From: Diplonema japonicum
Taxonomy: Eukaryota; Protista; Euglenozoa: Diplonemea
Direction: 5' to 3'
Assembly: GCA_964019335.1 (NCBI GenBank)
Contig: OZ025689.1
Span: 1 to 64,000 of the forward strand
DNA length: 64,000 nt
Shown piece after piece: positions 1 through 64,000 of the stretch (position 1 is its first letter; each line of letters begins with the position of its first letter). The position numbers and the translations under genes are program-made. Below the pieces are notes generated by a model that was given only the letters and a program-made list of their open reading frames with translations, did no database searches and was not told the DNA's origin.

Positions 1-1170
1 GGTTGCGGGTTTGCGGGTTTGCGGGTTTGCGGGTTTGCGGGTTTGCGGGTTTGCGGGTTTGCGGGTTTGCGGGTTTGCGGGTTTGCGGGTTTGCGGGTTT
101 GCGGGTTTGCGGGTTTGCGGGTTTGCGGGTTTGCGGGTTTGCGGGTTTGCGGGTTTGCGGGTTTGCGGGTTTGCGGGTTTGCGGGTTTGCGGGTTTGCGG
201 GTTTGCGGGTTTGCGGGTTTGCGGGTTTGCGGGTTGCGGTTTGCGGGTTTGCGGGTTTGCGGGTTTGCGGGTTTTGCGGGTTTGCGGGTTTGCGGGTTTG
301 CGGGTTTGCGGGTTTGCGGGTTTGCGGTTTGCGGGTTTGCGGTTTGCGGGTTTGCGGGTTTGCGGGTTTGCGGGTTTGCGGGTTTGCGGTTTGCGGGTTT
401 GCGGGTTTGCGGGTTTGCGGGTTTGCGGGTTTGCGGTTTGCGGGTTTGCGGGTTTGCGGGTTTGCGGGTTTGCGGGTTTGCGGGTTTGCGGGTTTGCGGG
501 TTTGCGGGTTTGCGGGTTTGCGGGTTTGCGGGTTTGCGGGTTGCGGTTTGCGGGTTTGCGGGTTTGCGGGTTTGCGGGTTTGCGGTTTGCGGGTTTGCGG
601 GTTTGCGGGTTTGCGGGTTTGCGGGTTTGCGGGTTTGCGGGTTTGCGGGTTTGCGGGTTGCGGGTTTGCGGGTTTGCGGGTTTGCGGGTTTGCGGTTTGC
701 GGGTTTGCGGGTTTGCGGGTTTGCGGTTTGCGGGTTTGCGGGTTTGCGGGTTTGCGGGTTTGCGGGTTTGCGGGTTTGCGGGTTTGCGGGTTTGCGGGTT
801 TGCGGGTTTGCGGGTTTGCGGGTTTGCGGTTTGCGGGTTTGCGGGTTTGCGGGTTTGCGGGTTTGCGGGTTTGCGGGTTTGCGGGTTTGCGGGTTTGCGG
901 GTTTGCGGGTTTGCGGGTTTGCGGGTTTGCGGGTTTGCGGGTTTGCGGGTTTGCGGGTTTGCGGGTTTGCGGGTTTGCGGGTTTGCGGGTTTGCGGGTTT
1001 GCGGGTTTGCGGGTTTGCGGGTTTGCGGGTTTGCGGGTTTGCGGGTTTGCGGGTTTGCGGGTTTGCGGGTTTGCGGGTTTGCGGGTTTGCGGGTTTGCGG
1101 GTTTGCGGGTTTGCGGGTTTGCGGGTTTGCGGGTTTGCGGGTTTGCGGGTTTGCGGGTTTGCGGGTTTGC
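1..1170 (+). repeat. Tandem array of the octamer GGGTTTGC (telomere-like, G-quadruplex-prone); runs off the window edge
   Basis: Directly visible. Near-perfect 8-nt period, with occasional 7- and 9-nt variants mostly at ~230-830 and an abrupt end at 1170. The three 'RVCGFAGL' ORFs are artefacts of this repeat. Confidence 0.97.
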
Positions 1171-1782
1171 CCGGTCGTGCCTCGCAATCCTGGCGTTGCC
1201 GCATCCCTGGGCATGGTCACCCCATACGTCCATCCCCTCAGTCTTGCACCTCGGGTCGTGGCAGCTCTCACCCTGCTTGTAGACCGGAGCCCCCAACCAC
1301 CACTTGATCAGAGCCCCAAACTCGTTGTCCGACAGCTGGTTGTAGAAGTCAGGCGTCGCCGTCAACCACGCCCCCGCATAGTGCATTGACTCCGACATCA
1401 ACCTCGCTCTCGAGCGTGCATCTGCTTTCGCCAAGAGGTCCTCCAGCGCCTTCTCATCAAGCACCCTAGAGAGCCACCTCTGGCTGCAGATGTGGGGGGC
1501 CTTGGCCACCATGTCGGGTGTAATCTGCATGCCGCCCTTCGTCCTGTTGAACCACTCGAGCCAGCTCCCCCATACACCCCCTTCCAGCCCATGTTCGTAT
1601 TTGGGATCCAGCTCCTTGCACAGCTTCATCGTCGACGCCCTCGAAGCCATGTTGGCCGCGCGCAGGTGCTCCTGGCAGCTCCTCATCCCAAGCCCACCGA
1701 CTTTTACGGACAGTTTCGCCTGCTGCCATTCTTTCGACCCGTTCTCGAACTGCATGCCGCACACCTTCGACATCGTCTTCCG
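1171..1782 (-). pseudogene. C-terminal part of retrotransposon ORF2 (thumb, CCHC zinc knuckle, start of RLE endonuclease); not in the ORF track
   Basis: My translation, open throughout: KTMSKVCG...QAKLSVKVGGLGMR...AGAWLTATP...EFGALIKWWLG...CHDPRC...DVWGDHAQGC..RIARHDR. It then runs straight into (CAAACCCG)n, and the PD-(D/E)xK core is absent. Confidence 0.88.
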
Positions 1783-2580
1783 TCTTCAGCCACTAGGTGA
1801 GGTCCCATCATCAGTGAGAATGTCCCCTTGGGCACTCCCAAACTCATCTGAATCAGTACTGCTCATCTGAGCTTTCATGCCACCAAAAACTGGTTTCTGT
1901 TTTTGGAGGTTAATCTAGGGGCCATAAGTGATTTTCAATGGAAAAGAAATTGAAGAACTAGGTCATTCTGTGCAAGGGTAAGGGTCTATGGTACTTAAAA
2001 TGCCTATACAAAAATTTTAATTTTTTGATTGCTAGATATCTAGCACTTCATCCTTTAATGGTTAATGAGATTTTTGGAGTTGAAGTGAAAAAATGTACCC
2101 AACCCCTTCAATTTTTTTTTAGAGATGGGGTATTTTGACTGTTTTTAGCCATCTGAGGCCATTCCAGCCCTTAAAAGTGGGAATAAGTGATTTACTTCCC
2201 CTTAAAATGCCACACTGAAATAGCTATCCCATATTACCTTGGGGAAATCCCCAACAAAGCTGGCACACCACATGCATTAAGGACACAATGCAAAATGCAG
2301 AAGAAGAAGACAATAACACCACACAACAACTCAGCCAAGGCACCCCCTGTAATCAGGTGGGCAGTCTGGTCTGAGGGGTCTGGCTGGTCCACCCCACAAA
2401 CCACCCCAACACTGTGAATTTTCGAGGTGGTGTGTTGTGACTTATTTTACACCATGTATGGCATACCTGACATTGCACACAATGTATGCAACACAGGGTG
2501 CACAACACAGTGCACAACATGGCATGTGTTTTATAACATGTACCACTATACTGCACAGGGAAAAGCAGGTGGTGTTGAGA
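1783..2580. mobile_element. ~0.8-kb composite insertion of repeat fragments interrupting ORF2
   Basis: AT-rich block between ...HRFDEM (~2582) and KTMSKVCG (~1779). It contains pieces homologous to 12433-12706 and 17811-17870. Boundaries are uncertain by a few nt. Confidence 0.8.
1843..2065. mobile_element. Partial copy of the TTAA-flanked (piggyBac-like) non-autonomous element
   Basis: Ends in TCCTTTAATGG-TTAA (2051-2065), carries the palindrome GCTAGATATCTAGC, and aligns with 12433-12632. Confidence 0.75.
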
Positions 2581-4661
2581 TCCATCTCGTCGAACCTGTG
2601 CATGACCCCTCCCACATGCGAGTCTGGGACCACTCTCATGTAAAACACCAGTTTGCTGTATGAGCTGCAATACCGGAGAAGTGTGTACCCTGTCTGCCTC
2701 CCCACCTTGGTCAGCATGTCGAAGTTCTCTTCCAGCGCGTCCAAGCGTTTGTTCAGAAAGGCTTGCGTGTACTCCGGCGATCCTATCGGCGCCCCCAGGA
2801 GCATGAAGTTCCTCTCTTTGTGGAAATTCTCTTCTGTCAGGCCATCGAAGCCTGTGTCCTCCACTGTCTGGGGGAGGTCGCCACTAACCCATATGAGCTC
2901 GCACTTCTGGGGTTTCACTTTCAGCCCTATCATCCCGCTCAGCTCACACAAGGTGTTGTACGCCTTTCTCACTTCATCCACATTCCCCACAAGGACGCCA
3001 TCGTCCAGGTAGAACTGGAGGATGTCCAGGTTGCAGTCTTCACTTATCTTGTTCACCAGGGGTTGGATGGCCAGAGAGAACAGCAGCGGTCCCATCGGGT
3101 CCCCCTGTTGCACCCCTTCCTGGGACTTAATCACCTTTCCGTTGTAGTATAATTGGGAGGGCACCCTGTAGCACCAATCGGCCCACGCATACAGCCCCGA
3201 CGCTTGCTCATAGGCCTGTGAGCACAGCTGCCTCCGACAAACACTGTTGAAGGCGTTGGCGTAGTCGATCTTGAGGATCACCTTGTTTTCCTGCTTGTTG
3301 CCCCGTTCCCTGTCCACATACTGCCTGATGGTGTGTATAGCCGCCTCCATTCCAGCAGGGACCGATACCCCCACCTGGCCGCCTTTCTTCAGGTACGAAG
3401 AGGCCACTTCCGGAGCGATCTTCTTCACAAGGGATTTCCCCACCAGCCGACGCAGCACATCCCCAACGGCTATGGGCCGCACGTCCCTGTCGTTCTTCTT
3501 GAGGGCCACAAGGTTCGCCCCTGCCATCAGCGGAGCCACCTCCCTAGGGGCCGTGCCTCTAGCTAATGCGTTGACTGCCCTCGTCACCGACATCAAACAG
3601 CCTTGAGACTCAAAAGCTCCGTCCACCGCGTCCTTGATGTGCTGGGCTCTCAGACCAGTCGGTCCCGCAGCAGTCCCCCTCGGGAAGTCCCTGATTGCGT
3701 CCAGCACTTCTTCCGGCAAGACTTCTACCGCTTCCTTCGTCTTCGCCGGGTTGTCCCATTGGGGGTGTAGTGGCTCTGGATGTTTGCTCTGCAGCGCTCT
3801 CCAGCAATCCTCATTGTCTTCCGCCAGCCCCTGGGCTACAAGCGCCGCGTTTCCTGCCGAGAACCTCCCTTTGCTGCACAGTTCCGTGGCCCTGGCGACC
3901 TTAGAGACCTCGTCGTTCTTAGGTTCCCCCTTCTCACCTGATTCCAGCTTATTCCAGAGGGCCATGTAATTTCCCTTCTCCCACTCCTCCAATCTGGCCT
4001 GGACACTCAGCTCCGTCTCCTTGTCCCGCTTCTTCCCTCCCCTCTTCTTCCACAGGCAGGCTTTGGGGAGCATCGCCACCAGCAGCCAAGCCTCCTCTGT
4101 GTTGTCCTTCACCGCCCGGCCCAGAGTGTGCTTAAGGGTAAGCCCCCACAGTCTTTGAAGGCTCGTCGGGATCGACCCCATGGTCGTGACGTTCATGGCG
4201 GCTATGGCTTCCAGGCTGGGTAACTCGGTCCTCGTCGGGGCCGGCGGGGGGGTCGTGTATTCCCCTTCCCTTCGCACCGCCTTTTTGCACTCGTCGTGGC
4301 ACCCCTGACCCTTCCACACACAGCCCCTGCACACCAGGCACCTCTCGAGGTCCAGTCTCCTCAGAACGCTCTCCGGGATCTCATCACTCTCCAGGTGCCC
4401 ATCCAGGTGACACTTCCATACCCTTGTCGAGTTGAACGGGGTCGTGCTTTTGCACTTCGACCTAGCGCAGTTCGCCACCGGACAGTACAGGAATTGTTGG
4501 TTCCTTGCCCCCATCTGGTCCAACACCCCTGCCTTCCCGTACCCAGGGATCGCACGGTCTATTATGTCCCACTCCCCGATGTCCTCACCCGGGGCCTCGG
4601 AGGGTTGCTTACCTGCCTTTTGTAGAGCAACCGATTGGGACTCATCAAGGAGCATCATCAT
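2581..4661 (-). CDS. Retrotransposon ORF2, N-terminal and RT part: Cys/His zinc fingers plus reverse transcriptase
   Basis: Part of track ORF 2442..5162. Likely start at MMM (4661). CPVANC...HLDGH and CLVC..CHDEC motifs; YLDD at ~3000-3011; QGDP at ~3098-3110. Confidence 0.9.
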
Positions 4662-7600
4662 CGACTCCTCCTCTCGACTGCATACTCGTAGTGGTTGCCG
4701 TTGTACGCCAGCACCACCACCTTCTCGTGGTCGGAGTTGTACTCCCCTATCATCAGGACTGGGTTGTTCCCCCCAGCAACCACGAGTATCGTGCGGCCAA
4801 ACGCTTGTGCTGCGGCTGCCAGGCACAAGTGGTCTCCCCACGTCGCCGCTGTGCCCATCCCTTCCAAGTACCGGTCCCAACCCTCGCTGCAAAACGGGGC
4901 ATAGTGCTCCTCCCGGTGTTTCATCCATTCTACAACCTCGCTCCTGATGTGGGTGTGGTCCCCGTAGGCTTCCCCGAGCGAACCGGCCAGGGCGTGGAAC
5001 ATGCAGTTCCCGTCCTTCTCCGTCGATCTCCTCGTCAGCTTGAAGCTCTTCATGATCTCGTCCACTGACTTGCCGGCCCTGGGTTGTTTGTCGGGGTTCC
5101 ACAGATTCCGCTGCCTGTGTAGTGCACAGTGCGTCTGGTTCGACGAGCACGCCGCAGCACACGTTCCACAGAGGTTCACCTTCATGTTCCTCGCCTGCTC
5201 TTGTTTCACAAAATGATGGTGGACCGCATTGAGGTGTTTAACTAGACAGCTTGCCACACTGGTGCGGAAAGAGCAGCCTTCCATCCGGCATTGATGTTTG
5301 TCTGTTCCTTCTTTTTCCCCCTCCTTCTGCGCCTCCGTGTGCTCATCATCCAAATCCATGGGGGGAGGGTCACCACCTCCTTGCAACGCGTCCCCTGCCA
5401 GCGTCAAGTCCGCAAAGGGGTCCAGGTGTTCGGCCTGAAAGAGCTTATCCTCCGTCTCGGCTCGTTCCTTCGCCGCTTGCTTGGCGTCCTCCTTCTTTTT
5501 TCTGCGTCTTGAGCTTCTAGGCGGGCCCAAGTACACCGGCAGGTAGTGACCTCTCGATCCGCGTCTTGTCTTCCTCAGCTTTACCGGTCCGAATCTCTGG
5601 GTCGGGTCAGCACCAGCTTTCCCCACCATCACTTCCGACATGGCCCAGAGCGACATCAGCCCCCCTATCCAAACTGAAGTGCTTCCCACCAGAGTGCCCC
5701 CTACTGCTAGCCAAGCGAGCTCCCCGGCGGACCATTCATCCCCTCGGGGCCCCACCTGTACCCTTGACCTGCGGGTGGTCCTCCTGTCGCTCCCCGGCCT
5801 CTTCCACAACACTGCCGCATGCAGGAAGGAGGGGGCCATCCCGATGCCCGCCCCCAGCACCTGCCTCACCCCTGGGATCAGCAAGAGGGAGACCAGGGCG
5901 ACCCAGGCCCACGCCCCCAGGTGCTCCCATCTCACCCCTTCCTTGCTGTGTCCCGTCCGTCTGCGGTGCCTCCTTGTGCCGGTTGCAGCCCCAGGTGCCG
6001 GGATTCTGGGTGCCAGGGGTTGGGCCCCAGGCGTTCCCACCTCGGTCCGCTTCAGCCCCATTGCAGGGTCATCTGGCTTCTGTTCCAGGGCGGTCTCGTG
6101 TTCCTCTCTGCGGGCCCTCCTCCTCCCTTCTTTCCTCGCACGACGGTGCCTTTTCTTCTCCTGTCTGGCAGCCTCCCTCGCCCCCTCCCTCGCCTTGGTC
6201 CTCTTCTCCCGACGCCTCTGAAGGGCCGTTTCGCTCCTGTGCCTCCTCCTGTTCTTCTTCCTCTTGGGCGCTGGCTTAGGTTCCCTGCCACCCATGGCAA
6301 TCCAGGGGGCTCTTTTCTGTCTTCTCACAAGGGTGTGCAGTGGTGCTCTCACGTCGCTCGCAGCCTCCGCTCCAACCACACCTTGGCAGGCGGTGGGGGT
6401 GGGTGCTGGGTCCCCCTGGTTGTTTGAAAAGAAAAAAGGTTCCTCCTTGTTTGTTTTTTTTTTTTCTTTCCCTTCCACCCTCAAAAAAAGCCCCCGGCCC
6501 TTGGGGACCAGGGTGTACACCTCCGTAGAGGGTCCAGAAAAAATGGGGGGCAGAGAGGGAGGGGCACTACCTTCTCTTGGGCGTGCTGTCTCTCCCTCTG
6601 CCTTTTTTTCCTCCAAAGAGGGTCTGTTTTTCACCTCCGTGGAGGGTCCCTCTGGAGAGGGCTCTATAAAAGAAAAAGGGGGGGACGAATGGGGGGGAGG
6701 AACACTACCCTCTCTCGGGAGTGCCACCTCTTCCCCTCTCTCTCTGTTTTCCTCCGAAGAGGGTCTGTTTTTTACCTCCGTGGAGGGTTCCTCTGGAGAG
6801 GGCTCTAAAAATGAAAAAGGGGGGGACAAATGGGGGGGAGGAGCACCACCCTCTCTCGGGAGTGCCACCTCTTCCCCTTTCTCTCTATTTTCCTCCGAAG
6901 AGGGTCTGTTTTCCTCCGAAGAGGGTTCTAAAAAAAAAAGGGGGGCGGGTGGGGCACTATCCTCTCTTGGGAGTGCCACCCCCCCTTGCCCACAAAAAAG
7001 GGGATCTAAAAAAGGGGGTTCGTCTGTTAACCCAGGGGATGGGTCTTCCTGGGGTGTGCGGGTGAGCTTGGGGCCTACCGCACGCAGGGTGATCGACACC
7101 CTGACACCAGTGGACATCCCGGACGGGATGTGGTGCGTCCACTGGTGTCTCGCTTCACCTTCCAACAATGCCCATGAGAAGGGGGGCACCAGGTATTTCG
7201 CCACCCTGTCCCCCCTCCTCATGACCATTGTGGTCTCGGCTCCGTACGAGAGGACTAGGACAATCGGTCCCAGCCTCGCGTCGTCCTTGTGGGCGGCAAT
7301 CCCACAACCAGACTTGTACTTGTTGACAAGTACCTGGTTGGGGACCACCTCGAGCCGCGGCGGCCACCTCCCTCACCCACCCCTCCACCCCCCCTGGGAT
7401 CCCCGTGGTGGGGCGCACCTTGGCGTTCGTCCCCTCCCACCGGTACCCGTATTGGAGGGTCTCCCTCCCTGAGTTCCCAGACAGGGCCTCCCACTTTCCT
7501 GAAAGCAGGGCTTTCGGGAAGGCAGGGGCCGGGCCCGTCCTCAACCCGGGAGGGTGTTCACCATACACCAGTACCCACCCCTTTTTTTCTCCCTCTTTTC

Positions 7601-7973
7601 TTCCCTCTTCAACAATAGCAGGGTCGGCTGCAGGGGTCGTGGTCGCGGCGGTCGTGGCTGCAGCAGGGGCGGCTGCGGCGGTCTCAGTTGCGGCGATCAG
7701 GGCGGCAGGGTCGGCTGCGGCGTTCAGGGCGGCTGGGGCGGCCGTGGCTGTAGCAGCGGCGGTCAAAACCGCGGTCTCTGCTAGTGATTTTTTTATTTTA
7801 TTATTTTTTTTTTCTAAAGGGGGGTGGGGGGATCTAGGGGGTGGGGATTCATACTGCCCAACCAGATTGCCTGGTTGGGTGGGTCTCGGCGCGTGCTGCG
7901 GGCTGCGGGCTTGCTCCTGCGGGCTGCGGCTGCGGCTGCGGTCACCTCCTCCTGCGAGTCGTCTTGGATCCAT
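4658..7973 (-). CDS. Retrotransposon ORF1: low-complexity N-terminus, AlkB-like 2OG-Fe(II) dioxygenase, Pro/Glu repeats, basic region, hydrophobic segments, C2H2 finger, OTU-like cysteine protease; one frameshift at ~7350-7372
   Basis: ATG at 7973 (MDPRR, after an A-run). AlkB motifs RETLQYGYRW / NQVLVNKY..G.GIAAHKD / WTHHIP / RVSITLR. Finger CRMEGC..KHLNAVH. OTU motifs DGNCMFHAL..WGDH..NHY. Joins track ORFs 7155..8135 and 4658..7348. Confidence 0.82.
6510..6990 (-). repeat. In-frame tandem repeat, ~3.5-4 copies of 111-141 bp, inside ORF1
   Basis: Recurring EEVALPREG.APPP..PPFSF.EPS.E.PSTEVKNRPS units; GTGCCACC anchors at 6721, 6862 and 6973. Confidence 0.9.
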
Positions 7974-8142
7974 TTTTTTTTTTTTTTGTTTTATAGTGTG
8001 TGTTGGGGGGGAGGGGATCCTTTCGTTGAGCGGCGGGCAGGCCGACGGGCAAAACAACCCCCCCGGACGACGGCGACGACGGACGACGGACGCAGCGGCA
8101 AACCCAGGCAGAGGCGGCAGGCACCAGCAGAACACGAACGAC

Positions 8143-8180
8143 CAATAAAGTACAGAAACTGTAGCTTTAGAATCGTTGGT
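8143..8180 (-). other. Spliced-leader (mini-exon) sequence, diplonemid type, 38 of 39 nt
   Basis: Minus strand reads ACCAACGATTCTAAAGCTACAGTTTCTGTACTTTATTG. This is near-identical to the diplonemid SL as I recall it (AACCAACGATTTAAAAGCTACAGTTTCTGTACTTTATTG) and contains the euglenozoan core CAGTTTCTGTACT. It is followed by GTCGTT, not by a recognisable SL RNA intron. Confidence 0.92.
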
Positions 8181-8699
8181 GAAGAGGTCGACCTGCAGTC
8201 AGCGTCTTCTCCTCCCGGCGAGGCTGCTTCGAGTCCTGCTCCCGCTTTCCCTTGTGTTCCACCCTCCGCCGCTGCTGCTGCATTCGGGCGTCCACTGCTC
8301 CAGAAGGGCATCCAGCTGGTGGGCCACCGTGATTGGGGGTCCGCCTCCCTGTCCCTTCACTTCCCTCTCGGATGACTCCTCAGCTTCGGTGGTTTTTTCA
8401 TTGCCGAAGGAGTCCTCTGTGAGGTCAGTGTTGGATTCAGTGTTGGGTTTTCCTCTTCGCCGTCCGGTACCGGGGGCCCGGGATCCAACTGTACAGGCCC
8501 TTTGACTAACAGCGCCCCTGCTATCGATCTCATCATGGCCGTTGACACCTCTTGGACACCTTCGACGCAGCCCTCTAAGAAGTAGCCTTGGTTACCCGGG
8601 CTGTCTTTTTTTTTTCCTTTCAAGCTGCCTATTGTTAAGGACATGCATGCGCAACCTTGTTGAGCATTAATGAAACATAGGGGACCCAATCGGGTTATT

Positions 8700-8965
8700 C
8701 ATGAAACTAAGGGGGGGTTTTTTGAGCATTTTGAAAACTAAGGGGTTGACTTTGAGCGGTTTCCCACCGTAGGGGCCTAGTTAGGGCATTTGAAAACCTG
8801 AGGGGGCGGACTTTGAACACTTTGGAAACTTAGGGGGCGGGATTTGAGCGTTTTGAAGACTTAGGGGCTTTGAGCATTTCGGAAACCTAGGGGGTGGACT
8901 TTGAGCATTTTGGAAATCTAGGGGGCGGAATTTGAGCGTTTCAGAAACTTAGGGGTCGAGTTAGG
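8700..8965 (+). repeat. Degenerate ~30-bp minisatellite, ~8-9 units, with TAGGGG core
   Basis: Units resemble ACTTTGAGCATTTTGGAAACTTAGGGGGCGG. Confidence 0.85.
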
Positions 8966-8974
8966 ACTCTACCC

Positions 8975-9041
8975 TTTTTTTATTGGGTGTGTGTGTTGGG
9001 GGGGGGGGAGGGGATCCTTTCGGTGCGCGGCGGGCAGGCGA
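8975..9041. repeat. Diverged direct-repeat copy of the retroelement 5' UTR segment at ~7985-8043
   Basis: Both read T-run, GTGTGTGTTG, G-run, AGGG(G)ATCCTTTCG.TG.GCGGCGGGCAGGC. Confidence 0.85.
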
Positions 9042-10007
9042 AGGTTAACATTAGAGCACAAAAAACTCAAAGTAAAAAGAAGAATGTGGAGAGTAAGAGT
9101 GGAGAGTAAGAGGAGGAAGGTTCTGGGAACGGACATAAGAACGTCAGAAGACGTCGGTGAGGAAGGAGAAGAAAATCAAAGGAATAACGAATCTTCTTCT
9201 TTTTGCAGGGAAAATGCATGCGTCAATAAGGTGGTTGAAGAGACAACCTGCAGGCTTTTGTAATTTTCTATTTCATTTTTATTGTACTTTTGAAGCATAT
9301 TGGGGTTGACAGGTGGGAAAAAAAGAAAGTTATCTGGTAGGAGTCAAAAAGTGGTTTAAAAAAAACCCCCCCCCGGCAAGAAACGGGGAAACTTCCGTTT
9401 CCGTTTCCTTATTTTTCAGAAGGGTGTCTCAGAAGGGACGTCCTTGTCGACTTGACTAACAGAGAATGGCTGCTTGATTCCTTCAACTAGCAGCTTTTTC
9501 ACCATTTCGTTGTTCCGTGCTTGCGAACAGCGAAGCCTGAACTCCTGTACAATTCAATGTAGATTAATTGACATGCATACTCATCACCCGAATCCACATC
9601 TTCACTCAAGAAACGCGTTTCCTTTTCAGAGGAACGTGTTCCCTTCTAGAAATAATGTAAAAAAATATGAGAGGTAAAGGAGGCCGGTGTTGGCGGCGCC
9701 CTGCACAGAACTGTCTACTTGAATACAGGGGGGGCGCGGCCGAGTTGTAGCTTCTTCTTCGTTCCGCGTCGGGTCCTTAATGCGTGCGTTGTGCAGCTCA
9801 ACCCCAGCCGTCCCGGGTAACCAAGATTCTGCGCTCGTGCAGTTTGTTGCCTGTTCGTCACCCTGAGCATCTTCCACTAGGGCGCTACCGGTGATGACCG
9901 ACGAGGAGGTCAACAGCGAACAACACATCTGATGTTTTTCTTATATTTTCATGTTATCCCCACCACCTGAAAAAAAAATTCAAAAGCTTTTTCAACAATA
10001 CTTCACC

Positions 10008-12329
10008 TTATTTGGCGGAAGACAACATGGATGCATAAAAGCTTGATGCTTTATGCTGCATATACCAACAAGAGTTGCCCTCCGACTCCCTATGTTCTTT
10101 CATCAAGTCAAGGAAATCCCTGCACTCCTTTGTGAACTGGGGTTCGCACTTCTCGAAGCCTACTGCTGCCGATTTGAACTTTCCGTCAACCATTTCTTGA
10201 AAGGCGGCATTAAACACAGCGTGAGGAAGGCGTTCCTCTTCATCCAAGGAATACATCCATTCCTCGGAGTCCACTTTCTTCTCTTCAGTTAGACGCGATA
10301 CCTTAACAGGGTTGCACGAGGGCACCACCAGCAGATCCAAGGTAAGGAAACGAAAGTTCTTGCATGTCTCAACTACGCGGGTGCTACAGTACACATGGTT
10401 CTGCCCACGCGAAGCAGCGAACCCTGGCACCACACGTGATCGCACAATCACGTCGGGACACACAGCATAAAATCTAGACGCTTGCGTACCAACATTCCCC
10501 ACCGCTGCAGTTGCGACTTCGTAGGAACACCCCACAACCAGTGAGAGATCTAACTGTGTGAACATAGCCATCGCACGAAGACCCTTCTCTGTGTAAGACA
10601 TCAGCCGTGTGGTTGCGTTGAAACACATCACAACGGAATCGAAGGTCAAATTCACATGAACCCCCGTCCCTGTCGAAGATCTCAGAACCCCCTCCAGCAC
10701 CTCGTTGTAAGCTGCAGCAAGGTCACTATTAGACACACTACTCTTCAGCATAACAGACCCTACTGAGCAGTGCTTTGTCGTCAGATCCAAAGCAAACAGG
10801 TTTTTGATGTGATCCACCGATTTTGTCATCTTCGTTGAAAAGCTTTTTTTTTGCGACATTGATTCTTCCGTGGTGGCTTCCGCTGACTCCTCCGCAATCA
10901 GGTGGCTGGGAATAAAGCTCTTGTACTCCACAAGCATCGCTACCATCGCAAGGAACGACTTCTTCATTTCTTCCACCTCCCGCACTATTGACACAGAACC
11001 TTCTTTGCTTGTTTCGATCCCGTTGATGTCCATTACTTCCACTCTATGCATGTCGTGCACAAGCTTGGTGATTGGGTCACTTATCTTCACCGCGATGAGA
11101 CTTGCTGCCATTATTGCAACCACGGTCACACCCAAAGCAATAAAGACCACAGTTATGATAGTGTTCAAAGCATTGTCTCGCTCCTTATCCGTATGTTCCT
11201 CCACCTCCCGCAGAAGTGCATCGTAAGGGGTGATCACCACCCTGGACCACAAGGGCCCGTTTTTCAAGGGCTCGATGTCGATGAAGTACCTGATTTGGCC
11301 TTGCAGGGGGAACCTCGCTGTCCCAGAGGTCCTGAACACACGATCCCTGGTTCCAGTTTGTGTCTCTACGCCCGTTGCTACTCTTATTCCAGGACCGATG
11401 ATGGGGTGCTCTGACTCAATTCCAACAACACGGTGCCAGACCGGTGCAGAGACGCTACCCGTGTTAATTGATGCAAACCCGTGGGTGCACTCCAGGAGGG
11501 TTCCCGTAGGTATCTCAAGGATGCATAGGATCGTCTCGTTCAGGGTTGGCGTGTAGGCCGTATTGTTGTATTGCCCCACCATTAGAGGCTCCCCACCGCC
11601 GATGATGGACTGCAAGAGGGGCCTCAAGAGATCAAGGGATATTTCACAGAAGATGAAGATGTTGGTATCAACGGTCCCTGGAAGGATGGGGCCCCCGTAG
11701 CCCATTTCCAGCTGCCCTGATGGGTCATCATTGTTCACATCTGTCCACATGAAGGCAATTGCTTTGTCTTCCCTGATGAAGTCGTCACCAAAGGCTCTGG
11801 CTCCTCCATCTTCTTGGAGGAACTTGTCACTATCCAAAGGAACGGGGTACCTGTCCCGGTACCATATCGTAGAACCGTTAGCAAAGCGTATCATTTCTCT
11901 CTTGTTGTTATCGTCCAGGTAGCCCTTCACCGTCAGCTCGGTGACGCCGTTCACAACATTTACAACCCACCCTTCTCGAGGGAAGACACGGGTACTTGCT
12001 TGAAGGCGCGCCAGCATGCTGCGCGTAACAAGCGCAGTTTCACCCCAGCCCATGGGAGTATTTCCTAAAATGAGAGCGCTAGTCTTCCCTAGCTCAACAT
12101 TTTCTCTTACGGGCCTGAAGACTCTCGTCTCGAAGGACAGCGCGAGGAACTTACCCCGCTCACTCACAATATCGCGCGCCATCCCGTACGCGAGGTCCTC
12201 AGCCACAGATGCTGTGCCATCAACAGTATTGTACATGTTCACCCCAAGCATCGACACAGCCACCGTCACCGTCACCACAACGCTCAGCACCGTCGTTGCA
12301 ATGCTCAAATCTCTCAGACGCCAGGGCAT
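10008..12329 (-). CDS. Receptor-type membrane protein: two TM helices, extracellular sensor region, HAMP-like segment, degenerate class III nucleotide-cyclase-like domain
   Basis: 773-aa ORF. N-terminal TM; second TM followed by ISDPITKLVHDMHRV...EVEEMKKSF; AVGNVG motif. Catalytic residues look degenerate. Confidence 0.65.
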   Translation of the reverse strand: MPWRLRDLSIATTVLSVVVTVTVAVSMLGVNMYNTVDGTASVAEDLAYGMARDIVSERGKFLALSFETRVFRPVRENVELGKTSALILGNTPMGWGETALVTRSMLARLQASTRVFPREGWVVNVVNGVTELTVKGYLDDNNKREMIRFANGSTIWYRDRYPVPLDSDKFLQEDGGARAFGDDFIREDKAIAFMWTDVNNDDPSGQLEMGYGGPILPGTVDTNIFIFCEISLDLLRPLLQSIIGGGEPLMVGQYNNTAYTPTLNETILCILEIPTGTLLECTHGFASINTGSVSAPVWHRVVGIESEHPIIGPGIRVATGVETQTGTRDRVFRTSGTARFPLQGQIRYFIDIEPLKNGPLWSRVVITPYDALLREVEEHTDKERDNALNTIITVVFIALGVTVVAIMAASLIAVKISDPITKLVHDMHRVEVMDINGIETSKEGSVSIVREVEEMKKSFLAMVAMLVEYKSFIPSHLIAEESAEATTEESMSQKKSFSTKMTKSVDHIKNLFALDLTTKHCSVGSVMLKSSVSNSDLAAAYNEVLEGVLRSSTGTGVHVNLTFDSVVMCFNATTRLMSYTEKGLRAMAMFTQLDLSLVVGCSYEVATAAVGNVGTQASRFYAVCPDVIVRSRVVPGFAASRGQNHVYCSTRVVETCKNFRFLTLDLLVVPSCNPVKVSRLTEEKKVDSEEWMYSLDEEERLPHAVFNAAFQEMVDGKFKSAAVGFEKCEPQFTKECRDFLDLMKEHRESEGNSCWYMQHKASSFYASMLSSAK

Positions 12330-12432
12330 TAGTCACTTGATAATTCCTGCAGGCAATTTTGTTTATACACACGGAATGTGCTACTTTATTTTCCTAAGAA
12401 ACCTGTATGAAATCAACTAACTGCGCCCCCGG

Positions 12433-12706
12433 CTCGTCTGAATCAGTGCTGCTCATATGAGCTTTCGTGCCACCAAAAACTGATTTTGAGGGTGTTTTTG
12501 GGTTAATCTCGGGGCCAAAAACCATTTTCGATGGGAAAATCGCGGAACTACGTTTTATTTTGTGCAAAGGTATGGTGGTGTGGCACTTTAAATGCCTTTG
12601 TAAAACTTTTGATCGCTAGGTGTCTAGCGCTTATTGTCTGTACAAAAGACTATTCGTTGGCAGTGCCCAAGGGGACATTCTCACTGATGATAAGACCTCA
12701 TTTAGC
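12433..12706. mobile_element. Interspersed repeat fragments (TTAA-MITE family body plus a second short repeat)
   Basis: 12433-12632 aligns directly with 1843-2045; 12662-12700 is the reverse complement of ~1797-1836. Confidence 0.8.
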
Positions 12707-13010
12707 ACCACTAATAAGCATGGTCTGTTCAGGCAAAATCGGCCTCCTGTCGTACCTATGTTGTCGGGCCACTGATGACAGGCCCAAGGGTTCTAGATAG
12801 CCAGGGGTCTTATGATATTCTCAAAAAGAAACATTACCGGAACTCGTGATTCCGTGCTCGGACTGCCATGTCCTTCAGCTCCAGCACGAACCTCCACCCC
12901 CAAGCAAACTTCGTTTAATTGTAAAAGAAAATGACTGGAAATAAAAACGGTTTATATATCAACAATAAAGTGGAACGCTAAAATAATACAACGCGTTCAA
13001 AAGCTCACTA

Positions 13011-14894
13011 TCATCCTGCACTGTATTTCTGTATGAGTGCTTCTAGTGTGTTATTCTCTTCTATCAAATGAAAAGTGGACTGCATCTTTCTCTCTAGCGT
13101 TCGGTGTACCTCCGTAGAAAGTGCTGCATTCTCCTTGTACAGCATCTTCAGGTTCTCGGAGGGCCGTGGCGGTGTGGGCGGGAGTACAATTTCCTCTTCT
13201 TTTTCCATTTGGAAGTGTGTGAACCGAGGTGGGGTACTTACTAGGTGACGGGGTGGAGAAGTTTCTGGGGGAGGCAGGTCAAGGAGCCCAAGGCCATCTG
13301 TCGATTCACTCTTGATGCGCACAGGAGGGGTCACGTGAACATGTAGTTCCTGAGGCTCGTACTGGTCGGGGGTAGTCACGTCATCGTTAAGTCTTACCTC
13401 GCTTTTTCCTTGTTCTTGCGCATCAAGAAGCAACGGTGCAGCCTGAGATTTTGAACAAAACGCGAGGTCGTCTGACAGTTCTGGAATGTACATTGAGGAT
13501 ACATAAAGACCACGAAGCCTTACAATGTCGCTATATGTAGTCATGTGCTCAGTGCATTGGGTGAAATTTGCTACCACTTCAGGCACATGCCTCCCCATTC
13601 CGGTGAAGCACATCACCCGCGGTGGGGCCGCTGTGACGGTTGTCGCGCTACATCGAGCCCAGCTCCCATACAAAACAAAGCGCCACTCTTGGACAATGGA
13701 CGGAAGCTGTCTGCAAGAAGTTGGGGCACTTCCTTCCATCCTAGTCTCGCTGCGTAGTATGCCAGTGCTGTTTCGCATTTCCTCTTCTGACTGGCAGATT
13801 TTCCAATACCCCTTTCGATCTCTGTACAACAGACAGCCACGGCATTTCCAGACAGGCCAGCCCTCCCACTCACCTGTCTTTTCGTAGCACCCTGCTACCC
13901 CCTCCACGTCACCACTGATCACCCACAAACTTGTAGGTGTAAATCCTTCTGTTTTGATGTCATCCCCCTCTGTCCACGCTGTGTAGCAATGTTCCATTTT
14001 GTGTGGCAGATCAACTAACGGTGCGTTGAGAACACCTGTTTCAAGAATGCAGAGATCGCTCCCCCGAGGGCAGGATAAGATCAGGTGGGTGTTGATGTTA
14101 TCTGCGGTAAGGGGGCCAACTGAGAGGTGGTCGCATGGGCGCCACGTGTCATGGGAGTCGGTCAGAAGAGCCACAAAGAGGGTGTGATTCTCTGCGGAGG
14201 AAGTCAACCACTTAAACGCTGCCAATATTTGGCTCTTTGTAATACGGGGCCCTGTTAGCAGTTTGAAGGCACTTGGGCCCCATCCATTGTGGGTCGTCAT
14301 GCTTTGCTGGAGCTGCGTTGCAAGGGTCATGCAATGTGTTTCAGGTATTTTCTGACTTGCTAAGACGATGAGGCCTCGTTTCTGTTTGGGGACTGGATAT
14401 TTTGAAGGAGGGCGGAGATTCTCGAACCTTACCAGCAGCGGCCCCCTGTCAGTGGCGACGAGGACTCTGTTGACCTCTGACTGGACAGACACAACAGTAC
14501 CTCGTGTATTGTTGAGCATAACGTCTGTTACCAGTCCTACCAGCTGCACACGCATTCCAGGTACGAGGAACAACTTGTTTGCGTTGCTGGACACAGCCGT
14601 ATCTGCCAGCAGCTTCTCATAATGCCGCTTCAGCATCCCCGAAGCTCCGTAGGCAGCGTCTACATGCTGCATCTGGAGCCCTTTCAGATCGCACCCCAAC
14701 CTCCTGCACAATGCTTCATAGTCACCAACGGACATCGTCACCCCCTTCATTGCCTCGCCCCACCTCACAGTCTCCTCATAACACCACATCCCATCACCAT
14801 CTGCGTCAAAGTGCCTGAATATCACGCCAATCTTCCCCGAGCGTTCTTCATAGAGGTCCTCGTCTGCTGCATCGTTGAAGCAAATGTTGCCCAT
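13011..14894 (-). CDS. Putatively N-acylated EF-hand protein with a degenerate metacaspase-like domain
   Basis: MGNICF (G2 myristoyl, C5 palmitoyl candidates); EF-hand FDADGDGMWCYEE; metacaspase-like ITKSQILAAFKWL...PCDH..G....I...L....P.G..L...DLP without the HG/DCC dyad motifs. Confidence 0.6.
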   Translation of the reverse strand: MGNICFNDAADEDLYEERSGKIGVIFRHFDADGDGMWCYEETVRWGEAMKGVTMSVGDYEALCRRLGCDLKGLQMQHVDAAYGASGMLKRHYEKLLADTAVSSNANKLFLVPGMRVQLVGLVTDVMLNNTRGTVVSVQSEVNRVLVATDRGPLLVRFENLRPPSKYPVPKQKRGLIVLASQKIPETHCMTLATQLQQSMTTHNGWGPSAFKLLTGPRITKSQILAAFKWLTSSAENHTLFVALLTDSHDTWRPCDHLSVGPLTADNINTHLILSCPRGSDLCILETGVLNAPLVDLPHKMEHCYTAWTEGDDIKTEGFTPTSLWVISGDVEGVAGCYEKTGEWEGWPVWKCRGCLLYRDRKGYWKICQSEEEMRNSTGILRSETRMEGSAPTSCRQLPSIVQEWRFVLYGSWARCSATTVTAAPPRVMCFTGMGRHVPEVVANFTQCTEHMTTYSDIVRLRGLYVSSMYIPELSDDLAFCSKSQAAPLLLDAQEQGKSEVRLNDDVTTPDQYEPQELHVHVTPPVRIKSESTDGLGLLDLPPPETSPPRHLVSTPPRFTHFQMEKEEEIVLPPTPPRPSENLKMLYKENAALSTEVHRTLERKMQSTFHLIEENNTLEALIQKYSAG

Positions 14895-14956
14895 CCCTCC
14901 TGTACTCTGTGTTCTGTGGTGGACGAGGCCAATAAAAATGTTATGTTGATACTCTC

Positions 14957-15885
14957 CTACTCTTGCGCTGGTTCTTCTTCTTCTTCTTCTACTTCTTCTT
15001 CTTCTTCTTCTACCTCTTCATTCTCCATGTGAGTGTCTGCTTGCGCCTCCTCAGCTTCCGCCTCTTCCTCTTCTTCGTCATCACTGTGGATCACGTAAAG
15101 GTCATCGAGCATCTTCTGCCTGTCTCGTACCATTTGTTCACATTTCTCTTTGCTTTCTGCTAAGTATTTCTCCTGGAAGGCTAGCACCTCTTCCCCATTG
15201 CTGCACGCTGCGTAACCATCTAAGAGCTCTTGGTTCAGCTCTATAAAATGACCACCCCACCCGAAACCTTCAAGCACGTCGTGGGCCTCTTCATAGAAAC
15301 CTGTAGCGGTGGCATGTGTTCAATAGTAACATACCCGTGATATACAAAGTAGCGGCTATGGCTTCTACACACGTGAGCTTCATTGGCTTTCCGAAATTGA
15401 CCGGATTGGCAGCTACAAGGAAAGGCAGGAGTCTCTGGAGTGTTCGTAGAATCATTTTAATGATACCTCAGGTCCCATCCTCATTCGCTTCCAAGGTACT
15501 TCCTCAAGTCGCGCCCACGAGCAATCCACCACACCGGCACCTTTTTCCTTTACAACTTGTGCGTCTTCTGGAGATAGTGTCTTCTTACCGTTTGGTGATA
15601 GTACAACCCCCATGAAGGCCTGATTCAGGCGCAGTGTGTGTAGCTTCCCCATGCGCTCAAGCTTCTTCCCTGTGCATCGACGCGCGTCGCACTGTAGTGT
15701 TGTTTCTTTTCTTATGACTAGCATACCTGCTCGAAGTCCCACATTGCAAGTGGGATTGGAAAATTAAGCGCTGGCTTTGATGCTTTGCTTCTTCCAGTTG
15801 ACTTTTTTCCTTTACCACCCTTACCCCCTTTTCCTCCCTTGCCACCTTTGCCTCCCGACTTACTTTTTCCTTCCTTCTTTCCCAT
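14957..15885 (-). CDS. TSR3: 18S rRNA aminocarboxypropyltransferase Tsr3; 4 exons
   Basis: LAMWDFEQ|[48 protein letters not shown] and an acidic tail. Introns at 15692-15726, 15435-15466 and 15301-15334 restore the frame. Confidence 0.95.
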
Positions 15886-16268
15886 GATGCTTCTTTCCTG
15901 TATGGATTAAGAGACTGAAAACACTGTGAATAAAATATAACCAAAAAGGCACTGAGGCCAAGAGGCAATCAGGCCCACTGCATTCGAAAAAAGTACTCAA
16001 CACAAGCTAACCTCATGACACATAATAAGGCGGGGGTGGGTTATATAATGAAAAAGAAATCCTTTTTGGACACCTCATACTTTATTTTTTCACTCCACAC
16101 TGCTTTTTTGCAACGTACGTGTAACAACAGTATTAAAAAAAAAAAACAGGGGGGAAACCCTATGCATTTCCGTGATACATGTTCGTTTCATTTGCAAAAA
16201 TATTATCACCCGTATGACACCCGTACCCGTAGTTGTCAACGTCACCCGATAGTCGCATGCGGTGAAGA

Positions 16269-17761
16269 TCACAACTTGCTCGTCTTGTTCACGTCACGAG
16301 CACCTGCTTGGTCTGTGGGTAGCAGAAGGAGGTCGGCAACATTAACGTGTGCAGGGCGCGTAACCATGTACCTGTGTTTGTTGTAAAAATCACAGTCTCC
16401 GGCAGTCATCCTGAAGACAGGACGTCGCCTTCCTCCTCCACATCCGCCCGCACCCCCAAACCACACCAACATGAAGGCGAACGGCACGACGGCAAACGTC
16501 CTGCAGCAATAAAGGTGGCCAACCCCCCGGAGACCAGGGAACCGGGGGGCGAATAGGTGCAGGAGGAAAGTGGTCAAGGAAGGGCCAGGAATGGATGCAG
16601 ATGCAATGCATCAAGAGAATACGTCACAGAGGGCCGAACTCTCGGTACAGACAGGACAGGCTGCAGAGGCAAAGGAAGGGACCCAGTCCAACTTCCCAAC
16701 CCTGCGCCCTAGAGGGAAGTCAATGCGCAGGTACAAGAGGCTGCGAGACACGAGGGGCGCACTGAAAGCGGCCACGATCCAGACGATCGCCTCCAGAGAT
16801 GGCCGCAGGTGCAAAACCAGGAAGGCGCAAGGGTCAGGAATGGACCTATCCGTTCGGCATTAAAATCTTTTTTACAGGGAGGGCTGCAGTTTTCTACGCC
16901 TTTCAAAATTTCTGAACTTTTTATTTTCATTCTTATTTTTAAAGCGCCCATGGTTGACACCCCGGTTGCCCATGTCGTGTACTAAGTAAAGCCACCTGAT
17001 TTCTGCGCAAGCAGTTCAGTGTCATGAGCCCCTTCCGTGCAAAATGAATTGCCTCCTGGATTCTGGTTTTTTCCCAAAATATCATACAGAATGCTGTCAG
17101 CACAGTCCTCCGCCGTGAGTGGTCTGTAGCCTTGGTAGACTTTTTCGGCCTTGCTGCTGTCACCCTTAAAACGAACCTCCGAGAACTCTGTGCTCACGAG
17201 CCCAGGGTGCATCGCGGCAACTCTCACACCCTCCTTGTAAAGGTCGTAGCGCATTGCTTTCGTAAGCTGGTCTACCGCCGCCTTCGTAGCGCAGTACACG
17301 TTCCCATTGGGGTAGGCCTCCTTCCCTGCAATGGAACCAATGTTCACGATAACACTGTCCTTGTTCCTCGGCATCATGGGCAGCACTTCCTTCGTCACGT
17401 ACAAGAGCCCTTTCAGGTTGATGTCGAGCATTGCCTCCCAGTCGGACACTGCCCCGCCCTGGATCGAGTCCAGACCGTGTGCGTTTCCTGCGTTGTTCAC
17501 AAGGATGCTGATGGACCTCCACGCCCTCGGAAGGTGCTCCATCACGCGCTGCAGGGACTTGTGGTCCACCACATCAAAGCACAAAGGGTACACAGGTGCA
17601 GCCCCGGCCATCTTCTTCTGCAGAGCCACTAGCCTGTCCTGCCTCCTTCCGCATGCAATCACGGCAATCCCATTCTTGCAGAAGAGCTCCGCGGTCGCAA
17701 GGCCAATCCCGCTTGTTGCCCCAGTCACGAATGCAACACGCTGTCCTTTCAATGGGTCCAT
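16269..17761 (-). CDS. Short-chain dehydrogenase/reductase (YdfG-like) with C-terminal PTS1 (SKL); 2 exons
   Basis: TGATSGIG, NNAG and YCATK motifs. Removing the GTATGA..CACAG intron at 16372-17087 gives ...ADSIL|YMVTRPAHVNVADLLLLPTDQAGARDVNKTSKL*. Confidence 0.92.
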
Positions 17762-17810
17762 TTTTGTTTGTTGTTCTGCATAGTTTAAAATCTTTTAATT
17801 AAAACCTTAA

Positions 17811-17972
17811 CCATTAAAGGACAAAGCGCTAGATATCTAGCGTTCAAAAAATTAAGGCATTTTAAGTACCACGCACCCCCTATGGTTGCATGCTCGAGGA
17901 TTTTAATTTTAGAAAATTAAAAAGTCGATGGTGACCCTTTCTTTTGCCCAAACAACCCCCGTCCTTTAATGG
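17811..17972. mobile_element. 162-bp MITE, piggyBac-like (TTAA target duplication)
   Basis: TTAA|CCATTAAAGGAC ... GTCCTTTAATGG|TTAA: perfect 12-bp TIRs with TTAA at 17807-17810 and 17973-17976. Confidence 0.9.
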
Positions 17973-18009
17973 TTAAAATAAAATAAGCTCAAAAGATAAT
18001 TAGAGTCTA

Positions 18010-18831
18010 TTAGTACTTATTTGGAGCTCGTTTCTTGTTTGTTGAACGGGTCATGTTCAGCTGGTTACCTTTCCTCAGGACGGTGACGCGGTGTTTTTGT
18101 ACAAGTTGCTTCTTGTTAGAAATGAACCACTTCCTACCGATATAGCCACGCACGTGTTTCTGGATCATGATAACACACGAGATACGGAGTGCTTCAATCT
18201 CGAGCCGTTTCCGCTCAGCTTCCAGCACCTCGTTTTCCTTCTTCAATAGAGAGTGGGTCTTGAAGACGCCGTTCACGTAGAGGCCTATCCTCCCGAGCTG
18301 CCTGTTCCTCCTCCACTTAGATTGGATGACGAAAGCGGCTGTGTTTATCTCCTTCTGAGTGATACCTATCGTCACAGTATCGATGTCCATATTCACACGC
18401 GAGATCCATTCCAAGTTGAACTCGATCTGCGGTAGGTTAAGTCCCTCTGTGATGGCGCACAGTCTGCCTCCTCTGAAGTACAAAAACGTCGGTTCTGCGG
18501 TGCCTATCCATGGAAGAAGGATCCTAGACCACCTCGCAGGGACTGTGTCGTCATCACCCTGTGACCAATCGATCTGGTTGCTACGCGCTCTCAAGCACTT
18601 CACGACTCTATCAATATCAAGCGTCGCACATACAATCTTCACCCCCCCACGGATACTTTCTATCAAAGTCTTAAGCGCGGGTTTCACAACCTGACAAGTT
18701 CCACACCACTTGGAATACAACTCCACCAAAAACAGCGTATCATTCAGTTTGCATTTGCTAAGTTCCTCCTGAAAATCCATATCATTAATGACAGAGAGTT
18801 GCCAATCAACCTCTTCTACTTCTTCTTCCAT
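18010..18831 (-). CDS. Thioredoxin-domain protein with IQ motifs
   Basis: VELYSKWCGTC; IQSKWRR and IQKHVRGYIGRK. Confidence 0.8.
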   Translation of the reverse strand: MEEEVEEVDWQLSVINDMDFQEELSKCKLNDTLFLVELYSKWCGTCQVVKPALKTLIESIRGGVKIVCATLDIDRVVKCLRARSNQIDWSQGDDDTVPARWSRILLPWIGTAEPTFLYFRGGRLCAITEGLNLPQIEFNLEWISRVNMDIDTVTIGITQKEINTAAFVIQSKWRRNRQLGRIGLYVNGVFKTHSLLKKENEVLEAERKRLEIEALRISCVIMIQKHVRGYIGRKWFISNKKQLVQKHRVTVLRKGNQLNMTRSTNKKRAPNKY

Positions 18832-18986
18832 TGTGTAAATGCCCTGTGTTTTTATAATGAACGTGGTGGTACACTGCGCAAAAAGAAAATACAAACATGT
18901 TGGACTATTCTAAAGATTTCACAATACAAGGTGTTACACATTTTTGACAAACAACAGTTACTAATATACATAGGAGCGGTAATGTA

Positions 18987-21900
18987 TCAATGTTCAAGCA
19001 TGTCCATGGAGACCTCCCTCCCGAGTCTGCCGGGGGACATCATCCTGGAGGTGCTGGCGACGGTGACCGAGCGCAGGGGACTTAGCAAAGGTGGTTGGTT
19101 TCAATGGGGGCATACCCTTCACCCTGCGAGGGATCCTTGTCCTTGTACATCGACCACCATCCTCGGATGTACCTCAGGAACGAGCTTGCGTCCTCAAACT
19201 TCTCGTGAACTGCCTTGTTGCACTTGTTGCCCTGCAGCATCATCTTCTCGTATTCATCAAATTTTCTTCCCAGCCTAGCAATGGCACTCCACAAGTTCGA
19301 AGCATTCCTCATGGCGTCATCCGACTGTGCCTGCTTGTGCACAAGCTCTTTCTGGATGTCTTTGATGATGTCTGTTGCGGCGTTCGACTCTTTTCTGCAT
19401 TCTTCGGCCCTTCTCTCATTTCTCTGTGCTAGCATCTCCTGGTGCCTCATTTGCTCTGCCAAGGCGTTTGACTCAGCAAGCTGCCTGTGCATTTCAGTCA
19501 TCTCAGAGTCGTGTACTTGTTTCGTCTGCATCAGCGCTTCGTTCTGTGCAGATAAGTCTTCTCTTTCTTTTCCTAACACTACCTTGTATTGGTTGCCTGC
19601 CTCAAGTGCTTCGTTGGCGGAAAGCAGTCTCATAGCTTCAGCCTCAAGGTTCTTGTTTTGCAACTGGAGGTTTGCATTAGAGTCACTTGAAGACCTCAGC
19701 TGCTCTTCAAAGATATCACGCTGTGCCAGCTCCTGTCAAAGTTAAATGCTACAAGGTAAGTGCATGTTCATACTGTGTCAAGGCGCTGCCTTGTGACCTG
19801 CAAGTCTTCCGTCAAGGCTGCAAATTGAGTTGTGTTGTCCTGCAATTGATTCCTCACCATTTCTATCACTTGCTCCAACTGGATTTTGTTATTTATCTCT
19901 TCCTCTCTGTCGATCTCAAGCGTCCTCATCTTCTCTTGCAGTACGGCATTCGAGCACCTGAGCTCAGCGCACTCGGCCTCCCTTGCCTCCGCCAGCTGTG
20001 TCATCTCCGCGATCTTGCTGTTCGTGATGGTGTTATTTACCATTGAATGACCCAGTTCTGACCTGCGCGCGATGATCTCCCTTTCCATGTTTTGAAGAGC
20101 AGCCTCCCTTTCATCAAGGGTGGCAAGCCTTTTCTTTGTTTCAATGTCTTTGGTATTGAGTTCTCTCTCTTTCTTAACCACCTCTTCCGTCTTCTCCCTC
20201 AGCTGCTTTACCAACACCTCTGCCTGCGTATCCTTTCTGAAAAGGTCTTCCTGTTGAATGGCTTCCAAGGACTCCTTTTCTCTGAATCGCTGTGTCAGGT
20301 CGTCGTTCTCAGAAGTAAGTGTCTTGATCCTGTCGCTCAAAGCTGCGTTGTCGCGTTGGCAGCGGATCTTCTCTGCTTGCTCTGACTTCACAGACTCTCT
20401 CAAGGAAGCGTTCTCTGACCTCAGTGCCTCAATGGTGGTGTTGGCAGTAGCTAGCTCAAGATTTTTGGTATCGTGAGCGGCCGACTGTATGTGATTGCAA
20501 AAACAAGGATCAGCATACCATTTCTTTCATGCTGCAGCTCACTTCCTTCACCTCATCGACGGATGCCTGCAGCTGCTCTGTAAGTTTTGCAACACGTTGC
20601 TCGCTCCTATGACGCGTGATGATGATCTAAGTACATACGCACTGAGCTCATTCTCCATCGCTCTCAAGTTGTTGTTCGCAGCTGACAGGTTTGTACTATC
20701 TTCGTGAGCACGCTGCATGGTCTGGTCCCTCTGGGACAAGGTCATGGAGTGCATTTGCTGGAGTTCATCTGTCTGCTTCAGCGACTCCTCCAAGTCTCTA
20801 GTATTGATATTGTACTGCTCTTGAAGTTGCATAATCTGTGCTTCCTGTTCCTGAGCAAGCTGCCTCAACTGGTTGAGCTCCTGCAGCATTCCAGCATTCA
20901 CTTCATTCAAGTCCTTGTTCTTAAGCCCTACCATGCGCAACTCATCAGCGGTATGTTTGTTGACTTCCAGCTCCTGTTCGAGCACTTTAATCTTCTTTTC
21001 CTTGTTGCTTGTATCATTCTTGAAGACATGCAACTGGTTCGTAAGGTCTTGTTTCTCTTCTTGTATTCTTGAGAGCTGTGTTGTTTTGTTAAAGTCAAAA
21101 TGTGGTTCAAACCTCTTTAGTTGTATCTGTGACAGCAGCTAGCTGTGCACCAGTATGGGCCAAGGCCTCATGAGCCGCCTTTAGCTGTTCATTCTTCTGG
21201 TTAACAACATCCTCAGTCCTCGCCAACTGAGCTTGCTGGTCACACAGCTGTTTCGTGAGGGTCATCACCTTCTTTGTGTGCTGCTTCTTCACACTGTCAG
21301 CTGCCACTGCTGCTAGCTCGTGACGCGTGATAACATCAAAGAACCTTGCCTCTCTCTCCTCAGGGGTGGCTGTTTCTAGTAGCTTGCGGGACTCCAGAAT
21401 ACGCACCTTTGCCTGTTCGTGATCATCAATTCTCTGACCAAGCCTATCATCAAAAGCAGGCATCACGTCATCGCCTTTGAGCTCTTCCAGGATGTCGATC
21501 ACGTTCTGTGATGCAAGCGCATGGTCACCACATGTGGCCGCAGTTGATAAGCTGTGGCGCAGCAGCATTACAGCTTGTCTGATGCTATCATTGTCATGCA
21601 CCATCTTCTTCTTCGCGTGTACAAGCTGTTTCTCAAAGTGTGATGCCTCAGCTTCGCGCTGTTTCACTTCATCGAGCAAGATCCTGTGCGGCTATGGTTA
21701 ACACAACACACATACGCATCAACGGTGGGTGACATGGCACGCTGTCCCTGAGGATGCTTCTTAAGAGGAGTGACCGGTGTCGGCGACTGGCTACCAAGCC
21801 TTGCGTCCACACGTCGGCGGACAACATCGTAGTCTATGCGCGAGTCATCATCGAAGGATAGTGCCGCTGTCGGGGAGCTTGGCTGGGCATGTGTCGGTGT

Positions 21901-22302
21901 CTGACGAGATGAAGATGTTATATCGCATACCTTGCGACCAGCGATAGTTGCTACTTCTTTGCTTAAGTAATGCACCTGCCTTCTGACATGGGCACTCTCA
22001 GCCAGCACATGCTCGTAGTTGTCCAACAAGGACCTCTTGTCATCGCCACGCATTGGCTTGACAACAAGTGAGGGAGCAGCCCTATTTCTCTCAGGTGCTA
22101 CCCGAGGTGATGCCGGCAGAGGCTTGTCACCCGGCGTGCCCAACACGTGGTCCAAGTCCTCGAGCTCTGCTCTCAAAACAGCAAGCTGTGATGGTATGGA
22201 AGAAAATGTCACAAACATACCCTCGACGTCTCCTGCGTCATCGTTGGAGAGGCACGATTCATGCGAACCTGTAGGCTGATACGACAACTGTGTAGTGAAC
22301 AA
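18987..22302 (-). CDS. Large coiled-coil protein, multi-exon (start uncertain)
   Basis: Track ORFs 21664..22302, 21107..21679, 20548..21033, 19768..20403 and 19082..19663 join through 32-41-nt GT-AG introns; E/K/Q heptad-rich. Confidence 0.75.
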
Positions 22303-22329
22303 TTATTATAACAATAACACATCTAATTT

Positions 22330-25300
22330 CTATTCTTCGAGAACCTGAAGGTGCTGCGGAAGGAACCGTCGCACGCCCTTGTGCGGCTGTACGTCCACCA
22401 TGACGCCTGTCACGTAATGAGACTTTGCGGTGTCGTACTGCACCACCTTGCCAGTGCAGTTGATTACCTTCTCATGTCTGATGCCGGCTGAAGGCAAGAT
22501 GAGGACTGAAGCACCGATCTCAGGCAAGTCCACCTCTTCTTGCAGGCCGTTCGTGTCGATGTAGACCACCTTACTGAAATCTTCTTGTCTCCTCAGGCGC
22601 TGTGCTGCCATCGCCTCCTCAGCTTCTTGCTTCTCTAAATCGCACACGGTTGTGTTCGGGTGCAGTGTCGTCATGCATTTCATATTGTTGTCCACAGCAG
22701 AGTATATCACGCGTTGGTTCTTGCGCTTCTGCACGTCATCCAACATGAGAAGCGGATTCACCGGCACTAATTCAGGCGGTGGCTTTGGCTTCGGTAATGC
22801 TTCAGAAGCAACAGACTCGTCAACCTCACCGGCCTTTTTGATGCCGTTGAACTCGTCGTAGGCCTTTGCGTCCTTGAGGGAACTTGCGTGGTACAACCTG
22901 CACAGCAACCAGACAGCGCCGCCAAGGAACGATATCAGCAGCATAATGCTTAGGCTCGCTACTGCTGTGTACTGCACAGCGTCGCTGAGTGTTGATTTGG
23001 TGTTGAAGTCGACAAGAACGACGGCACCAAGCATGAGGCAGAGGAGGAGGTTCAGGGCAACAGGGGGACACTCAAAATATAACAAGAGCTTGTCACACCA
23101 CGGGCTCTTCACCAGCGTTATAATGAGGAATACAAGATGCACTGCTGCAGCGATGATGAAAGGTATGGCACAGGAATTCCCCTTTAGTTTTATCCCTAGC
23201 ACAGCACTCACACTGATGGCTCTGAACATCAAGTACGGTAAGAAGGTTGTCTGAGTGTCCTTCAGAGAAGTAAACATGGGGCTCCATCTCCTCTTGAAAG
23301 TGGGGTCGCTCGTGTTTGCACTGCTCCAAAATCTTGATGGGACAACATGAAGTGCTCTGCTCCCATCTGCTGACATGTTGCTGTATACCACTTCACTGTA
23401 GAAACCATCCAAGTGGCACTCTTCCTGTGTGTATCTAGCGTTGATGCTTTTCCCCCTTAACTTGAAGAGGTTCGCGAAGACCACCGTGCAGGCAATACAT
23501 CCCGCGAGGAGGATGGATAGGACAAATACCCCAAAAACTATGTCTCCGATGTCACCGTCGTCTGAAATAAGCTTTGTAGCATTGAAAGACAAAGGGCAGA
23601 TAAACCAGCTCACGATTACTATGGGGATGCAGGGAAACATCAATCTTGCCAAAGGGGGGCCGAGCTCTTTAGATCCAAAAAGGTTTAGCATTAGAACCAT
23701 AAAGCAGTGCAAGAGTACGGGAACACAAACCAGAATCACTACCCACGTCAGGTCGCCAATCGAAAACGAACTCGGTCTGGGGAACAAAATTACCCAGGTC
23801 ATGTATTCTGCCGCTTTTGTAATGTCAATTGGGTTGCAAGGTGACCTCATGAAGGCTGTAAGGATCTGGGCCTCGATCAAAGCAAGGGTGGCAGTCATGG
23901 GCTGCTTGCTGAGTATGGAATGCAGCAGGGCAACACAGATAACCACGATCAACAAGTTGCCTAATAGCTCCGCACGCCAGCCATTCTCAAGAATGTCACA
24001 TTCCGCACCGGTCAGGCCGCTCCTGCAGTCACACATTCCTAGAGAATTACACCTCCCAGCCTCATTACATTGGGTATCGTTACTTTCAGAGTTACACAAA
24101 CATGAGTGAAAGTTACAAGCCTCGACTTCCGACAAAGGAGGACACCCAATGTCACTGGGGTTGAGCCACGGAGGCAGCTTTGCATCGAGCACTGTCCTAT
24201 TTCTGTAGAGGCTCCCGGTATTGCAGGGCTTAGAGCACTCAGACCAAGCGGACCATTCACTTACGCTGCACGTAGCAGGGATCACCCAGTCTCCCTCGGA
24301 AGGCTTTGTGACAGGGACCGATGTGCTGTTTGCATCGGCTGTTATGTTGTAGTAAGCAACAGCCACATCAGACGCTGGAGCATTGGCGTAATACAGCTGC
24401 ACAGCCACAGCACCGTAGGACAATGTTACGCCCTGCAAAGAAGCTAATAATGCCTGCTCTGTTATGTAGAAAGAGCTGGAGTATTCGTCACGTCCCACAG
24501 CCTTGATCTGAAATGGGGCGTCATGTATCCTCGAAAGCAGCAGACATCTATACCCTTGCGGCAGCTGGTAGTTGTGTGAAATGCTCACCATTACTGCAGT
24601 GCTCCACTCCTTCCCGTCTTCAGGTGGTGGTGCAAATAAGAAGTATCCTTGCTGCGAGAGGACACCTCCTCTGCCTCGGAGGAAATACTTCCACTGTTCC
24701 GACTGCGTACCCTGCATAACACTGATTCCATACGTGCCGTCACCCTGAGGAAGGACCAACCTGCACTGCACGTGTGTGCTGTTTTGAATGAGTATGTCGC
24801 ATGTAGGCGTGCTTTGTGTCGACGACGTAAACACCACAGATGTCACAAGCTTGGCATTAGCGAGGGCAAGGACAAGTGTGCCGTCTGTACAAAATTGCAG
24901 AACATCTGGATGCATGCAGGTGTCTAGGTAAACGTTGGTGATCACACCAACGGGGATGGGCGAAGAAACGATACTCATAAACCTTACATTTGAGTCAATT
25001 GCATTCTTGTCTAGCAGATCAGTCAGTGGTGATCCTGCTGGCAGCACCAAGGGACGGATGCTAATTCCCCAAATGCCTTTCGTGGTACTAGGAATGGTCA
25101 GATTGCAGGTAAGGCGGCTGCTGAAACCTGAAACAGCTGATAGTACTGTGCAAGAAGGTGTACTGCCAGAGCTGGGCTGCCACGAACCAGAGAGTAGAGT
25201 ACTTGTCTGGCTTTCCAATGTCACCTGATTAAACGGTACCTCAAGGACTGGTGCTGCTGTAATCAGTGTGAAAACTACCTCGGCATTCACAGGGAAGTCA

Positions 25301-25941
25301 TAGCCACCAAATTCAAGTACACCGCCGTGGCCGCAGGTCAGAACTGCAGTAGCTGCATTAGCACACCCAGTAATAGACAACACTACAGGTCGGGGTATAA
25401 CGCGCACTTCTTCTTTGAGGAATGATGGCTGATACTTGTTTGACCATGACATCGCAGTAACCTTTCGCGTGGCTGTTGTGAAGTCACCATTTGTCGACAG
25501 AAGTACTGTAGTCCCTGAAGGGCTGAAATCTCCCGTTGCTGCGCAGCCTCTATAAACACCATTGGAGCAAGCAATGCTGTACTTGAGGTTTATACATGGG
25601 TGTGATGCAACACGGATCACCTCCACTGCAGCATCAACTGCAGAGACCGCGACATTTGCAGCACCTACGATGACAGTGTTTGCATCCAACGAAGGAGGTG
25701 GCATGTTGAAGCATTTGGTGCTGTCGCTCTTGCAGCTACAAAACGGAGCACCGAAGGTACCGGGTTGACACTGCACGTCTGCGCTGGGGCACCCTGCGCA
25801 CACTTCACTGCAGTCAAACGACGCACACGTACAACTGCCACCATCCCACCGCCCTAACACACAGGTGTCGCTGCTGCACAACGTACTCGGCACCGCAGGG
25901 TCTAAGACAAGACCCACAACAATCATGCATATCAATAGCAT
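22330..25941 (-). CDS. Large surface/membrane protein: signal peptide, Cys-rich and Ig-like ectodomain, TSP1 repeat, EGF-like domain, multi-pass TM region
   Basis: 1203-aa ORF; CSVSEWSAWSECSKPCNTG (TSP1); CNEAGRCNSLGMCDCRSGLTGAEC (EGF); about 8-9 hydrophobic helices. Confidence 0.8.
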   Translation of the reverse strand: MLLICMIVVGLVLDPAVPSTLCSSDTCVLGRWDGGSCTCASFDCSEVCAGCPSADVQCQPGTFGAPFCSCKSDSTKCFNMPPPSLDANTVIVGAANVAVSAVDAAVEVIRVASHPCINLKYSIACSNGVYRGCAATGDFSPSGTTVLLSTNGDFTTATRKVTAMSWSNKYQPSFLKEEVRVIPRPVVLSITGCANAATAVLTCGHGGVLEFGGYDFPVNAEVVFTLITAAPVLEVPFNQVTLESQTSTLLSGSWQPSSGSTPSCTVLSAVSGFSSRLTCNLTIPSTTKGIWGISIRPLVLPAGSPLTDLLDKNAIDSNVRFMSIVSSPIPVGVITNVYLDTCMHPDVLQFCTDGTLVLALANAKLVTSVVFTSSTQSTPTCDILIQNSTHVQCRLVLPQGDGTYGISVMQGTQSEQWKYFLRGRGGVLSQQGYFLFAPPPEDGKEWSTAVMVSISHNYQLPQGYRCLLLSRIHDAPFQIKAVGRDEYSSSFYITEQALLASLQGVTLSYGAVAVQLYYANAPASDVAVAYYNITADANSTSVPVTKPSEGDWVIPATCSVSEWSAWSECSKPCNTGSLYRNRTVLDAKLPPWLNPSDIGCPPLSEVEACNFHSCLCNSESNDTQCNEAGRCNSLGMCDCRSGLTGAECDILENGWRAELLGNLLIVVICVALLHSILSKQPMTATLALIEAQILTAFMRSPCNPIDITKAAEYMTWVILFPRPSSFSIGDLTWVVILVCVPVLLHCFMVLMLNLFGSKELGPPLARLMFPCIPIVIVSWFICPLSFNATKLISDDGDIGDIVFGVFVLSILLAGCIACTVVFANLFKLRGKSINARYTQEECHLDGFYSEVVYSNMSADGSRALHVVPSRFWSSANTSDPTFKRRWSPMFTSLKDTQTTFLPYLMFRAISVSAVLGIKLKGNSCAIPFIIAAAVHLVFLIITLVKSPWCDKLLLYFECPPVALNLLLCLMLGAVVLVDFNTKSTLSDAVQYTAVASLSIMLLISFLGGAVWLLCRLYHASSLKDAKAYDEFNGIKKAGEVDESVASEALPKPKPPPELVPVNPLLMLDDVQKRKNQRVIYSAVDNNMKCMTTLHPNTTVCDLEKQEAEEAMAAQRLRRQEDFSKVVYIDTNGLQEEVDLPEIGASVLILPSAGIRHEKVINCTGKVVQYDTAKSHYVTGVMVDVQPHKGVRRFLPQHLQVLEE

Positions 25942-26196
25942 TGCATCCCACTGTGTGAATTTCTTTATGGACCTTAAAATAGAACACTAAAAACGAAGTA
26001 TGAACAGAAAATAACTGCACAGCAAGTGCAATATGCTACCACTTGTGGCTGCTTTTGAACTTGCGCACTGCTGTATACGTTCAAGGCTTGCTGCTGACCT
26101 CGTCACAAGGGTGCATAGTTAACCTAGCTGAAGCACGCCACAACAAAACACGCCACAACAAACATGGGATAGGTTAATGTATGTGCCATCCAGTAA

Positions 26197-28190
26197 CTAC
26201 TGAGCGGCTGGAGGCGGTAAGGGGGAGGGTGAAGTAGGTTCGGAAGTGGGAGATGATATCTGTGGTGGGTGTAGGCCTTTGACAGACATACCGCTTGATG
26301 GGCGCATGTGTTCAAATATGCAGATATAGCCGCAGCATCAGTCTCATTCTCGCTAGAAATGATACGCATCCTTTGTTCTTGCTGTTGCTGCTGCTGCTGG
26401 CTACGCTGCATAAAGGATAGCTTCTTCCAATCCTTGAAGTGGTGTTTGAGGAGAAATTTGTAGGGCACATACCCGGTTCATGCTTGCAAGGTCGGGATCA
26501 TGTATGCTTTTGGCATCGAACTTGAAATTGAGAGCGCTGTCAGAAAGCCACTCGTGCTCGAGAAGGTCGCTGATCGCTGCGCGCTCCTCAACACTTCTTT
26601 TAAGACACATCGTGATGAAGGACTTGCATTCCACAGTGATGTGCTCGGGAATCCCGTCAGGGACCTCTGTAGAGTTCGCAATGTGGAACAAAGCTGCCCA
26701 ATGTGATGTGAAAGTCGGCCACGGTGGCCTCCCTCTGTTCAACATTTCTACGACAGTGCACCCCACAGACCACACGTCTAACTTCTTCTTGAAAGGGATC
26801 TCCTCGTAGAGCTGCGACGTAATCATCTCAGGCGCCATCCAATTGGGTGTGCCCGTCAACGTACCTCCTGGCATGGTAGCAATTGTTTGATGTATCTTCC
26901 GCGAACTCCCGAAGTCTGTGATCTTCACGATGCCCTCCTGGTGGTTAATCAGGATGTTATCGCCCTTAATATCTCTGTGTACTATGTTGTGCGAGTGCAG
27001 GTACTCCAACCCACGCAGCACCTGTTTTATATAAGCCTTACCGGCCTCTTCGGGCAGTGTGCCCGGAAGGTTCTTGACGAACTTTGCCAACGACCCTCCT
27101 GAAACGTACTCCATGAACAAATTAATGAGCCTCGCTTCGGGGTCGAAACTCGCACCATAGTACATGACGATATTAGGGTGATAAAGGGACTGCAGGGACT
27201 CGATCTCGTGAAGGTACGCTGTGCGGGCCACAGGGTCTGTCGCCACGCTGACAGCGTCAATCTGCTTTACCGCTAGCACATGGCCGCCAGGCAAGATAGC
27301 GATGTACACAGCGCCGTACTGTCCTCGACCGACTAAGTTTCCCCGCTGCCATTGATCTTTTATCGATAAGAACTGTGATTGGGGGAGCTTCTCATTTGTT
27401 GGCGCGTGCTCAGGCTGTGATAGGTACTAAGTAGTTTTGAGCACATACTGTTTGAGCAGCAGGTGTGGTTGCCACCATCTTCTTGTGCAACATGCGCCAC
27501 TTGCAGAAAAAAACAATAGCAAAACAGCAGGTGGCTACACTCACGGCAAGAATTGCAGGAAGGATATAGTACTTGAAGGTATTTATGCCATGACCCTTCA
27601 AGAACAGAAGCGCCTCACATGACTGACTGAGGCAGTCACCGCACATATCATTGCATTGATCAGCCAGACCATAGCCGTGCTCGCATGTCTTAACACTGTT
27701 AGCAGCACACCCTGCGGACTTCTGGCAATCTAGAGTTTCGTTCACGCACTCAGTCCCGCACAGAGCAGGAAACTCCATCTCCTTCCAACACGGCTTGTGC
27801 TCCAAACAATCCAGCATCTTCGTGTAGTCAGATAAGCCACATTCGTAAAGGTCAAGCTGGGTATTGCAAACTTGTTCCCAGTTCCGTGCCGTTAGGTAAG
27901 TATTGCTGAAGTTTGTCGCAGCTATCGGACAGTCGCCAATAGCAGTGATCACGCAAAAAGACCACACGCACCACTTCCCCGTGTTTAGGTGGTGCTTGAC
28001 GGGGCTTTCATGGGTCATGTTGTAGCAAGAACAGGTAGGGGAGAAGCAGCAGCCAAGGTTACATGCTTGTAGCAGGTCTGGTAAAGTATGAATCTCTATA
28101 TACTAACATACCTTCTAAGAGTGAGACTTCGCATTTGTCGACAGTACCGGCAAGGCCAGTCACTGTTATGGCAAGAAGCAGCTGCAGCAT
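26197..28190 (-). CDS. Receptor-like STE11/MEKK-family Ser/Thr kinase (signal peptide, Cys-rich ectodomain, single TM, kinase), multi-exon
   Basis: MLQLLLAITV.. at 28190; TM ILPAILAVSVATCCFAIVFF; kinase GRGQYG, AVKQI, FMEYVSGGSL, HRDIKGDN, DFG, GTPNWMAPE. Tiny GTATG introns link the ORFs. Confidence 0.8.
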
Positions 28191-28305
28191 GTTCACTCCA
28201 TGTTCATATTAGGTCTGTGATCGGTGCTTACATAATGCAAAAAACAAAAGGAAAATGAGCGGAAGAACATTGACAGGGCAGACGTGTAAACGTCGCTTTG
28301 ATGAC

Positions 28306-30808
28306 TAATGGAACTTTGAAGGTTGGCGCACCTTTCTCTTAGGGGAGCCACATCTGAATGAACTTGATACTGTAGATGAAACATTGCTTGAGCGGCGTAA
28401 CACGTTGCTGCTCTTGTTTGCCCTTAAAGAGTTCTGTCATGAAGTGTGCATGCGTTTGCGGAAAGCATACCCTGCCGTTAGATGGTGATAACGTCGGGTC
28501 ACCTACGATTCTTTCCACTTCAAAAGGCTTGAATGGTTGATGTGGGAGTGAGAAACTCTTCAGGGTTTTCAAGTGCCACTGAAAGTGGTTTACAGCAAAG
28601 AAAAGGCACACCTCTTCATTGTTCATAACTTGTACAACAGACGGCAGCTTCTGCAACTGGTTGATCAGTTTCTCAGCAGTGCATTCCCATATTTCGCACC
28701 TGCGGTAGAATCAATAACACATAACTAACATACTTAGTAATTGCCTTATAGGAGATCGACCAAAAAGGCTGGCGTGTCACAGCATCTGGCACGCCTATGA
28801 CAAAGGGCGCTGAATGGACCGCCCCAGATTTCACTTCTTTTATTTTCCCCTTTACGATGCATATGCACTTCGCGCACGGGTCACCGTTAGTAGTCAGTAT
28901 GCTCGTAGCGTCGATGACACAGGGAGTGAGCCACGCTACCATCTGTCTGTACCATTTGCTCGGTATTGGGAGTGTTGACAATAGCGGTGCGTCCTTCCAG
29001 TACCTTGTGCGACATTCGTCCAGCCACAGGGCGCGCATCTTATTCAATTCTTCCTTCGCAGAGAGAAGGACGTGGGGGTGCAGCGAAAGGTGCATCATAA
29101 GGTCGTTCTTGCAAAGCTTCCATAACTCGCACGTGGTATCCGTAGTCACAGACGCGCAGCGAGGCTCCGGAAAGAACAGCGAAATGTGTCCAAATATTGT
29201 ACCGTCGTAGAGTTTGGCTAGCAACTTGTCCTCCTTCCCTTCGCTGCAAATCGAGGTGGCTTCGAGTGAAACCTCACTTTGTTTTCTAGGGGGTTTTGTT
29301 TTCTGCACTCTGAACGATGACGGCATCAAGGCGACGACAGACCCCTTTGCCTTGACGCGCGGGGAGGTGGCGGGTGACTGTGGGGAAGTGGTCTGTGTGT
29401 GGTTCGCGCATACTGACGCACAAAAGGAAGATGCTGAAGACGCAGTGGTATTCGACTCGCCTTCTGAGTCCGATCTGTGCGTGTTGCGAGCTACAAAATG
29501 CATACATACACATCATCCTGGTCTCGGGAAGTGACGGACACCGTGCCAGATGCCAGTATGTACAAAGCGTCGCCTTGTTCATCTTGTTCAATGACCCGGT
29601 GGCCTGCCCTGAAAACGACAGGCTTGAATTGTGTGCATAAGGCGATCAGCGTGTCATTCGGCCACTTGCTGAAAATAGAACAGCTTTCAATGAGGTGTGA
29701 CGGCTTCAAAGGCCGAAGTTTGTTCATATTCAAAGCTCGTCTCTCATCAGTCTTTTGAATAAGGTCTTTGTAAGTCTTTGGTCGTAGCATCGTGAGGAGC
29801 TTCGACACGGTTGCCTTCTGCAGTTTCCACAGGGTACTGTCTTCTCCTGCGATGATGGTCGCACTGCGGGGCTCATTACAAAGTACGGCAAACTCACCAA
29901 AAACGGACTTCGGACCCCCTGGATGGATTGATGCAACCTTAAAGCCATCCTTTGATGCTCGTGACTTGACCTTCGGCGGCCGAATGTAGATATCAACATG
30001 CCCACTGCCGAACAGGTACATGTACTCGCCCCAGTCGCCCTCCATGCATACACACTCGCCCTTTTCGAAAGCCACTGGGAGCAACGTCTCGCTCACAGTA
30101 CTCAACATGTGCGTCTGCCACCCATCGAAAAACTCCAACTCCTGTAAGTCACTCACAGATGGTCGTTCTAGAGAACTTGCGTGTTTCTTAAGGAGGAGTT
30201 GTTGCCTCTTTGCTTTTCGCTTTTTGTGAATGTAAACTCTGATGACTGGCAGGCACAATACTGCTAACTTATACAGTGCCTGCTCGGTGTCGCGTTTGCT
30301 CATCAAAGAGAATAACGGAGATATAACACATATTGTCTGCATCCACAGCAGAAGACGCTGATTGACCTGCTCTCTCTTTTGGTTTTGGACAAAAGCAACT
30401 TGTTGCCGTTGGCGCTTGTCGTGCGCTTCTGCTGCGGAATTCTCTTTGTTCTTCTGCTGTTCTTCTTGCAGGGCCTCATGCCTCATAAGAACAGCTAACT
30501 GTTTTTTGGCAGATTCTTCTGCCCGTGCTTTTCGTTCATCCTCCTGTTGCTTCTTGAAATCATCTTGTGGGAGTCGACGTTGGCTTTTAGGTTTTCCCCT
30601 TTTATTACAAAGCAACGTGGGCGTCGCATCATCCTAATGTCATGGTGTGATCAAAGTGCATACCGAGAGCACCTCACCAAGAGGCATGCACGACGTCGGC
30701 TCTGTGTAACCCCATCTATAGAGTGTGTGATGAATGGAGTGCATACCCTTGTGCCAACGACGACAAAGGTGGCTTCTTGTTTAAGGGAGATAAGTCCCCT
30801 CGTTTCAT
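28306..30808 (-). CDS. Multi cyclic-nucleotide-binding-domain protein, multi-exon (ends approximate)
   Basis: FGEFAVLCNEPRSATI, FGHISLFFPEPRCASV and IEQDEQGDALYIL; GTATG introns. Confidence 0.8.
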
Positions 30809-30901
30809 GTTCTCTGAATGTTTCTGAGAATAGAACGCTTTTGCAAGCAAAAGATACAGCAGGCTAAGCCAGCCACATTTTAAAAATGAAATCGATTCGC
30901 G

Positions 30902-32203
30902 TCAGAAACGGGGAGCCAAGCCCCGTGCAGACATTTCTGCATGCAATGCCTGCTTGAATGGAGGGCTCAAAGGAAGTGTCTTATAGGCCATGCTGATGTC
31001 CCTATCATGCCATACTTTGAGGGGTGTTCTTTTGAGGGCATCTTCAACCCACGCCACAGGGTGCGACATGATGCGCAGCGACCATGCAATAACAACCAGG
31101 TGGCTGCTGCTGCACCGGCTAGCTATCTCTTTGGACACTGCTTCAGCATTGCTTAATTGCTGACGCAACTTGGCAGCACTCCACAATATCTTTGATAGGT
31201 CGTGAGGCATGGCATCTTGCAGCATCTTGTCCGCGTGGCTAAACAATGCCCTTATTTGCTTGCTGGCATAACGCATTCGGGCGTGTCCGTAAAGAGCAAT
31301 GGTGAGATCTTGTATCCTGTTTACTTTCAGCACGTTACACGACAGAACCTCCAAGAGCTTATCTGAAGCACATAATTCCCGTGAGTAAATATCAGTCAGC
31401 ATGCACGATTGTTCGGGTGCTACCTCTTCTTGTAGGAGTCGCTCTTCCAAGGCACGTAAGGTCGTTGTGGCAGTATACCTTTTCAAAAGACACAACGCAG
31501 TAATGATGTCCTGCAAAGGCACTTGGTTCACATGCTTCATGAGGTATGTGTCGATGGAGCGTGCGTACACCGTTCCAAAACCCTGCTTCATGGCAGGCCG
31601 TATCAGGCGCTGCCATTCCTCGGAAGAAACAAAGTTGTTAGGAAAGAACCTAAGCAACTCCCTTGCGATGTCTTTGGCTAAGCCATTTCCCAGCAGCAGA
31701 CATGTGGCTGTGAGCATAGCTTTGTAGAGTTCTGTCATCTCAGCACACTTTTTGTCAATGGTCATGTGTGCCCTCCCTCTTGCTAGCAGCATGCCCGCTA
31801 CGAGGCTTGCTACCCGTTCAACTTCATCATTAGCTTCTTCTCGTCTGTATCTCCTGGAAATAGAATTGCTCAGAGTTAGCAGTTTCCTGTTTGACACCTT
31901 GCTGTCAGTTTTAAATTCTGTTGCACACATGTCAATGATGCCTTTCTTTGACTTGCTGAAAGGGACAAGTACCATAAGCGCATCATGTGCGGGAACCTGC
32001 AAACCATTCTGCAGTAATGAAGTTTCAAAGCTACGTACTGAAAAGTACACGTATTCCTTTCGTTCGCAGCATACGGCCGCGAATTGCAGTAGGTCACCCT
32101 GCGTGGCCTGGATCCCGTTCTGGACAAATCCTCCTATCGCCTTGGTCAATATAGTTGTACTGCGGCTGTCTTTCGCTGAGAGCCGTCTTAAAAGGGCCTG
32201 CAT
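30902..32203 (-). CDS. Helical-repeat protein (OPR/FASTK-like), possibly mitochondrial
   Basis: Arg-rich N-terminus; repeats DLTIALYGHARM, HDLSKILWSAAKL and HLVVIAWSL. Confidence 0.5.
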   Translation of the reverse strand: MQALLRRLSAKDSRSTTILTKAIGGFVQNGIQATQGDLLQFAAVCCERKEYVYFSVRSFETSLLQNGLQVPAHDALMVLVPFSKSKKGIIDMCATEFKTDSKVSNRKLLTLSNSISRRYRREEANDEVERVASLVAGMLLARGRAHMTIDKKCAEMTELYKAMLTATCLLLGNGLAKDIARELLRFFPNNFVSSEEWQRLIRPAMKQGFGTVYARSIDTYLMKHVNQVPLQDIITALCLLKRYTATTTLRALEERLLQEEVAPEQSCMLTDIYSRELCASDKLLEVLSCNVLKVNRIQDLTIALYGHARMRYASKQIRALFSHADKMLQDAMPHDLSKILWSAAKLRQQLSNAEAVSKEIASRCSSSHLVVIAWSLRIMSHPVAWVEDALKRTPLKVWHDRDISMAYKTLPLSPPFKQALHAEMSARGLAPRF

Positions 32204-32260
32204 ATCGACATAAGTCCTGGAGGCAAGGTGAAGTGGTGCAGTTGCTATTTCGTAATACTA

Positions 32261-33023
32261 CTAACTAAGAGCAGACATTTCAAAACCACGTTCCGACGCA
32301 TTCCTGAGAACGCGCTGGAACTTTTCATCGGTGTCCTGTGAGGAGTGTGACAACAGAAAATATTTACATACATTAAACACAGCGGACCACTGCAGCTCGC
32401 TTGGCGGTAGGGCGTCGTTGTTATCCTTGTAAGTGGGGTTCTGCACCTGGTGCATGGCACCGTGCCCCCTGTTCGTCGCCTGTGTCGTGTGAAAGCCGTG
32501 TAAATACCATGCATACTATTTCGTGGTCCCTCTCCACTGCGTTCTGAATCTCCCCTTTGAATATCTGAGTCGCACGCTTTTTGTTTCCGACAAACAACAT
32601 GTTCCACCCTATGAAAAGCCTTGCCTTACTTTTCATGTCCTCATCTCCCAACAGGCAAGCACAGTTGTGGAGTTTAATAGCGTATTCAACCGCACGGGGC
32701 ACGTTCCTCACTGATGCAAAGCCCCCTCCCAACGTCGAGATGTATGCCACTTCCGACAAGATTCTAGCCCTCACGCGCAGCAGCCAGCTCATCATCTTGT
32801 GGCCCTGCATGCAAACACCAGCAATCTGGTAATCAGTGGGCGTGATGATCACAAGCTTGTTCTTTCTCATTACCCATCTCCCTAAAACCCACCCCTCACC
32901 CTCTTCTTGTTCCTCCTTCAAGAAACCCCCTATCACGATGTCGATGTCCTCATCGGTTGCCCTGCCCTCTACCCCTGCCCTGTACCTCCCAACTGTACCG
33001 CAGGTATCACTCATCTCTGCCAT
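32261..33023 (-). CDS. Conserved hypothetical protein (DUF4807-like), multi-exon
   Basis: YISTLGGGFAS ... LLGD....KARLF.G pattern; tiny introns near 32480-32515 and 32340-32370. Confidence 0.55.
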
Positions 33024-33078
33024 GAAATTAAACGCCCTCACATTGCAAGAGAACAGGCACAACCACTTCTCAGGTCTC

Positions 33079-33728
33079 CTATGCTGCTCTGCATGCATCA
33101 CAGAGGACACGGAAGCCGGTACATATGTATGAATCATGTGCTAGGGAGTGCGATGTGAGGGTCAGTTTGTACTTGTGCGCGCCAGCATGGTACACGTGGC
33201 AACAGGGTCGTTGTCGTCCCACCGTTGGAAGCACTCTTTTATCTTGTTGCCGAAGCGGTCGCGGTGCAGTGTTGTGCACTCGACGGAGCCTCCTACATTA
33301 GTGGCGCAAGACGAGGCGACCTTGCTGTGGTCTTCTGTTGCGGGCTGCACGTAGTAATTGATCTCGTGAAGAGGTACATCACTAGTACCCACATTGTAGA
33401 TGATGTTTCCCCGTAAGATACCCGAGGCGGTTGGGGTTGTGAGCAGCTTGTATCTGCCTGTCTGACCCGTCCAGTGGAAGGGCGACGCCAAGGTGGCCGA
33501 TGTACAATCATACTCCTCCGCTTCAGCAAGACCGTCGGCCGTGTTTGTAATATTGCTGCTGAACAAGCACAGCTGCGATGCGTCTCCAGTAAGCATGCCT
33601 GCAGTTGTCTTTAGCTCAATGCTGCACTCCACCTCATTGCCAGCGGTGACCATGGCTGCCGTGGGGCACGATACAACTGACGCCTCCACATCTACACTCC
33701 CTACCACATATAAAAGTACGACGAGCAT
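33079..33728 (-). CDS. Small secreted protein with filamin/Ig-like fold
   Basis: Hydrophobic N-terminus; VTAGNEVECSI, YKLLTTPTASG and DRFGN motifs. Confidence 0.5.
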
Positions 33729-34578
33729 CCCTTTGTGCTGCTGTGCTGACCAGATACTACAAAAGAAATAAAAAGAAAACTGGATACTTTCTGCCACGAA
33801 CCAATTGGTCTCAGCAGTTTATAAACGTGACACAATCGCCACCTTAAATAAAAGAACAAAGTAAATAAACTAACCAAAATAATAGATTGAAGGGGAAGGA
33901 AAAAGGGAAGCACCCAAAAAAAAAAAAACAGAATAAATACAGAAGAGAAGAGTAAGAGGAAAAGATCATTAAGAACAACACCACTCTCCATGGACATACT
34001 TCCATATAACAACTAACATAGGGGGCCTGTACCCTTCTCGCACAATACAAAGAAAAGAAGAATGTCGTTTAAACATTCTAATCTTAAAATTAATATAATT
34101 TAAGACCGCACCTACTGGCCGTAATGAACGTAACCTCAAGGGCAGTCCCCCTGGTATACCACACCAGTCGATCACCGGGCCTGTTGTCCTTCGTCTCTGG
34201 TCGGCTAAGCCCTTTTGGCTCGAATGCGTGCCGTGCCACCATTTGCATGAGGGCGTTTGGGTGTGTTCCTCTGGGTCAGTTACTGTCTCCGGTAAGCCAA
34301 CGAGCACACCTGAGGCAGCACTAATGAAGGGTAGAAACTAAAAGCGCTAACCCTTACAGTATTCTGGCTGACATTCTAAGAAAGACCTAATGTCAGGTGA
34401 TGAGATCACGACTGCGGTTGGAGTGCAATGGCTTCAAGACCGGCCAACATCTTGCATAATCTTGTCTCTAGTGAGTCGCTACCCATCACCCAACAAGAAG
34501 CAACTCGCATGGGGAAGTGTCGTTACCCACCTTGGACTTGGGCCCGGAGGTCAAGTTTTGCTGCCCCAAAAAGAACTT

Positions 34579-35406
34579 CTACAAACCGATGACCGCGCTT
34601 ATAAACATACAGACACACACTGCACACAGCGTGACGTGAAGCAGAGCGTTGTGATTGAACGAACGTGAGGGTGACAGCTTGAAAGCTACGATTACACCAG
34701 ACAGCAGCAGACCAGCACCGGCAGCTGTGTTCCATTGCGCAGCGGAGGTTGAGAATCTATATATACTGCATCCAATAAAATAAAGCATAGTAGGGAGAGA
34801 TGCGATTATATGGATCTTGATTTTCTTTGTAACGCCGACCACCAAAGCCACTGCCATGTACACACCTGCTCCGATGTACGTTACGAGTGATGCTGTCGAC
34901 TGAGACTTAAACAACACCCATGATGCAGACGCAAACAGGCAGAAATTCGGCACAGACCCAACTGCCAAAATCACACCCCACGATTGGTTGAGGATGGCCT
35001 CCGTGTGAGGGTCGTGTGGGGTAGAGCCGCTTTCGATTCCCTTGACAAGGAAATGACAGTAGTGATGAATGATTCCCCCAAGAAGGGCGCTCACAAAAGA
35101 CGCACCCAAGAAGCCTGCGTGCCACACAGCAATGGTGTCAACATTATGCGCAGTCGGCCGAGAAGGGCCCATCGCCAACAGCACTAAACAAAATGACAGG
35201 CTCACAACAGCCAGAATGTAGTCTGTAATCCACCCAGCTTTTACGATACAGATGCTGAGCCCGTTTTTGCAGTTGTAACGCTGCACCCTCAACGCTTGCA
35301 CCAGCCACACTTCACGGGTCACGCCTACCGACACGCTTTCTTTTTCCATCTCTCCATCTTCGCACTTCGGAATTTCGTCCTTCGTCATTTTTTCATTATC
35401 TTTCAT
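34579..35406 (-). CDS. ~7-TM membrane protein, CREST/ceramidase-like metal-binding motifs
   Basis: Multiple hydrophobic helices; SALLGGIIHH and FNHNALLH. Confidence 0.55.
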   Translation of the reverse strand: MKDNEKMTKDEIPKCEDGEMEKESVSVGVTREVWLVQALRVQRYNCKNGLSICIVKAGWITDYILAVVSLSFCLVLLAMGPSRPTAHNVDTIAVWHAGFLGASFVSALLGGIIHHYCHFLVKGIESGSTPHDPHTEAILNQSWGVILAVGSVPNFCLFASASWVLFKSQSTASLVTYIGAGVYMAVALVVGVTKKIKIHIIASLPTMLYFIGCSIYRFSTSAAQWNTAAGAGLLLSGVIVAFKLSPSRSFNHNALLHVTLCAVCVCMFISAVIGL

Positions 35407-35504
35407 CTCATTTTAGCCTATAGTAGCGAGATAGCAGATCATGGACGATAAAATGAAACAAAAAGAAACGAATACATAACAAAATCAAGTCGACCGACGT
35501 AGTG

Positions 35505-37266
35505 CTACTCCTTCACATGCTTGCTGTTCTTCCGCTCTCTGCGGGACATGAGATTCTTGAACAGGTTCTTCTGTGATAAAAAGTGAACTTTGCTTGCGTG
35601 TAGCATACTTCTTTAAAAGACTGGGACCTGTGCTTCAGCGAGGCTTTCAAGCTGGACAGTCTGCTAGACTCCTCAGGCACGACCTCTTCGTATTCCTCAG
35701 GCGGGGCTGCTTGCGACAACACCTCAGCTAACAACTTGTTCCCCTCCTCAAGTGAGGGCTCCTCACCGTAGCGCTGCTTCATCTTCTTCCATAACTCGTC
35801 TTCTCTTCCTGCCCATGACCTCAAGATTTGGTCCAGCTGTCTACCAGTCACTCGCTCGGGTGCGTATTTTGCGTAGAATCGTAGCATCCTCTCGCGCCAT
35901 TGCTCGAACGTAAAATTATCGCCCGTGTCAGGGCAAGGCTTGCAGTCTTCTATCGCGGTGACTGCTCCCCTGCTCGATTCCGAAGCCCGACCACACCGAG
36001 TACATGTGAAGGCGGTAGCTGTGTCTGGGATGACACACCCGGAGTCGCACGCAGTGCACTTAAGGAATTTCACAAACAATGAAACAACGATCTCTATCGT
36101 AGTGTGCCCCTTCATGGCAGCCACCATGTCGGGTATCGCCACAACAGGCAATCCATTACACAAGTGCACTCTTTGGTGGCACATAAGGTTTGACCTAGAA
36201 GCAGGCCCATCCTCATCGATAGTTGTCACCACCAAGCATCGCTCGCTAGGTACTTCTCTTACCTCACAACCTATTTTTTGACTCTCGTCGGTCAGCTGTA
36301 TGACACAAACTGACGACAGAGGAGGGAGCGGCGGTGGCGGCGGCACGTAAGGTTCTTCATCCTTGTTCTCTTTTTCTTTTTCTTTTTCTTTTTCTTTTTC
36401 TTTTTCTTTTTCTTTTTCTTTTTCTCTTTCGTTTTCCTTTTCTCGTTCTTTTTTCTTCCCCTTGCCCTTTTTGTAGTTCTCTACAATAACCTCATCGTCA
36501 AAATCTACCGGCGGCAGTTGTGACGAGAGAACAGTTGTTAGCAGCTCGTTCCCCTCCTCAAGGGAGGGTTCCTCACCGTAGCGCTGTTTCATTTTATTCC
36601 AAAGGTCATCCTCCCTCCCTGCCCATGACCTCAAGATTTGGTCCAGCTGTCTGCCCGGAACTCGCTCGGGTGCGTATTTTGCGTAGAATCGTAGCATCCT
36701 CTCACGCCATTGCTCGAACGTAAAATCTTTGCCTGAGTCAGGGCATGGCCTGCAAGGGGCAACGGATGCAGCTAAAGGGGCCTCTCGTGATTCTGCTGAG
36801 GTGATATCTGTAGGCTCTTTGACCTTGCATCCCTGTTGGCATTGCGAAATTATTCATTCATACCTGGTTACATTTCATGCAGACAAACACTGCCTCCACA
36901 TCTGTTACATTATTAACTGTCTGGCACCCTTCACAAAGAACAGAATACACGGTCTGCGGTGTTGTTGTCGTCTTGCTTTTGTTGCACACCTGCGAGGCGT
37001 CTACTTCGTCAGTCAACTCGATGCCCTCGATCACAGCACCCTGCGTGTGTTGATGTGCTTCCATGACATACCCCCATCACTTCGGTGTCCTCCTCCTGTG
37101 ACCACAAGCCTGCCAACGCATCTCGCTCTTTCAGCTTCTTTCCCACCCCCTTACTTTCGCGGGGCTTGTTCAACTGAACCTTGAGAAGTTCATCAATAGA
37201 CAGCAATGTCTCAGGCTGCTGCCCGAAGTCAAGACTTTCATCACCCATTAAGTCTAAATCGTCCAT
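35505..37266 (-). CDS. PDZ-domain protein with CxxC zinc ribbons and a duplicated RFYAKYAPE..GRE..YG module, multi-exon
   Basis: KIGCEV..LVVTTIDEDGPASRSNL (PDZ-like); CEGC/CMKC and CTAC/CTRC; near-identical DNA duplication ~35725-35935 and ~36535-36750; (EK)n tract. Confidence 0.7.
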
Positions 37267-37404
37267 TTAACATTTGGTGGAGGCTTTAGTGAAGGTAAAA
37301 ATAGAATGTTGGAAACGAATAACTCTAGTCTAAAGGGCGGATCTAGTAACAATTGAAGAATTGTCAGCAAAGCAACGCGATAAAATAGAAAGCAGCAATA
37401 GCTG

Positions 37405-40106
37405 CTACAGGCATGTCGCTACAATGGCTACAGACGAGCAGTCCTCAGCTGCATGTTTTGTCTTTGCGATGATATTTGCGTCGAACTTAGGGGGTGTGGG
37501 AATGTCGCACTTGAACCTGCTGTTGCTGTAGAGCCGCTTGGGTTCTGTACCAGGCTGGGGTGTGCTCAGGTATGGAGAAGAGTCTGGTGAGGATCTCTGA
37601 GGTGTTTGCTGTGAGGGTGATCGTCTCGGGGTGCTCTTTGCTCCCGGGCTGCGCTCCAGGAAGTTCCTGTACTTAACTGCATACGGTGTGTCTATGCCTG
37701 CATTGCTGTTTGCGTAGTTCTGTTGCTGCTTTACATAGTGCGCCTTGTCGCCAGCATTTGTAAGCTTCCGTGTTGGCGTGCTAAGCGGGTTCCCATTCTT
37801 GATTCTTCTTGCTTCTTGCAAGCATCTCAGGTCTTCTTCAGCAGCAGCCCTCTTCTCAACCTCCTCTCTCAGCATCGCTCTCACCTCATTTAGCTCCGCC
37901 ATAGTCTCTGCGCACTCCTTCTTCAGAACCTCAACAGCTACATCTGCCTTGCTCCTGTCAGCAGCTTTGATATTCTTCTGGATAACCTCCAGCTCCTTAA
38001 CAAGCTCCTTAGCTTCAGACCTGTTGTTTGTCATAGTACATAATTGTACACACCTCGTCTGATCGGCTTCCCTACAAGCATGTTCCCGCTTTGCCTCTTC
38101 CCTTCGCAGTTCTTTTTCTTTTCTTTCAAAGGAACCTTGCAACGTTGAAAGCCTGTCTGTCGTGCTCTTCAGCTCTACATCTTTCAGTAGAACCTGTTCA
38201 GTGTGTTTGCCCCTCTTGTAATGCATACCTGCTTTCGCAGCTGCTCTGTCGCCTTCACTGATGTCTCAAGCTTCTTTTTAAGCTCCGCAACCTCGCTTCG
38301 AACCTTTTTTAGCTCTGCAAGGTATTTTGCAGTGTTCTTCTGGTGCTTCATTTTAGCTTCATAGATTTGTTCTTTTTCTTTTATGAGAGTCTCCTTGTCC
38401 TTTTCACTACTCATGCGGTCTTGACCGAGAGCCTCCTGTTCCATCGTTAGTTCGTGGATGCGCTCTCGCAACAGAGGCAGCTCTTCCAGCTGCTCCTCGT
38501 ATTGCCTAGTTGATGTCTGTGCTACGTCTAGCTCCGCCTTCAAAGTGACAACCTCCGCCGTGGCAACCTGCCCCAACGTGTCCTTCTCGTTCAAAGCATC
38601 ATTCTGCACGGCGACGGCATTCTCTAACTTTGCCAGCTTGTCTTTCATGACCTCATTTGATGCCACAAGTTCCCTGTTCTGCTTGTTTGCTGCAAAGCCC
38701 TCCTCTCGGATCTTTTTGCATTCCTCCTCAATGCTTTCTTTCCTTTCCTTGCATGCACCCCATTCAGCCTCTAGCCAACCAGCATGGCTCTCAATAGCTT
38801 TGCAATGTTCGCGTACCTCGTCAAGCTGCTGCGTTGCAGTAGTGCTTGAGCTTTTGAACCGCAAGGCTTGCAGCGTTGCCTCTGTAGCCGCTTTGATCAT
38901 GTTTTGCAGCTTCTGCCTGCAGTTCAAATTGTCGCCGCCGCCAATGTGGATTTCCAGCTGTTCGATGTGTGGGGAGCCGCATATCTGACTAAAGGCCCTT
39001 TCGATGGCTGCAGTAGTGCCTTGTATCCGTTCGGTAGACTTTTTAAGATTGCCCCTCTGCTCTGCGGCTGCTTCTTCTAGCTTGTTCTTCTGCGTTGTGA
39101 GTGTCTGGATCTTGCTACGCTGCTTTGCGATCAACTCCTCGCACTTCACCTTGTCTTTGCTCCACTGCTGCTCCGTTTCCTTAGCCTGTGCAAGGACCCC
39201 TTGCACCTCCCGCCGTACCTGCTTCCTTGTGTCCTTCGCTGTTTCGTTCATGGACTCTAGCTCATTGACACGGGCAGAGGCCTCCGCAAACTTGCTTTGC
39301 ACCTCTTCCTTCTCCAGCCTCAGCGTTGTTGTCTGTTCCATCGTGTCACGCAAGCTCCCCATCATGTCCTTGATGATGGTCTTCGACTCTTGCAGCTGGC
39401 TGTCTTTGTGTTGCACGTCTGACCTCAGCAGCTTGATCTGCTCCTCCTTGAGCCGCACTACGCTCTCAGCGTGCTGGATAAACTCCGCCTTGACCTCCTC
39501 TGTTCTTATAGCTTGCAGCTCGCTCCTGTGCCGTATGTCCTCTTTCTCCATGTTAAGGCACTCGGTTTTGGCAAGTAGCTTTCGGCAGTACTGTCTGTTG
39601 TGCTTTAGGTCAGTGGCATATTTGTGCTTTGTCCTCATTACCTCAGCTGTCATGTGGGATATGGTGTCCTGTGTTTGGCGGGCTGCAGTGGTGTGCGCGG
39701 AGACCTGCGTCTCGAGTCGGCTGATGTACTTCTCTTGTTGGTGTAGCTTGTTCTGCAAGGGCTTTAAGAGCTTTGCTGTCTCGTTGTGCTGCTCTTCGAA
39801 GTATGCGGCCTTCCTGATGACCTCGCTATGCTCCTTCGCGTCGACGGCAGCAGGCATCGTGGCCATCATGCTGTGCAGCTTGTCGACGACATCGGTGCGC
39901 ATCTGCACCTCGTCCTGCAGCACACATAGCTGATCCTTGAGCCCTTCGTTCTCTGCCTGCAGGCCGTTAAGCTCGCTCTTCTGTTGCTCATTAAAGCCCT
40001 TGAGCTCCACGCACTCCTCTTTGTAACCTTCTAAAATCTGCAGCACTGCTTCGTAATGCCCTGCAGTGTCCTCACTAAGCTGCGACACCTCCTCGAGCTC
40101 CGACAT
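37405..40106 (-). CDS. Large coiled-coil protein, multi-exon
   Basis: ORFs 38184..40106 and 37405..38226 joined by a GTATG intron near 38193-38228. Confidence 0.75.
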
Positions 40107-41170
40107 CTTGGCACCTGCAGAATGCTATAAGACAGCACTGTAAAGACACATACTAGCACTTTGCACCTTGCTGATCCAAGATCAGGTGTCCGTCTTCAAA
40201 AGAAAAAGGTGCAAGAAAACACGGGGGAGGGGAACCAGGGAAATGGAGAGAAATGAAAAGATGTAGGGGAAAAAAAAAAAGAAAAAAGCATTTTGCAAGA
40301 GAGGGAGAAAAAAAAAGATAAAAAAAAAGGGAGGAAGAATTTCGATGGGGTACTTTTTTCTTTTTTTGCCTTGCTCGGCAAAATGGAGTTGGACTGGGCA
40401 TGCAAGGGTAAAAAAGAAAAATGGAGGGGGGGAGTGAGGGGAGGTATTCTAAGGGAAGGGATGGAGAGGAGTGCAAAGTCTCCGCACTCATGTTTAAGTT
40501 CGTCTTGCTTCACAAACATGGGAGAAGCACAAGATCATCAGTTGCTTTTCGTTTGTTGCAAACCCATCTATGTCAGTGATTATATTCTAAAGCCTCCGAG
40601 CTACAAACTGAGGCTGGGGGAGGGGATCAAAAGAAAGGGAAATAAAAATATAGTCTGGGATTTCTTTTAATGGGATTCTAAGTCTTCAAAAGAAGCCTGC
40701 TCTGCCCGCGTAAGCACGGGTATTGACCGCATAGCAATCCTTCTTTTTACGGGAAAAAAGGTATAAAAATCATGGCTGTGGATTGGGCGTGGTTGGGTGG
40801 GGACACACTGCCTTGTCCTTTCAAGACTCTTGGAAGGGTGCCTATAAAACCTTTTAAAATGTAGAATGAGAAAAGGAATAAAAAAAGCAGTGGGGATCTT
40901 TGGGAAGAGGAAGGGAACAATACATGTACAGGTAAAAAAAAAAGAAAGGAAGATATTCAGAAAGAAGGGGCAACCGCCTTGTGTCTCAGGGCGCGTAGTG
41001 CCTGCTGCTTTCTTTTCCTTTTTTTGGATACTCTTTTTCTTGTTGTCGCAAGATCTCTTTTTCTTTTTCTTTTTCTTTTTTTTTCATGGTTTCTTTTGTT
41101 TTTTTATAAAAAAGAAAAGTGGGAAACTTATTTTAAAAATCTAAAAAACTGGCTTTTTCTTACGCACTAG

Positions 41171-43128
41171 TCACGGGGCAGGGATGGGTGCTGGGGGCTG
41201 GGCGGCCTGCTTGGCTGCCTCAGCGATCCTTGTTGCCACATCTGTCTCAGAGATGTTCTGAGTAGGGCTCTTGCTCGTCTGGTTCTGCACAAGCATCAGC
41301 TGCACCATTTGCTCCTCGGGGGAGAGGGACCTGTCCCTTGCCGCCCTGCTGACGGACCTTCTGCCGCCCTTCTTCACCCTCTTGTTGAGCTTGCCCTCGA
41401 TTCTGTACCCGTACGGGCAGTCGTTGATGTAGGGTGTGATGATGTCCTTCAGCATGTCCACCATGTGCGCTGGAGCGTGATCCACCACAGACTGCACCAC
41501 GAAGTTACCGAATCCGTCCCACATCAGCGCCTTCATGCTCTTCACCACCTCCAGCGCGATCTGCTCGCGGGTCTCGTCGCTTCCGATCAGCAGACACTTC
41601 TCAATCACGCACGATGCGTACTTGTTCACCGCCAGCTCCGCCACGTGCCCCTTAAACTTGTTCGAAAGGACCTGTTATGGAGTGCGTTGACACAAACATA
41701 TCCTCATACCTGGCTGTAGCACGGGTCGCCCTTGATCGAGTGCTGCAGCACGTAGTTTCCGTACATGTCCGAAATCAAGTACCTCGTGGCCTCCATGATC
41801 TGCAGCTGCAGCTGCATCTTCAGCTGTAATTTGAGTTGCGAAATATTTGTGTTATTACCTTCAGGCTGCTCGCGTGGTCCAGGCATCTTTGGATGGTGAC
41901 GCACCCGATCTGGTCGGTGGCAAGGTGCAGAAGGTGGTGTCCGATGATGTCGAAGATGGGCTCCACGAACTCGGCGTTGAACCTGGTAAGCACAGCCTGG
42001 ATGACCTTCCTGCCGTTGATGATGGTGAAGAGGCGGGGCCCGCATTCTATGATCTGCTTCATGACGATGCTGGCATCATCCTGAGCGGTGCTCGCCTGGA
42101 TCACCTCCACTAGCACGTCGCTGCCTGTGTTCGAATCGCACAGCTCCAGCATCGTGTTGCACGCCATCTTCAGCATGAGCGTGATCTGCTCGGGGCTCTT
42201 CGCGGACTTGATAAGGGCACGCACCACCTTGGACCCGTGCTGGTGCGAAGCCACCATCGCGAACTTCATGACAAGCTCGTTTATCTTAGCGGTGACGGAG
42301 TTGGCATCCTCGACTTCCTCGATCGCTGCGACGAGAGCTCTGCTTCCCTCGTTGGTGATTGCGAAGGAGCACAGGTCGCCCATGTTGTTTAAGTTGATGC
42401 TGCCGGTGGGCCTCGACACACGCGACATGTCCTTCATGGGCATGGGGTGCGCTCCGAACATAGGGGGCGAGACGGGCATGGGGAGCGACGAGGTGGGCAG
42501 CACCTGGTTGTGGGGGCTGCCGGTGGGCGACATGCTCATCGGAAGGCCGAGAGCCGCCTGCAGCTGCATCTGGCTGGCAACACTTGCCATTGCAAGGTCG
42601 TACTGCATGTCAAGGGCGGGGTCCATCATTGGGCCGCCGGTAGGGGACAGAGTGGGGGAGGGAAGCATCTGCGGGGAGGGGACCATGGGTGGCGAGGGCA
42701 GCATGTTACCTGGAGAGGGGAGCATGTTGCCAGGAGAGCACGGCATGGGGAGGGTGTTCTGCATCTGTGCCATCATGTCAAGGGACGGGTTGTACGAACC
42801 CTTGGGCTGCATCATCACGAACATGTTGTTGCTGAGACCGATGTCGATGGCCTTCACGTCAGAGTCGTTCGCAAGGATGTTGTTGGCGTGCAGGAGCTCG
42901 AAGCTCCCGAGCACAGCGTTGAACTGAGCAGTGCAGAACATGTACAGCTGTCCCAGGTTCAGGGTCGCTAGGTCGCACGGGACGGAGTGCGTTTGGAAAT
43001 CAACAGCATTCATGATGCTGATGCTGTGGGGCTGTGGGATGGTTGTCATTGTTGCTGACTGCACATACCAATTTGAGCATGGCGACCTTCTCAGCCGATG
43101 CGGGAATAGGAGTAGACACGGTAGGCAT
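41171..43128 (-). CDS. Pumilio/PUF-family RNA-binding protein, multi-exon
   Basis: PUF repeats HQHGSKVV, DQIGCVTIQRCL, DMYGNYVLQH, NKYASCVIEKCL and DGFGNFVVQ; M/P/S-rich N-terminus; followed by ~1 kb of U-rich 3' sequence. Confidence 0.92.
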
Positions 43129-44502
43129 TATGTGCTTTCTACGTAATAAAAAGGAGAAAAAAACTATTTTCCTGTTTAATTATTTTCTTCAAGGAGCAGC
43201 GGTCAAAAGTAACAAAAAAAGCGATTGAGAAAAGAAAAAAAAAAGTAAAAAGACAAGATAGTGATGAGCTTCGGCAAGCAGAATAGTCACCCCCTATTTC
43301 TTTTCTCTGCCCCATAAATCCAGTAATGCATTGTGCATACATAATTACATATTCTCCCTTTCTGTCTCACTGCCACTATTCACGACATTTTCCGTGGCCT
43401 AAGGGGACATCAGCAAAAACCACGAATAGGGGGGGGGGGGAGGAGGAGGGTTTACGTATTTCCACCGAGGGCGATCGTTGTTTTATTCTATTGTCACAAA
43501 ATCCCCCCCCCCCCCCCCGCCTTTGATTTCTCGTTTTACTGCGTCGCATAAGCGAATTATGTTAAATCACACCAATAAATTAACGAATATCTTATTTTAA
43601 CAACAGGTCTTTCTTCTCTCTTTTGTACTCTTTGTGTTATTGCCAACCATTAATGAAATAATGTACTTGTCCTCTCACCATATTTTCTTTCTTTAAGACT
43701 TACTTTAGAAGTGAGGGGGGGGGGGGGGGGGCCTTTTTAGTACTATTCTCTTTCGAATACTTTAACGATTCATATCTCTATGTCACGGGTCTGGAAAGGA
43801 GAAATATCTAACACGTGCTTTTTTTTCCCTTCTTCTTCTTCTTGTTCTTTTTGGCAGTAGAAAAGGTCCGCTAACAGCAGCTGCGAGACATGAGGTATAA
43901 GAGAACCCTAAAAAACCTTGTTGCGGGAGGGATCAGGGACAAAGAAAAGGGGGGAGAATGACAACAATGGAAGACAAAAAAGATAGTAAAAAAAAAAAGG
44001 ATTTTGCCTAGTTAGTCTCTTTTGTTCACGTGACATGAGACAAATCATCAAAAAGAAGAATGGGAAAAAAAAGGGAAGTATGTATATCTCCCTATAAAAC
44101 CGACTTTTATTAAAAAAAAAAGAGCAGGACATCATCAATTCTGCTCACTATTATCTTTTTACTCAAGGGGAAGGGGTTTCACTTTAGGGGAGAAGTGCAA
44201 TGAGCCTCTCACCGACGGGGGGGTGGGGGGGCTTGATCTTTCAACGTCACGGTGCACGGCCACAGTCAGCTCCAAAATGTGCCATGATGAACAACATTTC
44301 GAGTGAGAAAAAACACACAAAAACAAAACAAAAAAAACCACCGAATTGTATATTTGCCTGTTAAAATTGTAATGTCCCAGTTCACAGACTCGTCGTTTCT
44401 CTCTCTTTTTTTTAAACACGGGGGATGGGGGTGGGGGAGTTAGGATTTATGGTTTTATTTTATTTTTGTTTCTTAGGAGAGGCTCTTAGTCAAACCACTA
44501 TA

Positions 44503-45927
44503 TCAAACATAAACCTGGAAGCAGCCTCGCTCACATGAGATACTCATCGGGGTAGTCCTGAAAAAAAAGGGAATGCTGACAGAAATAAGAGCATACCCTG
44601 TGTCCTCACCATCAACAGACATAGGCGTTTCGACTTCACACTCAAACCGCATGGTGTTGTACTGGAAGTAGTCGGAGTCGTAGGCGTACACGTGGGAGCC
44701 TTCCCTCTTGACCTCATCGAAGAGCTCGAGGGTTCGCATGACACTGATTTGCTACGAATGGGTGAGATGAGATGGTGAGTATTTAAACCATACCTTGAGC
44801 ATGCAAGTGTCGATAAGCCCATCGTCAAGCTTTGCTGACGGACCGAATCTGAAACCGTTCCCAGCCCTCTGGCACAGCTGGGACATGGCAATAACGTACT
44901 GGTTCTTGCTCACTATCTCTTGCCCGTTCTTCACCATCGTTGCTGTCACCATTGTTGGCTTGAAGATCAAGATGGCCAGCAGACCGCCGACATCGAACTT
45001 TACAGGCCCCAGGAAGCCAAGCTTGTCTGCGAACTGCACTGCCTTCAGCCCCACGCCCCACGCGATGGTGTTCATGCTGTACGTCACCATCCCGTTGTGT
45101 TCGACCTTCCCAGCATCCATGTGCGCCACCGACCCCATCGCAATACGTGTTGCAGCATCCACAGCACTCCTCAACCCGAGGTCGTAGCAGAAGTTGTTAC
45201 ATGTCCCGCCTGGGATGCACCCTAGCGGCCTCCTGTCGCCTGGTGCCCTTTTCATCATCCCGTTCAGCGCCTCGCTCAGCGTGCCATCCCCACCGATGGC
45301 CACGAACCCGTCGACGTTCTTTTTGTAGTTCTGGATGATGGTCCCCCCCTCGCCCGCCTTCGTCGTCCTGATGAGGTCCACCTCGATCTTGTGCTCGTCA
45401 AAGATGTGCTCAACCTCCTTCCACGCGGCTTCCGCACCCCCCCTGCCTGCCGCAGGGTTCAGGACTATGGCAAGTTTCTTAGGAGGCTTCACGGCACAAA
45501 TATCCAGCTCCCTCCCATGGTTGGGGATAGGCTGCAGCGGCCTCATCCCAAACAACAACTTGTTCAGAAAGCCTCCGAGGTCGACCTTGAAGCCCAGCTT
45601 TTCGACCTTTTCATGCGTGAAGGTGCTATCCCGCCACCTGCGCGCCGCAAACCAGAACAGCAAAGTGGTGAAGAGACAGGGCACAGCTTCGCTTTGATAC
45701 TGAGCGACGTACGTGACAGCGGTGCACACACTTCCCAGCATGGCGAGGTTCCATGGAACAAAGCCAAAAGTGCTCTTGGTGTAAAACCAGACCAGCGCCA
45801 CAACACTCAGGCCCACGTTGACCTTGTACCACAACCCGTGCAGAAAGGCGTGCTCCCTGTGCATTATGACTCCGAGATGCAGCACGGCAGAGAGCGCCAT
45901 GTGCTGTGCTTCTTTCGGGGTTCTCAT
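44503..45927 (-). CDS. Sphingosine/diacylglycerol kinase family protein with N-terminal TM segments, multi-exon
   Basis: NPAAGRG, GGDGTLSEALNG, IPGGTCNN, LDDGLID and VDGE. Confidence 0.9.
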
Positions 45928-46027
45928 TTTGCTTTCTTTGCTGCTGTGATACGGATTCTCTTCTTTACAAACTAAATAAATGAAACGAATAAAATGAGTA
46001 CCACTGAAAAGCGATGGGTGTAAATAT

Positions 46028-48974
46028 CTAAGTGTGCGCAGGGGGGTTCGAAGATGTCTTGCTGCTGAAGGATTTCTGGCTGCTGAAGGATTTCTTCCTG
46101 CTGAGGGGGTCGACCCACCCGTCCACGCTCGTTCCGCAGAGCTTCTTGACTAAATCCATCTTGGCGGAGATGCTTTCGAAATTCTGTTCCAACCCCTTGA
46201 GCTGCACCGCCGCAAGGATACTTTCCTTTCTTGACTTTTTTCGTGTCTGCCGCCTGCTGACTGCCTCCTCGCGCAAGGTTGCAAGATCGACAGTCTCTTC
46301 ATCGCCCTTATCCACGAACACGAGGCTGCGTCCACGTTGCTCTCTCTGGCTGCGCTTCTTCTTTACGTCGCTCACCGTGACACGCAACATTTGGTAGTCA
46401 TCGTAGCGCATGATGCGCGTCACATCGCCATGGAAGACACGCAGGATCTCAAGCACCATCTCTTCATCGTTATCCTCGTTTAATGTCTTAGAAAACGCCC
46501 GCAAGTCGTCCTTCTGCTGCATTGTCAGTTGCTTCACGATGTAAATGTTTTTTATCAGCGTCATCGCCTTCTCGAGAAGCAAGTTCGACCTCCCCCTGAA
46601 CGTGTCCCACCTGCGCTTCAACTTGTTGATGATGATCCGCAAGGAAGAGTTCAAATAGTCCACCCGCCCCTTTCTCACCAGCTCCGACGCTTCCCCGTAG
46701 CATTCATCGAGGATAGAAATAAATATGTTCGACATCACAAGTACAATGAGCACATTGTAGACGAGGAAGAACAGCGGTGCCAGGATGTAGTTCGATGTCT
46801 CAATTGCCCCGTAGTCAAAGTCCCCCAAAATCATTACGAATAGAGACATGTACGAGCTGCCTATGTTGCGGTACTGCCCAGCGTCCTTACCGAAGGCAAG
46901 CAGGAAGGTGATGGCGAAGCCCATGTAAACGAGACCAAAGAAGATAAGAAACCAGAAGACAGGCGACAGGGCGATGATGAGCGTCTTCACGAGTACAGAG
47001 AGAGCACGCACCTTGCCGAGGTACTTGATGGTTTTGAAGAAGCTCAGCATCACATTGGCGGAGTTGAGGCAGTTTACGATGCCGAACTGCCAGGCTAGGG
47101 GGTAGAACTGAATGAACTGCGTCTCTGTGCGGAGCTGTATTTTGTCAACATCGCCGCGTAGCTTGAAGCGCAGACCGAAAACGACAAAGAAGATGATGAT
47201 GTTGGAGAGGTCGATGAGGTTCCACAGCGAGAAGTACCCCTTCCAGCACTTGTGTGAGCTCTCCAGGTCGTAGTAGCAGTCAGGACAACACGGCATCTGG
47301 AACGGGTTGTAAGGCCGCTGACAGTTCGGGCAGACAATAGTCTCGCCTAGGTGCTCCGCTTTAATCTTCTTTAGCACACACACCTGGCAATGCCTCCAGT
47401 TTGTCGCAAAGAACGCTCGCGCCTTCACCACCTCCTTCACAGCATAGTAAAGGATGAACATCACTAGAAGCAGCTCAGAAAGGAACACCACAACACCGCG
47501 GAAACTCTCCAAATCTGGCAGCAAGAGGGGTTTCAAGGAGTGGTAGGGGACAACCTGCCCTGTGGGAAGGAACTCAAAGATAAACCGGCTGTATAACACT
47601 GATGGTAACATAAACCATACCATGCGGTCAGCATGTTCGTATTAGCATTGTACAGCGTGAACTCTATGGCTACCATTGCTGTTTGGTTGTCAAGCCATTT
47701 GTGGTCGATCTGTGCGGTAAAAAGAAAAGGCAGCATACCAGCTCTTGAACTGCATCGAGCGAGTACTGCTGCTTCGAAGGGACTTGAGGCAGGTCTAGTG
47801 ACGTATCGACAGGTGTGAGTGTGGGAACGACCGGCGTCGTCTCAGTAGGCACCTCTTTGGTAGCTGTCCTGTTCCCTTCGATAGGAAGCGTTTCAGTTCC
47901 ATTATCCGTAAAACCCGCAGTCAAGCTAGGACTCAGCGTGGGCGTTATCTCTTCTGTCACAGTGCGTGAAGGGGGCTGGACTTCGACCTTGGGCCCAAAC
48001 CGCTCGTTCCATTCCCGTGTCAACAGCAGCTTCTCGTTTTGATATTTATTCCACGCCTTGAACCATTTTACAGGCGGCAGGTCGAGGACATACCCGCTAT
48101 TTGGGTAGCTGATCCCCAACTTCCCCATTGACTTCATCCCCACTTCGCAATACCACTTCAAACCCTTGTTGCTGCCCCGCAAGGCACGTGCCATGGGATC
48201 CACTGTGGAGCCGATGTCCCTCTCGGGGTTGGGTTCTTCCGAGCACAGCTCAGCGACAGAACTATGGTTCCACCTTGTATTTGCAGTACTGACGTTCGCA
48301 GCGTAGCCTTGTGCGATCAAGCTTTCTATCTCATGCTTTGTGTATCCGGGCTTCTCGTTCACAAGGTACTCCACACCAAAAGGCATTACTTCTTCGTTGC
48401 TACTGACGCTCGCCAGCTCGCGCACACACTCCCCTATGTCTAACGACACCCCGATGTCTGGCACATCGCAATTATTCTTGATCCGTACCTGTCGCATCCT
48501 GACTGGGCCCATTAGTCTGTTGTTCCCGCTCACGAACAGACCTCTGTAGGCACTTAACGGCTCGCCGGTGACATCGCTCGACTTGAACATGGCAGGAATG
48601 CAAGTCTCCTTGACCCACTGGAAGAAGGTTGACGCATCGATCACCTGCTCGGTGCCACGCTCATAGGGTGTCACGAGAATCTCTTTTATAAGCGCCACAG
48701 ATTCGTAACTCCATTCAGGAACCGCCATGATTGCTGCAAATACAAACAAACCCAGAAACAAAAAGAAGATGATGGTTTCCTTCACAAAGGCATAACCGAA
48801 CCGTTCCTTGCTCATGGCCGTCATCTCCTCGGGATCCACTAACGCATGCGACCCCTCCCGTCCAGACTTTGAAGAAAGTGTGTTTGGGTCATCCTTCAAT
48901 CGATACATTAGGTTATCTTTCTTACATGCACCAAGCCGCAGCTCCTGGCTGGGATTGAACGATCGTCTCTCCAT
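46028..48974 (-). CDS. Polycystin-2 (TRPP)-like cation channel, 3 exons
   Basis: NRLMGPVRMRQVR, YPNSGY, WLDNQT..VAIEFTLYNANTN, FEFLPTG, WNLID, ILGDFDY and SNIFISIL; introns at 47710-47738 and ~47589-47620. Confidence 0.9.
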
Positions 48975-49043
48975 CTTGCGAAACTGACCAACCTGAAGGC
49001 TTTAAAGTGAAGAGCTAGTGGCAAACATAATCTAGCTGAGTTA

Positions 49044-50512
49044 CTAACCAGCGGTCCCACATATTACCGCATCTCCGTCCGCCCATTTAACAACGAATGG
49101 CGCTGCTGACAAGGTGTGTGTTGTGTCAGTGCCCTCTGGGAGCCACGTGATGACCTCTGAGATGCTGTCCCCCGCACAGGCTATGGCTACCGCGTTATTG
49201 TTCGGATGCCTGGACAGGGAAATAGGTGGTGCCGCCATAGGTACTTGGCGGGCTTTTCCTGTGCGTAAATCAATGACAGCCAAAGCGGAATTATCTAGGC
49301 CTGCCACTACCTGGTTCTCCGATACCGCAGCTATGCATGTCACCTCAGTAGGCATGCTTGCTGCTGCTTGCTGTGTGCCAGCTCGCAAATCCCAAATCCT
49401 AATACCCGTATCAGCTGAAAACAAGACATTGTTCGCAGTTGGGTGGAAGTCTAAACATGAGGTAAAGGTTCCTGCAGGAAGGTTGTACAACTGCACAGGT
49501 GCTGCGACATATTCAGTGGACCACACTGCCACTTGTGCCTCCGTGGTGCCAACCGCAAATAATGAGGGTGACGCCTTACAAGACTTCATCGACAGAACAG
49601 AGGTGTCCACATGCACATATGACGCAATAGGCTGCAACATCTCTGACCAAAGCCTTACGTACCCATCCACGCTGCCTACTAGTGTATAAGAGTCCTTGAC
49701 GATAGTCACCTCGGTGATGCAGGATCCCTGACATGCTGTGAGGCTGCCCTCTGCTTCGGTGTCCAAATATTTCACGATGTTCTTGTCCTTTGCCATGCAG
49801 ATGAATGGTGTGCTCTGAGACGCCTCCGCCCACCCGCCGCATGAGAAGTCGCACGGCGCGTAAAAGTCAAACCTTTGCATCAACAAATCAGGTGAGGCGC
49901 TTCTTTGGTCTTCCTCTGCATTCTTTCGCTTCAGAGCAAAGTCCATCTTCGGAACTCTCCACCCGGTGCCCTCCCTCACGCCCTTTATGATGTGTATTTT
50001 CTCAGGGTCGCACAGCACTGCTGCTAGGTACGTCAGCCTGCGTGACTCAAAGAAGCGTCGCAGCACATTAACAGCAGTGCTCCCAACAACAAGCTTTGAG
50101 CATTGACGCAGGTCCGGGGCTGAAGGGTTGTGCTGCAACTGACGCCGCAGGGTCACAAGGTCACACGAGTCATGAGATACGATTCCGATCGCATCCACGA
50201 CAGCGCTTGATGCCTCATAGCCGTCTCGCTGTGCCTGATGTGAGGGTTAAGGGATAAAGGAGACAACCATACCAATGCGACTGCAACATGTTTAAACACA
50301 GCACACAACAGAACACTTAACTCCTCAGCAACTACCTCATTGCTTGAAGAGAACTGCACAGCTTGTTCCACCTCTTTGTGTATCTCCGTCACCGACTGCT
50401 TTACCAGCTGCTCTTTTTCTAAATCCAACTCAAGCTGACACAGCGCCAGCTTGTATCCCTTACCTTCCAACCATCGCTTCACTTGAGCAGCCTGATCTAC
50501 ATGTTGCGCCAT
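49044..50512 (-). CDS. WD40-repeat protein with LisH-like N-terminus (possibly divergent TAF5-like)
   Basis: GSVDGYVRLWS, CLDFHP and IRIWDLR; VKRWLEGKGY. Confidence 0.6.
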
Positions 50513-50620
50513 GCCTGCAATGTGACGGTGATAGATTCTAGATCGAAAACCAAGGTATCTTTTAAAAAATAAACTGCTGTACAGATACAAGGTAGGTTAA
50601 AGTACAATAAAATAGAGCTG

Positions 50621-52090
50621 CTAACGGCTCTCTGGCTGCGGTCGCTGCGGGGAGTAAGCAGGCTTTCTATTTGGCACGAAGGCTGCACGTGCAGCTGGAG
50701 CTTCGCGAGACGTAGAAGGAAACGGCAAGCCAGACGATTGCACAGGCGAGGATGACCTCGGCCTAGAGGCGGTCAGGGCTTGATACTGCTGCCTGAGGGG
50801 AACGTAGTTCTGTTTCGCAGGCAAGGGTGAGGGCGTTCTTGGTGCTTGTCGCGCGGTGCCGTGAGGTTGTGTGATAATATCAGTAGTAAGGCCTTTAAGA
50901 AGCTCTTTGGTGAAGGCGCACCACGGGCCACTTTTCTTCTGCATCTCCATCTTTGCATTGCAGGCCACGTTTGCCGTGCTCAGTTCCGTGTTGACCCCCA
51001 CAGTGCAGAATTCCGTTCCCTTCAGTGTCTCAAATGCCCTTCGCGAGGCCATCAGAACCTCCTCGCGTTGCATGATGTCTTGCTCCTTGTTTATGAGCTC
51101 TTCTGCAAGTAGTGAGATTCTCTTGTCTTTGTCGCTGCCTTCATTGTGCGAGATTGACAACTCTTTCTCCTTGCGGTCAAGGTACTGCTGCTTCATCTTT
51201 GCTCTCTTCTCGAGATCTTCCACATCGCTCTGCCTTTCACGCAGTGCTTGTATTTTCCGTGCGACGATGCTGTCCTTGGCATGCAGTGCCTGCTCTGCGC
51301 CTTTGATGCCCGCACACGCCTCGTCCACAGCTGCTCTGCTGGTCTCGAGCTCCTTTTCGCGTTCTTCGAGTGTCTTTAACATATCTGCACACATCGCTTC
51401 GCGCAGTTCAGCATCTGCGAGCATCTCCCTTACCTTTGCTGTTTTCTGCGCGAAGAGAGCCTCCTGCTCGGCAAGAGCTTCTTCTTTCTGCTGCAGCTCT
51501 TGCTCCTTCTCTGTAGCTTCGTTCATCGTTTGTTCCAATGCGCTGCTCTTGGCAGCTAATGCTTTTTCCTGCTCCTGTAGCTTTTCATCCAAAAGGCCAA
51601 TACGCTGTGCAGCTAAGGTCTCTCTCTTCGAGCAGTTCTCCAGCTGTTCTTTAAGCTCGTCCTCTCGGGCAGCAACTCTTGCTGCCGCCTCCCTCGCCGC
51701 CTGCTCAGCCTCCTTGGCAACATGCTCTGCATCCCTCTCGTGCTGACCCGCTGCCTTGCAACGCTCCTTCATCTCCTCGGACACCTGGCGCAATTGTGCC
51801 TTCCTGCCCTCTAAGCCCTGAAGCATTTCATTTGCTATGGCATCTTTTTCCTCTGCTAAGGCTTTCTTCTCGTTTATTCTGTTCAAAGCTTCTTCCTTCT
51901 CTTTCAAAAATGCTTCTCTCTCTTTCTCGATATCGCTCAAAGACCCTGCGAGCGCTTCTTCTCTCTTTTCCAGTGCCTGCTGTCTCACCATAAGTGCATG
52001 TTCCCTCCTCTGCAGGGCTACCTCTCTTCCTTCAAGCCCGGGATCCGCTCTAGGCACTGGCCGTCTCGGAGACAAGGACGGGTACTGCAT
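50621..52090 (-). CDS. Coiled-coil protein
   Basis: Long E/K/A-rich ORF. Confidence 0.75.
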   Translation of the reverse strand: MQYPSLSPRRPVPRADPGLEGREVALQRREHALMVRQQALEKREEALAGSLSDIEKEREAFLKEKEEALNRINEKKALAEEKDAIANEMLQGLEGRKAQLRQVSEEMKERCKAAGQHERDAEHVAKEAEQAAREAAARVAAREDELKEQLENCSKRETLAAQRIGLLDEKLQEQEKALAAKSSALEQTMNEATEKEQELQQKEEALAEQEALFAQKTAKVREMLADAELREAMCADMLKTLEEREKELETSRAAVDEACAGIKGAEQALHAKDSIVARKIQALRERQSDVEDLEKRAKMKQQYLDRKEKELSISHNEGSDKDKRISLLAEELINKEQDIMQREEVLMASRRAFETLKGTEFCTVGVNTELSTANVACNAKMEMQKKSGPWCAFTKELLKGLTTDIITQPHGTARQAPRTPSPLPAKQNYVPLRQQYQALTASRPRSSSPVQSSGLPFPSTSREAPAARAAFVPNRKPAYSPQRPQPESR

Positions 52091-52164
52091 ATTAACCTGA
52101 ATACATGGAAGCAGTGGATGGTGGCATGGGATAATAAACAACAAACTGAGTACGTATTTTCTTT

Positions 52165-53499
52165 TTACATTCTAGTCTGGAATATTGAATTCCTATCTAA
52201 AGAAAACTTATTGCTAGTGAAAGTAGCTTGTGGCGTCGACAGCGTCATGGGGTTCATTGGAACGTTTTTGAAATTACTTGTGTTCGTCCGTATAGGAGTC
52301 TGGGCTGGCGATTGTACCCCACCAGGCTGCGCAAAGGACTTTGTGAACATGGCAGACCGTGACGCTTCTGCCTCGTTCATGGCTTCTAAAGCACTCTTCA
52401 CGTCCTCAATGAAGGCCGTGTAAGAATCATCGCCATTCGGGGCTGGGGGCAGGGGTTCTGTAGGCTTCGTTAATGCAGAAGGGGTGTAGGACTGGGTGGG
52501 CATTCCGCTGGAGGGACCAAGTGACCGTGACGGGCCTGACAGATGCAGGTTGTTGAAACTTGAAGGCTGCAGTTGTGGAATACTAACTGGCACAGCAGCC
52601 GGCATGGGTTGGGAAAGAGGAGGCATAGCACCTGTTCTAGCAGGTGTGGCCGCAGGCCCGTTAAGAGGGTTGTTCCGCACGCCCATACCCACATCGCCAG
52701 TGAGCTGCCCCATGCCGCTGCTCATCCTGCTGCCATGGATGGGGGTGGCAGGGTTGCCAGCAGACAGGCGCGGCGGTGAGGAGTCTTTTGCGTGCCTTCC
52801 TTCTTGTGGAACACTGCTGTTGAAGTTAAATGACCTGTTCGGGAGGCTGTGCTGCGATGCCACCGACGCTGATCGTGACACATGGCTCGGTCCGGGGGAG
52901 GCTCTTGCTGGGGTTGGTGACATGGTCGCCCGGAGACGCGGGGTGTTGTTCGTGTGCTCAAGATTCTTGCCCGTAGTGACGTCTTCGTACTTCGACAAAC
53001 GGTTTTCCAAGTACTCAATCTTCTCCTCTGCAGTCCGCAGCTTGGACTCCAAGCTGACAACAATTTGTTCTTGCTGCGTCACAAGTGAGATTGACTGCTC
53101 TTCGGTGCGAAGGCGGCTCCTTTTCTCTTCCTGCAGACGGTGGTTCAGCTGCTGCATATCGACCTCACTCATAGCAGTCGAATCATTCTGCAGTTGGTTC
53201 CCCCGGTTGTTCTGCAGGCCATGGAGCAGTTTCCTGTTCTCCTCCAAAACCATGTTGTGCTTCACCTTCATCTCCTGGATAACCTTCTCGCGGTCGTCTA
53301 ACAGCTTCGTGAACTCGGCGATTGTCGTGTTGTAGTACTCAGTCACCTTTGCCATCTTCAGCGACATCTCTTTCTCAGAGACCAGCTTCCCGCCGCCGCG
53401 AGGACTCTGCGACCCTTCTTTTGTGCTCTCCTTCTGCACCCTCTGGAACATTTCATCGGCCAGATCCCTCATGCGCGCTGCCATCTCTAGGTTTTCCAT
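52165..53499 (-). CDS. Coiled-coil plus P/S-rich hypothetical protein
   Basis: Long ORF with N-terminal heptads and a low-complexity tail. Confidence 0.7.
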   Translation of the reverse strand: MENLEMAARMRDLADEMFQRVQKESTKEGSQSPRGGGKLVSEKEMSLKMAKVTEYYNTTIAEFTKLLDDREKVIQEMKVKHNMVLEENRKLLHGLQNNRGNQLQNDSTAMSEVDMQQLNHRLQEEKRSRLRTEEQSISLVTQQEQIVVSLESKLRTAEEKIEYLENRLSKYEDVTTGKNLEHTNNTPRLRATMSPTPARASPGPSHVSRSASVASQHSLPNRSFNFNSSVPQEGRHAKDSSPPRLSAGNPATPIHGSRMSSGMGQLTGDVGMGVRNNPLNGPAATPARTGAMPPLSQPMPAAVPVSIPQLQPSSFNNLHLSGPSRSLGPSSGMPTQSYTPSALTKPTEPLPPAPNGDDSYTAFIEDVKSALEAMNEAEASRSAMFTKSFAQPGGVQSPAQTPIRTNTSNFKNVPMNPMTLSTPQATFTSNKFSLDRNSIFQTRM

Positions 53500-53637
53500 T
53501 TTCTCACCCCGACCTGCACGGTAGTGGGACACGACTGGTTTTCGTTAATAAAAGGCATTACTTGAAAGGCATTAGATTTAAAGAAAAACTTAAGGAAGTG
53601 GGTAATTATAAAAGAAAAGTCAATAAACAGCACAACC

Positions 53638-54334
53638 TCAAGCCTCGTCCTGCTGTGTGATGTGCGTCAATAGTTGGCAACATACCTTGGTCGCGTCCTT
53701 GGCGTCTTCGGCTTGAAGCTCTGCCTCGGCCTGCTTATTCCTTTCGAGGATGGCCTCGTTCCACTGTGTGTAAGTGTTTTTGATGAACTTGTCAAACTCA
53801 AAAACAGATTTCTTGAAAGTGTTCAGCGAGCGGAAGACGATCAGCTTAATGCCGGCCTGTGTGGGTTGTGGTTGCAGCAGGAAATACCTTGTTGTCCACA
53901 TCCATGAGCTGGTCCATGTGCATCACGAGGAGAGAGCCAGTGGCGTTTTCGGGATCATCTGCGATACTGACCTTCGTAAAGCGCCTGTCGTTGTTCCAGA
54001 TGTTTACGATGGGACCGTCCTTGAACTCCCTCTGCGGCGTAGCCCACGCGCTAACAACCTTCAAGGAGTTCATGTCGGCCCATTGGATGTAAATCTTCTT
54101 CTCCTTCTCTTCGTCAGCCATTACGATAGCCGCCTTCCCGTCCTCCATAACCGCCTCGTAGTCCAATTCTTTCAAGATCTCTATCAAGAATTCATTTGTC
54201 AGAAACGAAGCCTCTGACCTTTTTCCATACTGTTTCGGGTGCACTCCTCCTTGCTGAGGGTGATCCCCGACAAACGGCTCCCCCATGTCTCCGGTAACAA
54301 GAACGACAAGAGCTAGAAACACGTACTGCATCAT
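53638..54334 (-). CDS. Signal-peptide protein with YbjN-like domain, multi-exon
   Basis: MMQYVFLALVVLVTG; IVNIWNNDRRFTKVSI resembles the YbjN-type 'N.WN' motif. Confidence 0.55.
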
Positions 54335-54437
54335 TGTTAAGTATAAACCTGTTGGAGCATGACCGGCTGTGGATTGCAAGCAAAAACCCTTGAGGGATCC
54401 CGAAGGAAGCTGCCAACACCAACGTAACTGGCTAATG

Positions 54438-55079
54438 CTAGATCATCCTCAGCGTCTCTTCCAGCTCCTGCAAGGAGTGGGAGCTCGTGGGGGGCGTAAC
54501 ACAAATGCATATATCAGAGGTAGTCCGCGAGGCGCTCATAAGTGCTTCGTCCATCTCCGATGGGGAATACAGGCTGAGGGCGCTGCAGCGTGGTTTGGGA
54601 AGGTTCAGGGGGCTGTTCTTTGGGATAGTTTCGGAAACAATGTTCGCTTTCTGAAGACGGCGCCTCTTCTTCCACTCGGTGCGCAAATACCTGGCAAGCA
54701 GCAGTACTGTTGTAGGCAAGAAGACCGCTAAAATGACATACAAAGCAGCAACCTTGTTGTCAATGCTACCGTCGACCTGCACTGGCAGCACTGCCGTGTA
54801 ATTTGCTGACCACACTATACTACTGTTTCTACTACTGTTCTTCGAGACTCTCAGCGTAATGTTTCCGGCTTGCAAAAAAGCTAAGTCTGTAAAGACAAGC
54901 CTGCCAATGGAACTAATCTGCGTGACCTCATTCACTAAAGCAGGTGGTTCTGCCCAACACACATACACCACACCACTGTCATTCACAGCAACCCTGACCT
55001 CGGGGAGAACATCGCCCACTAAAACAGTGGTGTTGGTGTGGTACCCCACAGACAAGCACACCAGCAAGAAGCTCAGCAT
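54438..55079 (-). CDS. Single-pass membrane protein
   Basis: Signal peptide, beta-rich ectodomain, TM VAALYVILAVFLPTTVLLLA, basic stop-transfer. Confidence 0.6.
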   Translation of the reverse strand: MLSFLLVCLSVGYHTNTTVLVGDVLPEVRVAVNDSGVVYVCWAEPPALVNEVTQISSIGRLVFTDLAFLQAGNITLRVSKNSSRNSSIVWSANYTAVLPVQVDGSIDNKVAALYVILAVFLPTTVLLLARYLRTEWKKRRRLQKANIVSETIPKNSPLNLPKPRCSALSLYSPSEMDEALMSASRTTSDICICVTPPTSSHSLQELEETLRMI

Positions 55080-55161
55080 ACACCCATGTTGTCCTGAGGC
55101 AGTCAAGGCTACGGCTCTTAATTGGTAGTGAAAACGAAAGAAAAACACTAGTAAACACTGA

Positions 55162-56544
55162 CTACTCAAGGTGCTTTGTGTTGCTGCCTTCTAAAGAGTC
55201 AACTCGGGTGACCTTCTCACCGCGTCGCTGGAGGGAGAGCAGCAACCTGCGGTGCTCAAGCTCTTGCGGGCTGGGAAGGTGCGCAACACCTTTGATGTTT
55301 ATCGGGCTACCATCAGGCACCCTACCGTGGCGGAGAGATGAGGACATTTTCGCAAGCGGGAGGTGAGGGAAAGTGGGTTCTTCCGATTCCCACCCTATCA
55401 TTGCCTTGTTCACTTCCCCATTGTGGTTATAAGGCGGCGTGATGACGCCCTGGCAACCACCAATGTGATTCACCCATGTAGGGGTGAATCTTAGGGCCGC
55501 CCATTTCGTCTTCCCGATCAGCAACCTATCGTCAAACAGCCACGGCTTCCCTTTGCCCCACATCCTCATTTGCTCCAGCTGAGACTGATACACCAGCTCC
55601 GTGTCAGCGTGGTGCGGGATGTACGATGTCTTTGGTGAGATCAGCGGGACTGTGTGGTACCTTCTCGCTTTCCTCAATAACATCTCCTTCGGCCCCAAGA
55701 GCTTCGCAAGCTTGGCATACGTGGTAGGCGACCGCAGCCCACCATTCCAATAGTGCGCCTCGGCTTTCATGATAGTGTGCCCCGTCAGTGTGTCCACAAA
55801 GCTGAACCCCCTTATTCTCCTAAACTCGTTGTACAGATCCTTCATGTGGATCGTGTGGTTCTCGATGTAGCCTAACGCAGGGAGCGAAGGGAATCCCAGA
55901 ATTTCTCTGTTGTAGGCCAAAGCCTGTTCAGACTCCTCCCACATGGCGTGAGGGAGGCAGCGTACGGTGGGGTACTGGGAGCTTTCCAGGGCGTGATGTA
56001 TTAGTGGGTCGGCAGAGGGGGCTTTATCGAGCTTCTCTCGGCTGACGTAGAAGTACATCTGCATGGAGTTGGAGTGCTTTCCCACTGTGGTCGTGGTGTC
56101 TGAGTGCTGCCACACCCACAGGCTGACTGGTACCATTCCATTCTCACAGACCACAGGATGCAGGTCTTGACCTTGCATCATTTCGGCAACCACATCTGCT
56201 TCTGCCCACCCGCCGAAGACGAGTGCTGACGACCACGTGAACTGAAATGGCACGGGCATAGGACCCAACGAGGTTGGCACGTAACCCGTCAGTGGATACT
56301 CCTGGAAGATGGGGTCAGTATTCTCCTGTACTTTCGCAACTTCCTCTTCACCCATCTGCAGCTTCTCCTCCCATGTCCTTCGGATCATGTCCCTCACCTC
56401 CTCTCTGCTAAACATGTCACCCTCCTCCCTCAGACTGTCATCCCTCTGTGCCTCGCTCACGTCACTTGCCTCTTTCTCCACCACCTTGTCCGACTTCCAT
56501 CTCCATGCATTCGCACGAGTGAGCGGCCTCAGGAACGACCTCAT
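55162..56544 (-). CDS. Acetoacetate-decarboxylase-like fold protein, probably mitochondrial
   Basis: Presequence-like MRSFLRPLTRANAWRW; ALAYNREILGFPS resembles the ADC-family GREIWGFPK motif. Confidence 0.5.
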   Translation of the reverse strand: MRSFLRPLTRANAWRWKSDKVVEKEASDVSEAQRDDSLREEGDMFSREEVRDMIRRTWEEKLQMGEEEVAKVQENTDPIFQEYPLTGYVPTSLGPMPVPFQFTWSSALVFGGWAEADVVAEMMQGQDLHPVVCENGMVPVSLWVWQHSDTTTTVGKHSNSMQMYFYVSREKLDKAPSADPLIHHALESSQYPTVRCLPHAMWEESEQALAYNREILGFPSLPALGYIENHTIHMKDLYNEFRRIRGFSFVDTLTGHTIMKAEAHYWNGGLRSPTTYAKLAKLLGPKEMLLRKARRYHTVPLISPKTSYIPHHADTELVYQSQLEQMRMWGKGKPWLFDDRLLIGKTKWAALRFTPTWVNHIGGCQGVITPPYNHNGEVNKAMIGWESEEPTFPHLPLAKMSSSLRHGRVPDGSPINIKGVAHLPSPQELEHRRLLLSLQRRGEKVTRVDSLEGSNTKHLE

Positions 56545-57244
56545 GATACCTATAAGTGTGGATGTGCTGAACATGAGATACATTCATTGTTATTTAGATC
56601 GAAATCGAAGTTCGAACGGAGTCCGGATTAAGTTTTCGGGTATTTACAGCCGTTCGGTATTTGCTGTCTTAGCCATCGTCTTTCAGTTTGGGGCAGGGGC
56701 CAGGGGCCAACAAAATAAGTTATTGATCAAAGGGACAGTAATGAGAAAGGTAGTGATAGTGTCCTGGGGAAAACTTACGTAAGTAACGAAAGAAGTGGCT
56801 GCACGTTAATGGATCAAGGATATTCGAGCTGTTCACCTCCAAAGCGTTGCAAAATCTCTCCGCATCGTTTGTTGGTTAGCCCAGACTTCGACTTCACTGT
56901 CGTCTTTCCCTTTTTAACGTTCCTAGGATTGCACTGGGAAAGTACCAAACGAGGGCCCCAAAAATTAGAACATGATTCTGGGCACTTCTGGGGCCGAAAA
57001 CCATCGGGAAACGGGGGTTTGGGTGATTTGTGGGCACTTTTGGGGTGGTTAGAGTTTTTTTAAGGGACCAAAATGCCCTTGGCGAAGAAACTGAAAAATG
57101 GCAAAAAACGACCCCTTTATGACCCCCTACCCCCCGTATTCGCTAAACTCCGAACGGGAAAATGTTCGGGTCCAGAGGGTTTTGTTTTTATAGCGACGGA
57201 ACATTAAAGTACTTACTTAACAAAATACTAGAATGGTACAATAG

Positions 57245-59712
57245 CTAGCCTTTAATATTACTCCCCTTCCGCTTTGCTGGCTTCGATTTCGATTTACTTG
57301 CAGCACCTGATGTGCTCTTCACGCTGAGGGACCGTTCTTTGCTGATGCCCATGCGTCGTTCCAGCTCCTTAACCTTCAATTCTGTTTTACTTAGTTGCTC
57401 TGCCACTTGTTTCGCCTTTTCTTTTGCTCGTTGTTGTTCTTTTGTTGCTAGCTGCAGTTCAAGCAATTGTGGCGCGAACTCCTTCTCATTTTCTGCAAGG
57501 TGTTTTTTTTTTTTCTTCTCTTTTTGGTTATTGTGAACTCCATACTCTCTTGGTAGCTTTTGATTTCTTGCTCGATTTTCAGTTGGTCCTTCTTCATGCG
57601 GTTAATCTTCTCGTCTTCGCTTTTGAGTTTGTTTTCAATCTTCCTTCGCACATTTTCTTGTTTCTGTTTCTCACGTTGCAGCTCGTCGCTCCGTGCTGCC
57701 ATGGCCTCCTCTTCTCTTGCGCGGCGCATGGATATTGTGTTGTATTCCTCTTCAAGTTTCTTAACATTGCCAAGGTACCCTGCCACGAGCTGTTTGACAT
57801 GTTCTTTCTTCTGCGACAAGTTCTCCTGCGTGATCTCCCTCCTTTTAATTTCTTGCACGATCTCTTCTTGTGTCCCGTGCAGTGTGGCCTCGTCTACCTT
57901 CAGCACGTCGATCTGCGACATTAAACGTGGTGCTGCCTGCCGTTTCCAAGCCTTGATATTCTTCTGGAGGTACGTTGCCACTGCGGAATAGCTCTTGAAC
58001 GAGAAGTCGTTATATGAAAAATCCAACTCGAGGATGCTTGTGTTCGTGCGCAAGGCTTCTGCAATGGCGTTCCTGCGTTGTTAATGAATCGTGTCAGCAA
58101 AGAACTAGAGGCATACCCAGAAAGCTTGATGTTGTTCTGCTTGATGTTCAAATGCTGCAGCGTGTTGTTGCTGGCGATCATCTCAGCGAGTGCCTTCCCA
58201 CCCGCATCGCTGACCTTGTTGTTCCCGATGTCCAAGAACCGCAGTGTTGTGTTCGCATGCAGTGCCTGCGCGATGGCAATGGCCCCCTCGTTTCCCAACA
58301 GGTTGTCTTGCATCTCAAGCTTCACCAGCGTTGCCTGCACTGCGAGCATGTCCCCTATCCGCACGCCCGCTTCAGGTGATATCTCGCACTTGCACATCGA
58401 GAGGTGTGTCAGAGACCTTTTGCGTGATATTTGACTGCGTCACAAAGCACACCTGTTGTCTTTGATTGTCTGTGCCAACTCCTCTGCAGCCTCTCCGCAC
58501 TCGTTGCCGTCAAGCTTCAGTACCCGCAGCACAGGAACCGTCTTGAACACGTTCGCTAACCATCTGCGATTCTTGAACACGCTGTGGTTAGAACATACCG
58601 CAGACCCTGCACCTTGATGTTATTGAAAGACAGATTCAAGAGTTCTATCTTCTCAGCAGCATTGCTGGGCATCTTGAGCGCCGCTGCGAGAACTGCCGCG
58701 CCCTTGTCTCTGATGTCATTCCTCTCAAGGTTTATGTTCTGTGTTTCATTCCAGTTAAGTAACGTATGCTACATACCCTTAAATTGCTGCTGTTCAGCAG
58801 TGGTCCCAGAACCGTGCACCCTTCCCACCCAAGATTGTTGCTCCCCAGGTCCAGTTCTGTCAAGGTTTGGTTCTGCTCTAGCCCGCTGGACATCAGCATC
58901 AGGCCTTCATTCCCCAGCCCGTTGGCCCCTAAACTCAGAATGGCCAAGGTTTCGTTTACGGCCAAGGCAGCACCGAAAGCCTTGGCGCCAGTGGACCCCA
59001 GGTGGTTCCTGTTAATGCCTGACAGACCACTCAAGTCGAGTGACGTGACAGTGCAGTTAGACTGCAGCGCTTCTGCGATTTTCTCCGCACCTACGAAACC
59101 GATATCGTTAGACTTCAATGCGATGTGCACCAGCGCGTCGTTCAGCATAAGCAGCTCTGCTATCCGTATGGCGCCTGCATCTTTCAGTCTGTTCCCGCTC
59201 AGGTCAAGCACAGCAAAGTGCTCATTGTCGGCCAAGAACGATGCAATGCACCCGGCACTGTGGTTGCCCAGCCCGTTCTCGCGCAGTGTGAAGTGCATTC
59301 CTCTGCAATTCTGTGACAGCAGCTGTATAAATCTGCTTTCTCTTTTCCGATTGGGCTGCAACCCTTGGTCGAGACACTTCGCATGATACAAGTCAGACAC
59401 TTCAGCTACGCTGAGATGCACCTTCTCCTCTTCCTCTTGCCGGAGGATCTGCTTGTCCACAAGTTCGTCGAACGAGGTGTACGAAGCAACATACGCCATG
59501 CCGGGCGGTAGGGGGCGTGGGAGAATCGTTTCCTCGTCTTCCGCATTGCACAGGAACTGCGGCGTCTGTGTCTTGTACCTTCGGGTCGAGTTCGTCGAAG
59601 AAGCTGACGTGGGACGGTTCTTCCCAACAGATGGCGGGCGTGGGCCTGCAGAGGCTGGCCGCGATGAGAACGTCTGTCTAGCGGGAGAACTAGAGCGCTC
59701 CTGTACTTCCAT
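57245..59712 (-). CDS. RNI-like leucine-rich-repeat protein with coiled-coil tail, multi-exon
   Basis: Repeats LDLSGNRLKDAGA, LDLGSNNLGWEG and LDIGNNKVSDAGG; GT-AG introns join the ORFs. Confidence 0.85.
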
Positions 59713-59741
59713 ATTTCTAGGGTTGTACAGTCTGTGAATAG

Positions 59742-60083
59742 TAATATGAGCTCGTCCGGATCCCCCCCCTCACCCCATTTTAACAATGTTTAAGAGTCCA
59801 GACCACCCAAAATGACCCCAGAGGTTTCACAGATTTTCAACCTGCGTCCATTCCTCCTCGCTTTTCACGGAAGAACTAAAATAAAAAATGGAGCCTGGGT
59901 TATTTGTAATTCCTGAACACCAAAAACCAAAAAAAAACCAAGAAACCATATTTTTGCACACACGTTTTAAAAATAAAACAAAGCGGCGAGAACTGTGACC
60001 TTTTTGGTCCAAATCTTACGGGGTCTCTTTTGCTACCTAGGAGGGTCATTTGTTGACATTTCCTTCCGAACGAGCTCATATTA
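59742..60083. mobile_element. ~342-bp MITE, second family
   Basis: TIRs TAATATGAGCTCGTCCGGA (59742-59760) and TCCGAACGAGCTCATATTA (60065-60083), 18/19 match; non-coding interior. Confidence 0.8.
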
Positions 60084-60237
60084 TATTATATGAAACCCAT
60101 CTTTTCGCCTGTTCCTAAGAATTATTGGACCACCCGTTCCATTGGACAAAGAGGGTACATCATCAGAACGCGGCAGTGGCCAGAAACAAAATAAAGATGT
60201 GGCACAACTCACTCACAATGGAAATTGAGAACAAGAG

Positions 60238-62313
60238 TTATTCTTCTATTTGCCTGACGGCTTTATCACCTCCAACAGGTGTCTTCGGTATCATCTTATC
60301 GACAACGTGCGAGCTCAGCATATTTACGTCAGTGGACGAAGTGACGGCCTCCTTGGCTTTCTTCAAGAGGTATGCCCGCATATCGTCAATGCGCGTCCTG
60401 CGTGGCTTGTAGCTAATTGTGGGTTTGTCATACGCTTGATGTCTCTCCAACTTCATGTTCCTCAGATTACTCCAGCTCCCAGTAGATCGTAAAGGCAGCT
60501 TTCCTTCCAAGCGCTTTCTCTTATTTTGATGCCAGTACATTTTCAGCTTGTTGAAGTACACCATCCTGAGACCATTGGAAAACATCGACAGCATCAGCAT
60601 CGTCATCTGTTCCACCTTGTTAATCATCCCACGCTTTTGCTGTACTTGCCGTTGATCTTTTGAACTCTTCGCCCAGCGTTCCCATTTGTCAAAATGAATT
60701 TTCAACCTGCTCTGATTGCTATTGTCGATATAGGCAGCAGCGATCTTACTAGTGTTGCACCCTGTTATCGGCCCCACATTGCTTTCCGTAGCGGCCAGCA
60801 GAGGCCACGTATGGAACAGAAGCCTGGTGGCATTCTGGCGCTGTACGGGGTCTCTTTGCAGACAGGAGATGCAGAAGTCGGTTAAGTCCTTGTCGGTTAG
60901 GCACTCAGGGGGGAGCTGGATGGGCAAAGACGTATTGCAAATGTATCTGATATGCTCCAGCTGGTTGGCGCACATATGCCTGAACGGTACATTTGCTGTA
61001 AGCATCTCCTGCACGGTGCAGCCTAAGGACCAAACGTCTACAGACTCGTCATACTCTTGCTGCATCACAACCTCCGGAGCCATCCAGAACGGCGTTCCTT
61101 CCAGGCTCTGTCTCCGCGGTCTTATGTCGCTTACCAATGCTGATGCACCGAAATCGCCAAGCTTGCACTCACCATCAACTGTAATTAAGATGTTAGCCCC
61201 TTTGATATCCCTATGCACGACCTTCCTGGAGTGCAAGTATTGTATGCCAATCAAGATCTGCCGTGTGTAGTAGCATGCTGTCTCTAACGACAAGCTACCG
61301 AATTGTTTCAGCACATCCGCTAGGGACCCCCCGGGGACGTACTCCATGAAGATGTTGACAGCAGCACCTGCTCGCTCTGTGAACAGGTAGCGTATGACAT
61401 TAGGGTGGTCCAGCTGTTTCATCGTAGATATCTCATTCTGGAGCTTTACAAGCTTCGATTTAATTTCTGCGTCTTGCAGGTTGAACTGGATGCTTTTGAC
61501 AGCCATCAGTTCCCCAGTGTCACAGTTAAGTCCAACGTGCACGCGACCATAGCCACCTTGACCCAGTAGGGCGCCCTTCTTCCAATTGAGATTCTTTCCA
61601 ACATCGCGTTGTTGTCTGCGTGGTGAGGCAGTGTGATTCACCTGCCGTCGTTGCACGTTGGGGACTTCCATGGCTTCCAGTTCTTCATCCACGGTGATGA
61701 TTCTGGTTTCGCTCTCACCGTGGCTTGAAGAATCACACAGGCTTGTCTGACAACGCTTTGCCAGCACCGGCGTGGGTTTGAAATGCTCGCCAGGGTACAA
61801 GCCGAGTTGTATCAAGCTTAGTGCAAAAATGATGAAGAGAGGGCAGGTGTGAAACCACATGGGCACATGGCGGGTTGAGGGTGTCTCGAAAATAGTAACC
61901 ACTAACATAAGAACCCCCCATATTGCATTGTGGATGGTCACGTAGAGCTCAGAGTGTAACCGAATCACACTCATGGCGCTGCACAGGAAAAACCCAAAGG
62001 CGCTGCCGCCCATCGAAGGACCAAAGTACGCGAAATTCCAAATGCTCAGGCAGAGCACTTCTACTTGAAGAACACTGGAAATGACCCTCGCCAATTTGCA
62101 CGCGCTATCTTGATGTAACCAAAAGTAAAAACTCGCTGCGAGTAGCACCACGAATCCCTGGGAACAGAACACAATTCCCAACACCTGTGACATTGAACCT
62201 CATTGTGATCATACCTTGCCAATACCCGTTGCCTCTAATATGGTCAGGATAAGGACGGGGATAGTCTGCAATGCACCGCATAATGCAGCCGCGGGGGGGA
62301 CGCCCTTATTCAT
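60238..62313 (-). CDS. Multi-pass membrane STE11/MEKK-family kinase
   Basis: About 5-6 N-terminal TM helices; GQGGYG, MAVK, FMEYVPGGSL, HRDIKGAN, DFG and GTPFWMAPE; 30-nt intron at 62185-62214. Confidence 0.88.
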
Positions 62314-62392
62314 GCGGGATCATGTGAACTCTGTTGTGTAGGCGTGGGATGTGAGAAGAGGCAAAAACACAAATACAAATACAGGTACAATA

Positions 62393-64000
62393 CTAACCGG
62401 TGCCTCCATCGACGTTAACGTTTGAGGACCTCCTCCTGCTCATAGATGGGCCTGAAAGGGTAGCTGAGGGGGCGGAGGGGACAGACGATGTGTTGGATGC
62501 CCGTCGCGCCGTGTGGGCGAGAGAAACAGGAGTGTCTTGGGCTATTTGCAATGGGGTTACAGGTGCAGACAGGTCGGCGTGACTTAGCACAGGTGTGTTC
62601 TGACTTACTGCGCCCTCTGCTTGCTTGAGCTTGTGCTGCTGTTGCATATCACGTAGCTGTGCCTGCAGAAACTCCAGCATATGCTTCTGCTCCGCCACCT
62701 GTGGCTGTGAGTGCGTCTGGGATGGGGTCTGCGCTGTTTGCGGAACAAAAGGCTGCTGCACATGCTGCGTAATTACAACTTGCGGCTGTGACATTTGCAC
62801 TACTTGCTGTGTGCGTGTTACCTGAGGCAATTGCTGTACTTGCTGTGTCTGCGTTTGCACTGGAGGGATCTGTTGTCCCTGCGGTGCCCGTGCTCTTTCA
62901 GCAAGTTCTCGCTCTTTAAGATGCTGCAACCTCACGATATCCTCTTGTTTGTCCAGCTCTTCTGCCATGATTCTCTGCTTGGCTTCGCTTTGCCTACCAA
63001 GAGTCTCTAACTTTTGCTTGGCCAAATGTTGCTCTCGTTCGATGCTCAGCAGCCTTGTCTGGATCATTCTGCTCTCCTGCGCTACCCCCTGTTGCTGGTT
63101 GGCCTTTTGTTCCAACGCCAGCTTGGTCGTCTCAATGTATCGCCGCGCCCTTATGGCAGCAGTGCATTCTATATCACGATAGGGAGAAGCAGTCCGGCCC
63201 TGGGGAACATGCACTGGTGATACAGATGGCTCAGAGAAGTGAGCGGGTGTGAATTCTGTGGGAGAATGACGCTCATGCGGACCAGGCACCGGAGTAGTAG
63301 GTTTTTCAGGAATGAGATGCTGTAGCTCCCTCAGCCGCTTTCTTGCCGCTTCAAGTTCTTGAATTAGTGCTACGACCGCAGAACGTAATTCGGGTTGACT
63401 ATCTGCAGTAGATCCAGCCCCATCCAGCAGTCCCGCCAGCCACGCCCATATCGCCCGTCCTTCTGCTGAGGCCAGCAGTGATTCATTCTCAGGAGGAGGG
63501 AAGGGGCTCAGCCTTGAATCCTGCGCCGTGCTGCTGCGGGCCCTCAGCACACTGGCGGAAATAGCATCATTCTTCATTGCTTCCATCATATACTGTTGGA
63601 TCGACTCACGCTGCAGTCGGCACTGCTCAATGCTAGCTTCCATTTGGTACAAGACCTCAGGCTCCATGTCTGTGATGGCTAACACCGGGAAAGGGGAAAA
63701 AAGAATGATACATGCAGAACTGATAGGCTAGATTGCTGGCTGATGCGTTTGATTTACTACTTTCCTTTCTTCTTGCGGTGGTCACTGCGCGCCTTGTGTG
63801 CATTAAAGCCGAATTTTGTTTCGTTCGACTTTCGCTTCTTGGCTAGTGAATATGACTCCTGTGATGAGGGTGCGTAGTCGTACAGCGTTACATACATTAA
63901 GGTGTGCGCTATCGGAGTCATCTGTCTTTCTCTTGTTGTATCCCTTTTCTTCCCTTTCCCTTTCCTTCAGTTCCGATGCTGCCTGCCTCTCCGCCTGCTC
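62393..64000 (-). CDS. Coiled-coil/Gln-rich protein, 5' part outside the window
   Basis: 430-aa ORF plus upstream exons separated by GTAT introns. Confidence 0.65.

What the first reader, a model, noticed from the sequence alone, without database searches (positions are those of the whole stretch)
1171..8180. SL-capped CRE/SLACS-like retrotransposon with an AlkB dioxygenase plus OTU protease cassette (best candidate for an undescribed system)
Seen: a single element runs SL - ORF1 [AlkB with intact HxD...H and RxSxTxR; repeats; hydrophobic helices; C2H2; OTU with intact DGNC...H] - ORF2 [ZnF, RT, CCHC, RHD]. Known: AlkB enzymes oxidatively remove base methylations, OTUs deubiquitinate or process polyproteins, and the AlkB plus OTU pair occurs in Betaflexiviridae replicases. 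Classical CRE/SLACS/CZAR elements are not described with AlkB, as far as I know. Inference: the element carries a virus-like kit to repair or demethylate its own RNA and to counter ubiquitin-based host control.
Basis: partly seen in the sequence, partly recalled or inferred. Interest (0 to 1): 0.92.

Follow-up and report, generated by a model that had tools for sequence, protein, structure and literature searches.

The report
Chromosome-end retrotransposon carrying AlkB and OTU
This is a broken copy of a young jumping-gene family in a diplonemid protist that lives at chromosome ends and, unusually, encodes its own AlkB-type demethylase and OTU-type deubiquitinase/protease alongside its reverse transcriptase, a combination kept across several lineages and two species but apparently never described.

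Summary
All the named parts are present: spliced leader (SL), AlkB, repeats, hydrophobic helices, C2H2, OTU, zinc finger, RT and CCHC-RHD.

The window copy is dead. It has a 5-bp and a 1-bp deletion and a 799-bp nested insertion. The terminal (GGGTTTGC)n array cuts it off right after RHD. Intact copies, such as G000:C9, encode one 2,804-aa polyprotein, so ORF1/ORF2 is a frameshift artefact.

AlkB-OTU-RT linkage is real:
- about 90 copies in this genome;
- at least four RT lineages with AlkB, OTU and RT in one open frame;
- a collinear Diplonema papillatum gene model, KAJ9442719.1.

Catalytic residues are intact. Omega is about 0.30 for AlkB and 0.17 for OTU, against 0.83 for the linker.

It is not a SLACS-type insertion into SL genes. 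Copies are retro-copied trans-spliced mRNAs inserted in one orientation into the terminal 8-bp arrays, then eroded and re-capped. Enzyme functions are inferred only.

I found no paper describing AlkB in a retrotransposon. OTU and other deubiquitinase fusions are known.

The scan had already noted this architecture in 31 notes on other DNA of this genome. The terminal array has unexplained "wrong" strand polarity.

The parts
3..1170 (.). Terminal tandem array (GGGTTTGC)n at the contig start, 147.5 units. On the element's sense strand it reads (GCAAACCC)n downstream of the element.
   Evidence: The same array, in the same polarity, lies at 9 other contig ends.
1171..8180 (-). The whole element copy: SL-headed, 3'-truncated, frameshifted, with a nested insertion.
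1171..1782 (-). Distal retained piece: RT thumb to the start of the restriction-like endonuclease. CCHC is at 1263-1201 and RHD at 1182-1174. The terminal array cuts it off at 1171.
1783..2581 (-). 799-bp nested insertion made of two dispersed short repeats: a ~275-bp unit with hundreds of candidate copies and a ~520-bp unit. It is not an intron.
   Evidence: Contigs from 4 public runs carry the uninterrupted form.
2889..3500 (-). Reverse transcriptase core (Pfam RVT_1), with FYLDDG at 3014-2997.
   Evidence: Only R2 proteins match in the PDB.
4395..4469 (-). Zinc-finger motif upstream of the RT (CX4CX14CHX3H).
4676..4676 (-). Site of a 1-bp deletion relative to intact copies. It creates the false ORF1/ORF2 boundary.
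   Evidence: All four laid runs have the extra base.
4697..5017 (-). OTU cysteine protease/deubiquitinase domain. The catalytic DGNC is at 5014-4994 and the His (NGNHYEY) at 4702-4682.
5216..5290 (-). C2H2 zinc finger.
5639..5914 (-). Two hydrophobic helix-like segments.
6557..6912 (-). 141-bp (47-aa) coding tandem repeats, 2.5 units. The number varies between copies.
7082..7560 (-). AlkB (2OG-Fe(II) dioxygenase) domain, split by a 5-bp deletion near 7357. RETLQYGY is at 7466-7443, HxD at 7297-7280, His at 7141-7130 and RxSxTxR at 7102-7082.
7960..8142 (-). 5'UTR (8142-7974) and start codon (7973).
8143..8180 (-). Complete spliced-leader sequence at the exact 5' boundary of the copy.
8204..8557 (-). 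Fragment of an older, 3'-truncated copy of the same family (post-endonuclease region). It lies immediately upstream in the same orientation.

Best explanation
SHOWN
- Window 1171-8180 (minus strand) is a dead, terminally eroded copy of a young multi-copy family of non-LTR retrotransposons with a restriction-like endonuclease (RLE). The host is a diplonemid-type euglenozoan.
- Intact copies encode one ~2,800-aa polyprotein: AlkB dioxygenase, repeats and basic tract, two hydrophobic helices, C2H2, OTU, zinc finger, RT, CCHC/RHD endonuclease, then an ~800-aa tail of unknown function.
- Copies begin exactly at the first bases of the spliced leader, and at least one ends in an A-run. They are therefore DNA copies of mature trans-spliced mRNAs.
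- They lie almost only at contig ends. The sense strand is continuous with the C-rich strand of the terminal 8-bp array and the 3' end points to the terminus.
- At each end the array joins the element at a different internal point. Short relic arrays sit between an older truncated copy and the SL of the next copy.

INFERRED LIFE CYCLE
- The last gene cluster is transcribed towards the chromosome end, so read-through transcription would cover the element. Trans-splicing and polyadenylation would then define the RNA.
- The endonuclease nicks the G-rich strand of the terminal array. Its TTT may pair with the poly(A) tail, and reverse transcription proceeds from there.
- Chromosome ends then erode into the element and are re-capped with new array, probably by telomerase. 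New copies insert into that array.

INFERRED ACCESSORY FUNCTIONS
- AlkB most likely removes base methylations from the element's own long RNA template that would stall reverse transcription. Candidates are m1A/m3C-type lesions, m6A, or the methylated cap-proximal bases of the SL.
- OTU most likely acts as a deubiquitinase that protects the polyprotein or RNP, and possibly also as the protease that cuts the polyprotein.
For: Architecture: Pfam hits on the intact copy are AlkB 166-299, OTU 942-1047 and RVT_1 1447-1650. The RLE motif is at residues 1927-2006.

AlkB:
- HxD...H and RxSxTxR are invariant in a 54-sequence alignment.
- The structure model has pLDDT 90.5.
- It matches ALKBH8, ALKBH6, ALKBH2, ALKBH3, ALKBH5 and AlkB at probability 1.0.
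- By sequence the best solved match is ALKBH8, an RNA-acting enzyme, at E 2.9e-9.

OTU: the catalytic Cys and His are conserved in this genome, D. papillatum and D. ambulator.

Linkage:
- About 90 element-borne AlkB hits.
- Four RT lineages with AlkB, OTU and RT in single open frames of 1,930-3,005 aa.
- D. papillatum KAJ9442719.1 has the same order and is collinear at 34-38% identity.

Selection: omega is 0.30 for AlkB (p 2e-8), 0.17 for OTU and 0.83 for the linker. AlkB+OTU differ from linker+tail at p 2e-5.

Not a recent host capture: the best host AlkB paralogue is only 26-27% identical.

SL origin:
- 19 independent 5' junctions have different flanks.
- The SL joins the 5'UTR at 35 to 222 nt from the ATG.
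- One copy carries an SL plus partial-SL duplicate that fits re-splicing at the SL's internal ACAG.

Chromosome-end niche:
- 39 of 40 AlkB hits within 20 kb of a contig start are on the minus strand (p 7e-11).
- 3' junction points vary between ends.
- Relic arrays and a 5'-truncated copy lie behind an array.
- An A-run meets the array on C9.
- All large ORFs from 10 to 64 kb share the element's strand.
- A TERT candidate exists.

A second deubiquitinase fold (UCH) occurs in related elements. This argues that deubiquitination itself is what is selected.

AlkB domains recur in RNA-virus polyproteins.
Against: - No biochemical or RNA evidence was available. The public runs were served only as contigs of unknown library type.
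- The AlkB substrate cannot be read from sequence. Structural neighbours include DNA repair enzymes (ALKBH2/3) and ALKBH4-type and Ofd2-type enzymes as well as RNA enzymes.
- The omega estimates come from about 20 young copies, use simple site counting, and a few loci hold two copies.
- The three other lineages could not be fetched. Their linkage rests on coordinates and shared open-frame lengths.
- A retro-copied SL lacks its upstream splice acceptor. How the common 170-nt 5'UTR form is regenerated is not explained.
- The terminal array has its G-rich strand at the 5' end. This is opposite to canonical telomeres, so the re-capping step is not understood.
Confidence: 0.6

Rival explanations
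1. Same element and life cycle, but AlkB acts on DNA or protein rather than on the element's RNA. It might demethylate the target or new cDNA to escape silencing, or hydroxylate or demethylate a chromatin or RNP protein as ALKBH4/NMAD-1-like and Ofd2-like enzymes do.
For: Fold neighbours include ALKBH2/3 (DNA), NMAD-1 and Ofd2 at scores similar to ALKBH8. The D. papillatum genome paper reports DNA methyltransferase homologues and links DNA methylation to transposon repression. The polyprotein has a strongly basic tract and zinc fingers that could bind DNA.
Against: The best sequence match is ALKBH8, which acts on RNA. AlkB domains fused to polymerases elsewhere are in RNA-virus polyproteins. 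Nothing here discriminates between substrates.
Confidence: 0.2
2. The family is a co-opted or mutualistic chromosome-end buffer, comparable in role to Drosophila HeT-A/TART. AlkB and OTU would then serve end protection or array maintenance rather than purely selfish replication.
For: Copies of four related lineages occupy a large share of contig ends in one orientation. Ends erode into elements and are re-capped. The terminal array is non-canonical in sequence and polarity, and no TTAGGG arrays exist.
Against: A TERT candidate is present. Arrays are added at variable registers to eroded ends, as telomerase healing would give, so elements are not needed to explain end maintenance. Terminal arrays are also a classic safe haven for selfish site-specific elements such as MoTeR and FoTeR. 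Many copies are dead.
Confidence: 0.15
3. OTU is only a polyprotein-processing protease, as in some RNA viruses, with no role against ubiquitin.
For: A single 2,800-aa polyprotein with membrane-like helices and several enzymatic modules plausibly needs cleavage. No other protease domain was detected. An OTU sits next to a peptidase in Betaflexiviridae replicases.
Against: The nearest solved relatives are cellular deubiquitinases OTUD5, OTUD3 and OTUD1. Related elements in D. papillatum and in metagenomes carry an unrelated deubiquitinase fold, UCH. Other non-LTR ORF2 proteins carry Josephin or OTU deubiquitinase domains.
Confidence: 0.25
4. Chance chimera: host AlkB and OTU gene fragments happen to lie next to an RT in this copy.
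For: None beyond the frameshifts that make the window copy look like separate ORFs.
Against: Single uninterrupted ORFs span all domains in many copies. The same order holds in four lineages and in another species. Host AlkB paralogues are only 26-27% identical.
Confidence: 0.01

Closest known systems
CRE-group site-specific non-LTR retrotransposons of trypanosomatids (SLACS, CRE1/2, CZAR)
   Same: RT followed by CCHC-RHD...E...R(P)xD...D restriction-like endonuclease (motif as quoted in PMC12857005). Zinc fingers lie upstream of the RT. The host is a euglenozoan. The nearest named relatives are D. papillatum models auto-labelled 'SLACS 132 kDa protein' at 43% identity.
   Different: Those elements insert inside SL RNA genes (established knowledge). 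Here the whole SL heads each copy, flanks differ, and the target is the terminal 8-bp array. This family has one ~2,800-aa ORF with AlkB, OTU and a long C-terminal tail. Motif spacings differ (CX4C, X10H, X6-RHD, RPAD). RT phylogeny against reference CRE sequences could not be run.
Telomere-targeted RLE retrotransposons of fungi (MoTeR1, FoTeR, Cnl1)
   Same: RT plus REL-endonuclease elements found at telomeric repeat tracts in a fixed orientation, grouped with SLACS/CRE by their authors (PMC12857005). If fungal telomeres are canonical, the sense strand is continuous with the C-rich repeat strand, as it is here.
   Different: In the fungal elements the 5' end faces the chromosome terminus. Here the 3' end does, because the array itself has the opposite polarity. 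Fungal proteins are ~1,150-1,184 aa with no AlkB or OTU and no SL.
Betaflexiviridae and other RNA-virus replicase polyproteins with AlkB followed by OTU
   Same: The same order of an AlkB domain and an OTU protease inside a polymerase polyprotein (PMC544882). The AlkB model matches many RNA-virus polyprotein AlkB domains.
   Different: No methyltransferase, helicase or RdRp. The polymerase here is an RT with an endonuclease and the replicon is chromosomal. There is no special sequence closeness: the best viral fold hits are giant-virus AlkBs, and by sequence the nearest relatives are small metagenomic AlkBs. The likeness is therefore most likely convergent.
Diplonema papillatum gene models KAJ9442719.1, KAJ9446222.1 and relatives
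   Same: AlkB, OTU, RT and RLE in the same order and with similar spacing, collinear at 34-38% identity. They are probably members of the same element group.
   Different: They are annotated only as 'SLACS 132 kDa protein' or 'tRNA (carboxymethyluridine(34)-5-O)-methyltransferase'. The genome paper counts 'a dozen AlkB-type genes' as host regulators and defers transposable-element analysis (PMC10161547). Some relatives add a UCH domain in the tail.
RLE or other non-LTR elements with accessory proteases or deubiquitinases (NeSL and Utopia with Ulp1; Dualen/RandI and a Symbiodinium ORF2p with Josephin or OTU)
   Same: Precedent for cysteine protease or deubiquitinase domains fused N-terminal to a non-LTR RT (PMC4640811; preprint PMC13405545).
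   Different: None of these is reported with an AlkB dioxygenase, with an SL-headed structure, or with terminal-array targeting.

Membership tests
Non-LTR retrotransposon with restriction-like endonuclease (R2/CRE/NeSL/R4/Hero grade) | RT domain of the non-LTR type | tested here: met
   RVT_1 at E 7e-17 and 2.8e-16. The only PDB hits are R2 proteins. There are 387 RT homologues.
Non-LTR retrotransposon with restriction-like endonuclease (R2/CRE/NeSL/R4/Hero grade) | CCHC motif plus PD-(D/E)XK-type RHD...E...RPD...D/E endonuclease C-terminal to the RT | tested here: met
   Residues 1927-2006 of the intact copy match the motif. Spacings differ somewhat from the pattern quoted. The window copy keeps only CCHC-RHD.
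Non-LTR retrotransposon with restriction-like endonuclease (R2/CRE/NeSL/R4/Hero grade) | No LTRs; 5'-truncated copies; 3' A-rich end, as expected from target-primed reverse transcription | tested here: met
   A 5'-truncated copy lies behind a relic array on C107. An A-run joins the array on C9. Arrangements are head-to-tail, not LTR-flanked.
CRE clade in the strict sense (SLACS/CRE/CZAR) | Site-specific insertion within the SL RNA gene exon | tested here: not met
   19 junctions show the complete SL at the element's 5' end with unrelated flanks or relic terminal repeats. Rfam finds no SL RNA gene in the window.
CRE clade in the strict sense (SLACS/CRE/CZAR) | RT groups with CRE references in a phylogeny | not testable with these tools
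   No reference CRE, NeSL, R4 or Hero sequences were obtainable. The only indirect evidence is the 'SLACS' auto-label on the closest D. papillatum models.
AlkB family of Fe(II)/2-oxoglutarate dioxygenases | HxD...H iron triad and RxxxxxR 2OG-binding motif | tested here: met
   H230, D232, H282, R293 and R299 (polyprotein numbering) are invariant or nearly so among 54 AlkB sequences. The alignment with D. papillatum copies agrees.
AlkB family of Fe(II)/2-oxoglutarate dioxygenases | AlkB-type jelly-roll fold | tested here: met
   Model pLDDT 90.5. Foldseek probability is 1.0 to ALKBH8, ALKBH6, ALKBH2, ALKBH3, ALKBH5 and AlkB.
AlkB family of Fe(II)/2-oxoglutarate dioxygenases | Oxidative demethylase or hydroxylase activity | not testable with these tools
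   Needs an enzyme assay.
OTU cysteine proteases/deubiquitinases | Pfam OTU above threshold with the catalytic Cys (DGNC) and His | tested here: met
   48.2 and 46.7 bits against a cut-off of 23.3. Cys and His are conserved in three diplonemid species. OTUD5 and OTUD3 match at E 4e-6.
Telomere-targeted RLE elements (MoTeR/FoTeR type) | Insertion into terminal repeat tracts in a fixed orientation | tested here: met
Telomere-targeted RLE elements (MoTeR/FoTeR type) | 5' end towards the chromosome terminus | tested here: not met
   Here the 3' end faces the terminus at all ends examined. FoTeR and MoTeR have the 5' end distal.
Alphaflexi/Betaflexiviridae-type replicase | Methyltransferase-helicase-RdRp backbone | tested here: not met
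   Pfam finds only AlkB, OTU and RVT_1 in the 2,804-aa polyprotein.

The most novel reading that the evidence does not exclude
AlkB is a dedicated eraser for the trans-spliced leader. It would strip the base methylations of the hypermethylated SL cap region (m6,6A and m3U in kinetoplastid cap 4, from my own knowledge; the diplonemid cap is uncharacterised), and perhaps other marks. That would let the RT copy the 8.7-kb mRNA to its very first nucleotides.

Together with the OTU and UCH deubiquitinases, this would make a retroelement kit tailored to euglenozoan mRNA biology. The kit would operate at chromosome ends whose terminal repeat has its C-rich strand at the 3' end, forming a retroelement-plus-telomerase end system of a kind not described.

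A sequence hint: all 19 junctions retain the SL down to position 3, 15 of 19 retain position 2, and position 1 is A in only 7.
Probability: 0.15. Interest if true: 0.9.

Novelty: new variant of a known kind. Interest (0 to 1): 0.78.

Why it matters
- Retrotransposons are thought to rely on host enzymes for RNA modification. An element that keeps its own AlkB dioxygenase under selection, across lineages and species, implies that RNA (or DNA) base methylation limits retrotransposition in these protists. It would be the first retroelement counterpart of the AlkB domains of RNA viruses.
- Two unrelated deubiquitinase folds recruited by the same element group point to ubiquitin-based control of retroelements.
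- The family shows how trans-splicing can replace an internal promoter in defining a LINE-like RNA.
- It gives a dated, readable record of erosion, re-capping and re-insertion at chromosome ends.
- It exposes an unusual terminal repeat polarity that deserves direct testing.
- It corrects an existing reading. Some of the "dozen AlkB genes" in D. papillatum, interpreted as host regulators, are gene models of transposable elements.

Tried and rejected
Hypotheses rejected
- Intron hypothesis for 1783-2581. It is a nested insertion of dispersed repeats, absent from other copies.
- Insertion into an SL RNA gene.
- Chance chimera or recent host capture.
- An apparent interior copy on C20. It sits at an N gap next to an array, so it is probably a scaffolded contig end.

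Searches that led nowhere
- The word-indexed protein search with the AlkB domain alone found nothing, probably because of its length and word limits.
- The Atlas was blank for the C-terminal tail. For the RT it returned only generic RVT_1/LINE-1-type clusters, which do not place the clade.
- Literature searches for the 8-mer repeat returned only chance hits. The search for the exact SL string found no paper that holds it.
- A GGGTTTGC word in the 5'UTR was considered as a template for the array. It is absent from the C9 subfamily, so I dropped it.

Analyses that failed or were limited
- Pairwise dN/dS between whole copies was misleading. The low-identity stretches were frameshifts in dead copies. 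I replaced it with per-site counts per domain.
I did not try to read them by other means.
- The public runs are served only as contigs. They give no evidence on expression, molecule ends or strand.

Full report
**What is in the window.** The window is the first 64 kb of contig C42 of a 62.5-Mb, 132-contig assembly. Bases 3-1170 are 147.5 units of an 8-bp repeat that reads GGGTTTGC on the plus strand. The long reading frames between 1171 and 8180 are on the minus strand.

Read on that strand, the element runs as follows.
- It starts with an exact 35-nt kinetoplastid/diplonemid-type spliced leader at 8177-8143. None is expected by chance.
- A 169-nt 5'UTR and an ATG at 7973 follow.
- Coding sequence then carries Pfam 2OG-FeII_Oxy_2 (AlkB), OTU and RVT_1.
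- It ends with CCHC...RHD at 1263-1174.

**State of this copy.** I aligned the window copy to a 99.1%-identical intact copy on C97. This showed four defects.
- A 5-bp deletion near 7357, inside AlkB.
- A 1-bp deletion near 4676. This alone creates the apparent ORF1/ORF2 boundary.
- A 799-bp insertion at 1783-2581.
- Truncation one codon after RHD, where the terminal array begins.

The insertion is made of two dispersed short repeats. One is a ~275-bp unit with hundreds of candidate copies genome-wide. It is a nested insertion, not an intron. Contigs from four public runs in four studies carry the uninterrupted form and the missing base.

**The intact element.** C9 holds a complete copy (L022:1359-9770, minus strand). 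It has an SL, a 143-nt 5'UTR, a single 2,804-aa ORF and a ~735-nt T-rich 3'UTR that ends in an A-run against the array.

Domain layout of the polyprotein:

| Residues | Feature |
|---|---|
| 166-299 | AlkB |
| (between AlkB and the basic tract) | 47-aa repeats |
| 511-600 | strongly basic tract |
| around 639-666 and 700-730 | two hydrophobic segments |
| 850-874 | C2H2 |
| 942-1047 | OTU |
| 1124-1148 | zinc finger |
| 1447-1650 | RT (FYLDD at 1610) |
| 1927-2006 | endonuclease motif CX4CX10HX3CX6-RHD-X19-E-X10-RPAD-X15-D |
| about 2007-2804 | ~800-aa tail with no detectable family |

The tail gave no hit in Pfam or the Atlas.

**Are AlkB and OTU real and functional-looking?**
- AlkB. In an alignment with 53 AlkB proteins from an exhaustive 1.84-billion-protein search, the iron triad (H, D, H) and the R..S.T.R motif are invariant or nearly so. 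The AlphaFold model is confident (pLDDT 90.5). It matches ALKBH8, ALKBH6, NMAD-1, Ofd2, ALKBH2, ALKBH3, ALKBH5 and E. coli AlkB at probability 1.0. By sequence the best solved relative is ALKBH8 (E 2.9e-9).
- OTU. It matches OTUD5 and OTUD3 (E 4e-6). The catalytic Cys and His are kept here, in D. papillatum and in a D. ambulator transcript.

**Is the linkage conserved?** Yes, on three levels.
1. *Within the family.* There are at least 66 matches to the AlkB-OTU region, many inside open frames of 2,300-2,970 aa.
2. *Between lineages in this genome.* The Pfam AlkB scan finds 8 host-like genes at interior sites and about 90 element-borne hits. I combined that with the OTU scan and a search with the D. 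papillatum RT. Three further lineages emerge. Examples are C18/C31/C48, C33/C37/C45 and C24/C79/C93/C8.
   - They differ in HMM scores, in identity to the D. papillatum RT (36-38% against 41% for this family), and in AlkB-to-OTU spacing (about 1.4-1.8 kb against 2.3 kb).
   - In each, AlkB, OTU and RT lie in that order in one open frame (1,951, 2,889/1,930 and 3,005/2,383/2,163 aa).
This rests on coordinates.
3. *Between species.* D. papillatum KAJ9442719.1 (2,635 aa) has AlkB at 290-380, OTU at 1047-1128 and RVT_1 at 1510-1736. It aligns collinearly with this polyprotein: AlkB at 38.5% identity, and OTU through endonuclease at 34% over 1,353 aa.

The host AlkB paralogues of this genome are at most 26-27% identical to the element's AlkB. 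It is therefore not a recent capture.

**Selection.** I projected about 20 copies onto the natural C9 coding sequence and counted variable sites per domain.

| Region | Approximate omega | Test |
|---|---|---|
| AlkB | 0.30 (43 nonsynonymous, 49 synonymous) | p 2e-8 against neutrality |
| OTU | 0.17 | |
| zinc finger to pre-RT | 0.23 | |
| inter-domain linker | 0.83 | |
| tail | 0.61 | |

AlkB+OTU differ from linker+tail at p 2e-5. The linker serves as an internal control for mutation bias. The method is crude, but the contrast is clear.

**What the SL means.** Across 19 distinct 5' junctions, the sequence upstream of the SL is different every time. It is either an older, 3'-truncated copy of the family, or a few units of the terminal repeat, or unrelated DNA.
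- The SL is retained to position 3 in all 19 junctions and to position 2 in 15. Position 1 is A in only 7.
- The SL is joined to the 5'UTR at many different points, from 35 to 222 nt upstream of the ATG.
- Two short variants remove a GT...AG segment.
- One copy has the SL followed by the part of the SL that lies after its internal ACAG. This fits a transcript of an SL-bearing copy being trans-spliced again.

So the SL is acquired by trans-splicing of element transcripts and is then copied into DNA. The elements are not inserted into SL RNA genes as SLACS, CRE and CZAR are, and Rfam finds no SL RNA gene here. The SL occurs 215 times dispersed in the genome.

**Where the family lives.** Ten contig ends that I read all carry the array with the same polarity: 5'-(GGGTTTGC)n at left ends and (GCAAACCC)n-3' at right ends.
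- Of 40 element-type AlkB hits within 20 kb of a contig start, 39 are on the minus strand (p 7e-11).
- On contigs of known length, plus-strand copies lie 1-10 kb from the right end.
- The elements therefore point their 3' ends at the terminus, and their sense strand is continuous with the C-rich repeat strand.
- One apparently interior copy, on C20, abuts an array followed by Ns. It is probably a scaffolded contig end.

**Record of erosion and re-insertion.**
- The array joins the element at a different internal position at each end: within the endonuclease (window), just after OTU (C75), before the RT (C13, C34), in the tail (C97, C58) or in the 3'UTR (C9, C16).
- The repeat register at the junction varies.
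- Short relic arrays lie between an older truncated copy and the next copy's SL.
- On C107 a copy truncated at residue ~930 is followed by 5.5 repeats and then by a 5'-truncated copy that starts at residue ~2519. This is the classic signature of target-primed reverse transcription from the 3' end.

**Life-cycle model.** The simplest model has four steps.
1. The endonuclease nicks the G-rich strand of the terminal array.
2. The nick primes cDNA synthesis on the polyadenylated mRNA. The TTT of the repeat can pair with the poly(A), which fits the A-run/CCCGCAAA junction on C9.
3. Ends later erode into the element and are re-capped.
4. New copies insert into the new array.

A TERT candidate exists (Telomerase_RBD, 28.4 bits, in a 1,086-aa frame on C41). 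Re-capping by telomerase is therefore plausible.

All 24 ORFs of 250 aa or more that do not overlap a longer opposite-strand ORF between 10 and 64 kb share the element's strand. The four plus-strand ORFs in that range all overlap longer minus-strand ORFs. Read-through transcription from the last gene cluster could therefore feed the terminal elements without a promoter of their own. This is inference.

**Unexplained.**
- The strand that ends 3' at the chromosome terminus is the C-rich one, the opposite of canonical telomeres. No (TTAGGG)4 exists anywhere in the assembly. Other first-stage notes on this genome flagged the same polarity. I could not test end structure because the public runs are available only as contigs.
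- It is unclear how the common 170-nt 5'UTR form is regenerated from copies whose splice acceptor has been replaced by the SL.

**Likely function of the accessory domains (inferred).**
- AlkB enzymes remove N-methyl groups that block base pairing. An 8.7-kb RNA that must be copied end to end, including a cap-proximal SL that is heavily base-methylated in kinetoplastids (my own knowledge), is an obvious client.
- AlkB domains recur in RNA-virus polyproteins. In Betaflexiviridae replicases an OTU follows them, in the same order as here (PMC544882).
- For OTU, the closest relatives are cellular deubiquitinases.
- Related elements in D. papillatum and in metagenomes carry an unrelated deubiquitinase fold, UCH. 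Other non-LTR ORF2 proteins carry Josephin or OTU domains (preprint PMC13405545). This favours deubiquitination as the selected activity, with polyprotein processing as a possible second role.
- A DNA or protein substrate for AlkB remains a live rival.

**Comparison with what is known.**
- *Grade.* The element is an RLE-type non-LTR retrotransposon. Only R2 proteins match in the PDB. Its nearest named relatives are D. papillatum models auto-labelled SLACS.
- *Strict CRE clade.* It fails the defining target-site feature of SLACS/CRE/CZAR. A reference phylogeny could not be run.
- *Fungal telomere-targeted elements.* In habit it resembles MoTeR and FoTeR, but with the opposite orientation to the terminus.
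- *Literature.* I searched 8.1 million PMC papers and bioRxiv and found no description of an AlkB domain in a retrotransposon. The D. papillatum genome paper lists "a dozen AlkB-type genes" as evidence of host methylation dynamics and defers transposable-element analysis (PMC10161547).
- *Protein databases.* In the 1.84-billion-protein search, the only hit in the listed top 150 shown to carry both AlkB and OTU is a D. papillatum model.

**Verdict.** The element is better described as an SL-headed, terminal-array-targeting RLE retrotransposon with a conserved AlkB-OTU module. This is a new variant of a known kind.

The scan had already noted the architecture in 31 first-stage notes on other DNA of the same genome. 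That reflects the family's copy number and is not independent support.

I did not work around it.
Only natural copies were used.

Noticed in passing
window 3-1170, and the contig ends held in L005, L012, L022, L024, L025, L026, L027, L031, L044: The terminal 8-bp array has 'wrong' polarity. The G-rich strand (GGGTTTGC) is at the 5' end of left ends and (GCAAACCC)n runs 3' at right ends. No (TTAGGG)4 occurs anywhere in the 62.5-Mb assembly. A TERT candidate exists at G000:C41:533974-534300.
   Followed up: partly
window 10008-63685: All 24 ORFs of 250 aa or more that do not overlap a longer opposite-strand ORF are on the minus strand. They form one unidirectional gene cluster transcribed towards the chromosome end, the same direction as the terminal element. 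One ORF (22330-25941) has TSP1 and EGF domains. Three others tested have no Pfam family.
   Followed up: partly
window 1793-2065 (also C42:556377-556648 and many other contigs): A ~275-bp dispersed short repeat, about 90-94% identical between copies, with 487 first-look candidates genome-wide. It looks like a SINE or other non-autonomous element. Here it is nested in the RT thumb together with a rarer ~520-bp repeat.
   Followed up: partly
window 8703-8955: A 31-bp tandem repeat (8.4 units, 67% matches) lies just upstream of the older element fragment. Its function is unknown.
   Followed up: no
G000 interior sites, e.g. C4:422493, C13:175954, C16:545600 (frames ~830-860 aa); C6:471316, C103:147581 (807 aa); C11:169186, C24:291742, C44:459161 (1,640 aa): At least three other multi-copy ORF families at interior positions carry OTU domains. 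OTU fusions seem common among repeats in this genome.
   Followed up: no
G000:C24:1961-45980: Four head-to-tail copies of a related lineage lie at a 10,659-bp period near a contig start. Each has AlkB, OTU and RT. Two have 3,005-aa open frames.
   Followed up: no
L045 (G000:C20:398328-401732), positions 2914-3405: An element fragment and a ~300-bp C-strand array are followed directly by a run of Ns inside a contig. Either two contig ends were scaffolded together at their arrays or letters are withheld.
   Followed up: partly
Proteins P0300, P0296 (D. papillatum) and P0008 (metagenome): Related RT polyproteins carry a UCH (USP-type) deubiquitinase domain. It lies C-terminal to the RT in the two D. 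papillatum models and N-terminal to it in P0008. P0300 has it in addition to OTU; Pfam found no OTU in P0296 or P0008.
   Followed up: partly
G000:C4:41710, C53:354548, C38:471583, C27:546329, C81:84091, C5:214988, C62:280681, C22:82756: Eight interior AlkB-family genes score higher on the Pfam model than the element-borne copies. They are presumably the cellular AlkB homologues. The closest is only 26-27% identical to the element's AlkB.
   Followed up: partly
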